A stretch of 64,000 nt of DNA from Selaginella moellendorffii (GCF_000143415.4 NW_003314336.1:720853-784852), one strand, 5' to 3'; shown: positions 1-64,000, counted from the stretch's first letter. The notes: a model not told the origin generated them from the sequence alone. A program made the numbers and translations.

Positions 1-860
1 CTGAAACTGAGTATTGTTGAAGCATTGGTCTCAAATACTAACTAAGATATCTTTGACTTTAGTTGGCTTGGTTGTTAGAGAATTTTGAGTGGTGATTCAT
101 TTTTGTTTTTTTCTAGCTTTGTTCTGGTGTTGATAATATTTAAGGAATGCCTTGTCATTGACAATATTGATGTTGAGATTCGAGTGAAATGAAGTGTCTC
201 TCCATAGGATTGATATTGAGTTTTATTAGTCTCAATGCAAATAGTGTTGATACTTAGGCTATAACTTTGTGTTATTGGCATTTGTGCATTTGCTAGTTGG
301 CAATTATATTAACCTTCAAACAAATTGAGTGGCAAGTTAAGTTAGTTGTGTTCTAGATGAGATTACTTAGTAGAAGTTGAGCTTTAACTTTTCCTTGAAA
401 AGTAAGTTAGTTGTGGAATATGCTAGCTTTACGGGAGGAAGAGTTAGTGATCACTATTAGAATATTTGAATCTTTATTGAATTTAAGTTGGGATATATTG
501 ATTATTAATGATTCTTCTTGTTCTTGTTATAAACTAAGTTACATCTTGTTATAAATGGATTCACAGAAGATCGTTTAATGATCACTTGTTGAGTATAGCT
601 TTGTTGTGCTTAGCTTTTGAATTGATGCAAATATACACTTTTTTAGCTTTGCATTATGAAATTTAGCTTATGGATGTGTCGAATAGGATATTGTGGGTTG
701 TACTATGATATCTTCTTTGGCATTGAAGTTAGTTCATGCAAAATTTGTAATCATTATTAAGCAAGATTTGGCTATAAAATTTTTTGAGCTTTTGATTTCT
801 TGAGTTTTCATGCTTGTGGTCCATTTGTTTGAAGTTGTTGGAGAAGGCATTTTGGCTTAT
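1..860 (+). mobile_element. Internal region of an older family-A non-autonomous LTR element, cut by the window edge and interrupted at 861 by another family-A copy
   Basis: Colinear similarity to ~13476-14335 of the element at 9562-16251 (e.g. GAAGTTGTTGG-AGAAGGCATTTT at 831 vs 14308). Confidence 0.85.
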
Positions 861-3800
861 TATAGCACATGTGGTTTCACCGTTTATCCTATGGTGTTTT
901 ACTATAGGATAACCACAAAGTGGAACCTAAACCCTCCATGTGCCACATGACACATGCCATGTGTCCAAAGAACAATGGTGTAGAACCCGAGTTTCAGGGC
1001 CTTAAGCCATTGAACGAAGGAACGGAGCCAAACTCCTAAATATGGAGCTAAAGAGTGTCGGAACCGGACCACAGAGCAACTCCCAAACATACAACCCAAG
1101 GAGCGAAGGGACAGGAGCACGGAGCGACTTGGAACAGTCCTAGAGCATCCAACTTCCTAATGCTAGGACCAGGATGCAAAATGAAGCTAAACGAAGTCTA
1201 ACACTATTTTAGCATATCAGTGGCCTAACGCGAGAATATGAGTACTCCACCAGCTGGAACTTGGGCTTAGACCCAAGCCGGATGCAGAACAAGGACAAGC
1301 ACGCAAATGGGAGCTAGACTATGCCTCAAGTTAGTCGGCCATGCCCGACCAACCCACTATCCCTACTATACATTGGGAACCCCCTATAGCCTTGCCCTTC
1401 TTGAGGAACACACGTTTTGGGCTTTCACCCCAAGCCTTCCTTAGTACTAGGAGTTAGTCTCTAGGACAAGCTCGAAACTTACTAAATATGGAATGTCTTT
1501 AGATTGTGAGTTTGGACATGGGATGAACACCATTATGTTCAGGACAATCTCTACATTCCGTGGATATGCCAAATGAGCAAATCTAGACACTTTCTATAAA
1601 TAACATTTGGGACCAAAATGAGACTAACATAAAGGTCATGATAGCGAGGGTGTTTGGTAGACACAGTAAGCTATCATTTAGCAATATTGAGGGACTAATC
1701 TCAATACACAAGGGTTGTCACTAGTAAGTGCAAGACATAATGAGATGGGAACTCCTTACCGGGCTAAGTATGTTTAGCTAATAATACATAGGAATTCCGT
1801 TCTTATGATTGTCCGGTCTAAATACATTCAAAATGCCCAATTAACTCCACTAGCACAAGAGGGACTGATAAAGGGTTCAGCAATATTGACCTCCTGCCAT
1901 TATGGTAGTAAGGAAAGAGTGTCCGTAAGGACTGGCTGACAAATAACTTTTGATACCCAAAGTCATATTCATGACACTCTCCCCCCCTTAGGGAATATTG
2001 ATGTTCTTGTCAATGTATACTCCAGTCTAGAACACCGCCAAGAAAACAACTCCATAAAAAGTTCAAGGTGTTCACACTATGTGAGAAATGCACCAACTTA
2101 AATGAGTTAGGGTAACCTCTTTGTCTAATGCAAATGTGCTACCAACTCAAACACTTTCTGGCTATTGTTGACAAGGAAATGACCAATGGAGTTAACCACC
2201 CTTGTTGCTTTAGGTGTCACCCAACTTACAAAAGTGTGATATGCCCTTGCTCACAGGTGGCATAGAGAGAGAAGCCAGAGGCCCTAATGCTCATGAGCAA
2301 AGAAACCAGACTACTATAAATTGGCAATTAGAGTTGTTTACACAGTCACGCCCTTTTTAACGGAATAAGAAACATCGACAGAGAGGCGAGTGATGTGACC
2401 AGTCAATAGTAGCTACCCCATGACTAAAGATTTCATCATGTACACAAAGTGCCAAAGCTAATTTGCCTATATTTGCCCAAACTCAAAGATCAATAGATAG
2501 ATAATATCAAAGTCAGAAACAATGATATCTAAGAGACTTAATTATCAGTAAATAAATCTTAGATTAGAACACAAAAGTATTCCAAGTAAGTTATCATCCG
2601 ATAAACAAGTATGAGCATATATTAGGAACTACCAAGATTAGCAAGATTGGAAAACATAAGATTTACTATGTAACAAAATTCAATAGCAAGTATGTCATCA
2701 AGTAAACTCAATAAGAAAACTTAACTATCAAAAAATTTAGATAGCATGCTAAACAACTTAAAAAAGACAACTAAAATCATAGAAAGTATCATTGACTGGC
2801 AAGCACAATACTCATGAATGTATCACCTGAAGGAAATAATATCCTATCAGAACTAACTATAGCAACAATCAACATAACAGAATGAATGTGGCAAGACTAA
2901 CAAACACTTGTTTATACCAACTATCACACTAGTAAAGCTCAATAGATCCCGGTCAACAATACGAAGGAACTCAAGTTGCTTAAGCAAGTGTTAGTAACAT
3001 CCTACTAATATCTCAAACCCAATAGACCAATCCAAAGCAAACCACAAAGAACATGTGGTATTGCGAAAAGCTATAAGCCATCAAAGAGAACAACAAATTA
3101 TCATGAAAGATCATCAATCATCTTATCAATAGAGAGATGTATAATCATTGTCAAAGAAAGAATCCACCATCTCGAAGAACAGCAAACCATTCAACACCAA
3201 CAATAATCAAGAATTTTTTTTGATAAGGATAATCAACCATCCTAAATAATAGTCAATTATCACCAATGATTGCTAGATGCATATACTAACTTCAACATTG
3301 AAGTTAATGAGTCAAAATACCTTCCCTAATAACTTCTAATAAATGGAACAATGAGTATAAAATCATAAGGAACCAAAAGTTTGAAAAAGTTTATAGCCAA
3401 ATCTTGCTTAACAATGATCACAAGTTTCGCAGGAACTAACTTCAATACTAAAGAAAAATCACAATACAACCACCAATATCCTCCTCAACACATCTATAAG
3501 CCAAACTTCATAATGCTAAAGTTTATGAAGAGCATGTTTGCATCAATCTGAAGTTAAGTATAACAAAGTGATGCTCAATAAATGATCATTTAATCGATCT
3601 TCCATGAATCCATCTATAGTAAGACGTAACTCACTTCATAATAAGCACAAAAAGTATCATCAATGATCGATATATCCCAATTCAAATTTAATAAGGATTC
3701 AAACATTCTAATATCAATCACTAACTCTTCTTCTCGTAGAGTTAGCATTGTTCATGACACTTTTCAAGGAAAAGCTCAAAATTCAACCTTTATTAAACAA

Positions 3801-6800
3801 TCTCATTTAGAACACAATTAACTCAACTTGCCACTCAGTTTGTTTGAATGTCAATACAGTTGCTAACTAGCAAATGCACAAATACCAATAACATAAAGCT
3901 ACAGCCCAAGCATCAACACTATTTGTATTGAGACTAATGAAACTCAATATCAGTCCTACGGAGAGACATCTTATTTCATTCAAATCTCAACATCAATATT
4001 GTCAAAGATAAGGCATCATTTTAATGCCATTAATACCAGAACAAAGCTAGAAGAAAGCAAAAGCTAATCACCACCCAAAACTTTCTAGCAACAAAGTTAA
4101 CCAAAGTCGAAGATACTTTACTTAGTATCCGAGACTAAACATTCAGAAAAACTCAGTTACAGATAACACATCATAAAAAAGTGAATCACCACATCTAGGA
4201 CTCAATGAAATCCAACACTACGAACTAAACGAAACAAAATGATACCGACAAAGGTAGAATCGATATGCCAACATGGAAAAACTATGTAAGTCTAACGGCA
4301 CAATCCTTTGCAAGACCATCTGGTAAAGCAAGCCCATCATTGCTAAATCATCATTGAGCGAAGCAAGTGTCAAATAGTCCTCAACGAAGTTTACGAGCAA
4401 TCATTAGTCATAGAGCAACCAATAATCACTCTTCAATTTGCCTTCACAAGACCCAAACACTAAGCTCATGTCATCAAGTCATATACTTGTCCAATATGAA
4501 TGTAATACCCAGATACGAGATATTGGCTCATGGACAAGCACAAACTAAATGATCATTCGAATCCAACTCAATTGCAATAAACTCACTAATGCGTTTAGCC
4601 AATAGCTCTAAGCATGCCTTAAAGATGCTAGTTATGCATGATCAACACTTAGTCAAAACTAAAGTGTAGACCATAAGATAGACTCATATTGGTACATAAC
4701 CTCCTCATAGACAAAACTATAGTATGGGTACCAACATCTCAACCTTAAACAACTAAGTTAAACATCACCATCCTCAGCCAAGGTGCAAAACTACCAAGAC
4801 CAAGTCAAGATTAGTGAGAGTTTACTATTCTCATAAAGTCTAACAAAATGCAAGGTGCAAACTGCCATCAAGCATAATGCTACAAAAGAAAGGCACAAGA
4901 GTCACCCTTTTTAGAAAAGCGCAATAGCCACTTTTCTACACCAACTCTAGACTTTATCCAACTCAATTGCTTTAACTCTAAAGTTAACATCCCTTTTGGG
5001 TCGCATCATACAAACTATCTACTAAGGTTTAAGCTAACCAAAGTCAACTCCAACCCCTTCACTAGTTTGCACTAGCTTACAAAAATGGAATGGTTTTCGA
5101 GCAAAGTAGTTGATAGATTAGCTATTTGAAAATCCTAAGAAAATTTATGGAAAATTTTCCATCCTAGAGAAAGAATGACTCTCAATCCAAGAATGCAAAC
5201 TTTCAAGAATTCAACCAACTTCCTCCTACCAACAACTTCACATAGGTACACCTCAACATAGGTTCTCATGACCCAATAGTATATCTAAGCATCGAACATC
5301 TTGCCCATTTTTTTTGATATTTAACACCAACATCGGCAAAATGTAAAATAAACATTTAAGGCTTGATCACAAAGATCATATCTTCGGATATCCATATTGC
5401 ATTAACACTCTTCTTCAACCATCTTCATGATCCAATATGAAGCCAAAACACTAACATGAAAAATGACATGGAAAATCAAGGTCTAAGGAAAATCCCTTAT
5501 CACTTGAATAATAATGCCACTTCCACTAACACAAGTGCTAGTGATGTCAATGCCTTAACTACACATCTTCTCCATCTAACAATCTATCCCAAGTGCTAAT
5601 AGATCAACCAACGAATTATAGCAAATGAATGCTACAACCCTTTTCCAACACCTCAATAGGCAAACCCTCAAAGAAACAAGGTTTTAACTCAAGCTTAGCA
5701 TAATGGACCATCATCAAGAATCCAGTCAAAGCTACTACAATGCTACTATATATAAGTAAACTACCTTCACTATCAACCACTTTGGAGTTAATCATCATTT
5801 AACCAAGCAACTTCGTAAGCATATTGCTCATTATCACATGGAGATGATATAAAATTACAATAACTTGATCATCAATTGAGTAACACTACAAGCAATGCCT
5901 ATATCNNNNNNNNNNNNNNNNNNNNNNNNNNNNNNNNNNNNNNNNNNNNNNNNNNNNNNNNNNNNNNNNNNNNNNNNNNNNNNNNNNNNNNNNNNNNNNN
6001 NNNNNNNNNNNNNNNNNNNNNNNNNNNNNNNNNNNNNNNNNNNNNNNNNNNNNNNNNNNNNNNNNNNNNNNNNNNNNNNNCACTAACTTTTGTTCATAAC
6101 ATGGACAAGCTCATGCCACTCTCTTTCCAACCAAACTTAAAACTAATCTAATACCAAGTTACTTAAGGAGCAATAACAAAGTTCCCTAGAAAAGAATTGA
6201 GCATTGTAACCCAAGCCTTCTAATAACATGCCTAGACAAAATGGTTTAGAGCTTCACCACTATCCATCCCATAACTCACCACTTGTAAGACCATTATTTC
6301 CAACATGCATCAAGATAGGGACTCTTGATTGCATACTGTGAACACGAGCAATGAGTCATACCTCGTTGCAAATCATTTCTCCAAGAAGAGAAAATGATTT
6401 ACATGTTTGATCCTTCGTCCCTGATGACTCTCTTTCCGGTCTTATCTTTGATTAAACCTCAAGCTTGCATTCGCACTACCTTCAGTTCGATCCAAGAAAA
6501 GTTCATGAGAGAGCACGGCAATAATTACTTGAACCAATAGACTAATCCCTATAGTCTTGATTGATCCATTTATAATTATGCCTAGGAAGGATCCACTAGT
6601 GCCGTGCTAAATAACTATGGACCAGTTTATTTGCCACTCATAGCAAACCTAGGGGAGGTTTACTTTCACCCACAATACATGGAACAACTCATGGAACCAT
6701 TGATAGGCTAACATTAATCCTGCCAACTCAAAGTGTAACTTTGAGTTGCTAATGTGCCTCACTACTAGTTGCCCAATCTCATTAAATAGTACTCACTAAG

Positions 6801-7762
6801 ACATATCCTCTGATACCAAATGTAGCGCACATGGTTTTCACCCTTTATCCTATGGTGATTTACCATAGGATAACCACGAAGCGGAACTTAAACCCTCCAT
6901 ATGCCATGTGTCATATACCACATGCCACATGCCATGTGTCCAAAGGACAGTGGTGAGTTTCAAAGCCTTAAGGCCATTGAACAAAAGAACGGTGCCAAAC
7001 TCCTAGTATGGAGGCAAGGAGTGATGGCACTGGAGCATGGAACAACTCTCAAGCATACAGTTTAAGGAGCAAAGGGACAAGAGTATGGAGCAACTTAGAA
7101 TAGTCCTAAAGCATCTAGTATCCCAATGCTAGGACCAACACGCAAAATGAAGTCAAACGGAATCTAGTGCTATTTTAACATATTGGTGGCCTAACACAAG
7201 GATATGGGTACTCCACCAGCTAGCATAGTGTAGAGCTTGGGCTTAGACCCAAGTCGGACATAGAACAAGGACAGGCATGTAAGCGGGAGCTACACTATGC
7301 CTCATGTTGGTCAACTATGCCCAACCTACCCACTATCCCTACTATACATTTGAAACCCTTTATAGCCCCCCGCCCCCCCTTTGAGGAACACATTTTAGGC
7401 TTTCACCCCAATCCTCCTTTAGTATTAGGAGTTAGTCTTTGGGACAAGCTCAAAACTTATTAAATATGGAATGTCTCTAGATTGCAAATTTGGATACGAA
7501 ACAAACACCATTGTGTTTAGAACAATCTCTACATTCTGTAGATATGCCAAATGAGCAAATCTAGACACTTACTATAAATAGCATTTGGAACTAGAATGAG
7601 ACTAACACAAAGGACATGATAATGAAGGTGTTTGGTAGACATGATAAATTATCATCTAGCAAATATTAAGGGACCAAGCTCAATATTGTGGGGCTTCTTA
7701 ATACTAGTAAGTGCAAGCCAATGACAGGAGTTTCTCAAACCAGGCTGAGTATACTCAGCATA
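861..7762 (-). mobile_element. Family-A non-autonomous (LARD-like) LTR retrotransposon in reverse orientation; 3' LTR 861-1976, 5' LTR 6821-~7762 (truncated)
   Basis: Reverse complement of the 9562-16251 element. PPT (ctctccccccc) at 1977-1987. PBS (ctctgatacca, tRNA-iMet type) at 6808-6818, next to the LTR end TGTAGCGCAC at 6821. No long ORF. Contains an N gap at 5906-6080. Confidence 0.9.
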
Positions 7763-7764
7763 CT

Positions 7765-8697
7765 CATAATCCATAATCCATTAACATCTAACACATTAGT
7801 GTTCCTCACTTAACTTTGCCATTTGGATTCTTTTCAATGAATTTCATGGCCCACACTGGGCCACTAGTCTTTTGCTCCTATCTGTTGATTGTTGCCCCAA
7901 ACAACATAGTATCACTACCTCCAAGTTATCATTTTGGTTTCATGGCAAAGTCTTTATTTTGCCAAGTCCAGAGGGTGCTCACCCCTAGTAGGTCTCTTTA
8001 CCATTTTTTTCTATAAGCTCCATTGATGGCTTAACTTTGTGACCCTCCTATGGGTCTTTCCTAGAGACCACATTTTTGGACTCACTATACCATCATATTA
8101 GCATAATTGATTTCCTTTTAGGTGTTCTTCCCACTTGGTCACCTTGACAAAGCCACACCATTATTAATAATTCAAATCAACACTTTGAACTAGAAACTTT
8201 ATTCTTTAATCTTACAAGGACCTTGTCCTTATTTAGCTATAAGATCATCTAGTGATCTAACTTTTGTCACCTTAATAGGTTTGCCAATAGGTACTAAATC
8301 TTCCAGAGTTTTAACTTATTGACCATGACTACGGGGGCATCCCCCACACTTGGCAGAGCACCCAAGCTAGCCCTTCTGGCCAAGGGTCCATAGCAACTAA
8401 GATTGGGTGTTCCCATCTCATTCACCATGTCCTTGGTGCCCCTTGCACCGAAGTGTTCAAGTTAGATATGCTGAGCCACACTAAGCAACCTAACCATGCA
8501 TCACGACTACAGGGCATCCCCCACCTAGCGGTGTGCCCAAGCTAGTCTCCTTCTTGAGAGTTCATAACCACTGAAAAATGAGTGTCTTCATATTCCAAAC
8601 CATCACCATGCGTTGAGACTCGAAACCCAGGCACTATAGGGTTGGGACTTGAACCCAACCTTTATATATGCATCTACAGACGGTATCACCCAGGATA
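7765..8697 (-). mobile_element. Fragment of family-B LTR element internal region
   Basis: Reverse-complement match to ~28268-29130 (e.g. aacacattagtgttcc vs ggaacactaatgtgtt; cacccaggat vs atcctgggtg). Confidence 0.85.
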
Positions 8698-8986
8698 AAT
8701 AGGAGCAAGTGCTCCAGATTGAAACCGATCCAACGGCTACCAAAATCCCACTACCCACTACGCTAATATTAATATATAGCATCATAGCCGTACACTTGGA
8801 CCTCACATCATCCCCTCCTCTCGGAATAATGGAAGACCATTAGGGTTCTCTTGTAGATGGGCCAGGATTTGAAGGAACGTCAGGAGGAGGCATCGGCGGA
8901 TCTGTAGATGGTCTCAATTGTTCATGATCCCTTTGTATGAAGCATTTCAATTGCTACACTTGCATAATTTCTGGAGGACTGGTCTG

Positions 8987-9561
8987 TTAGACATCATACT
9001 GAACCTCATAAACTTGCAGTCCAACTTGCTGTAACACCTGATACGGTCCTTTCCACTGAGCAAGGAGCCCCTTAGATAAACCATGTATCGTAAGATGGGG
9101 AAAATGAACTAACACTAAGTCATCCACTTTGCACTTCGCAAATGGATGATAATGGGAGTTGTAGTGCAATTGTTGTCCCACTTGTATGTGGCCTAAGTGT
9201 TTGGCAAACTCTGCTCGAACAAGTGGAAAAATGCTCGTCAAATACTGATCCCACAATCTAACATTGGCAGCTTGTGGCAATCGCGAAGGTAAACCCAGCT
9301 CCGTTGGTAATATTGGATCATGACCATATAAAAGGTTATATAGTGAAACACTAACAGAATTATGCACCCCTGTGATATATGCATACCAAAAAGACGGCAA
9401 ATAACCATCCCAATCCAAATGCTGAAAGTTCACGTACTTCACGATCATTTCTTTGAATGTCCAAATGAGCCGTTCCACCATACTGTCTGACTGTGGATGA
9501 TAAGCACTTGTGAAAGTGTAGCTTATCCCCAACTGAGATGTCAAAACATGAAATGCCTCAG
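8987..9561 (-). pseudogene. pol: Integrase C-terminal part of element C
   Basis: TSAYHPQSDSMVER core motif and WKGPYQV (GPY/F) motif. Confidence 0.9.
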
Positions 9562-10710
9562 TGTCGCGAATGTGACTTCAGGTATCGAAAGTTACCTGTC
9601 GGCTAGTCCTTTCGGATATTCTTACCTTACTGCCACGACGGCAGGAGGTCGGTATTGCTGGACCCTTTATCAGTCCCTCTTGTGCTAGTGGAGTTAACTG
9701 GGCATTTCGAGTGTACTTAGACCGGACGAGCATAAGGACGGAATTCCTACGTGTTATTAGCTAAGCATACTTAGCCCGGTAAGGAGTTCCCGTCTCGTTT
9801 TGTCTTGCACTGGCTAGTGACAAGAACCCTCGCGTATTGAGATTGGTCCCTCAATATCGCTACATGATAGCTTACCGTGTCTGCCAAACACCCTCGCTAT
9901 CATGCCCTTTGTGTTAGTCTCATTTCGGTCCCAAATGCTAATTATGGAAAGTGTCCAGATTTGCTCATTTGGCATATCTACAGAATGTAGAGATCGGCCT
10001 GAACACAATGGTGTTCATCCCATGTCCAAATTCACAATCTAGGGACATTCCATATTTAGTAAGTTTCAAGCTTGTCCCAGAGACTAACTCTTGATACTAA
10101 GGGAGGCTTGGGGTGAAAGCCCAAAGCGTGTGTTCCTCAAGGGGGGGGGGGGGCTATGGGGGGTTCCAAATGTATAGTAGGGATAGTGGGTAGGTCGGGC
10201 ATGGCCGACCAACCTGAGGCATAGTCTAGCTCCCGCTTGCGTGCCTGTCCTTGTTCTGCGTCCGGCTTGGGTCTAAGCCCAAGTTCCATTCCATGCTAGC
10301 TGGTGGAGTACCCATATCCTCACGTTAGGCCACCGGTATGCCGAAATAGCGCCAGACTCCGTTTGGCTCTGTTTTGCGTGCTGGTCCTGGCATTGGGATG
10401 CTGGTTGCTCCAGGACTGTTCCAAGTCGCTTCAGGCTCCTGTCCCTTCGCTCCTTGGGCTATATGCTCGGGAGTTGCTCCGTGGTCCGGTTCCATCACTC
10501 CTTGGCGTCACGCTTGGGAGTTTGGCACCGTTCCTTCGTTCAGTGGCCCAAGGCCCTGAACCTCGGGTTCCTATGGACACGTGGCATGGACACGTGGTAT
10601 GTGACACGTGGCATCTGTCACGTGGCACAAAGAGGGTTTAGGTTCCGCTTCGTGGTGTTATCCTATGGTAAATCACCATAGGATAAAGGGTTAAAACCAC
10701 GTGCGCTACA
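9562..10710 (+). repeat. 5' LTR (1149 bp) of family-A element
   Basis: TGTCGCGAAT...GTGCGCTACA, followed by the PBS. Confidence 0.95.
10576..10626 (+). promoter_or_regulatory. Tandem array of four G-box/ABRE-like motifs in the LTR 3' part
   Basis: GACACGTGGC (10576), GACACGTGGT (10589), GACACGTGGC (10603), GTCACGTGGC (10617); a further CACGTG at 10698. Confidence 0.6.
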
Positions 10711-13700
10711 TTTGGTATCAGAGGATGAGTCTCAGCGAGTACTATTCAATGAGATTAGGCAACTAGTCTCGTTGCATACGCAGAGATGAAAACGATGATC
10801 CGAGTGGGTACATGTTTTGGTGCAAAGACTTCGCAATTGGTTCTTTGGGTATGGATATTGTTACCTTATTGTACCTTATGATGTGAGCTTGCGCTTGGGC
10901 TCATAGGATGGATTGAGAAGCTCCATTAGCACGAGTTTGAGCTTGAGCTCGTGAGTGAGGCATATTAGCAACTTGAGGTTACACTATGAGTTGGCGGGAT
11001 TAATGTTAGCCTATCGGTGGTTCCATGAGTTGTTCCATGTACCATGGGTGAAAATAAACTTTCCCTGGGTTTTCTATGAGTGGCAAATAGGCTGGTCCGT
11101 AGCTGTTTAGCACGGCACTAGTGGATCCTTCCTAGGTATGATTATAAGTGGATCAATCAAGACTATATGGATTAGTCTATTGGTTCAAGTAATCATGGCC
11201 GTGCTCTCTCATAAACTTTTCTTGGATTGAATTGAAGGCAGCGTGAAAGCAAGCTTGAGGTTTGGTCAAAGATGAGACCGAAAAGAGAGTCATCGGGGAC
11301 GGAGGATCAAACACATAAATCATTTTCTCTTCTTGGAGAGATGATTTGCAACGAGGTGTTAACTCATTGCTTGTGTTCACATCATGCAATCAAGAGTCCC
11401 TATCTTGACGCATGTTGGAGGTGATGGTCTTACAAGTGGTGAGTTATGGGATGGATAGTGGTGAAACACTAAACCATTTTGTCTAGGCTCGCTATTGGAA
11501 GACTTGGGTTGCAATGCTCAATTCTTTTCCGGAGAACCTTGCTATTGCTCCTTGAGTAGCTTGGTGTTGGATTAGTGTTGAGTTTGGTCGGAAAGAGAGT
11601 GGCATGAGCTTGTCCGTGTTGTGAACAAAAGTTAGTGATGTTGGGTGTTGTAAATCTCTATTGGTGGAGTGTGGCATTTATGTTGTATTTTGTCAAATTG
11701 AGTTGGCACTTGATACTCACATAAACCTTTGAAGTAATGACATTGGCATTGCTCGTGGTGTTGCTCAATCGATGATTAAGTCATTGTGATTTCTATATCA
11801 TATCCATGTGATAATGAGCAATGTGTTTACGAAGTTGCTTGGTTAAATGATGATCAACCCCAAAGTGGTTGATGGAGAAGCTAGTCTACTTGCATGTAGT
11901 AGCATTGTAGTAGCTTTGACTAGATTCTCTATAGTGGTCAATTATGCTAAACTTAAGGTGGTACCTTGTTTCCTTGAGTTTGCCTGTTAGGTGTTGGAAA
12001 GGGTTGTAGCATTCATTTGCTATAGCTTGTCGGTTTATCCGTTAGCACTTGGAGTAGATTGTTGGATGGAGAAGATGTGTAGTTGGGGCATTGACATCAC
12101 TAGCACTTGTGTTAGTGGAAGTGACATTATTATTTCAAGTGATGAGGAATTCTCCTTAGACCTTGATTTTCCATGTCATTTTTCTTGTTAGTGTTTGAGC
12201 TTTACATTGGATTTTGAAGGTGATTGAAGAAGAGTGTTAGTGCAATGTGGATATCCAAAGATGTGGTCTTTGTGATCAAGCCTTGGGTGTTCACTTTGCA
12301 CCTTGTGGATGTCGGTGTTGGATGTCAGTTATATGGGCAAAGATGTTCGATACTTAAGCATATTCTTGGATCATGAGAATTTGTGTTGAAGTGAACTTAT
12401 GTGAAGTTGTTGGTAGGAGGAAGTTGGTTGAGTCTTGAAAGTTTGCAATCCTGGACTGAGAGTCATTCTTTCTCTAGGATGGAAATTTTCTACAAATTTT
12501 CTTAGACTTCCCCAATGGCTGATCTGTTGATCATTTTGTCCGAAAACCATTCCGTTTTCGAAAGCCAATACAAACTAGTAAAGGGGTTGGAGTTGACTTT
12601 GGTTGGCTTAGACTTTAGTAAGTAGTTTGTATGATGCGACCCGAAAGGGATGCTGACTTTTGGGGCTAAAGCAATTGGGTTGGATAGAGTCTGGAGTTGA
12701 TGTAGAAAAGTGGCCGTTGCACTTTTCTAAGAAAGATGACCCTTGTGTTTTTTTTCTGTAGCATTATGCTCGGTGGCAGGTTGCACCTTGCATTTTGTTT
12801 AGACTCTATGAGAGTAGTGAGCTCTCATTGATCTTGACTTGGTCTTGGTGGCCCTGTGCCTTGGCTGAGGATGGTGATGTCCAACTTAGTTGTTTGAGGT
12901 TGAGATGTTGGTACCCGTACTATAGCTTTGTCTATGAGGAGGTTGTGTACCGATATGAGTCCATCTCATGGTCTTCACTTTAGTTTCGACTGAGTGTTGA
13001 TCACATAGCTAGCCTCTTCAAGGCATGCTCAGAGCTAGTGGCTAAATGTTTTAGTGAGCTTATTACGGTTGAGTTGGATTCGAGTGGTCATTTAGTTTGT
13101 GCTTGTCCATGAACTTTTATCTCATGTTTGAGGTATTATGTTTATGCTAGATAAGTATATAACTTGATGACAAGAGTTGGTGTTTGGGTCTTGTGAAGGC
13201 AAGTTGAGGAGTGATTGTTAGTTGCTTTGCGACTAGTGATTACTTGTAGACTTCATCAAGGACTGTTGACACTTGCTTTGCTCAATGATAATTTAGCAGT
13301 GATGGGCTTGCTTTACCGGATAGTGTTGCGGAGGATCGTGTCGTTAGACATACATGGGTTTTCCATGTTGACATGTCGACTCTACCTCTGTCGATATCAT
13401 TTGGTTACATTTAGTTCGTAGTGTTGGATTTCATTGAGTCTTGGATGTGGTGATTCACTCCTTGATGATGTGTTATCTGTCACTGAGTTTTGCTGGAGGA
13501 TTGGTCTTGGATACTGAGTAAAGTATCTTCGACTTTGGTTAGCTTGGTTGCTTGAGAGCTTTGGGTGGTGATTCACTCTTGCTTTCTTCTAGTTTTGTTC
13601 TGATGTTGATGGCATTGAAGTGATGCCCTATCGTTGACATTATTGGTATTGAGATTCAAGTGAAATGAGATGTCTCTCTGTAGGATTGATATTGAGTTTC

Positions 13701-15620
13701 ATTAGTTCTGATAAAAATAGTGTTGATGATTTCGCTTTAGCTTTGTGTTGTTGGCATTCGTGCATTTGCTAGTTAGCAACTGTGTTGACGTTCAAATGAA
13801 CTGAGTGGCAAGTTGAGTTAGTTGTGTTCTCGACGAGTTTGGTAGTAAGGGTTGAGCTCTAGCTTTTCCTTGAAAATTGATTCAGTCGTGGACTATGCTA
13901 ACTCTACGAGATAAAGAGTTTGTGATTGATATTGAAGTGATTGAATCCTTGTTGGATTTCAGTTGGGATATATCAATCATTGTTGATTCTTCTTGTGCTT
14001 GTTACGAAGTGAATTACGTCTTGTTCTAGATGGATTCATGGAGGATCGTTTAGTGATCACTTGTTGAGCATCGCTTCGTTTTGCTTAGCTTTTGGATTGA
14101 TGCAAATATGCTCTTCATTAACTTTAGCATTATGAAGTTTAGCTTATGGATATATTGAGCAAGACATTATGGGTTGCACCATGATTTCTTCTTTAGCATT
14201 GAAGTTAGTTTTTATGAGACTTGTGATCATTATTAGGTAAGACTTGGCTATAGGCTTCTTCAAGCTTTTGGTTCTTTGAGTTTTATGCTCATTGTTCCAT
14301 TTGTTAGAAGTTGTTGGGGAAGGCATTTTAACTCCTAGCTTCGATGTTGAAGTTAGTATTTGCATCTAGCAATCATTGGTGATGATTGACTATCATCTGG
14401 GATAATTGATTATCCTTGTCAAGATTTTGCTTGATTATTGTTGTTGATATAAATTGAGTTGCTGTCCTTCGGGATGGTAGATTCTTTCTTCAACAATGAT
14501 TTTGCATCTCTTTATTGATGGGCTAATTGACGATCTTTCATGATAGTTGGTTGTTCTCTTTGATGGCTTTTGGCTTTTCGCAATACCACATGTTCTTTGT
14601 GGTTTGCTCTGGATTGGTCTCTTGGGTTTGAGACGTCAGTAGGATGTTGCTGACACTTGCTTAAGCAACTTGAGTTCCTTGGTATTGTTGGCTGGGATCT
14701 ATTCAGATTGGCTTTTGTGATTGTTGGCAGGCATGAGTTAGTTTTGATAGATTTGAATGTTATTTCCTTTGGGTGATACATTCACGAGCATTGTGCTTGT
14801 TAGTCAATAATACTTTGTGTTCCTTGAGTTCTCTCTAGTAAGTTGTTGGCTTACTGTCTACTATCTTCGGTAGTTAAGTTTCATCATTGAGTTTCCTTGA
14901 TGATATACTAGCTATTGAATGTTGTTGGATGGTGATTCCTATGTTTACCAATTATAGTGATCTTGGTGGTTCCTCTCTACTATAATACTAGTTTATCAGA
15001 TGATAACTTCCTTGGAATACTTCACTGATAATTAAATCTCTAAGATATCATTGTTTATGACTTTGATATAGTCCCTATATATTAATCTTTGAGTTTGGGC
15101 CAGTATAGGCAGACTGGCTTCGGCACTTCGTGTGCATGGTGAAATCTCTAGTCATGGGGTAGCTACTGTCGACTGGTCACATAACCCGCCTCTTTGTCGA
15201 TGTTCCTTATTTCGTTGAAAGGGCGTGACCGTGTAAACAACTCTAACTGCCTGTTTACAGTAGTCTATCTAAACCTTACCGACGGGTTTGGTTTCTTTGC
15301 TTAGGAGGGTTGGGGCCTCTGGCTTCTCTCTCTATGTTCCTGCGGGCAGGGGCATATCACACTTTTGTAAGCTGGGTGACTCCCAGAGCAGCAAGGGTGG
15401 CTGACTCCGTTGGTCATTTCCTTGTCGGCAACGGCCGGAAGGTGTCTGAGCTGGTAGCGCATCTGCGTTAGACAAAGAGGTTCCCCCTAACTCATTTAAG
15501 TTGGTGCATTTCTCACATAGTGTGAGTACTGTGAACTTTTTCTGGAGTTGTTTCCTTGACGGTATTCTAGACTCGAGTGTGCATCGACGAGGACGTCGAT
15601 CTTCCCCAAAGGGGGGAGAG

Positions 15621-16251
15621 TGTCGCGAATGTGACTTCAGGTATCGAAAGTTACCTGTCGGCTAGTCCTTTCGGATATTCTTACCTTACTACCACGACGG
15701 CAGGAGGTCGGTATTGCTGGACCCTTTATCAGTCCCTCTTGTGCTAGTGGAGTTAACTGGGCATTTCGAGTGTACTTAGACCGGACGAGCATAAGGACGG
15801 AATTCCTACGTGTTATTAGCTAAGCATACTTAGCCCGGTAAGGAGTTTCTGTCTCGTTTTGTCTTGCACTGGCTAGTGACAAGAACCCTCGCGTATTGAG
15901 ATTGGTCCCTCAATATCGCTACATGATAGCTTACCGTGTCTGCCAAACACCCTCGCTATCATGCCCTTTGTGTTAGTCTCATTTCGGTCCCAAATGCTAA
16001 TTATGGAAAGTGTCCAGATTTGCTCATTTGGCATATCTACAGAATGTAGAGATCAGCCTGAACACAATGGTGTTCATCCCATGTCCAAATTCACAATCTA
16101 GGGACATTCCATATTTAGTAAGTTTCGAGCTTGTCCCAGAGACTAACTCCTGATACTAAGGGAGGCTTGGGGTGAAAGCCCAAAACGTGTGTTCCTCAAG
16201 GGGGGGGGGGGCTATGGGGGGTTCCAAATGTATAGTAGGGATAGTGGGTAG
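15621..16251 (+). repeat. 3' LTR (partial, runs into the gap) of family-A element
   Basis: Follows the PPT; only a handful of differences from 9562-10192. Confidence 0.95.
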
Positions 16252-16351
16252 NNNNNNNNNNNNNNNNNNNNNNNNNNNNNNNNNNNNNNNNNNNNNNNNN
16301 NNNNNNNNNNNNNNNNNNNNNNNNNNNNNNNNNNNNNNNNNNNNNNNNNNN

Positions 16352-19225
16352 TCCATAGATGCCGAAACAACAGGCTCATAGGAATATGAAAAGAGAGTGA
16401 GAAGGAAGAGGAGCTCGAGAAAGGGCATTAGCATCAACTATAAAACTCCTTGGGCGATAAACAACATCAAAATCATATATTTGAAGCTTCAAAGCCGGTA
16501 GTATGACCAACTAGGTTCTTTCACTTCAATAATGAAGGAACTGCAGCATGATCACCTTTAAGTAACATCTGAGAACCATGTAAATATGCATGAAGTTTCT
16601 CGAAATCCCAGACTGCTGCTAAACACTCCTTCTCTGTGTGGAGTAGTTCACCTCTGCTGGTTGTAATGTATGGCTTATATATGCAATGGGATGGTGCTGA
16701 CCAGACACATTTGGGCTCTCTTGCATCAACACACCTCCAATACCAATATACACCTCCATCCATGTGCAAAATAAAAGGTTGAGTGTAGTCAGGATATGCC
16801 AAAACTGGAGGAGTTGTCAAGAGCTCTTTGAGATCCACAAATGCCCACTCACAATCTAGAGACTAGATGAAAAATGACATTGATGACTTCAACAATGCTC
16901 ACAACAGTGTAGTGCGATCAGAAAAATGATCCACAAAACAACTGAGATACTGCACCTTGCCTAGGAAGTATTGCACATCATTCACACACTTTGGAGCAGA
17001 GAACTTTAGAACAGCCACAAGTTTGTCAAGATCAACTTGCAAACCCTCACGAGACATAGGTACCCAAGATAAGTTGTGTCCTTGGACCCAAACACGCACT
17101 TTGACAGCTTCAACTTTAAACCAACGTCCTGTAGCTGATCCAACACTTTACAAACATCACGAACATACTCCTCCCATGTCCCCTTTGAGTGGATCAAGAC
17201 ATCATCAATAAGTCAGCAGTCACCTCTGGTATATCATAAAGAACCTCGTCCATCATCCATTGAAAAATTGCTGGAGTATTGTTCAAACCAAACGGCATTA
17301 CCAAGAATTTGTATAAACCAAATGATGTATGAAAAGTAGTCTTAGGAATATCTTCTTCAGCCATTGGTACTTGCTAGTACCTAGAAGCAAGATTTAGCTT
17401 GGTGAACCAACAACTTCTCCCTAGACGATCCAAGAGATCAGCAGTGTGAGGAAGAGGGTACACATCCAGGATCGTCACTTTGTTTAACGGACGATAGTCA
17501 ATGCAAAAACAAATACTCCCATCAGGTTACGTCACAAGATGAGGTTCACATGCCCAATGATTCTGCAACTTCCGAATAGCACCCTTCTCCTGACATTTGC
17601 ATATAGAATCTTGATCTCTTTGGGTGACCGACGACGAATAGGACCCTTGATTGGACGAGCATCCCCAATTGGAATCAGATGATGTGTGGCAATCTTGGCC
17701 ATAGATGATAAGTTAAATTCAAAAAGATCAGAATACTCTTTCATGAGCCGGTCAACTGCTACAACACAAAGATTGTCAGAGGGATCGAAAAAGGGAAGAG
17801 CAGAATAAGATGGAAACATAGCAGGAAATAGTGGGGGGGATAAAAGTAATGGAAGCAGAGGTAGAAGTAGAGGGACGAAGAGGTACAGAAGTGAGAGGAA
17901 TGGATGAAATATAAAGAAGTATAAAACAAGGGGGAGAAGCCTGAAAGTCACACTTGGCATAATTGTGCTGCAATTAATCTATACTAAGGATAAGGTCAAA
18001 AGTTTGACTTGGCACCACCCACAATGACTGTAACCTAAGCTCGAGATTACCCACATGCACAAATAGGTCTGCCTCATCCCATGCACATGCATGTGTACAG
18101 TTGTTGCCATAAAGAATGAAAATTGGCTCTGTTGCACAACGCAAGTGTAGATAGCAACATGTGGCAACAGGTCGAGTAATAGAAGATAAACTCAAACCTG
18201 TATCAACCAACACAGAGAGAACAATGGGAGACCTCTTGTTATAAAAATGAGCTTGGAAAGTAAACACTGGATGAACTAGTGCCGAGTGAACCCTTTAATG
18301 ATACTCTTGAAAGAAAAATAGAGGAGTCACTAACTTATTTACGCAAGGTCCCTTCGTTATTCATGCAACTCCTCATTTCCCAGATACATCTCAGTGTCCA
18401 GACCTTCCACTGCAACAACACCAACAAGACGTTGTTGATGTCAAGGTCTCCACTCAGGAAATGGAGGTCGCCAATCTGGAAAGCACCGACAATGCAGATA
18501 AGTATAACCAACTTCATCACATGCCCAGTAGCAAACATCATAGCCATGACCATGTCCTCGCCCTTGTCCTTGGACTCAAGCAATAGTAGCATCAACCTCC
18601 ATTGGAACAGGACTAACGCCCACAAGAAGTGGAGTGGAAGGATGTGCAACGAGAAGTGGAAGAGGCGACATTTTATAATGTTGTGCCAAGCAAAGAGAAT
18701 TGTCAAGGGTGGCTAAAGCAAGTGCATGCATAAGTCTGACAAGATCTTGATGAAGTGCTGACCACAACATTCCTAGCTTGATCCGCTCTGACATATTTGG
18801 CTCTGCTCGAAGCAAGAAGTTTCGGAAACAAATGCCAAATTGCATCACTGACTCTAATGGCCCTTGATGAGACGATGCATTTGCTGGAAGGCATCATCAC
18901 AATCGTCAGCATGTCTGAATGCACATTTGAAGACGTCCGGGAGAACACTCTAATCCCCACATGTGGCTACACTCAAACCATTGTACCACTTCAACGCCGT
19001 CCCTTAGAGACACATGGGAAACTCACACAAACATTAAGCATCATCCCAAAAATGATAGATGGCAATCATTGTAGGTGATCGAATAAATGGTACACATCAT
19101 CCCCAAGATTCCCATGAAAGGACTCTGACCGAACTCAAGGATTGGCACCAAGAGTAGGAGGAGTTGTACCACATGTCGTGAATGCTGCCATCAACTGAGT
19201 TTGGTTGTTCAATTGCAATCACATG
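16352..19225 (-). pseudogene. gag-pol: Fragmented gag / protease / RT / RNase H of element C
   Basis: VLVDTG protease motif (17974-18267); RT fragments (PIRRRSPKE, LIDDVLIHS, LKLSKCVFG); RNase H LTTPPVLAYPDYTQPFILH...EKECLA; many stops and frameshifts. Confidence 0.88.
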
Positions 19226-20199
19226 GCATCAAACAATTGCACCAACTGCTGCTTCAGAGTTAGAAGAGACTGCTACTCTGCCATGAAAATGAATGAAAAG
19301 AAAAAAGCAAAAGAAGAGAAATGAGAAAAAAACTAGAAGGAAAGGAAGATCTAGACAATGGAAAAGCTAAATCTAAACAAAAATTTTAAAAGGAAAGAAC
19401 AAAAGAAAGGAAATGGAAAAAGCTAAATCTAGATGATTCAAAAGTTAGATTTAAACCAAAATCCCAAATCCAAGCACTCCTCATGGACAATAAAAGGTGC
19501 CCCTCATCTTCACCAATGTGAGTGCTTGGAATATGAAAAAGGAATATAGAAAATGTGCATATTAATTAGCCCAAAAACCCTAGCTTATATACAAGAGCAA
19601 GTGGTCCGGATTAAAACCAATCTGACAGCTACCAAAATCCCACTATACTAATATTAGTATATGGCATTGTAGCCATACACTTGGACCTCACACTACTATA
19701 TTATCACATTATAAATAATTTTAATTTTATATAGAATGTCAGCAAGAGTAATTTCAAATAATAAATTTTGAATTGGTAATTTTTAGGGCTGGTGTAATAG
19801 GGAGGGAAAGCGACTAAGATGCCAAAGGAAACCCTACTCTCAGTTGTTTTCCCTATTACTCTTTTATGTCTTATTCTTGAAGTGTATTCCTTATTTACCT
19901 ACTATTTGACCTGGAGAAATTGATAAGAAAATCCTACAGGTGGGAAGAATGAAGATTTAAAAGTAAGTTTATTTGAGGAACCATCAAGTTTTTATTTTGT
20001 TTCTTTTTACTAGGCTAATGTATTTGTATGACACCTTGAAACTTAAGATGGTTCAAAAAGATATTTGACTTTAGCCATCTAGGAAGTCCTGTCACTAACA
20101 TGAGTGATTGGTAAACAAGAAATCAAAACTCAAATTCTTACAATCTCTATTTTTTCTCAGAGATTCTATGGATTATAGCAAGACACCTTGAGAGGTATG

Positions 20200-21560
20200 T
20201 GTCATATGGCTTGGCATTTCTATTTATTTTGCAATCTTTAATTCAAACTTCTATGTGAATTTGGTGGATTTACTGAACGTTATAAGCACTTAGAAGACAT
20301 TGACTAAGATTTTGTGCTATTCTTCTTAAATGAGGTTCCTTCACTTTACTTTCTGCCAGCTCTATTTCAGATTAGATGTTCTTGGTGACAATTTTCCAGC
20401 TCAGCTTTGTGTGCTAGAATTGAACTTGATAGTTAATAAGCTACCTTGGAAACATATTCTTTTTTACGAATATGAAACTACGATATGGGGCAAATATATC
20501 TCACTAGTGCACTGCTATAAGGATGCTATTTTATTACTTTAGAAAAAGGAATCACTACTGCAAGAGGGTTTTAACTATGAAGAGCAAGAGGGTGTAGTTG
20601 ACAGGTTAAATGTTACTTCTTGAAAATGACTAAAACAAGCCTTTTTTTAGTAAATGATGACTTCCTAACACACTTTCTGCCCATCACATTCTATCTTGTA
20701 ACACCATGTGTTTTGTATAAGCTAAAGTTGTCAACTTTGCATAGTTGCTGCACTCTTTGAAGTCAAAAGAATCTCTCCCTTTTGGAATAGCATCTTGAAA
20801 AAAAGAGTGCCACATGAATTCATGGATAATTCATGAGCATGGTATAGGAGATCATCTTGTTATACAAAACTTAGTTAAGACAGTTTCATGTGACAAATTA
20901 TTTCAACTACAAGAAATTAACATACCACAAGCTGCCATTGAACAAATGTTTGTCATTGGACTACCAAGAACTTAAACAAATTAAATGTACTATTAGCATT
21001 AAACAAGGATGTCCACTATATTTGGTTTATACATCAATGTCCTTATATATCAAGATTCATATGGTCCTCCCTTTTTTTGCCACTACTACTTTTTTGCCAC
21101 CACACCAATTCTTGAATGTGGAATTTGGCTATTGGAATGTAAAACTTGGTATCATGGTTGTAGAGATATAAGTTTTCTCAGTCTGCTCTACAAACATCAC
21201 AGGATGGTGGCACCAACTTAGATGTTAGACATACCAAGCTAGACATGGATTTAGACTCCTTGCTTCACAGGAGCATGTGATTTATATTGCATATTGCTTT
21301 TCAATAATAGCTCAATTAAGCTCAACACAATTCAAGTTCATAGAGTACCTTGATATTGTCAACATACAATACCTTATTGGAATAATATCTTATTGAAGTG
21401 CTAATAAACCATGCCATGGGTAGATAACATCGATATATTATGGCAAGTTATCAAGTAGGCTAACATCACCTCCACATAGACATATTCTTGTAGACTCTAC
21501 TTGACAACTTTTAGATGGTACACCACTTCAATCTCACATATAAAACATTTGACCACCTAC
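20200..21560 (+). pseudogene. Highly degenerate non-LTR (LINE) reverse transcriptase remnant; boundaries approximate
   Basis: CTISIKQGCPL / IFGLYIN at ~20986-21040 matches the LINE RT motif GVKQGCPLSPTLFGLYID. Confidence 0.55.
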
Positions 21561-22851
21561 AAGCTAGCAAGAATTCCTTGGATTTGACCTTACCTCTTCA
21601 CAAGTTTCTCATGCAATTACATCATATTTGTCTGGTTGAATTCTTCTTGGCTGCCACAGTTTTAGGAGATAGGGTGCTTCATATTTTTATGAATAATATT
21701 TTTTAATAATTTTGTATTTTTCAGTTTAAAATTTTCTTTAAAATATAAAGATATAATTTATAATGATATGTAATAAGAAAAAAATTTTCTTTATATGATG
21801 ATTTCCTAAAACCTAATAGTATTCCACACTAACTGGTGATGAATCAAATTTTTTATATGGTAGCTTATGTCTTGTGTAGCCCTTACATTAACAATGTCTC
21901 AATCATAATTATAACTTTATTTTATGTATCAAAATTATAATTAATAGAAAATATTAATGCAAAATAAAAAAAAGTGTTATAAATTTGAGATATTTTAAAA
22001 ATCTTAAAATATATTAAATATCTAATCTAACTAAAAAATCAATATGATTAATTTCTCTAGTGACTGTATTAAAAGATAGAATAGCTAGAGCCATTGAACT
22101 CCTCTATATCAATTTATGAAGGTTCCTCCATATATTATATCATTACTTCACCTTTTTTCTTACTTGAAAGTATTTTTATATCTGTACTTGTATAAATATG
22201 TGTAATTTTAATAAAATTCTATCAAATAAATAAAGTATTATTTTTCTATACATAAATTAAAATATCAAATTAACTTTATTTCAATAATTTTAACTACAAC
22301 TTAATCTAATATAAAATTAGTCATTTTAGTAACAGTAACTAATGTAATTTTTTAGATCCAAGTTTTATTTATATACATATTTATCCACAACATTCTACTT
22401 TCCAAGTTTGCTATAATTAATTATCTACAGTATGCTTTTATTCAATAGCATGTATCTAAAAGTTAAATGCACAACTATACACTATTTAATATTTTCATAA
22501 ATTCTTCACTTTGATGAGTATTGAATATAAGTAATATTAGAGTATAACATTTATTAGTCCAAATGACAATATTTGCAATCCTTAATTTATAAAATTAGTA
22601 TGATATGTTGAGTATAGCTAGAATGAAGAGATGCTATTTTATGCAGTCTAACCAGATCTACCACCCTAATTGAACATATTTATATTGCAAAGGCACAATC
22701 ATGGCAATAACTTCTACATGATGCATAAACACTAATGGCAAAGAGCTTTTGTTCCATGCCATGAGCTGCTAGAAGAACATTTAGACAGTCTTGAAAAATT
22801 GCAAAGTTATAATAATGATCTAAGTTGACAATTTAGAAGCCATAATTATAG

Positions 22852-23036
22852 TGTAAACTCCTAAATTTGGACTTTATGGGAGGCATACTACTCAAACCCA
22901 AAAACACTTTAAGCCCAAGTATCCCAAAATCCTTAATTAATTAAAAAAGCAGATGTATTTTTATCCTTAGACTCTTTCTCTCTATATTTGAATCCATAAA
23001 AATCACCTCTCAAATCATTCTCTTTTGTTAATTATA
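22852..23036 (-). mobile_element. Degenerate solo LTR of the Cassandra TRIM
   Basis: End-to-end similarity to the reverse complement of 39521-39714; flanks TATAG / TATGG (TSD with one mismatch); 5S C-box region partly deleted. Confidence 0.85.
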
Positions 23037-23764
23037 TATGGTAGTTTACAAGCTTGGTATGCCTTTCAACAAAGATACAAAAACCATCAATGAGCTTAAT
23101 TTATATGAACTTTGATTCTTTGGATTCAGTAGATTACTTGCTACAGTTGAGTTCTTTTCACTATAGGTGAAGGCTTCAAAAACTCATATCAAAATTTCAT
23201 AGGGTACCCAAAGTGTTTCCATCACAATTAGACCCATGCCTTTAGTGGTTGCCAAGCCTCAATCTCCAAACAATTCATCTATCCATAGGATCTTATAATA
23301 AGCATTTTTATCTTGGTAGAAGATCTAAGACTTCACTTGGCACTCTAATTATATTTTTTATGTTATGAGGTGTGTTATAATTATTGTCAATTGCAAATAG
23401 GATTTTTTATATACAGATTAACTGTATAAATTATAATTATGATTATGTTAAAAATTAGGATTAAAATTACACTTTTTGAAATCCAAGAATAAACATAACA
23501 AAGTAATAGCTCAAATTGGCAAACACTTCTCATATGGATAACTCCTTATTTGAAAGTGCTATTAGCATATGGCATATGGCATCTTTTATTCCATAGTTAG
23601 AATATTATTTATGAATATACTTATAATCTAATGGTTGAAATTCAAAACCTTCAAATATATGGCATAGATCAAGTGCCAAAATGGTGGCAATGCTTGAATT
23701 TTGATTTTAATGACACTCCAAATCAAGTGAAATTTTTTTTGGCAATTGGGCAGATTGTAGGCTG

Positions 23765-23766
<2 letters not shown>

Positions 23767-23806
<40 letters not shown>
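23767..23806. repeat. (CT)20 microsatellite
   Basis: Direct reading. Confidence 0.98.
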
Positions 23807-23811
<5 letters not shown>

Positions 23812-24361
23812 AAAATTTCAAATGCATCAAATAAAGCCCACCATATTTATTGGAACAATGTCAAAGAAAGGCATGTTGAAAGAAATTCCTGAAGAGGCTG
23901 TGTCTTTCATGGAGGTTTGTGTTTCTTTCTCTTTTCCTATCTCTTCTTACTCTTATAAATGATCCATTAGAGACCAATCACTTTAGCTCTCTCAAATCTA
24001 ACATCCAGGACTGAATGCACAGCAGAAGAGGCACTAAAACACACAAGGATGTGCCCTTTTTGTGAGTAGGAGCCTGTTAAAATGAATGGGAAAACATTAA
24101 CTTCAGGCCAGGTATGCTCGAAGTTTTTCTATTGTTTCACACTTACTCTTCTATGTTCCCTTGCAAAATGAACCTATTTTAACCTCCAAAAAGGAGGAGT
24201 GTGAAAAGCTGTTCTACAAAACCATGCGAATTGGTGCCACCCGTGTGTGAGACACAAATCCCTAAGCCCCAAAGTGGAGCCGAAAGGGTGCCACGTGGTA
24301 GTGGCCAAAGTGAAAGCCAAACGAGCATAACACGTTTGGACTAAAAGCTCCGACTTGAGGA

Positions 24362-24686
24362 GTTCGAGATGGACCCGAGATGGAGTCTGAGATGGACCGA
24401 GATGAAATCTGAGATGGAGTCTGAGATGGAGTCCGAGATGGACCAAGACGGAGTCCGAGATGGAGTCTGAGATGGACCCGAGATGGAATCCGAGATGGAG
24501 TCTGAAGTCGAGACCGAGACTGAGACCAAGACCGGGACCGAGACTGGGACCGAGACCGAGACCGAGACCGGGACTGAGACCGAGACCGAGACGGAGACCG
24601 AGGCTGAGGCCGAGACCGAGCCCAAGCCCGAGTCCGAGTCTAAGTTTGAGTTTGAGTTCGAGTCCGAGTCCAAGTTCGAGTCTGAG
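24362..24686. repeat. Hexamer/12-mer minisatellite (GAGATG/GAGTCC/GAGACC variants) inside the family-B LTR
   Basis: Direct reading; shorter counterpart at ~45306-45441 in the 3' LTR. Confidence 0.92.
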
Positions 24687-27600
24687 AGGGTGAAAGACCA
24701 AAGCATTCGTCTCCCAGACCCTAGGGGGTTTGGTGAGCTCCAAAAGTATAGTAGGGGGAGGACTCCAGTAGAGCCAGTTTGGCCAGGAAAGGCTAGTTTG
24801 GCCCAAGAAGGCTATACCCAGGTGTTGGGTGATGGGATAACCACTGGGAGGTCCAAAGCTAGAGTGAATATGGACCATCAAGCAGGGTAGCTTGGTGAAG
24901 TGTTCAAGAGCCGGCTCTAGTTCCCCCGGGAGATTGAATGGTTGATGCTCCCAGTCCAAGTGTGGGTGGCACTACCTACTTGGATACTTGGTGTGGCTCA
25001 ATGGAACCTCGCTCTGAGCCCATGGCTAGAGCACCTAAAGGCAGAAGGTGAGGAGAGTACCCACAGGGTTTGCATAGGGCCACGGTGTTCCAGAATGTTG
25101 TCCCAGAGTCCCAAACTAGGGAAAGGAGGAGGACCAGTCCTCTAGTGTAGTGACTAAGGATATGGTCACATGGTGAGGAAGTCCCAAAGGACAATGGGAC
25201 TTAGTGGCCAGGCCTACAGGCCTTAATCTAGTGGCAATGTTGGCAAACATGGCCATGGACAGAAAAGGGACTTGGTAGGAACTGACAAAGGGATATTGGG
25301 GAAGGTTATTCGCCATGTCTATGGGCATCCTAAGGATGCTAAGGAGTGGATCTAGGATGACCACTTGTGGACAGATGGCCTAGTCTTGGAGAGGGTAAGG
25401 TAGCCAAATGATAGGGCGATGGACAACCCTAGCACAAGGTGTGGTTAAGTGACTAAAGTAGAATGGAAAAATTAGTCGCTTACAGAGAGCTGGGACTGTG
25501 ATGCAAGTGGTATTGGACCACCAGTGTGGCAAAGGTGAATGGGCATGGCCTTAGCGTAATGGGCTGATATGTCAGTGGCACCTTTGGGTGTTGGTTTTAG
25601 GACCTGACACATGGAGCACTTGGACCAAGTGCAACAGTTGAGTGGCGCGGATGCCATTTTTGGGGCTAGCAAGTCCCCAAGTCCGGAATAGAACTTATGG
25701 AAGTTGTGAGTTAGACTCCTCCAAATGGTCAGAGGTGTGGTTAAGTGACTAAAGTAGAATGGAAAATTTAATCACTTACAACTTGGTATTGGAGTTGTTC
25801 CTTTATCCGACTTTAATTGGTGCTCAAGTATATCACCACTAGTGTTGGCATCGGAAGGTCCTAGGAGTGGGCCTATCCTTGAGGAGTAGCAAGTCGGGAA
25901 GACATGGGTCTCCACTATAGTTCAGGTGTGAACTTGTAAGTGAGGTGGTGAATAGAAAAGGGCCAATAATAGAACGACTTTGGGATCTTAGGAACAGTGT
26001 AAGGTTTTTCTCATTGAGTTGAGGATGTGATCTAGATGAGTGTTTAACTCAGAAAATTGGCTAATATAGTTGTGGTAAACAACTATAGTTGGGATCACGG
26101 GGAAGATAGAAACTCCAAAATGATAAAGGAGTCACAAGATTACCCTCTTGAAGTTGAGGCTGGTGCTTATGAATTTGAGACTAAAATTAATGATCGTGAG
26201 AAGTTAAATACGGATGAGGACATAAGTCCTTGAAATGGTAGCCGGGGCTACCTTGAATAAATGTTGGAACAACCCCAAGAGTTTAGGGCATACTTAGAGG
26301 ATGAGTTAGTATTCTCATCACATGGACAAGTAGTCCTAAGGGGCAAAGGTTGCCCCCAAGGAACAATATCAAGTGTTGAAGTGATACTTGCAAAAATAGT
26401 CCTTGTGAGTAGGAGATGAATACAAGAAATTGTATTCCAGTGAGCTGGCACCTCAAATAAGAGCTTGTGGGCCATTGGATTTTAAAGCCCAAAAATGCTA
26501 GATGACTCAAGTAGAGTTAAGGAATGGTCCTAAGGGATTGCTAAAAGCATTTGGATTGAGGTGTGTTATGCCCCATAAAGGTTGGGGAGGATCATAGGAT
26601 CTAAGTATGAGATCAGTGAGTATCTCATTGATGGCGGAATGTGCCATACTAAAGTTGTGGGGAAGGTGTTCCCAGAAGAAAACAACTTTGACACAAAGTT
26701 GTGAGTAAACTTTATAGTGCAATTCTAATGGATAGTTGGCATGAGAAAGAACTATATTGGTCTTGGCAAGGACCTAAACACAAGTAAGAAGTGTCATAAA
26801 GGTAAGCTTGTGGAGCCAATGGTGTGGAGACACCGAATGTGCCAAGGTGTAATGCCTTAAGGTGAGTTGGCAAGTTCACGAGAACCCCTTCCCAAAGGAA
26901 TCCTAATGGAAATGAGAATGGCATAGCCTAAGTTGGAAGGCATGCAATTGGAGTATGGTGACCCAGATAATGATGGAGGTGTGGAAGCACTAGTAATGAG
27001 TTGTAGGACTTGACAATTATGAGGCAACTAAGCAAAAGGTGCAAAATAATCAGTTAAATTGGTAGTAGGTAGCTACCCAAGACTTTTTAATGGCATAAGT
27101 TAGATATACCCTTATAGGGGGATAAATTGCTTATGTTGCGATATAGTAAGTCAATGTCATAAAAAGGAATGCTCATTGTCAAAGAGGCCATCATTGGGAC
27201 ACCCAAACACTTTAGAACAACAAGAGGTGGTGTTTGATGTCGTGAAGGCAATAGATAAAGCATAAGAGACTAAATCCCTAGCGAATGATGGATAGAAAGT
27301 GCTATCCAAATGTCCAAGGTTGCAAAGATGGGAGAAGTCCGTCTATCTGAATTGGACAAAGCCAAAAAGGGATTTTGCCAAGGCTAGTGAGGGGCATATA
27401 AAGCCCGAAAGTAGCAACATTAATCCCAGTGTATGGGGTTACAAGGTGAGCATACCCGAATTGAGGAACCACTCCCTAAGCTGTCAGGTAGATTCATCCC
27501 TGAGAATACTTGCTAAGGCATGGTAGAAACTGCAAAGCTATCCTCCTAGTTTTGAGGAGAATAACCAAATAAAATGTGTGAGGGCAAAGGGCAAGTAGTA

Positions 27601-30277
27601 AAGGGATAGAACCTAACCATAGGAAGTGAGGGGCATAATCAAGGGTGGTTATATAAGTTGGAAGTGGAGAATCTTGAGTGTGTTGCTGCTAGCAACTATG
27701 ATGCCATAAAGAGTCTAAATATGGAATTGTCCATGTTAGACCATTTGACAATTAAAAAACTTGTGAAAGGAGAGGCCCTAGCAAGCTAAGGGATAGAGTT
27801 CCTTCAAAGGTTCCCAAAGGCAATTCTAGGTAGTTTAATACCTAGAAAACTAAGTATAAATGGTTCCTAAAACGTGCGAAATCAGAGTGGCACAACAAAA
27901 GCATGGTCTTGAAGCTTGCCATGAGGTGAGGCTATCAAGGTTGGGGAAGTAGTCCTTGAGTGTTCAAAGAGATGGCTTTGAACAAAAGTTGATGGTTAAG
28001 GACTTTCACACTTATGCATGAACCATGGTACGCTGGTCTAGCGACTTGCTAAGCAGACTTAACGAGTCGAGGGAACAAAGACCCTAGTTGAAGGTGTTGA
28101 CTTCAGAAGGGGTGGCTCATGGGGCTAAGCATGGAGGAGTCCATGCATGATCACAGGCTTGTCAAGTGAGGGAACTTAGCAGTTTGGAGGAACTAGGTTC
28201 CTAAGCTGTGATCCGTAGCGCGCTTTGGGCATAAATTAATGCATTGGCATGGGGAGTCACACCTGGCATCCTGGGTGATGCCATCCGTAGATGCATATAT
28301 GGAGGTTGGGTTCAATTCCCAACCCTCTAGTGCTTGGGTTTGAGTCCCAAATCACTAGGGCGTGGTGATGGTTTGGAATATGAAGACACTTATATTTCAG
28401 TGGTCATGGACTCTTAGTGAGGAGACTGGCTTAGGCACACCACCAAGCGGGGGATGCTCCAGAGTCGTGATGCACGGTTAGATTGCTTAAAGTGAAAGTT
28501 CGGTATATCTAACTTGAACACTTTGGTGCAAAGGGCACCAAGGACATGGTGAATGAGATAGGGACACCCAGTCTTAATTGCTATGGATCCTTGGCTAGAA
28601 GGGCTGGCTTGGGTACACCGCCAAGTTTGGGGGATGCCCCCAGGGTCATAGTCAATAATTTAAAAGGGTCTAGAAGACCTAGTTCCTATTAATAAGGAAT
28701 ATGATTCCTAGTTCAAAGTGTTGATTTGAACTATTGATAATGGTGTGATTTGGTCAAAGTGACCAAGTGGTAAGAACACCTAAAGGGAAATTAGTTGTGT
28801 CAATACGATGGTATAGAAAGTTCAAGAAAGTAGTCTCTAGGAGAGACCCATGGGAGGGTCGCAAAGTTGGGCCGTAGACGGAGCCCGTAGCAAAAAATGC
28901 TAAAGAGACCTACTAGAGTGAGCACCCTCTGGATTTAGCAAAGTAGAGCCTTTGCCATAGACCCAAAAGGATACCTCGAGAATGGAGGTAGTGATCCTAT
29001 ATTGCTCAATGCAACAATTAACAGATAAAAGGAAAAGACTAATGGCCAAATTTGGGCCATGGAGTTCATTAAAAAGAATCCAAATGGCAAAGTTAGGCAT
29101 GGAACACTAATGTGTTAGATGCTAACAAATTGTGAGAAAGGAAGTGGGTTTCCAAGGATGGATTCCCAAATACTCCAAGTTGGCAAAGGTGAAAGCTCCA
29201 AGGGAGGGAGCAGCAAAGTAGCTAAATGATAGGGCCGTGGACAGCTCTAGCATAACTTACGATAACTGGAACTTAGTGCCAAAGGTGGCACAAAATAAAA
29301 GGGAGGATAATGGTGCCCTCAAGTGGAGAACTTCTTAAGATGGGGAAGTGAAGTTGCACAATATGTGCAATGAAAGGTGTCAGAAACACCAAGAAAATTG
29401 ACTTCGAGAAGTCAAGACTAAAAGTTCTAAAGTAGAATAATTATATTGATGGAAGTTGAGACTACTCGAAAATGAGAATGGGATTGAGCTAGAGAAAGTG
29501 TCTCTAATGGGTTTAGCAAGAGCTAAACCAATAAAAGGGAGAGAACCACCTGAGGTGGTCAAATGAGTCTCTATGTTAGAAACACTATGCTCCTTAGAGG
29601 TTGAATAAGGCATGGTGAGCCTTCGGTGTCAAACCATTAACGAATATTGGCTAGGTGCCAAGGATGGAAAAGGTAATACATGCTAATGTTACTTTATAAA
29701 ATGGTTTATCGTTAAATGAGGATATCAAACTTTGTCTATGGGTGGTGGAGTTGTGAGACACAAATCCCTAAGCCCCAAAGTGGAGCCGAAAGGTGCCATA
29801 TGGTAGTGGCTGAAGTGAAAGCCAAACGAGCGTAAAAGCTCTATTTCGTTAAAGTGGGAATTGTCATTATCCCACTTGTAAAATAAGGTTTCCAAACCTT
29901 TATATAGTATATAAATATAACAAAATTCAACTGCATTGAGGCACATGCCATTTTATTTTAAACAAGGAAATGTCTACTCAATCACTTCTCCTCCCCCTGC
30001 CACTGCTTCACCTCTCTCTTCTCTTTGTCATCGTCGTCCAATTTCTTTCCATCCTTTTAATATTGGCTCAGTTGCTCCGAGTCTAGGTGGAGCCCAAGTC
30101 CCCATTCAATCTTTACTTTCCCCCTATTAATAAAACAACTTCGTAAACTTCCAATAACATGCTGTAACAGTTCTAGTATAATGTAAATCCTCTCAAAGAA
30201 TTGTCTTTTAATATTAATACAATGGCATGGAACCCCATGCCATAATAAGTTACATTTTTAAATAAATACATGCCATC

Positions 30278-32960
30278 TCAGACTGTTATTTTTTGCCTCC
30301 AACGCCTATACAATAATCTTGGAATTTTTTCACTCTCCACACTATCAGGATTTAAACCCAATAGTAATGCCATCTCTTCTCTAATACGTCCACGCTCATG
30401 TTCAGTGGTCGAAGAACCCATCCGGTTGAGCAGATTATGGAGATGCGGATAGTGCTTGGCTAGACAATATACATGCCATAAATGATGATTGTTGTCTGTC
30501 CGATCAAATGGCTTTTGATATACCGTTCCATCTGCCATTTGGTTGATTTCTGCAGCCACCTTCTGGACTGGCCGGTTCTCTATCACCATCGCTCCAAGCC
30601 GTTTTGCAAGGTCCCCCAGAACATATGGTTTCTTCTCCCTAGTTTCCATACTGCAAGAGATGGGGTGCACGCGTGTTCGCTGCAGTTTTAATCAGCGAGT
30701 CATCGATGATGAGGATTTCACTTGACCTAGCAGTCCGGTTCATCACTACAGCCTTTGGCTTGATGAAGATGGGCTTGCTACCCCTCACATGGACCATAGT
30801 CAAGCAATCCTCCTACATTAGGAGAAAGTCAAATGGTAATATTACTCGCCTCTGATCGTGCATCATCTGTAGCAACGTTAATGCATTGTGGCGCATCATG
30901 GATGTCCAAACTCCCAATTGCAAATTAAACCCGGCCCTCTGTTTTAAGTGTCGCATGGTCATTATTAGATCCCGCAGTTTCTCCTGTGTGATTAATGTGA
31001 ATCTGTCTCTTTTGACCAACTTGCGACTGCAGGCTTTGGAGGGTGCAGTGACATTCGAGGACGAGCCACGCTCATGGGAGAAAAGGACACCGTTCAGATC
31101 AAAAACGATACAGTACCTTCGCCGTAACTCTGAAATGAAATGCGTCAGCATAAAAAATGGTACAAATCAATTTTACCATCTACAATATTAGCGAATGGTG
31201 CTCCCGATGGTCGTTGAGAGGGTTTTGGTCGAGGAAACGTGAAGGGCGGAAATACTCTCCTCTGCAATGTGGGGTCAATCGCATCCGATGGCGTGTGGGC
31301 ACATGCCATTTCAGCTGTAGACTCTGGTACAACTGGCTCAACAGTGGCATGGGGTGGTTCCGATGGCGTGTGATCCCTCCGTTGGCAAAGTGGACATGAC
31401 CGAACAGGCAGCAGGGGCGGTGTAGGGAGGTTCCAACGGCGCGTAGTCAGACGATTGGGCACACGTTGAGTCCGTTGGAAATGAGGATACGACCGGCTCG
31501 GCGGCTGGGGCGGCCTCATGCGGGTCCAATGGCGCCTGGTCACCGTCAGTTGGATACGTGGACAAGATTGACTCAGTGGTATGGGCAGCATCAAGTGGAG
31601 CGTGGTTAGCTTGCTTGGCATTGATATGGATAGTAGCCTCCACCAGCTCTGATGACTCTTGCAGGCAAGTAGAGTCCACTGGCAGATCCATATGCATATC
31701 CAAATATCTCCCTTCGATTGAGATGGTATCCTCCCTACTGGCTACTAAAAACAAACTCATTAGCACATTGAATTGACTATACTATATTTACCATCAACTG
31801 CTATTGAGGAACTAGGACCGATATCACTTGGGCGCACTGCTGATTCTGAAGGATTGGACATACGTTTCGACCCTTACTTGGCACTATCCTTCCTCGACAC
31901 TAAAGGCTAGAGTTTGTATCTTAATTCAACTGAATAATCTCTACTTACCATTTGCTCTGCGACCTACATGGACAATGTTAGAAATGGTAAAAGGTTAGGA
32001 ATGGATGTACTATTATTTACCTGATGGTTTGTCTTGTATGACCTTCCTCCATTGCTCTTTGGCCACCTCAGGCTGGCCATCGTCGTCATCATCGTCGTCG
32101 TCGTTATTGTGATCGTCACCATTGTGAGGACCATCCAAGTCCTCTTCGTCCTCCTCTTCTTTGTCCTCCTCTTCGTCCTTCTGCTCTTCCTACTCATTAT
32201 CTTTCTCTGGCTCCTCATCCCCCTCCTGCATTTCTTCCATAGGCTTCTCAGGCTGGATGGCTTGTTCTTCCAAGACCATCTTGGGAACATCATCTGGCCG
32301 AGTCTCCATCTCAAAATACAAGACATCCATAGCCTGTTTTAGTGCGTGACCTAGGACCGTATCCTCACCCGACTGTCTTAACATGGTTTCTGCACGTTCT
32401 TGCACCCTTCGAAGATGACGAGATGAGAAAAACGTGGCCCTGACTTGAAAAGCATCCCTCATCCATTGTACCTCTCCATTGAGATTGGGGAAGGGGAGTC
32501 CGCCATAGGAATCTAAGTCAGGAGGTGGTGACTGCCTGCTTTCACTCAGCCCTTGATCTGCAATGAATGGCATGAGCACACACGCCATAACCGCGAGGCA
32601 TTACATATCATCTTTTCGTTGCCCTTCTTCCTTTTCGAATCAAACGCCTCTGATCCCGACGACTGTCCAACGTGCTTTCGCTTTTTATGACCACTGTCAG
32701 TTTGAGCTTGATCTACAAGAAATGGCATGAGGACCCATGCAATAACCATGACGCTTTCCTTCCTGTCCTTGGAGGCTCTATCGTGCCTTCCGCATCCTCA
32801 GGTGCCTGCTCCTCAATTCCCCATGCATTCTTTTCTCCCACCATCTGTGTTGTACAGCCTCAGATCCTCGCCTTCCATCCCAAAAGTCCAACTGGTGAGC
32901 TCCTCCCCCTTCTCTGCATCCACATTGACAGTGGCTGGAAGAAGAACGCAATTCCTCGCC
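30278..32960 (-). pseudogene. Copy 1 of the cargo gene: retains the acidic exon and FCP1/NIF-like HAD phosphatase domain (30278-31130); ParB/MTase part deleted
   Basis: YCIVFDLNGVLF, LGVWTSMMRHNA and ILIIDDS motifs; stop codon plus an 11-bp deletion near 30670. Confidence 0.82.
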
Positions 32961-34233
32961 TGTTCAGAAATGCACAACAATTAGAGCTGACAGATGAAAA
33001 GCTAGCAGCTGGAAATAACGTGAGGCCACACGCCATTCACCACTGCATCAGATGTCTTGAGGCTGCATCCTAAGATAGCGTGAGGCTACACGCCATCTGT
33101 AACCGGACTGCACTCGAGAGCCCAATCGGTGCATGCCAATGTTGCTACTGAATGGCATGTGGCCTCATGCCATTTTCTACTTGGCCTAAAAGACTTACCA
33201 TTTGAAGCCGAATGGAGGCGTGACAATCGAGGCCGGACTCGCAGGCGAATGTGCACTGTGTGTGCAGCAGATCGTAGCAGCAAGGCTACTCTGCCACTTA
33301 CAATTGGAGAGTGGCGCTGAAATCTCCTGGGACGCCAAGTGGGCTGCGTGTGGGTGGCGGAGTGGGCGGCGGAGTTGGCGGCGAAGTTACAAACTGGGTG
33401 TGTCTTGAAGTGGACGCCGATGCACACGAGCGCAATGCGAGCGCGAGTGTGATGCAAGCGCGAGTGGATGCCGATGCACACGAGAAACCTGTAGAGAAGG
33501 TAGATGAGTGCGAATGTGAGCGTGATCGAGTGTGCGAGTGCGATGCAAGCGCGAGTAGGAAGCAAAATGCAAAACCTAACCTCACACGCACGAAATGTCA
33601 TGACGGTTGGTAACCCCGCAACGTCATCATTCCTCGGACTTGGGCGCCACCATTAATTTCTGGATCGCCACCCGCATGCATGCACATGAAATCCAAAAGA
33701 AATCTGCAACGTCATCATTCCTCGGACTGCATGCACGCAAAATCCAAAAGAAAGATCATGATTGGGATATCATTTAATACCCTCGCTATATTTATACCAT
33801 GCATGATTGGATATTCCAAAGCATCTTGTATTTCCAAAAATGCCAGATGTTCAGCTAAATAAAGAATGGTATACAATGTCCTTCTTGATGACCCTGCAAA
33901 GAAGCATCTCGATCGGACACCACATGAGACCACACGAGCTTTACAATGTTTCAAGGGCATTTGCCATAGATCCGACCGTTATTTTGCTCCAAGATTCTAC
34001 AGTTTGGTGTGCATTGATCTTTCCATCGACACTGCAAAGGGACATCACAATCAGATATGGGATCACAAGAAACTAACTTCACTAACTCTGGTTTCACCAA
34101 GATCTACGTAAGGAGTTATGAAATGAAATGACCCTCTCTATTGAAATGTGTTTATGGTCCTAGGGGCATTGTGACATATCAAAGGATTTTGCATCAAGTT
34201 CTGTATTTGCATGTTTATCAAGCTACTGAATTG

Positions 34234-34260
34234 CTAAACCCTAAACCCTAAACCCTAAAC
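34234..34260. repeat. Plant telomere-type repeat tract (CCCTAAA)n / telo-boxes inside the transposon
   Basis: CTAAACCCTAAACCCTAAACCCTAAAC; homologous tract at 42156-42181. Confidence 0.9.
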
Positions 34261-34723
34261 ATGTGGCAAATGCTGCGTGAAAAGCTCTATTTCGTTAAAG
34301 TGGGAATTGTCATTATCCCACTTGTAAAATAAGGTTTCCAAACCTTTATATAGTATATAAATATAACAAAATTCAACTGCATTGAGGCACATGCCATTTT
34401 ATTTTAAACAAGGAAATGTCTACTCAATCACTTCTCCTCCCCTTGCCACTGGTTCACCTCTCTCTTCTCCTTGTCATCGTCGTCCAATTTCTTTCCATCC
34501 TTTTAATATTGGCTCAGTTGCTCCGAGTCTAAGTGGAGCCCAAGTCCCCATTCAATCTTTACTTTCCCCTTATTAATAAAACAACTTTGTAGACTTCCAA
34601 TAACATGCTGTAACAGTTCTAGTATAATGCAAATCCTCTCAAAGAATTGTCTTTTAATATTAATACAATGGCATGGAACCCCATGCCATAATAAGTTACA
34701 TTTTTAAATAAATACATGCCATC

Positions 34724-35585
34724 TCAGACTGTTATTTTTTGCCTCCAACGCCTATACAATAATCTTGGAATTTCATCACTCTCCACACTATCAGGATTTA
34801 AACCCAATAGTAATGCCATCTCTTCTCTAATACGTCCACGCTCATATTCAGTGGTCGAAGAACCCATCCGGTTGAGCAGATTATGGAGATGCGGATAGTG
34901 CTTGGCTAGACAATATACATGCCATAAATGATGACTGGTGTCTGTCCGATCAAATGGCTTTTGATATACCATTCCATCTGCCATTTGGTTGATTTCTGCA
35001 GCCACCTCCTGGACTGGCCGGTTCTCTATCACCATCACTCCAAGCCGTTTTGCAAGGTCCCCCAGAACATACGGTTTCTTCTCCCTAGTTTCCATACTGC
35101 AAGAGATGGGGTGCACTGCATATGTGTGCGTGTTCGCTGCAGTTTTAATCGGTGAGTCATCGATGATGAGGATTTCACTTGACCTAGCAGTCCGGTTCAT
35201 CACTACAGCCTCTGGCTTGGCGAAGATGGGCTTGCTACCCCTCACATGGACCATAGTCAAGCAATCCTCCTGCGTTAGGAGAAAGTCAAATGGTAATATT
35301 ACTCGCCTCTGATCGTGCATCATTTGTAGCAACGTTAATGCATTGTGGCGCATCATGGATGTCCAAACTCCCAATTGCAAATTGAACCCGGCCCTCTGTT
35401 TTAAGTGTCGCATGGTCATTATTAGATCCCGCAGTTTCTCCCGTGTGATTAATGTGAATCTGTCTCTTTTGACCAACTTGCGACCGCAGGCTTTGGAGGG
35501 TGCAATGACATTCGAGGACGAGCACGCTCATGGGAGAAAAGGACACCGTTCAGATCAAAAATGATACAGTACCTTCGCCGTGACT
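34724..35585 (-). other. FCP1/NIF-like HAD phosphatase domain (terminal exon of the cargo gene, copy 2)
   Basis: IIFDLNGV, LGVWTSMMRHNA, QEDC, IFAKP and ILIIDDSPIK..N motifs. Confidence 0.85.
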
Positions 35586-38500
35586 CCGAAATGAAATGCG
35601 TCAGCATAAAAAATGGTACAAGTCAATTTTACCATCTACAATATTAGCGAATGGTGCTCCCGATGGTCGTTGAGAGGGTTTTGGTCGAGGAAACGTGAAG
35701 GGCGGAAATACTCTCCTTTGCAATGTGGGGTCAATCGCATCCGATGGCGTGTGGGCACATGCCATTTCAGCTGTAGACTCTAGTACAACTAGCTCAACAG
35801 TGACATGGGGTGGTTCCGATGGCGTGTGATCACACGCCATTTCAGCTGGTGCCTCCATTGGCAAAGTGGACATGACTGAACAGGCAGCAGGGGCGGTGTA
35901 GGGAGGTTCCAATGGCGTGTAGTCAGACGATTGGGCACACGTTGAGTCCGTTGGAAATGAGGATACGACCGGCTCGGTGGCTGGGGCGGCCTCATGCGGG
36001 TCCAATGGCGCCTGGTCACCGTCAGTTGGATACGTGAACAAGATTGACTCAGTGGTATGGGCAACATCAAGTGGAGCGTGGTCAGCTTGCTTGGCGTTGA
36101 TATGGATAGTAGCCTCCACTAGCTATGATGACTCTTGCAGGCAAGTAGAGTCCACTGGCGGATCCATATGCATGTCCAAATATCTCCCTTCAATTGAGAT
36201 GGTATCCTTCCGTGCTACTAAAAACAAACTCATTAGCACATTGAATTGACTATACTGTATTTACCATCAACTGCTATTGAGGAACTAGGACCGATATCAC
36301 TTGGGCGCACTGCTGATTCTGAAGGATTGGACATACATTTCGACCCTTGCTTGGCACTATCCTTCCTCGACACTAAAGGCTAGAGTTTGTATCTTAATTC
36401 AACTGAATAATCTCTACTTACCATTTGCTCTACGACCTACATAGACAATGTTAGAAATGGTAAAAGGTTAGGAATGGATGTACTATTATTTACCTGATGG
36501 TTTGTCTTGTATGACCTTCCTCCGCTGCTCTTTGGCCACCTCAGGCTGGCCATCATCGTCATCATCGTCGTCGTCGTTATTGTGATCGTCACCATTGTGA
36601 GGACCATCCAAGTCCTCTTCGTCCTCCTCTTCTTCGTCCTCCTCTTCGTCCTTCTGCTCTTCCTGCTCATTATCTTTCTCTGGATCCTCATCCCCCTCCT
36701 GCATTTCTTCCATAGGTTGCTCAGGCTGGATGGCTTGTTCTTCCAGGACCATCTTGGGAACATCATCTGGCCGAGTCTCCATCTCAAAATACAAGACATC
36801 CATAGCCTGTTTTAGTGCGTGGCCTAGGACCGTATCCTCACCCGACTGTCTTAACATGGTTTCTGCACGTTCTTGCACCCTTTGAAGATGACGAGATGAG
36901 AAAAACATGGCCCTGACTTGAAAAGCATCCCTCATCCATTGTACCTCTCCATTGAGATTGGGGAAGGGGAGTCCGCCATAGGAATCTGAGTCAGGAGGTG
37001 GTGACTGGCTGCTTTCACTCAGCCCTTGATCTGCAATGAATGGCATGAGCACACACGCCATAACCGCGAGGCATTACCTATCATCTTTTCGTTGCCCTTC
37101 TTCCTTTTCGAATCAAACGCCTCTGATCCCGACGACTGTCTAACGTGCTTTCGCTTTTTATGACCACTGTCAGTTTGAGCTTGGCTGGTGCTTGCCTGTT
37201 TTGCCTTTGAAGAAGTGTCTCTTGCAAGGAATGGCATGAGACCACACGCCATTGCAAATATAATTTGTACCTCCTTTTTTCCTATTGCTTGTCTGTTTGT
37301 CCTTCTTCGACGCGCCACTAGTGCGCTTTTCAGTCCTCGTGTCTGAATATTCACAACGATCTATAATCAAAATGGCGTGAGGCCTCACGTGACCTTACCT
37401 TGTGCAGGTTGTGAGCTCGGCCCAACATGGGTATCTTCAACAGTAGCTGTTAACGCCGTTTCAGCATCTGGGGGTGGCCACGCTCCTGCATACAGAGCTT
37501 GTGAGATAACATTTAAACTTAAAGTGCGTACTCACCAAATTCGCAGAGAAGATACTGTTTTTCTTTGGCAACTGTAATTATATGCTCCATTGAAGTCACC
37601 TCTTCAATGGAGTTTGTCACCGCAACACACGGGACACCCTTGAGTAGTGCGGCTCGAAAGAATAGTCCGCCGCAGTTGTACTCGACAACGCATTTGCCCT
37701 TGGAGTCGGAAGCAGGTGACCCACCTGCTATTGCATTGAAGACCCAGCTGAGCATTTCCCATGCTGCACCTGGACCTTTCTCTGGATTCGAAAGCTCCAT
37801 AGCCGTCTTCAGTTCCTCAGGCACGGGTAAATTGACCTCCCTCAGATCAATTCGATCGGCCTTGTCGAACGAAGCTGGGAAGTCACTCCAGTCCCACTCT
37901 GCTGCAGGACCAATAACAAGGGCGAGTGTGAAGATGCGGACATTCGTTGGTATCTTCTTCTTAGCTATTATCCCATGGATCTCCCGCATCTCCTTGCCTT
38001 TCAACCGAGCCTTCACCTCGTTCAAGGCCTTCCAGAACTTGTGATAGGATTCGGAGTCGTAGATCATATAGTGGACTGAAGATTCCACCTCCGCAAGTCC
38101 CACCATTAAGTTAATGGTGGAGCTGACTTCGTCTGCATGAGTGATCTCCTCGTTTGTGAAGTCCATCACACAAAATATGTTCTTGACCTGCTCATCTCCG
38201 CGGGAAACGATGCTCCTCCACCTTTGATCCTCATCCGAATTCAAGTATACCCGGTAAGGTTCTCGATAGGCCTCTGCTGTGGGGTCGAGCTGTTTCTGAA
38301 GCCGGCGGTCGACATCACTCTTAATGAAATTTGGATACTGATCCAACTTCTCAGCTTTACTTTTCGTGGCATCCCGCAGCAGATCGATGAACTTGGGGGC
38401 CCCCTTCACGTACTCGTCGATGTCTTCATTTGACAAATCCAGCGCTTCCATCATCTCTTGCGTGGTGTCGATGCTCACCCTTTCCACGGCCACTTGCTCG

Positions 38501-39039
38501 AAGATCCAATCCTTCAATAGCGCACGAGCTCTCAGAGTCGTGCACAAGTCCTCGTATGTCACAATATGGCCAGGAGTCATTTTGGTCTTGTTGAAGACTA
38601 CCTCACCACGTAGAAGAGCATTAGCCACTGTCAGAAGGTCGTCGTCGTCTAGAGACCGTGAGAAATGCAAGGCGTTGAGCTTCAAATCATTGGGCTTCCG
38701 GCCGTCCTCCACACCCATTGAGTTTGGCAACTCCCCGTCATGGTACCTCCTCAGCACATCTACCCATTTGTCAAAAACAACTTTTGTCGCGAGTAGAATG
38801 TTATGGATGCTGAGTGTGTCATTGACCCCCAGTGTTTTCGAGAGAAGACTTGAGAATTCCTGCAATGGAAATGGCGTGAGGCCACATGCTATGCCACATG
38901 CAACGAGGCTTACCTGCCAGGCGCTAGTTGCTAGTGCACGTCCTTGTCCTGGTTTTTGTGGCTTCTTCAGTTGAACCCAGAGCTTCCGTGTTCGTGCCAA
39001 TGTCTCGTGCAGACCCGATTTGTAGCACGTTTCTTGCTT

Positions 39040-39430
39040 GACATTCTGCACATGGGAGATGTATATGATAGATCGGAGGGGCGAGTTGCCTTTTATCAGG
39101 CGGACAACTCTTGTCTTGAAGACTTTCTTCACCTCCTCGCCCACCATAATATCCACAACTATCTCTTGCATCGCCAAACTAGAATGCTACCTGGAGACGG
39201 CATAGAACCGGATGTTCTGATCGTCCAACACCTTCCTATTGATCAAGTCTGGAAACCTCGTCTCGCCCTTCATTGTTCGGTAGTAGGGGATCACGTCTGC
39301 GATGTCGGGTGTTACTGGACTTGCCAGCATCTTCTGCTTCAGTTTCTCCACCCACTCATTAGATACTAGCCTGTGGTTGTATTTGCTTTGGATGTCGATA
39401 CGGCTCACATCGATTGTATATACTTTGTTG
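39040..39430 (-). other. ParB/Sulfiredoxin-like N-terminal domain of the cargo protein
   Basis: IDVSRIDI..YNHRLVSNEWVEKLKQKM..P..ADVIP...FYAVS(R*)HSSLAM...IIYISHVQN matches the ParB-N pattern; AGG TAG is readable as a mutated GGG CAG (GQH). Confidence 0.62.
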
Positions 39431-39520
39431 GAATAGTAACAAGTACTATTATCTGCGACGATTTTTGCTGCCTCTTCTTGCTCTTTCTGCTCTTTGCGGC
39501 TCTTCTTTTTGGTGGGTGTA

Positions 39521-40114
39521 TGTAAGCAACCAAAGAGAACGACTTGAGAGACGGTCCATGGGGTTCAAATATAGAGGGAAAGGGCCCATGAATAAGAGTG
39601 CACCCCCTTTTCCAATCGGTTAAGGGTCTTGGGATATTTGGGGTTAAGCTTCCTTGGGTTTGAATAGTACTGGGCTGGGTGACCTCCCGGGAAGTCCAAA
39701 CTCAGGAGCTTACATTTGGTATCGGAGCGGGTCTCGGGTCCGACTCTGTTGGTTGGCTAGGGGAATCACACCACATGTTGATTGACATCTGGCTGATCCA
39801 GTTTGCTCCCGCTGGGCTCGACCCGAGGGGTAGGGTGTCAAGAGAGCGGGGCTCTCGGGAGAGCTGCGGCTCTCAGCTTCTGTTCACGAGGGCGTGAACT
39901 TGCAGGGAAGCATGGTGGATTGTAAGCAACCAAAGAGAACGACTTGAGAGACGGTCCATGGGGTTCAAATATAGAGGGAAAGGGCCCATGAATAAGAGTG
40001 CACCCCCTTTTCCAATCGGTTAAGGGTCTTGGGATATTTGGGGTTAAGCGTCCTTGGGTTTGAATAGTACTGGGCTGGGTGACCTCCCGGGAAGTCCAAA
40101 CTCAGGAGCTTACA
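39521..40114 (+). mobile_element. Cassandra TRIM (5S-rRNA-bearing LTRs), complete and very young
   Basis: 194-bp LTRs (39521-39714, 39921-40114) with 1 mismatch; TSD GTGTA; PBS TGGTATCGGAGC at 39717; 206-bp non-coding interior; 5S internal control region-like segment in each LTR. Confidence 0.95.
40042..40097 (+). promoter_or_regulatory. 5S rRNA-derived Pol III internal promoter (A-box/IE/C-box) in the Cassandra LTR; twin at 39642-39697
   Basis: GTTAAGCGTCCTTGGGTTTGAATAGTACTGGGCTGGGTGACCTCCCGGGAAGTCC vs plant 5S GTTAAGCGTGCTTGGGCGAGAGTAGTACTAGGATGGGTGACCTCCTGGGAAGTCC. Confidence 0.88.
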
Positions 40115-43100
40115 GTGTAGTGTTCGAACCCGAGGCAATGGCATCACCGAGTAGCTTCTTTTTTGGAGGAGAGTCGGATGTCGGCTTGAGCTTGACCACC
40201 CTTTTCTACTTCGGGGTAGTTTCCAGATCGACCCCCTTCCCCTTCGCTTCGCGAACTGGAGGCACTCTCAACGGCTCAATGTTGGAATATAGTTTTTGAA
40301 CATCGCCGTTGGTGAGGTCCGTGGATTCCATGTGATCTTCATAGACCCGCAGCGTCTTTGAAATTGTAGGCCTCCTGGACAACCTCTCCCTAGCTCCCTC
40401 TAGGATTTCCTCATAGCCGCTGCCCCCCTCCAGGAAGCTGCTAGGATGTGCAAGGTGGATCTTGAAGGTAGACGCTGTCTCTACCACAAGTGTCAGTCCA
40501 TATTCTTGCATGGAACTGCATGGAGTGTCTGTCACTTGGATGAGGATCCTCATGCATTCTTTTCTCCCACCATCTGTGTTGTACAGCCTCAGATCCTCCC
40601 CTTCCATCCCAAAAGTCCAACTGGTGAGCTCCTCCCCCTTCTCTGCATCCACATTGACAGTGGCTGGAAGAAGAACGCAACTCCTCGCCTGTTTAGAAAT
40701 GCACAACAATTAGAGCTGACAGATGAAAAGCTAGCAGCTGGAAATAACGTGAGGCCACACGCCATTCACCACTGCATCAGATGTCTTGAGGCTGCATCCT
40801 AAGATGGCGTGAGGCTACACGCCATCTGTAACCAGACTGCACTCGAGAGCCCAATCGGTGCATGCCAATGTTGCTACTGAATGGCATGTGGCCTCATGCC
40901 ATTTTCTACTTGGCCTAAAAGACTTACCATTTGAAGCCGAATGGAGGCGTGACAACCGGACTCACTGGCGAATGTGCACAGTGTGTGCAGCGGATCGTAG
41001 CAGCAAGGCTACTCTGCCACTTACAGTTGGAGAGTGGCGCTGAAATCTCCCGGGACGCCAAGTGGGCTGCGTGTGGGTGGCGGAGTGGGCGGCAGAGTTG
41101 GCGGCGAAGTTACAAACTGGGTGTGTCTTGAAGTGGACGCCGATGCACACGAGCGCGATGCGAGCGCGAGTGTGATGCAAGCGCGAGTGGACGCCGATGC
41201 ACACAAGAAACCTGTAGAGAAGTGGGAGTGCGAGTGGGAGCGCGATGCGAGCGCGAGTACGAAGCAAAATGCAAAACCTAACCTCACACGCGCGAAATGT
41301 CATGACAGTTGGTAATCCCGCCACATCATCATTCCTCGGACTTGGGCGCCACCATTAATTTCTGGATCGCTGCGCGCATGCGTGAAATCCAAAAGAAATC
41401 CGCAACGTCATCATTCCTCGGACTGCATGCACGCGAAATCCAAAAGAAAGATCATGATTGGGATATCATTTAATACCCTCGCTATATTTATACCATGCAT
41501 GATTGGATATTCCAAAGCATCTTGTATTTCCAAAAATGCCAGATGTTCAGCTAAATAAATTGTCAGAGGATTTGATGTGACGTTCAAGCGTGTGGGCTCA
41601 TGCAATTTTGATCCCAAAAAATGCACCAAAAAATGCTCGGCGTCATCTGGCGTTATCTCTTGAATGGCATGGGGCCGCATGCCATTTTCAGGAGCACATA
41701 GAAGTATATTCCTAGAATATTATGATACGCGCAAGATTCTTTTGAGTTTCCTAGAGATCCAACCGTTAGATCACAACTAGATTTTACAGAATGGTATACA
41801 ATGTCCTTCTTGATGACCCTGCAAAGAAGCATCTTGATCTGACACCACATGAGACCACACGAGCCTTACAATGTTTCAGGGGCATTTGCCATAGATCCGA
41901 CCGTTATTTTGCTCCAAGATTCTACAGTTTGGTGTGCATTGATCTTTCCATCGACACTGCAAAGGGACATCACAATCAGATGTAGGATCACAAGAAACCA
42001 ACTTCACTAACTCTGGTTTCACCAAGATCTACATAAGGAGTTATGAAATGAAAGGACCCTCTCTATTGAAATGTGTTTATGGTCCTAGGGGTGTGACATA
42101 TCAAAGGATTTTGCATCAAGTTCTGTATTTGCATGTTTATCAAGCTACTGAATTGCTAAACCCTAAACCCTAACCCTAAACATGTGGCAAATGCTGCGTG
42201 AAGAAAGATGCCCTTTCTGGGCAAATGCTGTAAGAGGCAGATGCCGAGCAGATGTATCTCAGGCTAGCGAAGGGGACAAACGAAAGCTAGCTATAAACAT
42301 GACGGGATGCAAATAGATTACTAGGCTGGTTCTGCGAAAATCAAAAACCATAATTGAAAACATTGAAAATGCAAAAAGAAAGGTTTATAATATTTTTGAA
42401 TTTTAAGCAACAAAGGAATGTAAGTAGGGCATGTGTTTGTAAGTTTAAAAATGCCTCAACCACTTAAATTCCCAAGTAAATAAAGCTGTTTCTATTTTTG
42501 GTACAGGTAAACTTTATAGCGTGTGGGCTCATGCAATTTTGAACCCAAAAATGCACCAAAAAATGCTCGACTAGCATTATTCTTTGAATGGCATGTGGCC
42601 TTATATTGCCATAAATGGACGTACACACACAACATAATTATTCCTTTACACGGCGAATAATCTTGGCGCGGATCGCTGACATGGCATGGCAAAGTTCGAA
42701 TCACTGACATGGCACAGCTGGATCGAGGCAAGGACATGATGTGACAAAGTTCAACCTCCGACAGCAAAGTCTAGAAGCTACTCAGTTTGAAATTTGTCAG
42801 AGGAATCATAAGATCTGGTTTGTCAGAGGATTTGATGTGACGTTCAAGCGTGTGTTATTTTTGAATTCTCGAACTCATTCCTAGGTCTATCATTTTTGTG
42901 TGCCGTGTTCTTGGTTCCGCTGAGCGCAGTGAGCGCTGCTTGTGTAAGCGGCATTGTGAGCTGTGGTTTATGCGTCTACAAGCGGTTACGGCATTGCGAG
43001 CGCCATTGCGAGCGGCAGTTTATGCGAGTGGCAGTTTGTGCGAGCGGCGCTACGAGTAGTTGCGGTGTTGCGAGCGGCACTATCTTTGGTGTGGTTACCG

Positions 43101-43435
43101 CTTCCTCTTGATATTCGGCACTTGTGCTTCCTGGTATGTTCACCATGGAATGGTTTAGGACCACATTTAGAAATGGCATGAAGCCACATGCCATCTTGGG
43201 CCCTTGCAATTTCATGGCTAGCGTATTGTCATGTATGTTTTTACTTGCCTGCAGCTGTGTGTATATCAAGATGGCATGAGGGCTCATGCCAATTTTGTGA
43301 ATGCGAAATTTCACGTGGGTGTCAATAGCATGTTTGAATAATGGCATGTGGCCTCATGCTATTTGGTACGTTATGATTTAGGCCATTCTCCAATCGTTTT
43401 TTGTATGGTCTTAACTTCTTTTCTGCACTTTCAGA

Positions 43436-45217
43436 ATGGCCTTTAGGGTTGGGGAAAAGGTTTACATTTTGAATGGTGGGAAGAGAGTTGCAAAAGGGAC
43501 CCTTGTGTCTATGGATCGGAACTTTGTTATACACTGTCAAAGGCTTGGGGAAGGCAATGCTGCTGTATCAGTAGAGACTGTCTTCGATGGGAATGTGGTC
43601 GCTATTGAACGAGGAGAGATGGTCGTCGAGGTAAATGTTGTTGTTGCCTTGAAAAATCTGCAGAAGAAAGCAGATGTTGGGGACAGCGCAAGTGCGACGC
43701 ATGTTCCCTCCGTGGATCTTAAGAACCGTGCTACATGGATTCAGGCAAAGGTGTTTCTAAACAACCCCGAGGGGGAGGTGGTAGCTGAGGGCTTAGCCAC
43801 AGTTGTCGATCCAAGAGATGCGGTTGCTAATCAAGAATTGGGCTGGGATGATATTAGAGTTGCGATTTTAGAGGTTGTTGACACAGAAGAAAATAGTCTG
43901 ACTATTGGAAGCATTGTGCGGTGGAAATTGAGGCATTTAGTGTTTGAGAATGTGAAGGATTCACAATCAAACACCACTACAACTGATGACAGAACATCTC
44001 TTCATGGGAAAAGAAAGTACACCTTCCTACAGCGCAGCCAAAGGGATCTGAGCAACGAACCGAAAAGGCAAAAAATGGCGATGGAGGTTCGAATGGTCTC
44101 GACAGTTGCTTGTTGCAAGAGGAGGTGCTGTCAACATGCTGATTGGGATGCTATTGAAGAGGAGAGAGCAAGATACAAGACATTGTCCTGGAAGGCAGCT
44201 CGCAATTTTGTGTATGAAGCATTACGGTCATCTGTTGATGCTTCAGAACATCAGGTGGGGGGCATGGTCTTCCAGAGGGGTTTGGTCTGCATGAAGGCAT
44301 GGAGAATCATTTATGGAGTCCCTCGAAGCACATTCTACAGAATCAAAACTGAGTTCGAGGAACAAAGGGTTCAACAGACAGTCCATGGGAACGACGGTAC
44401 GCACAAAACCAGGGGTCATGTTGTATATGGAGAGGCAATCTTTAAGAGGTTTGTCGAGACATGTAGCGAGTAGCAACCACATAAAACCCGCCTCTTGGAA
44501 GATGGAACACGAGACACCCAACGAGTTCTCCCTTCCATGTATACCAAGGGGGCCATATTGGAAGATGTGAATCGGGAACTCCAGAGTAATGGCTATAGGA
44601 AGCTGAGCCAATCTAGATTTAGTAGATTGTGGAGCAACAGGTTCAGGGATGTGAGTATAGGAAAGTACTCCAGCTTTTCAAAGTGTGACGAGTGCACTGC
44701 TATCAAAATGGCTTTGTCGAAGAATTCTTGTAGTGCTCAAGAGAGAGAGACGTTGGTTAGAAGGCGGCTCAACCACAACATCGAGCAAAGAAGCTGTAGG
44801 ACTACATATTATCATAACAGGATTCTCTCCATGGAGAGACCTGACTCTTACCTCTGCATCATCCACGACAAAATGGACCAGAAAAAGACGTGCTTACCTC
44901 GACTCAATCCTGCCCCCAAGGCAATCTCTTCATCCATGCAGCTGCCTGTGTCTCTGTTTGGCATAATCGCTCATGGGCATGGTGCCCAGAACTATGGGAA
45001 CTTCTTTGTACCTCTATGGGGTGGCGGGGGTGCAAACATGATGATTGCGTCCCTAGCAAAACACTTATGTCGGCTTGTTCACCTTGACAATGAGATTTAT
45101 TATACAACCATATGGACTCAGTCTGGACACAAAGTCACCGCGCTAGTCACCATGCCTCAGATATGTCTAGCCCCTGGACAAAAAACATATAATTTCACGT
45201 CATTTTCAAATACTTGA
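43436..45217 (+). pseudogene. Sola-like DDE transposase, with one in-frame stop (44471-44473) and an apparent 3' truncation
   Basis: CCKRRCC, VCMKAWRIIYGVPRSTFY, FSKCDEC, YLCIIHDKMDQKKTCLP and LFGIIAHG motifs; similarity appears to end at ~45080, ~170 bp before the right TIR; the 4-bp TSD fits Sola. Confidence 0.8.
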
Positions 45218-46734
45218 AAATTTGTACCTAGTCCCATTTTACTGAATAAATCCCACTTTAACGAAATAGAGCTTGTAACATGTTTGGACTAAAAGCTCCA
45301 ACTTGAGGAGTCCAAGATGGATCTAAGATGGAGTCTGAGATGGATCGAGATGGAATCTGAGATGGACCGAGATTGAGTCTGAGATGGACCCAAGATGGAG
45401 TCCGAGATGGACTGAGATGGAGTCCGAGATGGAGTCCGAGAGCACCTAAAGGCAGAAGGTGGGGAGAGTACCCATGGGGCTTGCATAGGGCCACGGTGTT
45501 CCGAAGTGTTGTCCTAGAGTCCCAAACTAGGGAAAGGAGGAGGAGCAGTCCTTTAGTGTAGTGACTAAGGATATGGTCACATGGTGAGGAAGTCCCAAAG
45601 GACAATGGGATTTAGTGGCTAGGCCTACAGGCCTTGATCTAGTGGCAATGTTGGCAAACATGGCCATGGACAGAAAAGGGACTTGGTAAGAATTGACAAA
45701 GGGATATTGGGGAAGGTTATTCGCCATGTCTATAGGCATCCTAAGGATGCTAAGGAGTGGATCTAGGATGACCACTTGTGGACAGATGGCCCAGTCTTGG
45801 AGATCCGGGACTGTGATGCAAGTGGTATTGGACCACCAGTGTGGCAAAGGTGAATGGGCATGGCCTTAGTGTAATGGGCTGATATGTCAGTGGCACCTTT
45901 GGGTGTTAGTCTTGGGACCCGACACGTAGAGCACTTGGACTAAATGTAACAGTTGAGTGGCATGAATGCCATTCTTGGGGGTAGCAAATCCCTAAGTCCG
46001 GAATAGGACTTATGGAGGTTGTGAGTGAGACTCCTCCAAACAGCCAGAGGTGTGGTTAAGTGACTAAAGTAGAATGGAAAATTTAGTCACTTACACCGTG
46101 GTAGCTTGACATCACTCTTTATTTCATCTTTTATGCAAATGGCTCAAAGCTTGGAATTAGTTCTTCACCCAAAGGATTGCCACAATTTTCTAAATGATGC
46201 TGCTCTCTGTACAAAAAAAAGATACTCTCTTCATGAGAGAGTATACACATGACCAAATGACTTGGTAATTTCACATCAAAGAATTAGGTGCTTTTGAACT
46301 GCATATTCTCTCATCGCTGCCTGGTTTCTAAAACTCTTGCAGTGGCAGATGGCATAGTGCTGGCTAGATAGGCAAGAAGAGGAAAGGTATGTGCCTGAAT
46401 TGACAGATAATTTATTTGCTAAGCTTTGAAAACCTCACACAAATCCTGAACAAGAATCCATTTCTAGATAGCATTGGAAGGTTTTAGAGGACTGATGTAA
46501 AAAAAATCGTAAAAGGAGACAAACTCAACCTCTGAAGGTGAAAGATATGATGACTTCACACAAAGAATTTCATTTCAGGCTATTCAATTTCCTGATTCTG
46601 ATGTTTATTTATTCACCTACATTATCTTTGCTACCACATCTGAATGTTTAAACTGGCAGGAGTTACCGAATATGGCAAAAATTTAAAAATAAAGACAACC
46701 TTTTTTATTCTTTTGCTTTCCCCGTTTCCATGAA

Positions 46735-47276
46735 TATCACCACTATACACGATTCTCAAACAAGAAGCTATGTTGAAAATAAAGACACGTTTCCATAAAA
46801 TAAAAAAGCATCACCACTATACATGCAGCTCAGGCAAGAAGCTTTCATGTTGTATCTCCTAAGGACGTGATCAAACCACTACCCAAGATTCTCATAACTA
46901 TTGCAAAATTGTAAAACAGTTTCAAAAGTAAATCTCAGAAACAGAATGGAGCCCTTCTATGCAAGTTCATCATGGCAACATGTGAGATCAGAGCCAACAG
47001 TAAAACTCTCCATCAATGGTAAACTATACCTTGACAAGCTGACAGCGTCTCTATAGGATACCTGGGAGGAGACAAGTTTTGCTTTGGACAAGCAGCAATG
47101 CCTCAAGTAAGCAAAAAGCATCACCACTATTGGCTCAAGCAAGAAGCTTTCCTCTTGCATCTCTTAAGGACCACTACCCAGGATTCTCATTGCCTACCAT
47201 GAATCTTGCAAATTTAACTTTTGCAAAATTGTAAAACAGTCTCAAAAGTAAATCTCAGAAATAGAATAGAGCCCTT
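46735..47276. repeat. Imperfect local direct duplication (~310-320-bp offset)
   Basis: aaaaagcatcaccactat at ~46803 and ~47113; ttgcaaaattgtaaaacagt...gagccctt at 46901 and 47221. Confidence 0.8.
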
Positions 47277-48837
47277 AGAATAACTTCCACAAAGCAAATC
47301 TTCTCAAATCTAAAATCATGTTATCATTAGTATAATGTTCAAATCAAATAAATTTAATCTCAAAGACATGTAATTGTCCAGCAAAAATAGAAATAACACC
47401 TTGGAATGCCACTTAATAATATTCCTCTGCTGTTATATTGAGGCTGTCAATAATTACTAGGACCTACTATGTTCTTGGTGGAACAAGATTGTCCCTGACT
47501 CCCTGCATAAATTTTTGTGCCAAATGTAATTTTTAGCTCACCCTGTTGGTGATGAATCATCTCTTTAGCAGCCTAAGGCATGAGAAGCAATGGTTCAATT
47601 TCATCCCAAAGATCCAGCAGCATAATTTAGCAACACATTTAGCACAACATAGAACTTCATAGTGACAAACTTCAATTCTGTTTATAAATTTTGTAGCAAG
47701 AGTGAATGTACAATTTTTTGTATTGAATTAAACTCAACATTCCCAATCAAGTGTCTGATTATCAAAGTTAATAAGAATTGCCAAATTAATGACAAAATTT
47801 CAATGTTAGTGTTCTCGAAGTTCAAACATGAGCCATTTTTTAAAGTTGGAAATGACTTATTACAATTTTAAATGCTTGATAGGTGTGGATGTCTACTCCA
47901 AAGAAAAAGTCACATCCTGCCGTGCTCACAAACTTGTGCTCACAGATCGCTCTCCATATATATCAGCCTCTCAAACTTATTTGGTGTAGATTGGACATTC
48001 AAGCACACCATGTCCACTGGGGCACAAGCTATTACTTCAGAGTTAATAATTTGGTATGCCAAAGTTTGGTTTTGTTTCTAAGTTTCTCAATTGTCTTACA
48101 AGGTCACCATTACATTCTTGCCTGCCTACTTTAAGCATTTTTTGTTTTGATAACTCACCCATTTGTGCGTTATTTTGACAGAAATATTAGACAGGAAGTT
48201 GTGTCCATGCTTGCTATGAAGCATTCTTTTTTCAAACAAGTCCTACACCCCAGCAAGAATTATTGTGATCCACCTAAACAATAGCTCTTTGAAGAGCTCA
48301 TAAAATTGCAGGTTGAAACAAGGAAAAAAACATGAAGTGCAAGAAATTATAAGCGGTTAACTGAATTTTTGTTGATTCTCCTCACTCCCGAGCAGATCAC
48401 AAACATCGTCATCACCACGGACCAGTCATGCGCATGCTACTTCATGTCTGCGGTGCCATACATGTCCATGCATCCCCTACATCACCACCACCACCGCCGC
48501 CGTGCTTGAGTACATCGCCTCCAACATGAAATCCTCCGCATTTGCAACACCCAATACTCTGATCCAACCATTCTTCAATGACACAAGCTACACATCTAAA
48601 TTCTCTAGGAGCTTGCGGAGCTTGGCATCTTTGCATACAAGATCAACATCCTGCAAAGCATGGACAAGGAGTGACAAGTGTGATCTCGAGTGCTTGCCTC
48701 ACAGTTGTGGTCCTCTCTGGAGCTATGATCTGGTGGCTGCTCAAAATGAAACAACCAAAGTCTATGACTTCCAGGTCAGTTTGCTTAAATATGCATCCAA
48801 AGCTCATCAAATTGCCACCACCCAGGTTGTAAGCTCA

Positions 48838-48920
48838 ACCGACATTGGCATAGATCGTTGGTCCTGGGAGCTCGCCATTAACAGTGATAATGTTCTTTGT
48901 TCTTCCCAGCCGCCTCACTG
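48838..48920 (-). pseudogene. Laccase / multicopper oxidase N-terminal fragment
   Basis: LGRTKNIITVNGELPGPTIYANVG resembles laccase LC.TKSIVTVNGQFPGPTIYAREG. Confidence 0.75.
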
Positions 48921-49016
48921 GCTTCTCATCACAGTAAGGAACACTGGCAAGATGTTGATCCATTGGTGATGAGCAGTCTCAAAATTTCCAAAACATTCTT
49001 TGATCTAATGCTCTTT

Positions 49017-49196
49017 CACAAGTATGGAATCTGGCAATTTAGGAATCCCTGGTTCAATGGCCCGGCTATATCACACAATGTCCTCTCAAGCAAGGCTAAT
49101 AGTTCCTCTACAACTTCACCGTGGATTCACACATGTGAACTCTCTTCTGGCATACACACATCATATGGTTTTGAGCTACTGTCTATGGAGATATTG
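49017..49196 (+). pseudogene. Laccase fragment (copper-binding L1/L2 region)
   Basis: GIWQFRNPWFNGPA/ITQCPLKQG..FLYNFT/TLFWHTHIIWF*ATVYG across frameshifts. Confidence 0.8.
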
Positions 49197-49487
49197 ACAG
49201 CCCAGCATGAACACAATGAAGGGCATTGTGGATCCCAGGGACCGCTTTAGTTGCAAGGGGATCCTTAGAGGAAACTCTACCAGGTAATATAACTGAGGAT
49301 TGATTAGTCTTGATGTGTTGTATTTTGCAGTCTTGCTCTGGCCTTGGAAACTCGCACTTTGACTTGGCTGTGGAAAGTTTTGGTGACAGTGTAGGTAGTG
49401 CAGCAAAACTAGTCTGCAATTCTGAGCTATATTCCTGGTGTTTACCATTGCATAGCTAAATCACGTATTTTTTTATTTTGTTCACTT

Positions 49488-49712
49488 ATGTTATTAATCA
49501 AGTGGCACAATAGGGTGCTGGAAAGACATCTCTAAATTATGCACTGATGGGCCAGGGTGGTGGCATTAGCATGATACTGATGGTTTTTTTCCAGATATGG
49601 AGTGGCATGAAGGCGTTTCATGCAGCATAGGATACATAGATGTGGCAGACATTAACGTGCAGGTAAAAGTTTCTTCCTTACTCGGCTTTGATTGGTCTAC
49701 AGATTGGTTCCA
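49488..49712. repeat. ~220-bp dispersed duplicate, second copy at ~53359-53579
   Basis: Shared tgtta.taatcaagtggcac...caggtaaaa.tttcttccttactcggctttgattgg...attggttccat. Confidence 0.85.
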
Positions 49713-50971
49713 TGCAGAAACCCTCAGTGGCAAAAGACTCCGAGCTACAGCAGCTGCAAAATAAGGTAATGGCCCTTGAGTTAAAGGTCTTCCAATTGCA
49801 AGGAGAAACTGAGAAGCATAAGGGAAGAAAAAGATCAAATAAACTTCTTTCAGTGTAGCATATTATAAAACAATGAACACCAGGCAGTGTGAAATGAACT
49901 GTGAGCTACTATGAGACCCATTTGTCTTTTGGAATGGTTTTATTGAATCTGAAGCATGTGCTGAGTGTCACAAAATAGGTTATCAAAAATACCACCCACA
50001 TCAAAATAAAATTACATGATACTACATAACATTATTTGGCTAGGAATTTGCGTGCTTGACAACACCACCAATCTAACTTATAGCACGTTATGTTACACAG
50101 ATTTGCAGCATTTTGCATTCTCATTGTCTCTGCACCATTTTCAAATTTATAGCCTTTTGCATTCTCCTGATCTATTTTATAGAAGAGGATGTACTGCCAG
50201 AGGCATCGGTCCCTATCAGATCCTAAGAAAGACAGTATAAGAAGCTAAAGATCAAGTGCATGCTTGCTGACTTGATTTTCTGCCAAATCAAAAGGATGGT
50301 GCACAGAATAATGATGTAGTTTTTTGTACACTGCAGCCAAGAATATGTGGCAATCCATGCAACATTCCAGTTGGATGTCGACAGTCTTCCTGCCAGAGAA
50401 CAAAGAAACTATGGTTGTAAATCCAAGAAAAAAGCACTAGATATACTGTCAGCATCCACAATGTCAAAGCACAGTGAGACCAGACTAGATGATAAGCTTG
50501 ATCATTCAGTTGCCACAATACCAAGAGTTCCTATGATAGCGCCAAACTCCCAAAGCTCTGTATGCCAAACCAATCCTTGCTAGGTGATCCCTGCCACAAG
50601 CCAAAAAAAGATAAGGTGTTGTTGCACATCACAAGAACTTATACGGGATTTTCTCACGTGAGGTCATGCAGCATCCATGCAAGCAGCAAGGAGAGCGTGA
50701 AGAGGCTGCAATATGTGATTCTTGCTGATCGGTGAGTGATGCTGCTCGCTAATCCCTCACAAGCCTGGCAAGCGCAAGCCATGCAGCCAGACAAGATGTC
50801 GCCCACATTGCTGGATGCTCCCTGGATCAAGAAGTGAAACCTTGGAATTGGATTACATTGTCCCTTGCTTTAGTTTTTATCAGTGTCTTCTCACTTCTGG
50901 CACTCAAGGAATATATCAGCAGACGGATCTCCAGCGAGGAAGGATCATCCATGGCAATGTGACCCAATCCA

Positions 50972-51430
50972 ATGTGGCAGCATGGCCAGGTCTTCGATGC
51001 CATGCCCAGCCAAAATCTCATCTCCTGGAGTGCTCTCATGCTGGGATACGTGCAGAACGGGGAATCTAAGCTCGTGCTGGGCCTGTTCCAGCAGCCCCAG
51101 CACTGCACCAGTTTGCTGGATTGATCGACTATCCTCGTGGCACTTACTGCCTGCTGGAATCTGGCTATCAAGGGCCAGGATTGCAAGAGCTTGAGAAAGA
51201 GCTATTTAGAGAAGGGGGCAGAAATCCATTGCCTGGATATGAAGAATGGATTGGAAGAAGATATCTTCGTGTCAAGTAGCTTGGTAGATATGTATGTCAA
51301 GTGTGGGAGCTTGAGTCTTGATGGGATTCCATGTAACAATGTGGTGTCTATAGCAAGCATCCTAGAAGACGGCCAGGTCAGGAAACCAATGGTAGCTTTT
51401 GAATTCTTTGTATTGATGCAGCAAGAAGGT
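50972..51430 (+). pseudogene. PLS-class pentatricopeptide repeat (PPR) gene remnant
   Basis: VFDAMPSQNLISWSALMLGYVQNGE...VALTAC...LEKGAEIH...DIFVSSSLVDMYVKCGSL, with stops and deletions. Confidence 0.88.
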
Positions 51431-54029
51431 TGTCCAAGAACTTTTGGAGATATAGGTAAGTTAGGAGAGGACTAAGATGATAGGATGTCTATACATCATA
51501 TATTTTGTGTCTCATATAATGTATGGGTTCCACGATAATTATTGCTCATCCAAGATCTCCTTGCACTTGAAATTAATTGCTGAGGGCTCTAAAACTGGTG
51601 TCATTGCATATATCACAAACACTGTTTTGTTGACAAATTGCCATGGTAATGGCCAAAATATTTCAAACTTTTTCTTTTTTTTTCTTTTTTAATCAAGGAT
51701 CAGAGCATATTTCTGCAAGCACTGAACCAATAATAGTGTTATCCTCTCTTTATCCATAGCATTGACATTAAACAATATGAACCATGGGAAAATCAATGAC
51801 ACTCTTTTGCACTGTAAAATTTTGTATAATACCTACTAGAGGTTAATGAAGATTATATAATTGGTGCAAAGTTGGAGGTAAGAAAGCTACTTTTTGGAGT
51901 TTGTATAGGTCTGGGATGACATGCTAAATACGTTTGAGAAAAGTGCAGTAATGGTATGGAGATTTCATCTAATCTTATGAATAGTATCTGAATTAAAGAT
52001 TAAAAATAATAAGAAAAATTCACTAAATAAAGTGTAAATGTTTTAAAGAAAGTGGATATAAATCCTTATTATGTTCATAAATATCTTTAGATAAGCTTAC
52101 TTTTTCATAATTACAAATATATATGGACAAACATTTATTAATCTATTGATATTTTAACTTCAAGATGCATTACTTTCTCAATATGTCTAGAACCATTCTC
52201 CACTACTGGCTTATGAGGTTTAATATAAATGTGGTAGCAAACTAGATAGATTTACATATGTATATTTTTAAATGTAAAACTAGACACATAATAGAAATTC
52301 TATTATTCTTTAGTAAACTATGAATGTTAGAGGCATCATTAAAGTTTAGATAAAAATAATTTAACTCAGTACACAATTAAAAAATTATAATTTTTCAAAA
52401 CTAACCTATTATTTTTTGGTAGTCTATAATTCTTTAGTTTTGTGAAAACTTAATTGCTTTTAAAGCATGGCAGCGATCCTATGGATGTGTTTAGTTGTGC
52501 ACCTTTTTATAAAGGCAATAAAAACATCAAATTAGGCTTTGTTTTGGATGCCGTTTGTTTCTAGAGGTGCTCTTAGTCCTAGGCTTTTAGAGAATAGCAA
52601 TGGCACCATTTATATTTTCCACTGGAGGTTAGAATTTGACACCCAATTCGTCGCGGATTGGCATTCTCTCTTTGTGTTTCTCAATTTATATTTTTCTCTG
52701 CCTTCCACAGATTGGTAGGTAGATCTGGAATTATGAATGCTTCTTTTCTTAGCACCTCCAGCCAAAAGCAAGGAGAAGAAGAAGATGGTGTTGCATCCTC
52801 TGGTTATTATCCTCCAGTGATTCTCAAGGAGCTGCACCAAAAACTCTGGAAGAGGTTAGCAGTAGAACTTCTCATCAATTAATGGGAGGCAACTCAATAT
52901 ACCTGACTATAAACCATGGAGGCACCTCTTCTCGTAGCCCAGAAAAAATTCCAAAGAATTGGAGAACCAATCTGGGATGACAACTAGCTCCAGCATCTGA
53001 GTCCTCTCCTTTGGTTCCTTAGACAATGAGCTGCTCAAGATCTTGTTGCTCATTCTCGTTAGGTAATGTGCAGGTGTGCTACAAAATTGAAAACTTACCT
53101 GTTCCACCACTTTTGTGGTTGAGGAAACAGGATTGCAGACAATGAGAATACGCATTAGTGCCCCACTTTCTGCAAAACCTGATGTAGAAAAGGTTTTGTG
53201 GACAGTGAGGGTGTGAAGATTGTTAATATTTCTATGGAAGGTCTAAGTCAAGCTACTATACTATGTAGCACTAACTCTGTGACAAAGAGCGTGTCTATGA
53301 AACTAAGATGGGTACGAGTTCTTGTTTGGAGGTAAATCACTTTTTTTAATTAATCACGTATGTTACTAATCAAGTGGCACGGCAGGGTGCCGGAAAGACC
53401 TCCATATTATGTGCCGTGGTGGCATAGCATGAACACTGATATCAACAATATTTTTCCAGACATCAAGTGTCATGAAAGGATTTCATGCAGTTTAGGATAC
53501 ATAGATTCGGTAGGCGTTAACTTTCAGGTAAAAATTTCTTCCTTACTCGGCTTTGATTGGTTTACCAATTGGTTCCATATAGGACCTATCATATGAAGAA
53601 GAGCAGCTGAAGAATGGTTTGTTGAGAGCAGATCCATATAAAGTCTTGACTTGGTAATTCTCATGCACAATCTGGCTCACAAGAGTCCCAGGCTGCAACA
53701 ACAGGCTGCCGATCACTCTCAACCAGCTCTTGGCATCCTCCTGGACGAGATCACTACTGTTGAGGTCCCTTTCGTTTCAGATCTTGCCATGAGTGCCAAC
53801 TGGCATCAGCTTTCAAGCGTTACAGCCATGGACATGTACAAGTCCACTCCCGACTTGATAAAGTCCCAGGAACTGCAGAGACTGGGAAATCATTGGAGGA
53901 AGGTCTGTTTTTTATATCAATTTTTGGTTTTCACCATTTTTGCAGAAAAATTATTGGAGATGATCCGGATAAGGAGAAGCAGTGATTGATCGTTTGTAGT
54001 ACCTCCAAGCATAGTTAGGAAAGATCTTG

Positions 54030-55788
54030 AGGAGAGCTAATACGAACCAATTGAACCAATCCATCTCGAAGATTACATCAAATCTCGCCATGTCTAACAC
54101 AGTGAAATCCATGTCTACTTTTGATGTCCCTAATTTGACTCTCGCTTGTCAAAGTACCTCATTGGTGCTTAAGCTATCTTGAACAAACTTTATAGTCCTT
54201 AGTTCACCCAACCACAGCACCGTTAGTCTGGCTTGCTGGACTATGTCTACAGCCACAAAATTATCCAAAGCACCCGTGTCAATAAAGATCTTAACAAAGC
54301 TACTTCCGAGTTTCCTTGGAAGGCTAGTAGATGTCGCAAACAACACTCTACCAAAGTTGCTCATGTAATGAGTAACTTTGAGCTAGGGACTGGATTATGT
54401 ACCTCAATTTAGATTTCACCCGACTTAATGGCCATATTGGCTCTGGCCTTTTTCGGGTAGGGACATTCCCTCGAAAAGTGACCTGCTTCACCGTAGTTGT
54501 AGTATATGTTGTTTCCCACGCTGCTAGTAGACTTGAACTTCTTATCCATGGGTTTGTCTCTTTTTTCTTGACTCCCCCACGTGCTTACTTGCTGGCCACT
54601 GGATCTGCCTTTCCGGAACCCTGAGGACTCATTCTTAGAGAAACTCTTCTTGAATTTCCCTTTGCTATATGTTCCCCTTAGTTTGGCCCTTTTGCTAAAC
54701 ATGAACCCCGACCCCGTTGTATTCCCCTTTAGCAGGTTATCATTGAAATGCACCTTAATAGTCGCATCCAACGCTTCCTTGTAGTTGGTCGGGTTCCAAC
54801 GCATCACCTCGCTACAAGCCCAGGTTTGCAAGCCTGATATTAAGGCATGGAACACATCTATATCACCCATATCCATGACAAGTATCCTCTTTGCCATAAA
54901 CCCATTCACATACTCTTGAATGGTTTTAGTTTGCTTCAGCCTACTCAATTCATCCCTTAGGTGCAAAGTAGCATTTGGAGGAATGTAAGTCATGCAGATC
55001 CTCGCCTTCATCATTTCCCAAGTGGCCACCGGTCCTTTGTTGGCCTTTGTTGTTCTCCACCAAGACTTAGCATTATCTGCCAAGTATGGTTTTGCACATG
55101 GGACCTTCTCCAGGCTCGATAACCGCAACGCTCGGAAGTAGTCCTCCATATTGTAAAACCAATCCTCCACTATCTTATAGTCATTCACTCCCTTGAAGAC
55201 CAGTGGGGGCTTTGGTTTGTACTTGGGAACTGCTTGAGGGATTGATTCCACTTTGGTCTGTTTGACCTTATTTGGTTCTGGCTTAGTCCTTGCTGAAGGG
55301 TTCACACCTTTTGTGCTGCCAGCATCTGCAATCTTTCACTTTTTCTTCTGCTTCTTGTCATGCTTTAACTTGCATATGAGAGTTTCTAGTAGGGCATTAG
55401 TTTGTGCCAATTTTCCTTCTAGAACGTCAAATCGAGCCTTGGACGACCAAACCTCACTACCGAACTCCTGTTTAGAAGTTTCCTCACTAAAGTCATCTTC
55501 ATGCAAGGATTCCTCATCCATACCCTCTTATTCTATTGGAGGCTCCAGCTCCAGAGGAGCTTCTGTCTCCGCCTTGGTTTGTTTATGCCCTACCTTCGCC
55601 ATCTCTTAGCAATTCGCCTCTATCCTTCACTAAAACCGAGGAAAAGGCTTCGATACCAAATTGTAAGCTATAAATTTTTCCTTTCCAATTTGCTAGTTTA
55701 CCTCGTCTACTTAACCAACTCCACCTTCGCATTTGCTAAGTTCCCACACCAAAGTTCCCGCCTATTGTACCAGCTCCTACTTGGTCCT
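54030..55788 (-). mobile_element. Truncated Ty3/gypsy element E (partial LTR 55662-55788, PBS, gag, protease)
   Basis: PBS TGGTATCGAAGC (reverse complement at 55647-55658) next to the LTR end at 55662; gag and FIDTGA protease follow; truncated after the protease. Confidence 0.85.
54409..55305 (-). pseudogene. gag: Retrotransposon gag (element E)
   Basis: Retrotrans_gag-type LADNAKSWW...LSRLKQTKTIQEY; eroded zinc knuckle YYNYGEAGHFSRECP. Confidence 0.9.
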
Positions 55789-56348
55789 TGTAGCGCATGT
55801 GATCATGGGATGGGATTTGGATATATTGTCACTGTGGATCTTTGGAACTTTAGGGGATAAATGGGGATAAAATAGCCACTAAGGGCTTTCTCATCAAACA
55901 ATTACCCCTTTTTCAAGTGGCTTAAGTGGAGAAAGATAAAGGTGCGCTACAGTTGGTATAAGAGAAAATGGCATGGGTTCGATTCCCATTGATTAGTGGT
56001 TACTTAAAAATATAATATACCCTTGAGCAAGATATATTCCTACCCCTAAATTTGAAATCGTACGTATTGGGCATCCATGCGTACGTCCTTCCTCTTGTGT
56101 ACAGTATCCACAGACGAAGGTATCCACCGTAGGATTGCGGTATAGGTGGATGAATAGTTGCTTCATATGGAATAGCTAGTCTACACAATGGAAGGATTGG
56201 TACATTCAATGCGGAAATGGAGGTGCTGGTTCCCCTTGGCTCAGTAGGGTTGTTAGTCAATAGTTAATAAGGACATTGACATCTCTGAAGGGGGGGTGAG
56301 TGTAGCGTATGTGATCATGGGATGAGATTTAGATATACTGTCACCGTG
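55789..56348 (+). mobile_element. TRIM (non-Cassandra): 163-bp LTR 55789-55951, ~350-bp interior, 3' LTR from 56301 interrupted at 56349
   Basis: TGTAGCGCA...TGCGCTACA termini; PBS TGGTATAAGAG at 55954; PPT GAAGGGGGGGTGAG; repeat of the LTR start at 56301. Confidence 0.85.
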
Positions 56349-57706
56349 TGTCGTGAATGTAACTTCGGGTATCAAAAGATACTTGTCGGCCAGTCCTTAC
56401 AGACACTCTTTCCTTACTGGCATGACGGCAGGAGGTCGGTACTACTGGTTCCCATCATTGGCCCCTCTTGTCCAAGTGTTAGTAAACTAGGCTTAGCATC
56501 TGTACTTAGCCAGATGGACATAAGGTAGGAACTCCTATGTGTTTCTAGCTGAGCATTCTCGGCCTGGATTTTAATTCTCTTTTGCTCTGTCTTGCACTGG
56601 CTTGGCAAAAACCCTCACGTATTGAGACTAGTCCCTCAATATTGTCGGATGATAGCTTATCGTGTCTGCCAAACACCCTCGCTATCACGCCCTTTGTGTT
56701 AGTCTCATTTCGGTCCCAAGTGCTATTTATGGAAAGTTTCTAGATTCGCTCATTTGGCAATATCTACGGAATGTAGAGGTCGGCCTGAACACAATGGTGT
56801 TCGTCCCGTGTCCAAATTCGCAATCTAAGGNNNNNNNNNNNNNNNNNNNNNNNNNNNNNNNNNNNNNNNNNNNNNNNNNNNNNNNNNNNNNNNNNNNNNN
56901 NNNNNNNNNNNNNNNNNNNNNNNNNNNNNNNNNNNNNNNNNNNNNNNNNNNNNNNNNNNNNNNNNNNNNNNNNNNNNNNNNNNNNNNNNNNNNNNNNNNN
57001 NNNNNNNNNNNNNNNNNNNNNNNNNNNNNNNNNNNNNNNNNNNNNNNNNNNNNNNNNNNNNNNNNNNNNNNNNNNNCTCTAGTCGGTGGAGTACCTCCTC
57101 CTCGCGTTAGGCCACCGGTATGCCAAAATTGTGCCAGATTCCATCTGACACCATTTTGCATGCAGGTGCTGAATACGGGGAGCTGGTGCTCGTGGGATTG
57201 TACGGGACCCTCGTTCGTAGCACAACGGGCTTGGAGTTTGGCTCCAAATTCAGGTGCGCTACATTTGGTATCAGAGAGAGGTTCTCAGCGAATCCTATCC
57301 AACTTTTGTCAGATTTTCTGACTCAAGTTGCATACGCAGAGACTTTTCTAATAGATCCGAAGTGACTTGTGTAGGATTAGTTGGATTGCACCATTCGGTA
57401 AAAACATTGTAAGCATGTTCAGTTACTGATAGAGGCATGCATGCAGCTAGCGGGATGGTGAAAAGGAACCGTGTTGATGACGCTGAAACCTCTAGACGGG
57501 CAAATCGAGAGAAGGAAACTCCTGCTAGAGATGCTGCGGAAGAGGCTAAGGCTGAGTCAAAAGAGGAAGAGCCAGATGCTGTGGCGCTGCAGTGTATGGC
57601 TCAAGAAGTCGAGATCGAGAATTTGCGAAGGGAGATTCGCAAATTGAAGAAGGAGAACAAGAAGAGGAAGAAAGAAGCCGAGGCAACTAAACCAGCTAAG
57701 CCTAAG

Positions 57707-60293
57707 TGTCGCGCATGTGACTTCGGGTATCGAAAGATACTTGTCGGCTAGTACTTACGGACTCTCTCTCCTTACTGCCACGACGGCAGGAGGTCGGTAC
57801 TGCTGGTTCCCTTTATGGTCTCCGCCCAAGCTAGTTGAGAAACTGGTCAGCACATGTGCACTTAGACCAGAAGGGCACTAAGGAAGGAAATCCTAAGTTG
57901 TCATTAAGTCAAGCATACTTGACACGGTGATGAGAAACTCATGATGTTGACTTGCACTTGCTAGTGTTGGGAACCCCCGCGATATTGAGACTTGTCCCTC
58001 AATATTCGCTAGATGATAGCTTACCGTGTTTGCCAAACACCCTCGCTATCACGCCCTTTGTGTTAGTCTCGTTTCAGTCTCAAAGGCTATTTATGGAAAG
58101 TGTCTAGATTCGCTCATTTGGCATATCTACGGAATGTTGAGGTCAGCCTGAACACAATGGTGTTCGTCCCGTGTCCAAATTCGCAATCTAAGGCCATTCC
58201 ATATTTAGTAAGTTTCGAGCTTGTCCCAGAGACTAACTCCTGGTACTAAGGGTGGCTTGGGGTGAAAGCCCAAAGCGTGTGTCCCTCAAGGGGGGGGGCT
58301 GTGGGGGGTTCCAAATGTATAGTAGGGATAGTAGTTGGAATGCATGTCCGACCACCTGAGACATTAGTTTGGCTCCCACTGGGCTGTGTCGCTCCTTGTT
58401 CTGCGTCCGGCTTGGGTCTAAGCCCAAGCTCCACGCTGCTCTAGTCGGTGGAGTACCCTCCTTCTCGCGTTAGGCCACCGGTATGCCAAAATTGTGCCAG
58501 ACTCCGTCTGACACCATTTTGCGTGCAGGTGCTGGATACGGGGAGCTGGTGCTCGTGGGATTGTACCGGACCCTCGTTTCGTAGCGCAACGGGCTTGGAG
58601 TTCGGCTCTAAATTCAGGTGCGCTACATTTGGTATCAGAGAATATCTAGTTAAGTGGAAAGGTTACCCGACTTGTGAATCAACTTGGGAACCTCTTAGTA
58701 ATCTTGTACATGCCCGTGAGCTTGTCACGGAGTATGAGCATAGTAATAAAAAATAGCTTTTGTAAATCTTGTAATAAATCTTGCAAATTAATAAAGTAAA
58801 ATATTTCTATCACTCAAAGTGTCGTTTCTCTCGATCATTTGTACTTGGGTCAGTTTTGGCAGGCTGACTTCAGCACTTCGGTTCATGGGTCCAATCCATA
58901 ACCATGGGGATAACTATTATAGACTGATCACAAGTCCCCGCCTCTCTCTCGATGACTCGTTTTCAAAAAAAAAAGGGGCGTGGTCGTGTAAAAAACTTCA
59001 TCTGCCAGTTTATAATAGTTGTCTAAATCTTCCCAACGGGGTTGATTTCTTGCTCAGGGGCAGTCGGGCCTCTGGCCTTCTCCCTATATCCCTGCGGGCA
59101 GGGATGTATCATTCCTTTGTAAGCCGAGTGGTACTCGGAGCAGCAAGGGTGGCTAACTCCGTTGGTCATTTCCTTGTCGGCGACGGCCGGAGGGTGTCTG
59201 AGTCTTAGCGTCTTTTGACGTAGAGGAGAGGTCGTTCCATAACTCATTTAAGTCGGTGCATTTCCCACATAGTGTGCTTTCCATTAACTTTCGGGGTTGT
59301 TTCCTTGACGGTTTGCTAGACTCGAGTATGCATCGACGAGGACGTCGATCTTCCCCAAGGGGGGGAGAGTGTCGCGCATGTGACTTCGGGTATCGAAAGA
59401 TACTTGTCGGCTAGTACTTACGGACTCTCTCTCCTTACTGCCACGACGGTAGGAGGTTGGTACTGCTGGTTCCCTTTATGGTCTCCGCCCAAGCTAGTTG
59501 AGAAACTGGTTAGCACATGTGCACTTAGACCGGAAGGGCACTAAGGAAGGAAATCCTAAGTTGTCATTAAGTCAAGCATACTTGACACGGTGATGAGAAA
59601 CTCATGATGTTGACTTGCACTTGCTAGTGTTGGGAACCCCCGCGATATTGAGACTAGTCCCTCAATATTCGCTAGATGATAGCTTACCGTGTTTGCCAAA
59701 CACCCTCGCTATCACGCCCTTTGTGTTAGTCTCGTTTCGGTCCCAAAGGCTATTTATGGAAAGTGTCTAGATTCGCTCATTTGGCATATCTACAGAATGT
59801 TGAGGTCGGCTTGAACACAATGGTGTTCGTCCCGTGTCCAAATTTGCAATCTAAGGCCATTCCATATTTAGTAAGTTTCGAGCTTGTCCCAGAGACTAAC
59901 TCCTGGTACTAAGGGTGGCTTGGGGTGAAAGCCCAAAGCGTGTGTCCCTCAAGGGGGGGGGGGGCTGTGGGGGGTTCCAAATGTATAGTAGGGATAGTAG
60001 TTGGAATGCATGTCCGACCACCTGAGACATTAGTTTGGCTCCCGCTGGGCTGTGTCGCTCCTTGTTCTGCGTCCGGCTTGGGTCTAAGCCCAAGCTCCAC
60101 GCTGCTCTAGTCGGTGGAGTACCCTCCTTCTCGCGTTAGGCCACCGGTATGCCAAAATTGTGCCAGACTCCGTCTGACACCATTTTGCGTGCAGGTGCTG
60201 GATACGGGGAGCTGGTGCTCGTGGGATTGTACCGGACCCTCGTTTCGTAGTGCAACGGGCTTGGAGTTCGGCTCAAAATTCAGGTGCGCTACA
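57707..60293 (+). mobile_element. Internally deleted chromovirus derivative G, complete with TSD
   Basis: LTRs 57707-58627 and 59370-60293 nearly identical; TSD CTAAG (57702-57706, 60294-60298); PBS at 58630; PPT before 59370; 742-bp interior. Confidence 0.95.
58639..58756 (+). pseudogene. Chromodomain (integrase C-terminus) remnant fused directly to the PBS
   Basis: EYLVKWKGYPTCESTWEPLSNLVHARELVTEYE. Confidence 0.92.
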
Positions 60294-61369
60294 CTAAGCA
60301 ACCGGACTACTCCTCAAGTTATGAGGACGATGAAGTTTTGCAGCCACCCCCGGTTGCACGAGTTTCAAAGTTCAAACCTCTGAAACCACCCAATTTCAGA
60401 GGCATGCGGGACTATTAGGTTTTGGAAGATTGGGTCTACGATATTGAGAACTACTTCATAGTGGCAGACGTAGATGATTGTATGAAAGTTGCATGCGGGC
60501 AATCCTTTCTTACCGATCATGCCAAAACTTGGTGGCGCTAGGTGTGTGCTGAAAAAGGGCAGACTAGAAGTTGGACCAAGATGCGGTCTCGTATCCGTAA
60601 GGAATACTTGCCGGATGATCTTGGTTTGAGACTTCGCGCGGAGCTGCAACGGTTAAAGCAGTGAGGGGACCTTATGCATTACGTTAATGCGTTTGCTCAG
60701 AAGCGCATTATGATTGCAAATATGGATGACGAAGATGCTCAGAGTTATTTTCTAGAGGGTTTAAGTTCATTTTCTCGCAATGAGATTTTGAAGTTTAAGC
60801 CGAAGACATACCTGGAGTGTAAGGAGGCAGCGCAGCAAGTTGCCTTTAGTCACTCACTCATGGAACAATATCAGCAATCGCATGCTGGTAACTCGGATAA
60901 GAATAGAAATTTTGGGAATAAGCAAGGTGATCGGAAACAAAGGGTGGAAAGTAGGTACCGCCCTGGGGGCTCACAAGCTACGGTTAATAAAGGTGGTGGT
61001 GGTTAGAGACCACCAGCAGCTTCTTCTGGTCCTAGGCCCTATGTTCCTCCTCCTGGTGGGTACAAGCAGCACCAACCTGCTAAACCTGCTCCTAGCGGAA
61101 CAGGTAGTGTGGGTCATTGCTTCCATTGTGGAGAGTCGGGACATAGGTCCTCGGAATGTCCCAACAAGCATAAGACAAGGTCTCGGGTTAATGTCATGAG
61201 GGAAGACGGTGGTGGTGAAGCTGAAGGGGTTGACGAGTTGGTCAATGCAGACTATGAGGAAGAAGAGGTGAGTAACTTTTGTTGCTTTCCTCAAGCTTTT
61301 CTTGAGGTCAATGCAAACACTGATCCATAGATGTATCTGGTAGGCTTTGTCCGTGGACACCGAATCTGA

Positions 61370-64000
61370 GTGATGATTGACACGGGAGCTACACATAGCG
61401 TGATATCTGAAGACTTAGTTAATTTGTTAGGATTGAGTGCTGAGCGAATGTCGCCTATGCACTTCCGGTTTGCGGAAGGTGGGCAAGTAGCCAGAAAGTT
61501 TGTGGGTGATGTTCCAATAAAGATATCCAAGTGGAAAGAAAGAGTGGACTTGGTAGTGTTGAGGATACCAGATTTTCAGATGGTGTTTGGTATGGATTTC
61601 TTCAACAAGTATATAAAGGGGATTTATGGTGTTGGACAAAGTCGTATCACGTTGAAGTCAGAAGGACATCCTGATGTATCCTTTCAGTTGCAAAAGCATT
61701 CCTCAAAGGATTGGGATGCAAAGTTCCTGACTTCGAGGGTCGCTCAAAAAGCAGCTAAGAGGGGATGTCGGACCTTTTGGGTTCAAGTGATGGAAGCTGA
61801 GGGTGTTGGTGACTCAGTTCGAATCGGCGATGGGGTTGATCCTGTACCAAAGAAGATATTGGAGTTGTTGGCGAGGAATCAGGATATCTTTCCGAAGGAT
61901 TTACCGCCAGGGCTACCTCCTAGCCGTGAGGTTGATCATCAGATTGAGGTTAATTCAGGTTCAAGACCACCTACAAAGGCTCCGTATCGTCTGAACATCA
62001 AGGAGATGGCTGAACTCAAGAAGCAACTCACGGAGCTTCTTGACAAAGGTCATATTCGACCAAGCGAGTCACCTTATGAAGTGCCGGTCCTTTTTGTTAT
62101 TAAAAAGGATGGAACCATGAGGATTGACTATCGGGCACTCAATAAGATTACGGTCAAGTACAGTTATCCTTTGCCTCGCATTGATGACTTGTTTGACCAA
62201 CTCTTAAAGGCTAAGTATTTTACGCGACTTGATTTGCGGTCCGGGTATCATCAGATATGGGTGGCGGATCAGGATGTGGAGATGACAACCTTTAAGTTTC
62301 GGTATGGATCTTATGAGTTCCTTGTCATGCCGTTCGGGTTATGCAATGCTCCGGCAATGTTCAGCACTATGATGGATAGAATATTCGGAGATTATTTGGA
62401 TGCATTTGTTGTCCTGTATATCGACGATGTTCTAGTCTTTAGTGAAACGTTGGAGGATCATTTGAAACACTTGGATCTGGTGTTTCAGAAGTTGCGCAAA
62501 CACAAACTGTATGCTAAGGAAAGTAAATGCGCTTTTGGCCAATTGCGCGTACACTTTCTCGGACATATAGTTGGTGGTGGCGTGATTGAGGTTGATCCAA
62601 AGAAGGTGGAAGTAGTGAAGTCCTGGGAAGTTCCGACCACTGTGTCAGATGTTCAATCCTTTCTCGGTTTGGCGGGATACTATCGCAAGTTTGTCTGCAA
62701 TTTTGCAAGGATTGCTCTTCCGTTGACTGAGTTGATGAAGAGTAGTATTCCGTTTCATTGGACACCAATTTGTCAGCGTGCTTTTGCATGGTTGAAGGAG
62801 ATCTTGACTACGGTTTCTGTTCTCAAGATCCCAGATCTTGATAAACCCTTCGAAGTGCATTATGATGCATCTGGTTATGCTATTGATGCCATGTTACAGC
62901 AAGATTGTGACAAAGCGGTTGGTGTTACGCTAAAGCGACATGGTTGTCCCTTGCCTTCTATTCCAAGAAATTGGATGAGACCCAACGAAGATGGCCAACG
63001 CATGAGAAAGAGATGTTTGCTATAGTGTCGGCTCTGGAACACTGGAGACACTACTTGGGTGGACATACCAAGGTTTATACGGATAGTAACACACTAAGCT
63101 ACTTTGCTACGCAGCCTAAGCTTACTCCGAAGCAGGCTCGTTGGCAAGAGACGCTTACTAGATATGATATTGAAATCATATATAAACCTGGTAAAGACAA
63201 TATTGTTCCGGATGCATTGAGTCGTCAAGCTCAATTCCGAGCAATATCGGCAATCAGTTTGGACTGGTTGGAGGACGTCCGGGCTTCGTATGGAAGTGAT
63301 TCATTGGCGAAAGCAATCTTATGCCATGTGGAGTTGTCGAAGCAGAACTTTGGTAGCGAGGCAGCAAAAGTTGCTAACCGCACCAATGCGAAGCTTCACT
63401 TCTCAGTTCGGGATAGGCTTATATTCTATAAGCAAGAAAGATTGTATCTTCCCTCTAAGGATCTTCAGCAGTTATTTCTGCGGGAACATCATGATGTTCC
63501 AGCAGCGAGACATGGTGGACAGCGAAAGACTCTGGCTTCATTGAAAAAGGGATTTTTCTAGTCTGGTATGGACTATGTCCGTTCCTGCCTTATATGCCAG
63601 CAATGTAAGCGCAAAACTGAGAAGCAGGCTGGAAAGTTATAGTGCATTCCCGCACCGGCATGGCCATTTCAAAGTGTGACACTTGATTTCGTCACTTGTT
63701 TGCCGAAGTCTAAGGGTTATGATACTTTGATGGTCGTTGTGGATCGGTTGTCAAAGATTGCACACTTCATTCCAACTGTGGGAACAGTAAATGTGAAACA
63801 AGCAGCAAAGCTCTTTTTCCATGAAGTAGTGTGAGTTCGTGGTCTTCCTGAAGAAATGATCTCGGATAGAGATTCAAGGTTTACGGGGAAGTTTTGGGGG
63901 ACCCTATTCCGGTTGTTTGGTACCAAGTTGAAGTTTAGTACGGCTTATCATCCTCAAACTGATGGGCAGACCAAACACGTGAATGCTCAAGTTGAGGATT
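61370..64000 (+). pseudogene. pol: pol of element F (protease, RT, RNase H, integrase) with a frameshift near 62950 and stops
   Basis: IDTGAT; LDLRSGYHQ; MPFGLCNAP; YIDD; DASGYA; EKEMFAIV; HHCC zinc finger; ISDRDSRF; STAYHPQTDGQT. Confidence 0.95.

What the first reader, a model, noticed from the sequence alone, without database searches (positions are those of the whole stretch)
37031..38913. Palindromes housed inside ~50-nt introns of the cargo gene
Four predicted minus-strand GT-AG introns (37031-37077, 37219-37270, 37343-37398, 38860-38913) each contain one palindrome, which fills about 40-47% of the intron. Introns may allow binding sites to be placed along a coding region without cost to the protein. 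Alternatively the hairpin acts in RNA (splicing autoregulation), or the unit is an introner-like mobile intron.
Basis: partly seen in the sequence, partly recalled or inferred. Interest (0 to 1): 0.78.

Follow-up and report, generated by a model that had tools for sequence, protein, structure and literature searches.

The report
Transposon binding sites doubling as branch-points
A plant jumping gene carries 16 copies of one mirror-image DNA word, four of them packed into tiny, likely real introns of its cargo gene where half of the word sits at the predicted splicing branch point; the word is likely a docking site for the element's own predicted DNA-binding protein, a design already proposed in algae, and not a mobile intron.

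Summary
The four palindromes are there and fill 39-47% of their introns. The introns are likely real but splicing was not seen: three RNA runs (about 12% of each read) gave no reads over them. Support is indirect: a ten-intron model gives a 1,630-residue frame, strong splice sites select these introns (4 of 6,028 frame solutions), and a Selaginella RefSeq homologue lacks exactly the 18 residues of intron 38860-38913. The word is not intron-specific: 16 copies lie in an 11-kb Sola-like transposon (7 intronic, 2 coding, 7 other non-coding); 5 of 9 short introns have none. The spacer is always 6 bp. Introner origin is rejected, and an RNA hairpin is weak (2 of 4 fold well). In 4 of 4 short introns the sense right arm reads CTCAY, in three at the gene's usual branch distance. 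Best reading: family-specific DNA sites for the predicted ParB-like cargo protein, lodged in older introns, working like VANDAL/VANC. Binding and cargo fold are untested or only leads. New variant of a known kind.

The parts
34282..45274 (.). Main copy of a Sola-like cut-and-paste DNA transposon (cargo gene on -, transposase on +, head to head)
   Evidence: 24-bp terminal inverted repeats, 4-bp flanking duplication, empty paralogous site at about 24325
29836..34281 (.). Internally deleted tandem copy of the left part of the element, 96% identical, with 8 palindromes
   Evidence: self-BLAST, alignment, scan
29832..29835 (+). Left target-site duplication GTAA
45275..45278 (+). Right target-site duplication GTAA
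34282..34305 (+). Left terminal inverted repeat of the main copy (24 bp)
45251..45274 (-). Right terminal inverted repeat (24 bp)
34724..40930 (-). Cargo gene, predicted 11 exons and 10 introns, about 1,630 aa: predicted ParB-like domain (about 39190-39450), helical region, methyltransferase-like domain with degenerate motifs (about 37540-38200), low-complexity K/S, acidic and Pro-rich exons, FCP1/NIF-like tail. This copy is broken (3 stops, 1 frameshift, 1 insertion)
   Evidence: domain names are leads below threshold
38860..38913 (-). Short intron, 54 nt, in frame and stop-free; position shared with a Selaginella homologue
38871..38892 (.). Palindrome, 1 mismatch; sense right arm CTCAC with A at -18
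37343..37398 (-). Short intron, 56 nt (38 nt with the alternative acceptor at 37361)
37372..37393 (.). Palindrome, 3 mismatches; sense right arm CTCAC with A at -36 (or -18)
37219..37270 (-). Short intron, 52 nt in this copy, 49 nt with the family's acceptor
37231..37252 (.). Palindrome, 0 mismatches; sense right arm CTCAT with A at -19 (-16 family)
37031..37077 (-). Short intron, 47 nt
37040..37061 (.). Palindrome, 0 mismatches; sense right arm CTCAT with A at -16
40689..40927 (-). First intron, 239 nt, with three palindromes (40744, 40804, 40881)
37486..37535 (-).
36437..36493 (-). Short intron without palindrome (57 nt)
36373..36421 (-). Short intron without palindrome (49 nt)
36218..36264 (-). 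Short intron without palindrome (47 nt)
35586..35632 (-). Short intron without palindrome (47 nt; acceptor mutated in this copy, AG in the upstream copy)
35744..35840 (.). Two perfect palindromes inside the Pro-rich coding exon, read as a repeated peptide
34376..34689 (.). Two palindromes in the 3' untranslated/subterminal region (34376, 34668)
41664..43362 (.). Five palindromes between the genes and upstream of the transposase (41664, 42516, 43173, 43271, 43341)
39521..40114 (.). Small LTR insertion (two 194-bp LTRs, 5-bp duplication) interrupting exon 2; not part of the system
43436..45090 (+). Transposase-like reading frame, one internal stop, apparently cut short after the second acidic motif; no palindromes
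   Evidence: Sola-like motifs recognised from recall, no Pfam hit

Best explanation
The palindromes are four of 16 copies of an element-wide, fixed-spacing inverted DNA word in a plant cut-and-paste transposon, and they likely act as docking sites for the element's own predicted ParB-like cargo protein, lodged in likely real and older introns of that protein's gene. Shown: the word is confined to the element, avoids coding sequence, keeps a 6-bp spacer and has two equal half-sites. Inferred: in a 47-56-nt intron a 22-bp site fits only by overlapping splice signals, so the free A/T position of the half-site is set to give CTCAY, and the right arm would serve as the branch point, which would also lock the site in. 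Because the catalytic motif of the methyltransferase-like domain looks degenerate, binding is more likely than self-methylation in this family.
For: Element-specific: 21 of 21 sites with up to 2 mismatches lie in the element. Spacer 6 only; 0 sites at spacers 4, 5, 7, 8. Half-site core nearly invariant over 32 half-sites (C 32, T 32, G 31) with a free A/T position (13 A, 14 T). Non-coding bias p 5e-5, intron bias p 4e-5. Eight clusters fairly evenly spaced, CV 0.30, p about 0.05 post hoc. Intron reality. Intron older than the word: homologues P0013 and P0014 begin with ...ILQ at the same junction and lack the L-T/M-P that the word would give (inference from gene-caller starts). CTCAY in 4 of 4 sense right arms against 8 of 28 other arms (Fisher p 0.014), at -16 to -19 in three introns (and in the fourth with its alternative acceptor), against -15 to -17 in 4 of 5 palindrome-free introns. 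Cargo leads: ParB-clan DndB by features, score 0.90; ParB-like PHROG E 0.079; N6/N4 methyltransferase clusters 0.80-0.82. Precedent: Ectocarpus Sola1-1, Bostrychia PAG3, VANC sites in introns.
Against: No binding, expression or methylation data. No RNA read crosses any of the junctions; the gene was uncovered in three raw RNA runs. Domain calls are below every threshold: no Pfam hit, no significant fold match for a model of mean pLDDT 58. Open frame alone does not force these introns (6,028 solutions; only 320 cover the 37231 site). The branch-point test is post hoc and the introns may not be independent. 5 of 9 short introns have no site, and 2 sites are coding. No DNA of related families was obtained to show that each has its own word.
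Confidence: 0.55

Rival explanations
1. The word is a DNA site, but its reader is the transposase or a host dimeric factor, not the cargo protein.
For: Three sites lie just upstream of the transposase frame. Sequence-specific activation by Spm TnpA and by a Mu transposase is reported (bioRxiv 10.64898/2026.08.24.746577; abstract start, passages). The outer arm resembles a YY1-type GCCATNTT word (recalled, not tested).
Against: Sites are spread through the interior, not concentrated at the ends, and the word is not in the terminal repeats; TnpA effects were terminal in that paper. No strong site in 48.6 kb outside the element, as a host factor's site might give. ParB-type proteins are known inverted-repeat readers (passage).
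Confidence: 0.2
2. The palindrome acts in pre-mRNA as a hairpin that hides the branch point and so regulates splicing of the cargo gene.
For: Two introns fold into a stem that buries the CTCAU (z -2.8 and -1.7, better on the sense than the antisense strand). 5 G-U against 3 A-C pairs on the sense strand over 7 intronic sites.
Against: The other two introns do not fold better than shuffles (z 0.45, -0.22), and 38860-38913 folds better antisense. The loop-closing pair is mismatched in 6 of 7 intronic sites. The spacer never varies. Nine of 16 sites are outside introns.
Confidence: 0.1
3. The word has no current function in these introns: it spread by local tandem duplication or conversion of exon-intron units and survives only because its arm supplies a branch point.
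For: The upstream copy holds a fifth, different palindrome unit at 32713-32759 with a broken donor; two runs show contigs that diverge at 37371 and 37180, so units turn over. The left arm is decayed at 37372 and 38871 while the right arm is intact.
Against: Flanks of the palindromes are not alike, yet both arms and the spacer are kept in most of 16 dispersed sites, also where no splicing occurs.
Confidence: 0.1
4. The palindrome-bearing introns are introners, mobile units that made new introns.
For: Four introns of similar size share a central word in one orientation; whole-intron identity 47-73% including the word; a 5-nt junction repeat at 38860-38913.
Against: 5' parts show no similarity beyond chance (1 of 36 pairs at p below 0.1); junction repeats are 1-2 nt in the other three, and a palindrome-free intron has 4; position shared with a distant homologue; no joint in two DNA-like contig sets covering all 30 bins (contigs drop rare variants); the word lies mostly outside these introns.
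Confidence: 0.02

Closest known systems
Sola1-1_Ec32 of Ectocarpus (PMC12477816; passages, supplement rows)
   Same: Large Sola-type element, 4-bp duplication biased to end in A, accessory gene on the strand opposite the transposase, predicted ParB-like plus N4/N6 methyltransferase domains, proposed to bind and modify its own element.
   Different: No palindromes mentioned in the main text (0 hits for 'palindrom'); 282-bp TIR against 24 bp here; 1,104 aa against about 1,630 aa with an FCP1/NIF-like tail; catalytic motif here looks degenerate.
Plavaka PAG3 of Bostrychia (bioRxiv 10.1101/2025.02.11.637652; passages)
   Same: Transposon accessory protein with a ParB-like N-terminus and inverted repeats proposed as its own binding sites.
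   Different: EnSpm-type element, oxygenase fusion, repeats in tandem arrays next to the gene; here sites are dispersed and placed inside minimal introns.
VANDAL/VANC of Arabidopsis (PMC5735166; passages)
   Same: Family-specific short words enriched in introns, intergenic and terminal non-coding regions of the element; variable exon-intron organisation tied to tandem repeats.
   Different: Mutator superfamily, unrelated protein, asymmetric 9-mer in same-orientation tandem arrays, binding and demethylation shown by experiment; here a 22-bp inverted word, nothing shown.
Introners (PMC9860276; passages)
   Same: Several short introns sharing sequence.
   Different: Introners need end-to-end similarity; interior-only similarity, as here, is what that pipeline excludes.
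Bacterial ParB-parS (bioRxiv 10.1101/2025.10.10.680097; passages)
   Same: Palindromic sites and a predicted ParB-fold protein; ParB fused to N6/N4 methyltransferase is common in phages.
   Different: No ParA; fold, nucleotide binding and sliding untested here.

Membership tests
Spliceosomal (U2) introns | GT donor, branch-like word, YAG acceptor | tested here: met
   one acceptor is canonical only in family contigs
Spliceosomal (U2) introns | Removal restores the frame or matches homologous protein | tested here: met
   (4 strong-site solutions of 6,028); exact 18-aa gap against P0007
Spliceosomal (U2) introns | Junction reads in RNA | tested here: inconclusive
   no reads over the gene in 3 raw RNA runs, about 12% of each read
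Introner | Similarity extending to both intron ends | tested here: not met
Introner | New position or presence/absence allele | tested here: not met
   position shared with homologue for 1 of 4; no joints in majority contigs; other three positions have no homologue to test
Introner | Copies in unrelated host genes | not testable with these tools
   no genome held; no strong site in 48.6 kb outside the element
Sola superfamily | Terminal inverted repeats and 4-bp target duplication | tested here: met
   4-bp duplication for Sola1
Sola superfamily | Sola1 AWWT-type target preference | tested here: not met
   GTAA here; AWWT in insects, A-ending in Ectocarpus; single site
Sola superfamily | Transposase homologous to Sola transposases | tested here: inconclusive
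   no Pfam or PHROG hit; motif likeness recalled; no Sola reference on hand
ParB-methyltransferase transposon cargo | ParB-fold N-terminal domain | tested here: inconclusive
   leads only; this domain was not folded
ParB-methyltransferase transposon cargo | Beta-class N4/N6 methyltransferase fold | tested here: inconclusive
   feature scores 0.80-0.82; fold searches without significant match
ParB-methyltransferase transposon cargo | Intact catalytic (D/S/N)PPY motif | tested here: not met
   no such motif in the translation; the aligned column reads DFTN, DLRR, DSAN, DANS, DATT (motif identity recalled)
VANDAL/VANC | Family-specific word enriched in non-coding parts of the element | tested here: met
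VANDAL/VANC | Mutator transposase and VANC homologue | tested here: not met
   4-bp duplication, no MULE or VANC family hit
VANDAL/VANC | Accessory protein binds the word and lowers methylation | not testable with these tools
   needs experiment

The most novel reading that the evidence does not exclude
A plant transposon has evolved dual-coded sites: the same letters are a parS-like half-site for its ParB-like clamp in DNA and the branch point of a minimal intron in RNA. The sites cannot be lost without breaking the cargo gene, they tile the coding region at about 1-kb steps for a load-and-slide, methylation-free protection of the element, and occupancy or hairpin formation feeds back on splicing of the cargo's own message.
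Probability: 0.2. Interest if true: 0.8.

Novelty: new variant of a known kind. Interest (0 to 1): 0.5.

Why it matters
[quoted passage not shown] ParB-fold accessory genes in algal and plant transposons are predicted to do so but untested. This element gives a sharp 22-bp candidate site with 16 copies, so binding can be tested at once. It also shows how a transposon may place sites along a 5-kb coding region by using pre-existing minimal introns, with the site overlapping the predicted branch point. My two searches for that combination found no paper describing it; subscription journals and bioRxiv supplements were not searchable.

Tried and rejected
No genome held, so copy number and genome-wide word counts were not possible. 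Run search: no RNA holder listed; this is no evidence on expression. Two single-sequence homologue searches found nothing; a profile search returned only one input relative. The HMMER search gave 6 hits, of which I dropped 2 as repeat artefacts (P0003, P0004). The metagenome scan gave one bacterial glycosyltransferase locus, a false hit, so no DNA of related families was seen. Single-sequence fold failed (pLDDT 32); the 5-sequence model matched nothing significant in PDB, VIA-wide (best Z 5.9) or viral libraries. PDB sequence searches and phage tblastn were uninformative. Searches had off-by-one intron coordinates, corrected in 19 and 50; and 76 used a fifth unit with a 3-nt offset, corrected in 91. 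CpG profile showed no clear tie to the sites. Absence of listed family differences inside the four palindromes (40 of 46 rows shown) is not significant (about 1 expected) and was not counted. Marchantia DN4MT1 (passages) and Iyer et al. 2016 (passages) were read as possible relatives; neither describes this cargo. The original Sola paper was not held. No complex prediction was run.

Full report
Setting. The window is repeat-rich plant DNA (gypsy-type pol and gag hits). The finding lies in a cut-and-paste element at 34282-45274 with 24-bp terminal inverted repeats. A deleted tandem copy sits at 29836-34281, the pair is flanked by a 4-bp GTAA duplication, and a paralogous empty site lies near 24325. 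A transposase-like frame runs on + from 43436; its Sola-like motifs are my recall, and no family library confirmed them. The closest named protein is from Selaginella moellendorffii at 25% identity. Unchecked notes on this genome call the host a spikemoss. No genome is held.

Are the introns real? All four are GT-AG, 47-56 nt. With six further introns they give one frame from an ATG at 40930 to an FCP1/NIF-like tail, about 1,630 residues, broken by 3 stops and 1 frameshift. An open frame alone is weak: 6,028 chains of up to four 38-70-nt GT-AG introns bridge the 37540-37030 region, and at least three introns are needed. The 38860-38913 intron is in frame and stop-free, so the frame cannot test it. 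The RefSeq Selaginella protein P0007 reads WQ-EF across an exact 18-residue gap there, and the older model of the same locus differs by two residues at that junction. Direct proof is missing: raw RNA runs X8, X9 and X10 (about 12% of each read) put no read on 36840-39429, while the nested LTR insertion was covered. Contigs of X1, X2, X7 and X12 are unspliced and look like DNA. X2 and X7 cover all 30 bins of 36380-39510 at depth about 70 with no joint, and lack the stop at 39189, so the family is likely multi-copy and probably has intact members.

The palindrome. ATGGCRTG-N6-CAYGCCAT occurs 16 times in the main copy and 8 times in the deleted copy at up to 3 mismatches, against 3 (all at 3 mismatches) in the other 48.6 kb; at up to 2 mismatches 21 of 21 are in the element, and none has a spacer of 4, 5, 7 or 8. 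Of the 16, 7 are in introns (4 short, 3 in the first intron), 2 in a Pro-rich coding exon and 7 in other non-coding parts; none is in the transposase frame. Introns are 6.7% and coding sequence 63% of the length (p 4e-5 and 5e-5). Five of nine short introns have no site. Over 32 half-sites the core C-R-T-G is nearly invariant and the next position is freely A or T. Sites form eight clusters 0.7-1.7 kb apart, more even than random at p about 0.05 (post hoc). This is the pattern of a site for a dimeric DNA-binding protein (inference).

Overlap with the branch point. In 4 of 4 short introns the sense right arm reads CTCAY, against 8 of 28 other arms (Fisher p 0.014, post hoc, introns perhaps not independent). 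Its A lies at -18, -19 (-16 in the family) and -16 in three introns, where it is the only such word in range, and at -36 or -18 in the fourth, depending on the acceptor. Four of five palindrome-free introns have CTNAY at -15 to -17. So the arm likely serves as the branch point. A fifth such unit with a broken donor is in the deleted copy, and two runs hold contigs that diverge at 37371 and 37180, so these units seem to turn over among copies.

Rivals. Introner: the defining end-to-end similarity (PMC9860276, passages) is absent; 5' parts are unrelated and junction repeats match controls; one position is old. Two distant homologues called without splicing start with ...ILQ at that junction, which suggests the same intron without this word (inference). 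RNA hairpin: z -2.8 and -1.7 for two introns, 0.45 and -0.22 for the others; G-U against A-C is 5 to 3. It is not excluded, since the stem would bury the branch A. A transposase or host reader remains open (passages).

The cargo. Feature search points the 39190-39513 piece to DndB-like, ParB-clan clusters (0.90, low recognition) and the main frame to N6/N4 methyltransferase clusters (0.80-0.82); a ParB-like PHROG scores E 0.079. These are leads. Fold searches found nothing significant. The catalytic PPY motif is absent here and in the aligned homologues, so I favour binding over self-methylation.

Comparison. The design matches Ectocarpus Sola1-1_Ec32 (PMC12477816; passages and supplement rows) and Bostrychia PAG3 with its inverted-repeat arrays (bioRxiv 2025.02.11.637652; passages), both proposals without binding data. 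It works like VANDAL/VANC, whose words are enriched in introns and were shown to be bound (PMC5735166; passages), but it is not a member. Other papers seen as passages only: PMC4738411, bioRxiv 2021.02.12.428880, bioRxiv 2025.10.10.680097, PMC3845634, PMC9033089, PMC4455052, bioRxiv 10.64898/2026.08.24.746577. bioRxiv supplements were closed and may describe repeat positions. Earlier scan notes report the same kind of element in other plant genomes; they are unchecked and not independent support, but they led me to the two algal papers.

Verdict. Observation largely right, introns likely real, introner wrong, hairpin unlikely. Best reading: family-specific DNA sites for the element's own cargo, lodged in older minimal introns and overlapping the predicted branch point (0.55). 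What is new is that placement; searches found no description of it. New variant of a known kind, interest 0.5.

Noticed in passing
window 39521-40114: A 594-bp LTR element (two 194-bp LTRs, 5-bp duplication) splits exon 2 of the cargo. Its family is transcribed: stranded reads in two RNA runs, some ending near 40099 with a T-rich loose end.
   Followed up: partly
window 40988-41027: A 40-nt stretch upstream of the cargo start matches 168 and 103 RNA reads whose flanks come from another locus: a piece shared with an expressed host or repeat transcript.
   Followed up: no
window 35744-35840: Two perfect palindromes lie inside a coding exon as a repeated peptide (EMAC-HTPS), in a stretch where nearby short introns have no site; one is removed by a 20-nt deletion in the upstream copy.
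   Followed up: partly
window 32713-32817: The deleted copy has a segment absent from the main copy, with a fifth intron-like palindrome unit and a broken donor.
   Followed up: partly
window 43133-43435: Three palindromes upstream of the transposase lie between GT and AG signals on the + strand, two with CTCAT arms; possibly 5' untranslated introns of the transposase gene.
   Followed up: no
window 34724-35585: The cargo ends in an FCP1/NIF-like HAD domain (Pfam NIF E 0.005, below cut-off; DLNGVL motif), not mentioned for the algal cargo proteins in the passages read.
   Followed up: no
window 42150-42180 and 34235-34260: Short plant telomere-like repeats inside the element, just before the point where the deleted copy joins the main copy.
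   Followed up: no
P0001/P0007/P0008/P0009: Selaginella moellendorffii has annotated 379-451-aa genes homologous to the middle of the cargo, without the ParB-like part in the models; possibly domesticated or partial copies.
   Followed up: no
window 40960-41300 and 42930-43090: CpG-rich tandem repeats flank the two divergent gene starts, next to palindrome clusters.
   Followed up: no
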